Assembly (NCBI GenBank): GCA_036170655.1
Contig: JAVHPP010000066.1
Span: 1 to 14,453 of the forward strand
Origin: Candidatus Zixiibacteriota bacterium
Lineage (GTDB): Bacteria; Zixibacteria; MSB-5A5; WJJR01
DNA: 14,453 bases
Direction of reading: 5' to 3'
Positions 1 to 14,453 of the stretch are shown here, one piece after another. Every line of letters begins with the position of its first letter. Within the stretch, counting starts at the first letter, position 1. The notes beneath the pieces were generated by a model. The model searched no databases. It had not been told where the DNA came from and was given only the letters and a program-made list of their open reading frames with translations. A program made the translations under genes and the position numbers.

Positions 1-1485
<1,485 letters not shown>

Positions 1486-3663
1486 TCAAATGATAAGATC
1501 CTGCACATTCCTTTGCAGCGGGACATCCGCACAGAGGCCGAGATCTTTCCTGTAGAGCGTTTCATCTGTGAGTACTGGGAACATCCCGGCCTTCAGTTTG
1601 ATACTCCCGATAGAGAGAAGTGTGTTCCACTCTCCGGGATGTATGGAGACAGTGTACTTCTGAAGCAATCGCGAAAGGGACGTGGGCTTTTCACAATAGT
1701 CCAGTGTCTTTATGAGCCTTCTCGCATCATCGTCGAAGGGTATGACAACCGGCTTCATCTCGTCCTTGATGAACCGGAACTTCTCAGCCACGGTCTTGAA
1801 GGGGAAATCACCATTCTGACAACCCGCGTGGAGCATAGCGAGTATGCCCTCGTCGTCGAGAGCATCGCCCTTTGTCCAGTAGTAGAGTTTGAAGTAATCC
1901 TCGATCGCCGCGAGCGAGAGAATGTCCTGCGGATGCATTCGTATCACCGACTCAGCAGCCTGAGCGGTCTGCCTGAAGTGACCAGCGGGGATCGCTGCTT
2001 CTGGTGCGAACACGAAAACTTGTCCCATTTTCAGCCGACCTTCTCTATTACACCTTCCGGCTGCCTGAGCGATAGAATCGATTCCTCCGACTGACCGGAA
2101 GACGACCGGGAAATCGATGTCTACGCCGGCTTCGACCAACTGCGTACTTATCACCCTGCAAGCCCGCCCGGCTTGAAGTCTGTTGCGAATCTCCGCGAGC
2201 GTCAAGCTTCGATGGACGGGACACATGAGGGCACTCAAATGAAAAGCGTCCTCGCTGTCGCCCAGGGACTGGAAAAGGGCCCTCGCGTGTTTCCTGGTGT
2301 TGACAATGCACAGAACTTGCGAGTAGCTATTTAGACGGTTCGCGAGTTCCGTGTCGTGCACCTGCGGCAGAACTGTGACTTCGGTCCTCTTCAGCGCCGT
2401 CGCAAGTGCATCGGGGTTATCGATGATCTCTGTCACCCCCTCCAAGCCATGCGGGAAATCATCGCGTATCTGCACGGCAGGTTGCGTCGCGCTGCAGAGG
2501 ACTATTGACGCTCGATACATGCCTGCGAGTTCTCTCAACGCCTCCAGGCAGGGCAGAAGGAAAGGGGCGGGAAGAGTCTGGACTTCATCCAGTATGATGA
2601 CACTCCCGGTGACGTTGTGGAGCTTGCGGCACTGACTAGACCTGCTGGCGAAGAGCGACTCGAAGAATTGCACGTTCGTCGTAACGATTATAGGGGCATC
2701 CCAGTTCTCAGCCGCTAATCTGGAACGGTGGTCTTCGTTGTCAGGCTCGAAGTTGCAATGGTGTTCAAGCACGGCATCATCGCCGAGCATTGCACGAAAG
2801 ACAGTTGCGTTCTGTTCGATGATGCTTGTGTACGGGATAACATAGATGACCCTCTTGAGGCCATGCTTCCTCGCATGACTTAGCGCAAACGCCATCGAGG
2901 ACAGAGTCTTGCCGCCGCCAGTTGGCACGGTGAGAGAGAATAGCCCCATGTCTCCTTGGCTTGCCCTCAAGCACTGATTGAGGATGAGTTCCCGCTCACG
3001 GTTGACCGGCGAAGTTGGGGCAGTCTTCCTCATCTCGCCAAGTTTCTCAAAGAAGACTACCTCAAGCTCAGTGAGCGTCCTGTATCCTTGTCGCCGCTGC
3101 CCCCTCTGCGAATCCATGAATACTTCGGTATCCAGGAAGTCTGCGTCCACCAAACAAGAATAGAGCATGCGAATAAACAGGCTGAATTGCATTCCAGCTC
3201 GATCCTGTGCTGGCACAAGCGGTAAGGTCGGCGACGGTTGATCCAATATGTGCCCGGGACAATTGCTGTAATCAGGAATTATCTTTTCCAGGCGACTTCG
3301 TAGGCAGGAATCGGCTGAACTGCCATCGGGGAGACCACCGTGGTGCCCGGCGATAACGTAAGCGAGGACCTTGCCCGCATCGCTAAGGGTCTTGGCTGCG
3401 TACTGTGCTCCGGCAGTCGAGTGGTCTACCCTCCCGACGTATTCGATGTGAGCGTCTTCGCCACCTGCCGCACATATCTTTTGTTGAAATTTGGGAGAGT
3501 ACTTTCCAATATCGTGCCACAGCCCTGCGAGGGCTGCCCAGTCCTGCCCGTCGAATGTGCTCGCGAACTGTCGTGCCAGTTCCGACACCGACCTGAGATG
3601 TTTCTCCAAGTCATGCCACTGGTCGCGCGGGCGTTCCGGATGTGAGTGTGCGTAGTACGGCAC
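1486..3663 (-). CDS. cas3: Cas3 with fused HD nuclease and SF2 helicase, about 725 aa
   Basis: N-terminal YYAHS, LEKHL, WHDIGK, DHSTAG, IAGHHGGLPD, LVDADFLDT (HD domain). Helicase motifs VPTGGGKT, ILDEVQ, SATQP, QAAGRCNREG. Likely start is GTG at 3663 (VPYYAHS) preceded by GGGGA, not the 3726 start in the ORF track. Confidence 0.97.
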   Translation of the reverse strand: MPYYAHSHPERPRDQWHDLEKHLRSVSELARQFASTFDGQDWAALAGLWHDIGKYSPKFQQKICAAGGEDAHIEYVGRVDHSTAGAQYAAKTLSDAGKVLAYVIAGHHGGLPDGSSADSCLRSRLEKIIPDYSNCPGHILDQPSPTLPLVPAQDRAGMQFSLFIRMLYSCLVDADFLDTEVFMDSQRGQRRQGYRTLTELEVVFFEKLGEMRKTAPTSPVNRERELILNQCLRASQGDMGLFSLTVPTGGGKTLSSMAFALSHARKHGLKRVIYVIPYTSIIEQNATVFRAMLGDDAVLEHHCNFEPDNEDHRSRLAAENWDAPIIVTTNVQFFESLFASRSSQCRKLHNVTGSVIILDEVQTLPAPFLLPCLEALRELAGMYRASIVLCSATQPAVQIRDDFPHGLEGVTEIIDNPDALATALKRTEVTVLPQVHDTELANRLNSYSQVLCIVNTRKHARALFQSLGDSEDAFHLSALMCPVHRSLTLAEIRNRLQAGRACRVISTQLVEAGVDIDFPVVFRSVGGIDSIAQAAGRCNREGRLKMGQVFVFAPEAAIPAGHFRQTAQAAESVIRMHPQDILSLAAIEDYFKLYYWTKGDALDDEGILAMLHAGCQNGDFPFKTVAEKFRFIKDEMKPVVIPFDDDARRLIKTLDYCEKPTSLSRLLQKYTVSIHPGEWNTLLSIGSIKLKAGMFPVLTDETLYRKDLGLCADVPLQRNVQDLII

Positions 3664-3739
3664 AGGTATATCCCCGCGGAATCGTCCAGATGAAGCCCCT
3701 ATGAGGGCACGACGACGCCGAAACACAATTCGACAATGC

Positions 3740-3798
3740 CAATTAGCCGGTGAATCTGGTCAGAGTCAAGGCGGCGCGATCACTTTGCTATCACTTTG
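3740..3798 (-). promoter_or_regulatory. Candidate cas operon promoter with upstream tandem direct repeat
   Basis: Minus strand: CAAAGTGAT-AG-CAAAGTGAT (3798-3779), then TTGACT (3769-3764), an 18 bp spacer and a weak -10 TAATTG (3745-3740), about 75 bp upstream of the cas3 start. Confidence 0.45.
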
Positions 3799-3880
3799 TT
3801 CTGCCCTCGCCAGAGCCTTTTGTGGGCGAACTGGCATGTGCCTGATCGTGCAACATCGCGCACTGACTATAGACCGGCAA

Positions 3881-3917
3881 CCTGCAAGCGCGGTCAACGA
3901 TCTTGTCCGGTTGCAGG
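3881..3917. terminator. Imperfect inverted repeat downstream of the dockerin-like ORF; possible terminator or stability hairpin
   Basis: CCTGCAA...TTGCAGG outer arms with partially paired interior centred on GATC. It begins 15 bp after the stop at 3933. No clear U-tract. Confidence 0.3.
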
Positions 3918-3932
3918 CAGCGGGATACACTC

Positions 3933-4079
3933 CTACAGCGCGCAGGGGTCGCAGGGCTTGGGGCCGCCGCGGAACACGTAGGCGATCAGATAAACTACGT
4001 CGAGGACATTGATCGTGCGATCGCAGTTGGAATCGGTACGCGACAGATGCGGACAATTCGAGTCCTTTGGGGCCCTCAT
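3933..4079 (-). pseudogene. 48-aa ORF encoding a dockerin/EF-hand-like C-terminal repeat; probable remnant of a secreted-protein gene
   Basis: Hand translation: MRAPKDSNCPHLSRTDSNCDRTINVLDVVYLIAYVFRGGPKPCDPCAL*. DxNxDxxINVLDVVYL is a dockerin type I calcium-binding loop plus helix. An in-frame stop lies upstream at 4130-4128, and there is no signal peptide. Confidence 0.75.
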
Positions 4080-4144
4080 CCCGCTGTGGGGAACTTCATT
4101 ATCGCCTTGACGGAATGAGCAGCCCGCTCACGCATCGCGGTTCC

Positions 4145-4174
4145 GTCGGGGCCGGTTTCAACCCGAGCCTCTAC
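4145..4174. repeat. Degenerate GTAG-type REP-like palindrome
   Basis: Minus strand GTAGAGGCTCGGGTTGAAACCGGCCCCGAC, about 35 bp after the nadA stop. It shares its end motif with 11936-11963 and the TGAAACC core with the hairpin after nuoN. Confidence 0.6.
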
Positions 4175-4208
4175 AATACCCCGAACTATGCTGCACTTCC
4201 GTGGTACT

Positions 4209-5300
4209 TCAGCTCAGTTCCAGCATCCGCTCCAGCGCGATCCTGGCATCGCGGGCGATGGCTGGGTCCACGTGGATTTCGTTCTTGTGGCCGAGGTTTT
4301 CGAGGCAGTCGGCCAGATCGCCGAGAGTCGTGCGGAACATGTTGACACACAGCGGGCAGTTCTGCCCGGAAAGCTCAATAACGGTCTTATCGGGGTGCTC
4401 GTCGGCCAGCCGGGACGTGAGGTTGATTTCCGTGCCGATGGCGATGATCGAGCCCGGTGGCTGTTCGGCCACATACCGCGCAATGAACGCGGTCGAGCCG
4501 ACGGCGTCTGCGGCGTTCACCGTGGCTTCCATGCATTCGGGATGCACGACAATTTTGATTCCGGGGTAGTCCTTGCGCGCCTGCTGGATGTGCGCGACCG
4601 TGAAATTGGTGTGGACGTGGCAGAACCCCTTCCAGAGGATGACCCTGGCTTTTCGGAACGGTTCCGGGTCCGCCGGGGGCTTCATGGGATCGAAGAGTAC
4701 ACGCTCGTCACGGGGGATGCGGAGGCGGTTAGCCGTGTTGGTTCCCAAGTGCTCGTCGGGGAAAAAGAAGACCTTCTCTCCACGCGCGAACGCCCAGCGG
4801 AAGGCTTTCTCGGCATTCGATGACGTGCAGATCACCCCGCCACGGGCGCCGCAGAACGCCTTCAGCGATGCCGCCGAATTCATGTAGGAAATGGGAATGA
4901 TCTTCGCTGTGTCGAGATGCTGCCCCAGCCACTCCCAGGCGTCCGCCACCTGATCGTCGTCGGCCATGTCGGCCATCGGGCAGCCCGCGCGCAGGTTGGG
5001 CAGATACACGCGCTGCCCGGGACGGCAGAGGATGCGCGCCGATTCGGCCATGAAGTGCACGCCGCAAAAGACGATGTGCTCCGCCTTCTCCTGCTGCGCC
5101 GCCATTTTCGACAGGTAGTACGAGTCGCCGACGAAATTGCCGAAGGGCACGACTTCCTTGCGCTGATAATGATGTGCCAGGATGACGAGCTTGTCACCCC
5201 ACTGGCCGATCAATCCTCGGATGCGCGTTTTCAGCGTCTGATCGGCCGCGGATTCAGGACGGTCACAGGTGGTCTTTGGCTCGATGGTCAGGGTACTCAT
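4209..5300 (-). CDS. nadA: Quinolinate synthase NadA ([4Fe-4S] enzyme of de novo NAD synthesis), 363 aa
   Basis: Motifs ILAHHYQ, GDS, FCGVHFMAES, AGCPMADM, YMNS, CTSSNA, FFPDEHLG, GFCHVH, VHPEC, GST, GTE, CVNM. The three cluster-ligand Cys are present. GGAG RBS upstream. Confidence 0.97.
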   Translation of the reverse strand: MSTLTIEPKTTCDRPESAADQTLKTRIRGLIGQWGDKLVILAHHYQRKEVVPFGNFVGDSYYLSKMAAQQEKAEHIVFCGVHFMAESARILCRPGQRVYLPNLRAGCPMADMADDDQVADAWEWLGQHLDTAKIIPISYMNSAASLKAFCGARGGVICTSSNAEKAFRWAFARGEKVFFFPDEHLGTNTANRLRIPRDERVLFDPMKPPADPEPFRKARVILWKGFCHVHTNFTVAHIQQARKDYPGIKIVVHPECMEATVNAADAVGSTAFIARYVAEQPPGSIIAIGTEINLTSRLADEHPDKTVIELSGQNCPLCVNMFRTTLGDLADCLENLGHKNEIHVDPAIARDARIALERMLELS

Positions 5301-5440
5301 GTGTAACTCCAGCCAGTCCGGATTCTGTCTCCATTCTCTTATACGTAACCGTAGGACCTATGCGACACGTTCCCAGGCTGGATTCGTGGCATTTTTGATC
5401 GCGTTTCTCTGTCCGTGTACGATTCGCCCCTGCGGGCCGA

Positions 5441-5836
5441 TCACTTCGTATCTCTTGTCTTCCAATCGCCGATGGCGGCCTTGGTCGCCTCTTGGGCGAG
5501 GACCGAGCAGTGAAGTTTGTGTTCCGGCAGGCCGCCCAGTGCCTCGGCGACATCGGTGTTCTTAATCAGCGCGGCATCGTCCAATGTCCGGCCGATCAGC
5601 ATCTCGGTGAGCTTCGAGGACGAGGCGATCGCGGCGCCACAGCCATAGGTCTTGAACTTCGCATCGACAATGCGCTGGCCGTCGATGCGCAGATACAGCT
5701 TCAGCAGGTCGCCGCAGTCGGAGTTGCGGACCAGGCCAATGCACGACGGGTTCTCCATGTCGCCCACGTTGCGTGGGTTCTGGAAATGATCCATCACGGT
5801 GGCGTTGTAACCGAAGTTTTCGTCGTCGAGGGGCAT
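5441..5836 (-). CDS. iscU: IscU/NifU-N-type Fe-S cluster scaffold, about 131 aa
   Basis: Motifs VMDHFQNPRNVG, DCGD, KFKTYGCGAAIASSS, LGGLPEHKLHCS. ATG at 5836 preferred over the 5872 start on family length; start uncertain. Confidence 0.93.
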   Translation of the reverse strand: MPLDDENFGYNATVMDHFQNPRNVGDMENPSCIGLVRNSDCGDLLKLYLRIDGQRIVDAKFKTYGCGAAIASSSKLTEMLIGRTLDDAALIKNTDVAEALGGLPEHKLHCSVLAQEATKAAIGDWKTRDTK

Positions 5837-5912
5837 GGGTTGTTTCTCTGGGCCAGATCGCTCCCGCGGCACTGATACGAGAGCAAATATCTGGACGGTA
5901 GCTCTTGGTTCA

Positions 5913-5945
5913 GAAAAAGAGGGCAGGTTTCAGACCTGCCCCTGC
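5913..5945 (-). terminator. REP-like hairpin with U-tract; probable intrinsic terminator of the nuo operon
   Basis: Minus strand GCAG-GGGCAGGT-CTGAA-ACCTGCCC-TCTTTTT: a perfect 8 bp stem (5921-5928 with 5934-5941) followed by a T-run, about 35 bp after the nuoN stop. Confidence 0.7.
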
Positions 5946-5980
5946 GAGTCGAATGCGTCAGTGACCATGAGGATACGCTA

Positions 5981-7450
5981 CTACGTACCCGGCATGAACA
6001 ACTGCGCCGCCGCCTTCACCCAGTCAACGAACGGGCCGGGGAAAATGCCGAGCACCAGGACACCGAGAGCGGAGATGCCCAGCGCGATGACCAATGTCCG
6101 GGGGATTGCGATTCCGCCCTCCGGCTGGTCGAGCGGGAAGTACATCTTCCGGATCACGGTTGCATAGTAGTACACGGCGACCACCGAGGTGGCGACACCG
6201 ACAATCACGAGCCAGAGATACCCTTTTTCAATCGCCGCCAGAAAGACATAATACTTCCCGAGGAAACCCGCTGTCGGGGGAATGCCCGCCAGTGACAACA
6301 GAAACAGGGAGAAGAACGCCGCCAAGACAGGAGAGCGGCGCGCCAGCGCCGAGTAGTCGGAAATCTTCTCGGACCCTGTCTGTTCAGCGAACGCGATCAC
6401 ACAGATGAAGGCGCCCATGTTGGCGAAAAGATATGCCATCATGTAGTAGGAGATTGCTGTAGTGCCCCACGTGTCTGTCGCAACCGCCCCGACCAGAATG
6501 TACCCGACCTGTGCGACCGATGAGTAGGCGAGCATCCGTTTGATGTTGGATTGAACGATCGCCGTCGTGTTGCCAATGATCATGGCCAGCGCCGCCAACA
6601 CAGCGATCGCTTGGATCCAGATCATTTGCGATGATTCCAGTCCGCCGAAGAACACGCGGAGGAAAGCCGCCAGTCCGGCGGCCTTGGATGCCACCGAGAT
6701 GAATGCCGTGACGGGCGTCGGCGCCCCTTCGTACACATCAGGCGCCCACATGTGAAACGGCGCGAGCGCGAGTTTGAATCCGAATCCGGCCACAAGCAGC
6801 AGCAACGCCAGCGTCACGCCGGCGGGGAAAGCGCCGCTTCCCACATATAGTTTCTGGATTCCCTCGGACAGACCGGCCAACTGCGTGGTGCCGGTCATGC
6901 CGTAGAGCAGGGCCACACCATAGAGGAGCACGGCGGAGGAGATGGCGCCCAGAATCACGTACTTCAATCCCGCCTCGGCGGACTGCCGGTTTGTCTTGTG
7001 GTAAGTGGCGAGAACAGCGAGCGTGACGGTCGAGAGTTCCAGCGAGATGTAAAGAGTCAGGAGCTCGGTGGCCGAAACCATGAGCATCATCCCGATCGCG
7101 GAGAACAGAATCATGCCATAATACTCGCCCCGGTGCGCCTGCAGGCGGGAGACCGTGCCGACGGACGCCGCCACGGTCAAGAATACACCGGCGAGGATGA
7201 TTTCCTTGAAGACGACGCCCAGTCGGTCGAAAATAAATGTCCCACCGAACGCCGTTCCGTCGCCGGTCGCCGCCACCCAGATCGCTGTGGCGACGGTCCC
7301 GATCAATGTCCAGATGGCAAAGGCGCCCGCCCGGCCTTCGCTTTTGCCGAAGACGGCTGCGGCCATAATCCCACAGGCCCACACAAGCAGGAAGCATTCG
7401 GGGAGGATAGCGCCCCAGTCGGCGTACAAGCTGGACGGATCAACATTCAC
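5981..7450 (-). CDS. nuoN: NADH-quinone oxidoreductase subunit N, 489 aa
   Basis: Polytopic membrane protein. Motifs ILPE, GEYY, LYISLELS, SAEAGLKYVILGA, GFKLALAPFHMWAPDVYEGAPTPV, KRMLAYSSVAQVGY, SLAGIPPTAGFLGK. GTG start. Confidence 0.96.
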   Translation of the reverse strand: MNVDPSSLYADWGAILPECFLLVWACGIMAAAVFGKSEGRAGAFAIWTLIGTVATAIWVAATGDGTAFGGTFIFDRLGVVFKEIILAGVFLTVAASVGTVSRLQAHRGEYYGMILFSAIGMMLMVSATELLTLYISLELSTVTLAVLATYHKTNRQSAEAGLKYVILGAISSAVLLYGVALLYGMTGTTQLAGLSEGIQKLYVGSGAFPAGVTLALLLLVAGFGFKLALAPFHMWAPDVYEGAPTPVTAFISVASKAAGLAAFLRVFFGGLESSQMIWIQAIAVLAALAMIIGNTTAIVQSNIKRMLAYSSVAQVGYILVGAVATDTWGTTAISYYMMAYLFANMGAFICVIAFAEQTGSEKISDYSALARRSPVLAAFFSLFLLSLAGIPPTAGFLGKYYVFLAAIEKGYLWLVIVGVATSVVAVYYYATVIRKMYFPLDQPEGGIAIPRTLVIALGISALGVLVLGIFPGPFVDWVKAAAQLFMPGT

Positions 7451-7499
7451 AGGCGGAATCTTTCTTCAATGTGTGTCTCGCGATCCTGAAACAGGCCAC

Positions 7500-8405
7500 C
7501 TACGCATCCAAGTACGCTTTCCATGAAGCGAAATATATCTCAGCGCCATCGACAAAACCGCCATGCGCAGGTTGCCAGTCCAGCAGCCGTACTGCCTTCC
7601 GTGCATCAACATGCTGATCGAGCGCCAGACACTCGGCAAAGCCCCCCATTGTCTTGGCGGCTTCGGTCACGGGTATGAACTGGATTTTGTCGGTATAGCC
7701 GGTGGCGCGAGCCACGGCTTGGACCATGGCGCCCACAGTGGACCGGGACCGGTCGGTGATATTGAATACTTCGCCGGCCATTCCGCATTCGGCGGCTCTC
7801 ACGTAAGCGGCGGCCAGATCGTCGACATGTACCATGGCCCAGTGATTTGAGCCGTCCCCGATGGCACGCAGCGATTTGTCCTTGTGGGCGGCGGCAAACC
7901 ATGTCGCCGTCAGCCCTCCCTGTTTTCCATAGACACAGCCGGGACGGATGACGAGGCCTTTGACGTGAGTGGCACGGAGCACCATCTGTTCATGGTCGGG
8001 CCGCCACTTGACCATGGTGGCTGGCGCAGGTGATGCAGTCTCATCAGCCATGTGCGTGCCGGTGTTGCCGTAAACCCAGACCCCGCTTGTGTAGATCACG
8101 GTCTTCGGCTGGGGGCCTTTCCGGCCGGTGTCGAGCAGCACCTCGATGGTTTTCCGGTCCAGCGCCGGAAGGTCACTCTGGTAGTCGGCCGCAACATGAA
8201 TCAGGACCGAGCATGACTCGGCGACGGCACGGTAGCTCTCGGGCGACTGCATGTTGCCGATGACAGGGTAGATTTCCTGCTGGGTGAGCGACCGGGCCTT
8301 GGCTTCGTTGCGCACCAGACCCCAGACATCATGTCCGGCGCGGCGCAACGCCGAGGCGACATTGAACCCGATATATCCGGTGGCTCCTGTGACGAATACC
8401 TTCAT
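7500..8405 (-). CDS. NAD(P)-dependent epimerase/dehydratase-family protein (atypical SDR), 301 aa
   Basis: Rossmann motif VFVTGATGYIG, GLVR, VIYTSGVWVYG, IRPGCVYG, VHVDDLAAAY. No YxxxK at the expected position (MVKWR). Strong RBS GGGAGG. Confidence 0.92.
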   Translation of the reverse strand: MKVFVTGATGYIGFNVASALRRAGHDVWGLVRNEAKARSLTQQEIYPVIGNMQSPESYRAVAESCSVLIHVAADYQSDLPALDRKTIEVLLDTGRKGPQPKTVIYTSGVWVYGNTGTHMADETASPAPATMVKWRPDHEQMVLRATHVKGLVIRPGCVYGKQGGLTATWFAAAHKDKSLRAIGDGSNHWAMVHVDDLAAAYVRAAECGMAGEVFNITDRSRSTVGAMVQAVARATGYTDKIQFIPVTEAAKTMGGFAECLALDQHVDARKAVRLLDWQPAHGGFVDGAEIYFASWKAYLDA

Positions 8406-8454
8406 CTGATCCTCCCGGCCCGCGAGCGAGCCGTCTTGCCACCGCTCCCGATTT

Positions 8455-9933
8455 CTATGATCCGATCAAGGCGACCAGATTGACGATCGTTGCCTGAATC
8501 ATGTTGGACAAGAGTGACGGATATACGCCGATGGCGATCATGAGAATAGCCAGCGGCGCGACGGCGAAGATTTCACGCGCGTTGATTTCGGTCAGCCCCT
8601 CGGTGTGGCCCGCGACCGGACCTAAGAACATGCGCTGGACCATGCGCAGGAAATAGGCGGCGGTCAGAAGCACACCGACGACAGACAACGCCACAGTCAC
8701 TGGGTAGTACGGAAACGCTCCCAGGAAGACCATGAACTCGCTGACAAATCCGGACAGCCCCGGAAGCCCCAGTGATCCGAGAACAAACAACACCATGATG
8801 CCGGAGTAGACGGGTACCTTGATCCACATCCCGCCGAAAGCCCCAATCTCCCGTGTATGGGCGCGGTCATAAACCACTCCGACCAGAGCGAACAGCGCCC
8901 CGGTGATCAGCCCATGGGAGACCATCTGGAACATGCATCCGGAGATGGCCGCCACAGAGCCGAATGCCGAGAGGCCCAGAAGGCAGTATCCCATGTGCGA
9001 CACCGACGAGTAGGCCACGAGTTTCTTCAGATCGGTCTGAGCCATGCAGACCAGCGCGCCGTAGATGATTCCCGCCATGCCGAGGATTGCCATGGGAAAG
9101 GCGTAGAACTTCGTGCCCACTGGAAACATGGGAAGCGAAATCCGCAACAGGCCGTATGTTCCCATCTTCAGCAGGATTCCGGCCAGCAGGACCGATACCG
9201 CCGTCGGCGCTTCGACATGCGCGTCGGGCAGCCACGTGTGGAACGGCAACGTCGGGATCTTGACGGCAAAGCCGATGAAGAAAAAGGCAAAGGCAAACAA
9301 TTGGAAGCCGCGTGTCATCTGCGGTGCACGCTGGATCTGCTCGATGATCGACAACGAATGGGGCGCGGAGTTGAAGTACAGCGCCAGAATGCCCACCAGC
9401 ATGAAGATCGAGCCAAAGAGCGTGTAGAGGAAGAACTTCATCGCCGCGTACTCTTTGCGCGGGCCGCCCCAGATGCCGATCAAGAAGTACATCGGCACGA
9501 GCATGACCTCCCAGAAGACGTAGAAGAGAAAGAGGTCGAGGGCCGCAAACACGCCCATCATCGCGGTCTCCAAGAGCAGGAAAAAGGCGAAGTACTCCTT
9601 CACGCGCTTGGTGATGTTGAACGACACCAGCACCGCCAGGAAGGAAAGGAGTGCGGTCAATGCCAGCATCGGCACCGAGATCCCGTCGGCGCCCAGATGG
9701 TAGTTGGCATTGAGGCCGGGAATCCACGAGGCCAGCTCGACGAACTGGAACTGGGCGGTCGAGGAATCATACTGAGCCACGAGGACGGCCGCGAGAACCA
9801 GCGGCATCAGCGACGCAACAAAAGCGACGCCACGGATCAGGCGATGGTTGTCCTTGGGGATCAGCAGGGCTACCACGGCGCCGATCAGGGGAAGGAAGAT
9901 CATCCACGAGAGGATTCCGGTCATATGTGTCAT
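8455..9933 (-). CDS. nuoM: NADH-quinone oxidoreductase subunit M, 492 aa
   Basis: Motifs LGADGIS, DLFLFYVFWEVMLVPMYFLIGIWG, AAMKFFLYT, FAVKIP, HTWLPDAHVEAPT, LLKMGTYG, KKLVAYSSVSHMG, MVSHG, GLPGLSGFVSEF. Confidence 0.97.
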   Translation of the reverse strand: MTHMTGILSWMIFLPLIGAVVALLIPKDNHRLIRGVAFVASLMPLVLAAVLVAQYDSSTAQFQFVELASWIPGLNANYHLGADGISVPMLALTALLSFLAVLVSFNITKRVKEYFAFFLLLETAMMGVFAALDLFLFYVFWEVMLVPMYFLIGIWGGPRKEYAAMKFFLYTLFGSIFMLVGILALYFNSAPHSLSIIEQIQRAPQMTRGFQLFAFAFFFIGFAVKIPTLPFHTWLPDAHVEAPTAVSVLLAGILLKMGTYGLLRISLPMFPVGTKFYAFPMAILGMAGIIYGALVCMAQTDLKKLVAYSSVSHMGYCLLGLSAFGSVAAISGCMFQMVSHGLITGALFALVGVVYDRAHTREIGAFGGMWIKVPVYSGIMVLFVLGSLGLPGLSGFVSEFMVFLGAFPYYPVTVALSVVGVLLTAAYFLRMVQRMFLGPVAGHTEGLTEINAREIFAVAPLAILMIAIGVYPSLLSNMIQATIVNLVALIGS

Positions 9934-9977
9934 CCCATCCTTTGGTCAGAGAGCTCCCGATGGAGTCGGCGACCAGC

Positions 9978-11909
9978 TCATTGCAAAATCCACAAGATCA
10001 CCAGGGCGGCAAAGACCACGAACGCGTAATTCTGCAGGCTGCCGGTCTGCAGATATCGCACGGTGCCGCCAAAGCCGCGCGTGAGCCAGCCGACACCATT
10101 GACCGCGCCGTCAACAAATGTTTCATCAAACCAGCGCTGGGACTTTCCCCACAGGATGCCGAAGCGTCCGGCCGCGTTCACTACGCCATCGATGATGTGC
10201 TGGTCGAACCAAAACCAGCCACGACAGACCGCGTAGTATGGCTGGATGAACAAGAGCGTATAGGCGTCGTCCACGTAGTACTTGTTCAAGAGGGTATTGT
10301 AAATCCCCGGCAGGGAGGCGGCCAGACGGTCGGGATTGATGCGCCGCCGGTAGTACATGAGGTAGGCCAACGCCATCCCGGATAGGCCCACCAGCAGCGA
10401 AATTGCCGCCAGACCATAGTGGAATTCGGCGTGATGCGGTTCTTCGTGGAAGACCACGGCGGAAAATCCGTGATGCAACCAGGGCAGACCGATCCATCCC
10501 GACACAACCGACAGGAAGGCCAGGAAAATCAGGGGGTAAGTCATCACCTTCGGCGATTCGTGCGCGTGGTCGAACTTGTGTTGGTCGCGCGGCGTTCCGG
10601 TAAACGTCAGGAAGTAGAGCCGGAACATATAGAATGCTGTCATGAAGGCGACGATCAGCGACAGCACGGTGAAAGCCGGATGGCCAAGTGTGGCCGCGAC
10701 GATCTCGTCCTTCGACCAGAATCCTGACAGCGGGAAGATGCCCGCGATGGCCAGCGCCGCGATCAAGAATGTGACGGAGGTTGTCTTCATCTTGGAATGC
10801 AGCCCGCCCATCTCACGGATATCGTTGGTGTGCACCGCATGGATGACCGATCCGGCGCCGAGGAACAAGAGCGACTTGAAGAAAGCGTGGGTCATGAGAT
10901 GAAACGTGCCGGCCGTGAACCCCTGCAGGCCGAGCGCCATGATCATGTAACCGAGCTGGGAGACGGTCGAGTAGGCCAGGACACGTTTGATATCATTCTG
11001 CACCAGGCCGATGGAGGCCGCCATCAGCGAAGTGATGATACCGATCCACGCCACGAACATGCCCGCGGTCTCGGCGGAGATGAAGATGGTCAGCGAACGC
11101 GCTACCAGATAGACACCGGCCACGACCATGGTTGCCGCATGAATCAAAGCCGAGACCGGCGTCGGACCCTCCATGGCATCGGGCAGCCACACGTGCAACG
11201 GGAACTGCGCGGATTTGCCGATGGCGCCGCCAAAGAGGAAGATCGCGGCGGTGGTCAGCATCGCGCCGCCCAAGGCGCCGCTCTTCACCGCGCCGAAGAC
11301 ACCCTCGAAGGTCAGCGACCCGCAACCGGCATAGAGCATGAGCATGCCGATGATGAAACCCAGATCGCCCAGACGTGTGGTGATGAACGCCTTTTTGCCC
11401 GCGTCCGACGCCGACTGCTTCTCAAACCAGAAACCGATCAGCAGATACGATGCAAGACCGACCAGTTCCCAAGCGACAAACATGAGGACAAAATTGTCGG
11501 CCAGAACCAGGGTCAGCATGGCCATGGTGAAGAGCGACAGATACGCATAGTAACGCGAGTACCGGGTGTCGCCGTGCATGTATCCCAGCGAGTAGATATG
11601 CACCATGAGCGCGACCGTCGTGACGACAATCAGCATCATCGCGGTCAGGCCGTCGACCAAGATCCCCATGGGCAGATGCATCGACGCGCCCAGATCCAGC
11701 CACTCGAGCGAGAATCGCTGCGCTTCGGGGTTGCCCCAAACGGCGAAAGCCATTGCCCACGCGTAGAGGAAGGATAGCGAGACGGCGGCGATCGACAGAC
11801 CAGCGGACAAAGCCCGGCGCCGGTGCGTGAACAGCATGATCGCTGCCATCGAGACAAGCGGGAAGACGGGTATCAGCCAGGCGTGGGATTGCATCGTGGT
11901 ATCAGCCAT
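9978..11909 (-). CDS. nuoL: NADH-quinone oxidoreductase subunit L with an elongated lateral helix, 643 aa
   Basis: Motifs VHIYSLGYM, WELVGLASYLLIGFW, KAFITTRLGD, GKSAQFPLHVWLPDAMEGPTPVSALIHAATMV, KRVLAYSTVSQLG, HLMTHAFFK, SGFWSKDEI, LQTGSLQNY. Confidence 0.97.
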   Translation of the reverse strand: MADTTMQSHAWLIPVFPLVSMAAIMLFTHRRRALSAGLSIAAVSLSFLYAWAMAFAVWGNPEAQRFSLEWLDLGASMHLPMGILVDGLTAMMLIVVTTVALMVHIYSLGYMHGDTRYSRYYAYLSLFTMAMLTLVLADNFVLMFVAWELVGLASYLLIGFWFEKQSASDAGKKAFITTRLGDLGFIIGMLMLYAGCGSLTFEGVFGAVKSGALGGAMLTTAAIFLFGGAIGKSAQFPLHVWLPDAMEGPTPVSALIHAATMVVAGVYLVARSLTIFISAETAGMFVAWIGIITSLMAASIGLVQNDIKRVLAYSTVSQLGYMIMALGLQGFTAGTFHLMTHAFFKSLLFLGAGSVIHAVHTNDIREMGGLHSKMKTTSVTFLIAALAIAGIFPLSGFWSKDEIVAATLGHPAFTVLSLIVAFMTAFYMFRLYFLTFTGTPRDQHKFDHAHESPKVMTYPLIFLAFLSVVSGWIGLPWLHHGFSAVVFHEEPHHAEFHYGLAAISLLVGLSGMALAYLMYYRRRINPDRLAASLPGIYNTLLNKYYVDDAYTLLFIQPYYAVCRGWFWFDQHIIDGVVNAAGRFGILWGKSQRWFDETFVDGAVNGVGWLTRGFGGTVRYLQTGSLQNYAFVVFAALVILWILQ

Positions 11910-11935
11910 TCAACCGTGGTTCCGCCGGTCCGAGT

Positions 11936-11963
11936 GTAGGGGCGCACGGCCGTGCGCCCCTAC
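11936..11963. repeat. Perfect 28 bp palindrome, GTAG-type REP element
   Basis: GTAGGGGCGCACGGCCGTGCGCCCCTAC equals its own reverse complement. It lies in the 100 bp nuoK-nuoL gap. GTAG...CTAC ends are typical of RAYT-associated REPs. Confidence 0.85.
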
Positions 11964-12009
11964 GGCCACATCGAGTCCAATTTGCATCAATCAGCATCAT
12001 CCGTTCTCT

Positions 12010-12324
12010 TCACCATTTCATGAAATTGACCTGATCCACATTGATGCCCCGGTGGTGCTGGTAGATGAGCAGCACGATCGCCAGCGCGACCGTTGCCTCA
12101 GCGGCGGCCACGGCGATCGTAAAGATGGCCACTACCTGCCCGGTCACGGTCGCCGGCGTGACGTACCGTGCGAACGCCACGAGCGTAACATTGACCGCGT
12201 TGAACATCAGTTCAACAGACATCAGGACGCCAATGGCATTCCGGCGTGTGAGCATACCGTAAACGCCGACGCAGAACACGACCGCTGCGAGAGTCAGATA
12301 ATGTGAGAGTCCGATTTCCATCAT
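12010..12324 (-). CDS. nuoK: NADH-quinone oxidoreductase subunit K
   Basis: Three hydrophobic segments; motifs RRNAI, SVELMFNA, GQV, AVAAAEATVALA. Start overlaps the nuoJ stop. Confidence 0.96.
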   Translation of the reverse strand: MMEIGLSHYLTLAAVVFCVGVYGMLTRRNAIGVLMSVELMFNAVNVTLVAFARYVTPATVTGQVVAIFTIAVAAAEATVALAIVLLIYQHHRGINVDQVNFMKW

Positions 12325-12878
12325 CTGGACGCTTCCTGAGTCGCGCCCGGCAGTGGTGTCTTGGGCATCGTGGGTTCCCGGCGTTGCGGATCTTTCTTGG
12401 CTATGACCACGGCGCCGATCAGCGCGCCGAGCAGCAGGACCGACACGATCTCAAAAGGCAGCACGAACTTCGTCAGCAAAAGCCGTCCCAGTGTCCGTCC
12501 CGCGCCCTCCGGCATCGGCGCATCTGAGATCGGAAAAGGTGTCTGCCAGAGTGAATAGACGATGATCGCCAGCAATCCGAGAGAAACGACCAGACCGGTG
12601 ACGGTCTGTTCGTTGGTCTGGCGGATGGATGTGTCGGCGATACGCGCGGTCAGCATGATCGCAAAGATCATCAGCATCGACACCGCGCCGACATAGATGA
12701 GCACCTGGGCGGCTGCCAGGAACGGCGCCTGCAAGAGCACATAGAGTCCCGCCACGCCGAATAATGCCAGGATCAGATAGATCGCCGAGTGGAAGATGTT
12801 CTTCGATGTCACCACGAAGATCGACGCGGCAATCGTCAGGAAAGCCAGGGCGTAGAAGGCGAGAGACAGTGCGCTCAT
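12321..12878 (-). CDS. nuoJ: NADH-quinone oxidoreductase subunit J, 185 aa
   Basis: Motifs NIFHSA, APFLAAAQVLIYVGAV, LPFEIVSVLLLGALIGAVVIA. Starts 4 bp after the nuoH stop. Confidence 0.95.
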   Translation of the reverse strand: MSALSLAFYALAFLTIAASIFVVTSKNIFHSAIYLILALFGVAGLYVLLQAPFLAAAQVLIYVGAVSMLMIFAIMLTARIADTSIRQTNEQTVTGLVVSLGLLAIIVYSLWQTPFPISDAPMPEGAGRTLGRLLLTKFVLPFEIVSVLLLGALIGAVVIAKKDPQRREPTMPKTPLPGATQEASR

Positions 12879-12882
12879 CAGT

Positions 12883-13926
12883 TCACGGCTCGAAAATGTA
12901 GATCCCCAGCCCGGTCAGCACGATGTTGATGAAGGCCAGCGGCAAGAGGAATTTCCAGGCAAATCCCATCAATTGATCGACCCGCAACCGGGGGTAGGTC
13001 CACCGAAACCACATCAGCACGAACACACCGGTCAATGTCTTGACCATGAACCAGGCCCAAGACGGCAGGAAGGGCCCGTTCCAGCCGCCGAAGAACAGAG
13101 TCGTCGCCACCGCCGAGACGGTAAACATATTCAAGAACTCCGCCAGAAAGAACATGGCGAACTTCATCCCGGAGTATTCGGTGACAAATCCGGCCACGAG
13201 TTCCGAGTCGGCTTCGGGCAGATCGAAGGGCGTCCGGTTGCATTCGGCCGTCGCGGCGACCAGATAGATGAGAAAACCCACCGGCTGGCGCCAGATGTAC
13301 CATTGATAGAACTTCTGCTGCTGTCCGATGATCTCGACCATCGACAGCGTCTGAGTCAGCATGACCACGCCGATGACCGCCAGCGCCATCGGCACTTCGT
13401 ACGACACCACCTGGGCCGCCGAGCGGAATCCGCCCAGCAGTGCGTACTTGTTGTTCGAAGACCATCCGGCCATCAACAGACCGATGACCGTGAAGGTCGT
13501 GATCGACAGGATGTACAGGATGCCGATGTTGAGATCGCGGACCACCAACCCCTTGCCGAATGGAACAGTCACATACACCGCTAGCGCGGCGACAAAGGTC
13601 ACGATCGGCGCCCAGAAGTAGATCCCCCGGTCGACAGCGGCAGGCGTGATATCTTCTTTCTGCAGAAGCTTGAGCGCGTCGGCGATGGTCTGGATCGAGC
13701 CATGCCAGCCGACACGCATCGGTCCGAGACGCATCTGGATGTGCGCTGAGATCTTCCGTTCCCACCAGACCAGGAAGAGGACAACGATCGCGACAAACGC
13801 GATGATGACCAGCGCGGCCACGACGAGCTGAGCGAGAATGACCCAAGGCGGACCCAAGCCCAATGCGCCAATGCCGGCTTCGATGCCATCGCCGATCCAC
13901 TTGACCAGTTTATCGAGTTCCAGCAT
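12883..13926 (-). CDS. nuoH: NADH-quinone oxidoreductase subunit H, 347 aa
   Basis: Motifs ERKISAHIQMRLGP, ADALKLLQKED, GWSSNNKYALLGGFRSAAQVVSYE, AECNRTPFDLPEADSELVAGFVTEYSG, RWTYPRLRVDQLM. Confidence 0.97.
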   Translation of the reverse strand: MLELDKLVKWIGDGIEAGIGALGLGPPWVILAQLVVAALVIIAFVAIVVLFLVWWERKISAHIQMRLGPMRVGWHGSIQTIADALKLLQKEDITPAAVDRGIYFWAPIVTFVAALAVYVTVPFGKGLVVRDLNIGILYILSITTFTVIGLLMAGWSSNNKYALLGGFRSAAQVVSYEVPMALAVIGVVMLTQTLSMVEIIGQQQKFYQWYIWRQPVGFLIYLVAATAECNRTPFDLPEADSELVAGFVTEYSGMKFAMFFLAEFLNMFTVSAVATTLFFGGWNGPFLPSWAWFMVKTLTGVFVLMWFRWTYPRLRVDQLMGFAWKFLLPLAFINIVLTGLGIYIFEP

Positions 13927-13981
13927 TGTGCTCAGTCAGATTGTGGGAATCTCCGGGATCAACGACAGCATGTGCCGCGTG

Positions 13982-14341
13982 TCAATACCAGCGCAGCACA
14001 CCCTTCCGCCAGGCGTAGAAAAGGCCAAAGAGCAGAATGGCGACAAAGACCAGCATTTCGACAAAGGCAAACAACCCCAGGGACTGGTAGACAATCGCCC
14101 ACGGGAACAGGAAGATGGCTTCCACATCGAAGACCACGAAGATCAACGCAAAGATGTAGAAACGGACGTTGAACTGGATCCACGCGGGGCCGAAGGGTGT
14201 CTCGCCGCATTCATACGTGCTCAACTTGACGGGATTGGGGGCCGATGGCCGGATCAGGCGGGCCAGAAGAAAATTGAACAGGACAAACCCGACGCCCAAG
14301 CCGATGAAGACCGCCACTGCTGCGAAGTCGGAAACCACCAT
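13982..14341 (-). CDS. nuoA: NADH-quinone oxidoreductase subunit A, 119 aa
   Basis: Motifs KLSTYECGETP, FYIFALIFVVFDVEAIFLFPWA, YAWRKGVLRW. Start moved from 14386 to the ATG at 14341, which follows GGAGGTTG. Confidence 0.96.
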   Translation of the reverse strand: MVVSDFAAVAVFIGLGVGFVLFNFLLARLIRPSAPNPVKLSTYECGETPFGPAWIQFNVRFYIFALIFVVFDVEAIFLFPWAIVYQSLGLFAFVEMLVFVAILLFGLFYAWRKGVLRWY

Positions 14342-14413
14342 CAACCTCCGGCTGCCATCCCGAAAACAGCGCCCTTGCACGGTCAACCCTGATACAAGGA
14401 CACCGAGGTGGCG

Positions 14414-14442
14414 AGATTAAGCCCGGATCGGCCGACTGTCAA
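14414..14442 (-). promoter_or_regulatory. Sigma70-type promoter of the nuo membrane-arm operon
   Basis: Minus strand: perfect -35 TTGACA (14442-14437), a 17 bp spacer, and -10 TAATCT (14419-14414, TAnnnT), about 70 bp upstream of nuoA. Confidence 0.7.
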
Positions 14443-14453
14443 GCGCTTTCGCC

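Follow-up and report, generated by a model that had tools for sequence, protein, structure and literature searches.

The window, by which we mean the whole stretch of 14,453 nt analysed here, is a complete contig whose minus strand carries the membrane-arm genes of a complex I: nuoA (13982..14386 for the listed ORF; the true start may lie later, given that relatives have 117-118 aa), nuoH (12883..13926), nuoJ (12321..12878), nuoK (12010..12324), nuoL (9978..11909, encoding 643 aa with a long lateral helix), nuoM (8455..9933) and, after a gene for an NAD-dependent epimerase/SDR protein (7500..8405), nuoN (5981..7450). The nuoM, the only one in the operon as a sequence-only reading of this DNA had stated, lies between nuoL and nuoN; it is preceded by a Shine-Dalgarno-like site (9934..9943) with a likely ATG start at 9924, and its product retains E142, K166, K225, H232, K256, Y308 and E399. 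A terminator-like hairpin 3' of nuoN (5920..5942, minus strand) is a consensus match only. The epimerase/SDR gene is likely a local insertion; it is absent from that place in the family relatives that were fetched. NuoL, NuoM and NuoN all exceed their own NCBIfam cut-offs, and we rejected the arm of an Mrp antiporter or Hyf hydrogenase because the Mrp and Hyf models score below cut-off for these proteins, with the exception of a hydrogenase-4 D model (305 against 430 for NuoL). Also on the minus strand, an iscU/nifU-like scaffold gene and nadA lie 3' of the operon (4209-5872), as they do in the close relatives L187 and L190, and positions 1-3726 hold cas3 (1486-3726), cas5 (820-1485) and another cas-like ORF truncated at the contig end, presumably of type I-C.

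The lateral helix of NuoL (residues 543-621, 10047..10283, minus strand) contains a tandem duplication of 26 residues, in which unit 1 (W567-R592, nt 10211-10134) and unit 2 (W593-R618, nt 10133-10056) are offset by 78 nt, with identity at 10 of 26 residues and 37 of 78 bases; the QTGxxQxY motif and the last transmembrane helix follow (9981..10049). YVD begins at residue 545 and QTG at residue 621, a span of 79 as compared with 53-55 in short-helix relatives (n=24 operons). The sequence-only reading had reported both the duplication at W567 and W593 and a span of 79 against some 53 in ordinary NuoL, and self-comparison, homolog alignment and the measured spans bear it out. Because T. elongatus NdhF1 and Thermus Nqo12 can be aligned to one unit or the other and never to both, and because the alignment of barley NdhF opens a 26-column gap at the duplication, the extra 26 residues are a net insertion relative to these solved homologs. 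In the AlphaFold2 model of NuoL (mean pLDDT 90.2), the helix runs continuously for 79 residues, from 543 to 621, and does not loop out; pLDDT is 76-90 per 10-residue block over 541-610 and 69 at 611-620, and AlphaFold2 is prone to model segments of this kind as helix. The hydrophobic period is best described by 97 degrees among nine angles tried, and 26 residues therefore make seven turns. An assembly artefact or chance is ruled out by the identical long helix in 64 of the 80 closest genomic loci.

Those 80 loci, found by whole-protein similarity, comprise 11 more with a short helix and five that are unreadable, and none of the 75 readable ones has an intermediate span. The closest relatives of the window locus are labelled Zixibacteria, and every one of the 55 long-helix relatives in which the operon is visible from nuoL to nuoN has one nuoM. 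A whole-genome search found the long helix intact in 87 of 101 Zixibacteria genomes, and frameshifted in one more, and in 50 of 121 Omnitrophota genomes. Among Armatimonadota, 35 of 101 genomes matched, and all 20 operons fetched have one nuoM, with nuoN visible in 18; the long helix also occurs in a group that includes a Planctomycetota-labelled protein. In all, 103 long-helix operons with a single nuoM were measured, from Zixibacteria, Omnitrophota, Armatimonadota and others. The combination is conserved in several bacterial phyla; it is old and common, and the window locus is an ordinary member of its lineage rather than a rarity. In Manganitrophaceae, a NuoL insertion together with the single-nuoM state is already in print and was left open in the available text of Yu et al. 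2022 (PMC9040806). The earlier reading had named, as observations that would speak against it, a duplication common in verified single-nuoM complexes and one that loops out in a three-module arm. The duplication is indeed common in single-nuoM operons, but no loop-out is seen with AlphaFold2 and none of the carriers is a verified three-pump enzyme. At one locus (L192, G229:C3:410000-428000), a long-helix operon has fragmented nuoH, nuoL and nuoM, through decay or assembly error. Neither a plasmid search nor the ESM Atlas contributed further evidence.

We suggest, with a probability of roughly 0.6, that the single nuoM gene supplies two NuoM subunits to an L-M-M-N arm with four antiporter modules, a reading built on sequence comparison and supported, to begin with, by the predicted helix being unbroken over residues 543-621. 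The window complex is not a 2M complex by gene content, and it likely works like one. The sequence-only reading had called the arm built for four modules while encoding three; one nuoM is indeed encoded and sequence evidence supports the rest, with the four modules remaining predicted. Among its options was one gene's NuoM or NuoN used twice, which for NuoM is the best-supported of them and for NuoN is not.

Another of its options was a second nuoM supplied in trans. The genome (100% complete, 0.27% contamination) holds eight antiporter-like genes, namely L-M-N of the window, a second L-M-N set whose helix is short, and two genes resembling hyfB and hyfF; no orphan nuoM was found across it, and the other nuoM sits in a full second operon. 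The window operon lacks NuoEFG. Contig C151 of the same genome carries the second complex (A-B-C-D-E-F-G-H) and then a separate B-C-I-D set, which, paired by elimination, likely partners the window membrane arm; no overlap was found between C151 and the window contig. Separation of the A-H-J-K-L-M-N membrane arm from B-C-I-D is a family trait. At G000:C151:55-12137, B-C-I-D stands behind the NuoEFG-type operon together with a 202-aa ORF that matches no Pfam family, and G000:C63:13834-21875 (L003) encodes a Hyf-like membrane-bound complex, preceded by an ORF that by eye resembles a PTS-type regulator.

A fourth module borrowed in this way would be the NuoM of the second complex I or a HyfF/MrpD-like protein. 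Like the window genome, all 87 long-helix Zixibacteria genomes have at least two nuoM-like matches, the second coming from the other complex wherever it was fetched, and many long-helix carriers have two further antiporter-like genes as well; in two genomes with three nuoM-like matches (G196 and G205), the long-helix operons are still single-M. Against this stand the 50 long-helix Omnitrophota, of which 26 show one nuoM-like match genome-wide, 21 a second elsewhere and three an ambiguous result, and two genomes (G006 and G014) whose only antiporter-like genes are L, M and N; the Omnitrophota carriers are MAGs, for which 90% completeness was requested and values were not displayed. That more than half of these carriers show one nuoM-like gene supports double use of NuoM, and supply in trans is no general answer. 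Two different partners should, moreover, make the two units diverge, as they do in true 2M operons (below), and we regard a module in trans as improbable.

In Paracoccus, D648 coordinates H239 and Y315 of NuoM and stabilises the complex without coupling pumping, and the lateral helix is structural rather than catalytic (PMC9802314, in the part available). Unit 1 residue D569 aligns with D648 of Paracoccus Nqo12, and its counterpart in the duplicate is D595. D569, D574, V577, N578, D595, D600 and V603 do not vary among the 92 long-helix NuoL sequences of an alignment (A3) preselected for spans of 79-80, so that its absence of indels is partly built in; the docking residues of both units are kept across phyla at NuoL identities of ~45-60%. 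D574 of unit 1 likely pairs with K166 of NuoM. The charged residues of NuoM (TM5 Glu, TM7 Lys, TM8 Lys, TM12 Glu) are kept too, E142, K225 and K256 in 91 of 91 sequences and E399 being listed as invariant. Contacts of D563 and E587 in E. coli found no confirmation in a literature search and carry no weight here. Two copies of NuoM are supported because the doubled unit holds the NuoM-binding Asp and holds it invariantly in both copies; the Asp residues alone cannot separate M from N, because NuoN of the window also carries a Lys, a His and a Tyr at the corresponding motifs.

Operons that do encode two M subunits were compared with these. Thirty two-nuoM operons were recovered in a metagenome scan, and the 27 that could be measured all have a long helix, with spans of 79-83. 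The median BLOSUM62 score between unit 1 and unit 2 is 43 in the 103 single-M long operons and -3 in the 27 two-M operons, after exclusion of five known duplicates and of rows lacking an anchor, and with two spans set by hand. Similarly, two or more occurrences of a D-x4/5-DG-x-VN-type motif are found in 101 of the 103 single-M long operons and in none of the 27 two-M operons; its pattern matches only 9 of 24 short helices and is not universal. Units that stay alike where there is one M and diverge where there are two support an arm with two identical NuoM subunits. So does the covariation of the unit-1 Asp with the first-M Lys, in that Lys166 of the first M is present in 20 of 20 two-M operons exactly when unit 1 retains its second Asp (eight with both, 12 with neither). 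Read by eye and from cases clumped by kinship, this pattern ties unit 1 to the first M of 2M operons.

The same comparison bears on a three-pump enzyme with a longer brace, in which unit 1 would sit on NuoM and unit 2 on NuoN, and the last helix would reach ~39 A further to strap NuoJ, NuoK, NuoA and NuoH. Such a brace needs no new subunit interface and fits one gene per subunit, and the Lys, His and Tyr of NuoN would serve it. In single-M operons, however, it is unit 2 and not unit 1 that most resembles the lone, M-docking unit of short helices (49.6 versus 29.3), and the QxGxxQxY motif at the C-terminus does not change its G, second Q or Y between short, long and 2M forms. Had the helix simply been displaced onto NuoN, the reverse would be expected, so that both observations support L-M-M-N; the 27 measured 2M operons, furthermore, spend a similar length on a fourth subunit. 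We consider the longer brace unlikely.

A relic or neutral duplication would leave an ordinary L-M-N arm whose extra 26 residues loop out or remain from a 2M ancestor. A helix that is structural rather than catalytic would tolerate this more easily, and short-helix members do occur inside the long clade. Docking residues invariant in both copies at such NuoL divergence argue against it, as does the lack of intermediate spans among the 75 readable loci. The units also keep separate identities, likeness across clades being 49.7 and 52.6 within units and 37.5 between them. Recent gene conversion, rejected as the cause of their likeness for this reason, would leave more than the slight excess of identical codons observed (409 versus 370 expected, of 835). 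These patterns point to one old duplication maintained by selection. The earlier suggestion of a former 2M complex, taken as recent decay, finds no support, with both units invariant at key residues and length fixed across phyla; a relic in the broader sense we judge rather unlikely, a shade more so than the longer brace.

Helix length changes in steps. Operon spans fall at 53-55, 79-83 and 105-107, and 150 representatives include spans of 131 and 157 as well, in Actinomycetota where labelled. The four- or five-unit C-termini are those of P0044 and P0046 (span 157) and of P0073 and P0094 (span 131); P0046 is labelled Actinomycetota, and the P0087 cluster, with P0087 labelled Coriobacteriia, is three-unit. 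Three operons with a three-unit helix and one nuoM were found, and in the three-unit operons at L204:12387-14222 and L205:9953-11848 the single nuoM has an N-terminal extension of ~80 residues with hydrophobic segments and, by eye, a strong ribosome-binding site (-10.0 each). Shifts by steps of 26, together with a long helix in all measured two-M operons, support two NuoM copies. The steps fit a ruler, and unequal crossing-over between repeats would give the same; indeed, tandem expansion alone can yield multiples of 26, since the units of P0044 are near-identical. Helices of four or five units would imply very long arms, which counts against our reading, and we know of no stop to M-M stacking except helix length. 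Three Omnitrophota operons with the same M type and a short or degraded helix are nested in the long clade, so that the extra unit is dispensable there.

A subunit needed twice is predicted, under proportional synthesis, to have stronger initiation, and how far Shine-Dalgarno strength determines output is a matter of dispute (PMC10542608, in the part available). In the window operon, the Shine-Dalgarno energy is -6.7 kcal/mol for nuoM, -5.0 for nuoL and +0.2 for nuoN. Among long-helix operons, the nuoM site exceeds the mean of nuoL and nuoN in 45 of 48 from Zixibacteria, in 16 of 20 from Omnitrophota and in 12 of 15 from Armatimonadota, versus 13 of 21 short and 4 of 15 2M operons. Of 26 pairs of a long-helix and a short-helix operon from one genome, four were skipped; in 20 of the 22 scored, nuoM outdoes nuoL and nuoN by a wider margin in the long-helix member. 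As a control, in all 20 Zixibacteria genomes compared, ATP synthase subunits needed in several copies have stronger sites than those needed once. Taken as support for L-M-M-N, the signal holds over nuoL and nuoN and not over nuoH and nuoK: in Zixibacteria, nuoM is stronger than single-copy nuoH in 16 cases and weaker in 19, and against nuoK the figures are 21 and 19, a blurring by strong nuoH and nuoK sites that suits the longer brace. In one of three gap classes, with 11-30 nt between L and M, long and short operons do not differ significantly (p=0.38), and with only three phylogenetically independent pairs the independent-pairs test has no power. We regard the translation signal for a doubled M as suggestive. 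It also bears on an L-M-N-N arm, with four modules and NuoN used twice, whose geometry is acceptable insofar as the helix suits any antiporter subunit and NuoN has similar docking residues. Of 63 operons, however, 55 have a weaker site at nuoN than at nuoM, the part of the helix that is doubled docks M and is not the QTG segment, and the four-pump operons found double M; L-M-N-N is, in our estimate, the least probable of the arrangements weighed here, and very improbable.

An IQ-TREE phylogeny of 54 NuoM sequences unites the first M of 2M operons with the single Ms from long operons in one clade (97/96), within which the first Ms are nested (100/99), and the second M of 2M operons joins the short-helix Ms (100/100); monophyly of the single Ms without the first M was rejected (p=0.024) for a group named after the first tree. 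Nesting of the first M among long-helix single Ms supports one M gene used twice. A tree of the NuoL core, with the helix left out, likewise nests 2M forms among long single-M forms (96/95), and the NuoN tree is poorly resolved. The L and first M of ten metagenomic 2M operons nest in the wider long-helix group, with no 2M member in the window's own clade, and no Nitrospira or Thaumarchaeota 2M sequences were identified in this 2M sample. In the sampled lineage, true 2M operons likely arose from a single-M long-helix state. Ancient 2M ancestry is possible, with repeated loss of one M: a deep split separates the two M types, as would follow from an old duplication and differential loss, and 2M and single-M NuoL are interleaved in the tree, points that also favour a relic. 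The order in which one gene is used twice and a second gene comes later is favoured because the units are twin-like. A survey of loci L210-L280, with short-helix loci such as L060, L067, L072, L193 and L200, showed that all 43 long-operon Ms and all 20 first Ms from 2M operons have the TM7 Lys (NuoM 225), usually held essential, and that this Lys is replaced by Leu in 20 of 20 second Ms and by Leu or Ile in 19 of 25 short-helix Ms, which leaves a large NuoM lineage without it.

The arm that we propose would be laid out along the helix as along a ruler. Each 26-residue unit, of seven turns and ~39 A, would span one antiporter subunit, unit 1 lying on the first NuoM and unit 2 on a second, identical NuoM, and the QTG motif and last helix would reach NuoN as usual; the B-C-I-D set on C151 would complete the complex. 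By analogy with the 2M hypothesis, as put forward in the available parts of PMC6606698 and PMC9040806, the enzyme would link ferredoxin-type carriers to quinone and move one additional proton in each cycle. A second, different nuoM would later take over one of the two slots and so produce a true 2M operon. Extending this, the lateral helix of NuoL may be a molecular ruler that sets NuoM copy number, with four-pump enzymes made from ordinary-looking 11-gene operons, five-pump enzymes from three-unit helices and two-gene 2M complexes derived from the homo-oligomeric state, a proposal to which we would give slightly less than even odds. If it is true, the carriers are most Zixibacteria and many Omnitrophota, Armatimonadota, Firestonebacteria and Planctomycetota, and proton stoichiometry is tuned by the gain or loss of 78 nucleotides. 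Genome annotation takes the pump number of complex I from gene count, and if a single nuoM serves two positions, such annotation understates what a widespread complex I lineage can yield in energy and achieve in reverse electron transport. Helix doubling followed by a second gene would also be a simple path to 2M complexes, and the clade's own natural variants, with one, two or three units, make stepwise module addition, with a proton per module, directly testable.

Chadwick, Hemp, Fischer and Orphan, writing in 2018 (ISME J 12:2668), reportedly described 2M complex I as having a NuoL helix insertion of ~26 aa and a fourth antiporter-like subunit. The window complex resembles 2M complex I in its lateral helix, longer by ~26 residues, in an operon without NuoEFG and in a predicted fourth antiporter module (PMC9040806 and PMC6606698, in the parts available), and the first M and NuoL of the fetched 2M operons nest among its relatives. 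Unlike 2M complex I, its operon has no second nuoM, its helix units stay alike rather than diverging, and its M keeps the TM7 Lys that is absent from the second M in 20 of 20 sampled 2M operons. Also comparable are Complex_I_1 and Complex_I_2 of Manganitrophaceae, where the NuoL insertion is present outside the complex that has the additional pump genes; these complexes, according to the available text of Yu et al. 2022 (PMC9040806), either have room for extra pumps already or are passing through an evolutionary transition. By that description, Manganitrophaceae genomes contain further nuoM genes, unlike the window genome with no orphan nuoM, and the same text, as far as it is available, holds no proposal of one gene used twice, no cross-phylum range and no length ladder. 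Our literature search found no proposal of one nuoM used twice; Chadwick 2018 and Fig. S2 of Yu 2022, which lay outside it, may treat single-nuoM cases. In subunit set, finally, the window complex matches the 11-subunit NuoEFG-less complex I and cyanobacterial NDH-1, with ABCDHIJKLMN in one operon in relatives and AHJKLMN plus the separate B-C-I-D of C151 in the window genome. None of the solved homologs aligned (NdhF1, Thermus, Paracoccus, Mycobacterium and barley) has a doubled helix. NdhF1 is the top PDB match of the window NuoL both by sequence and by fold, and, unlike that protein, it and the other four homologs carry one unit.
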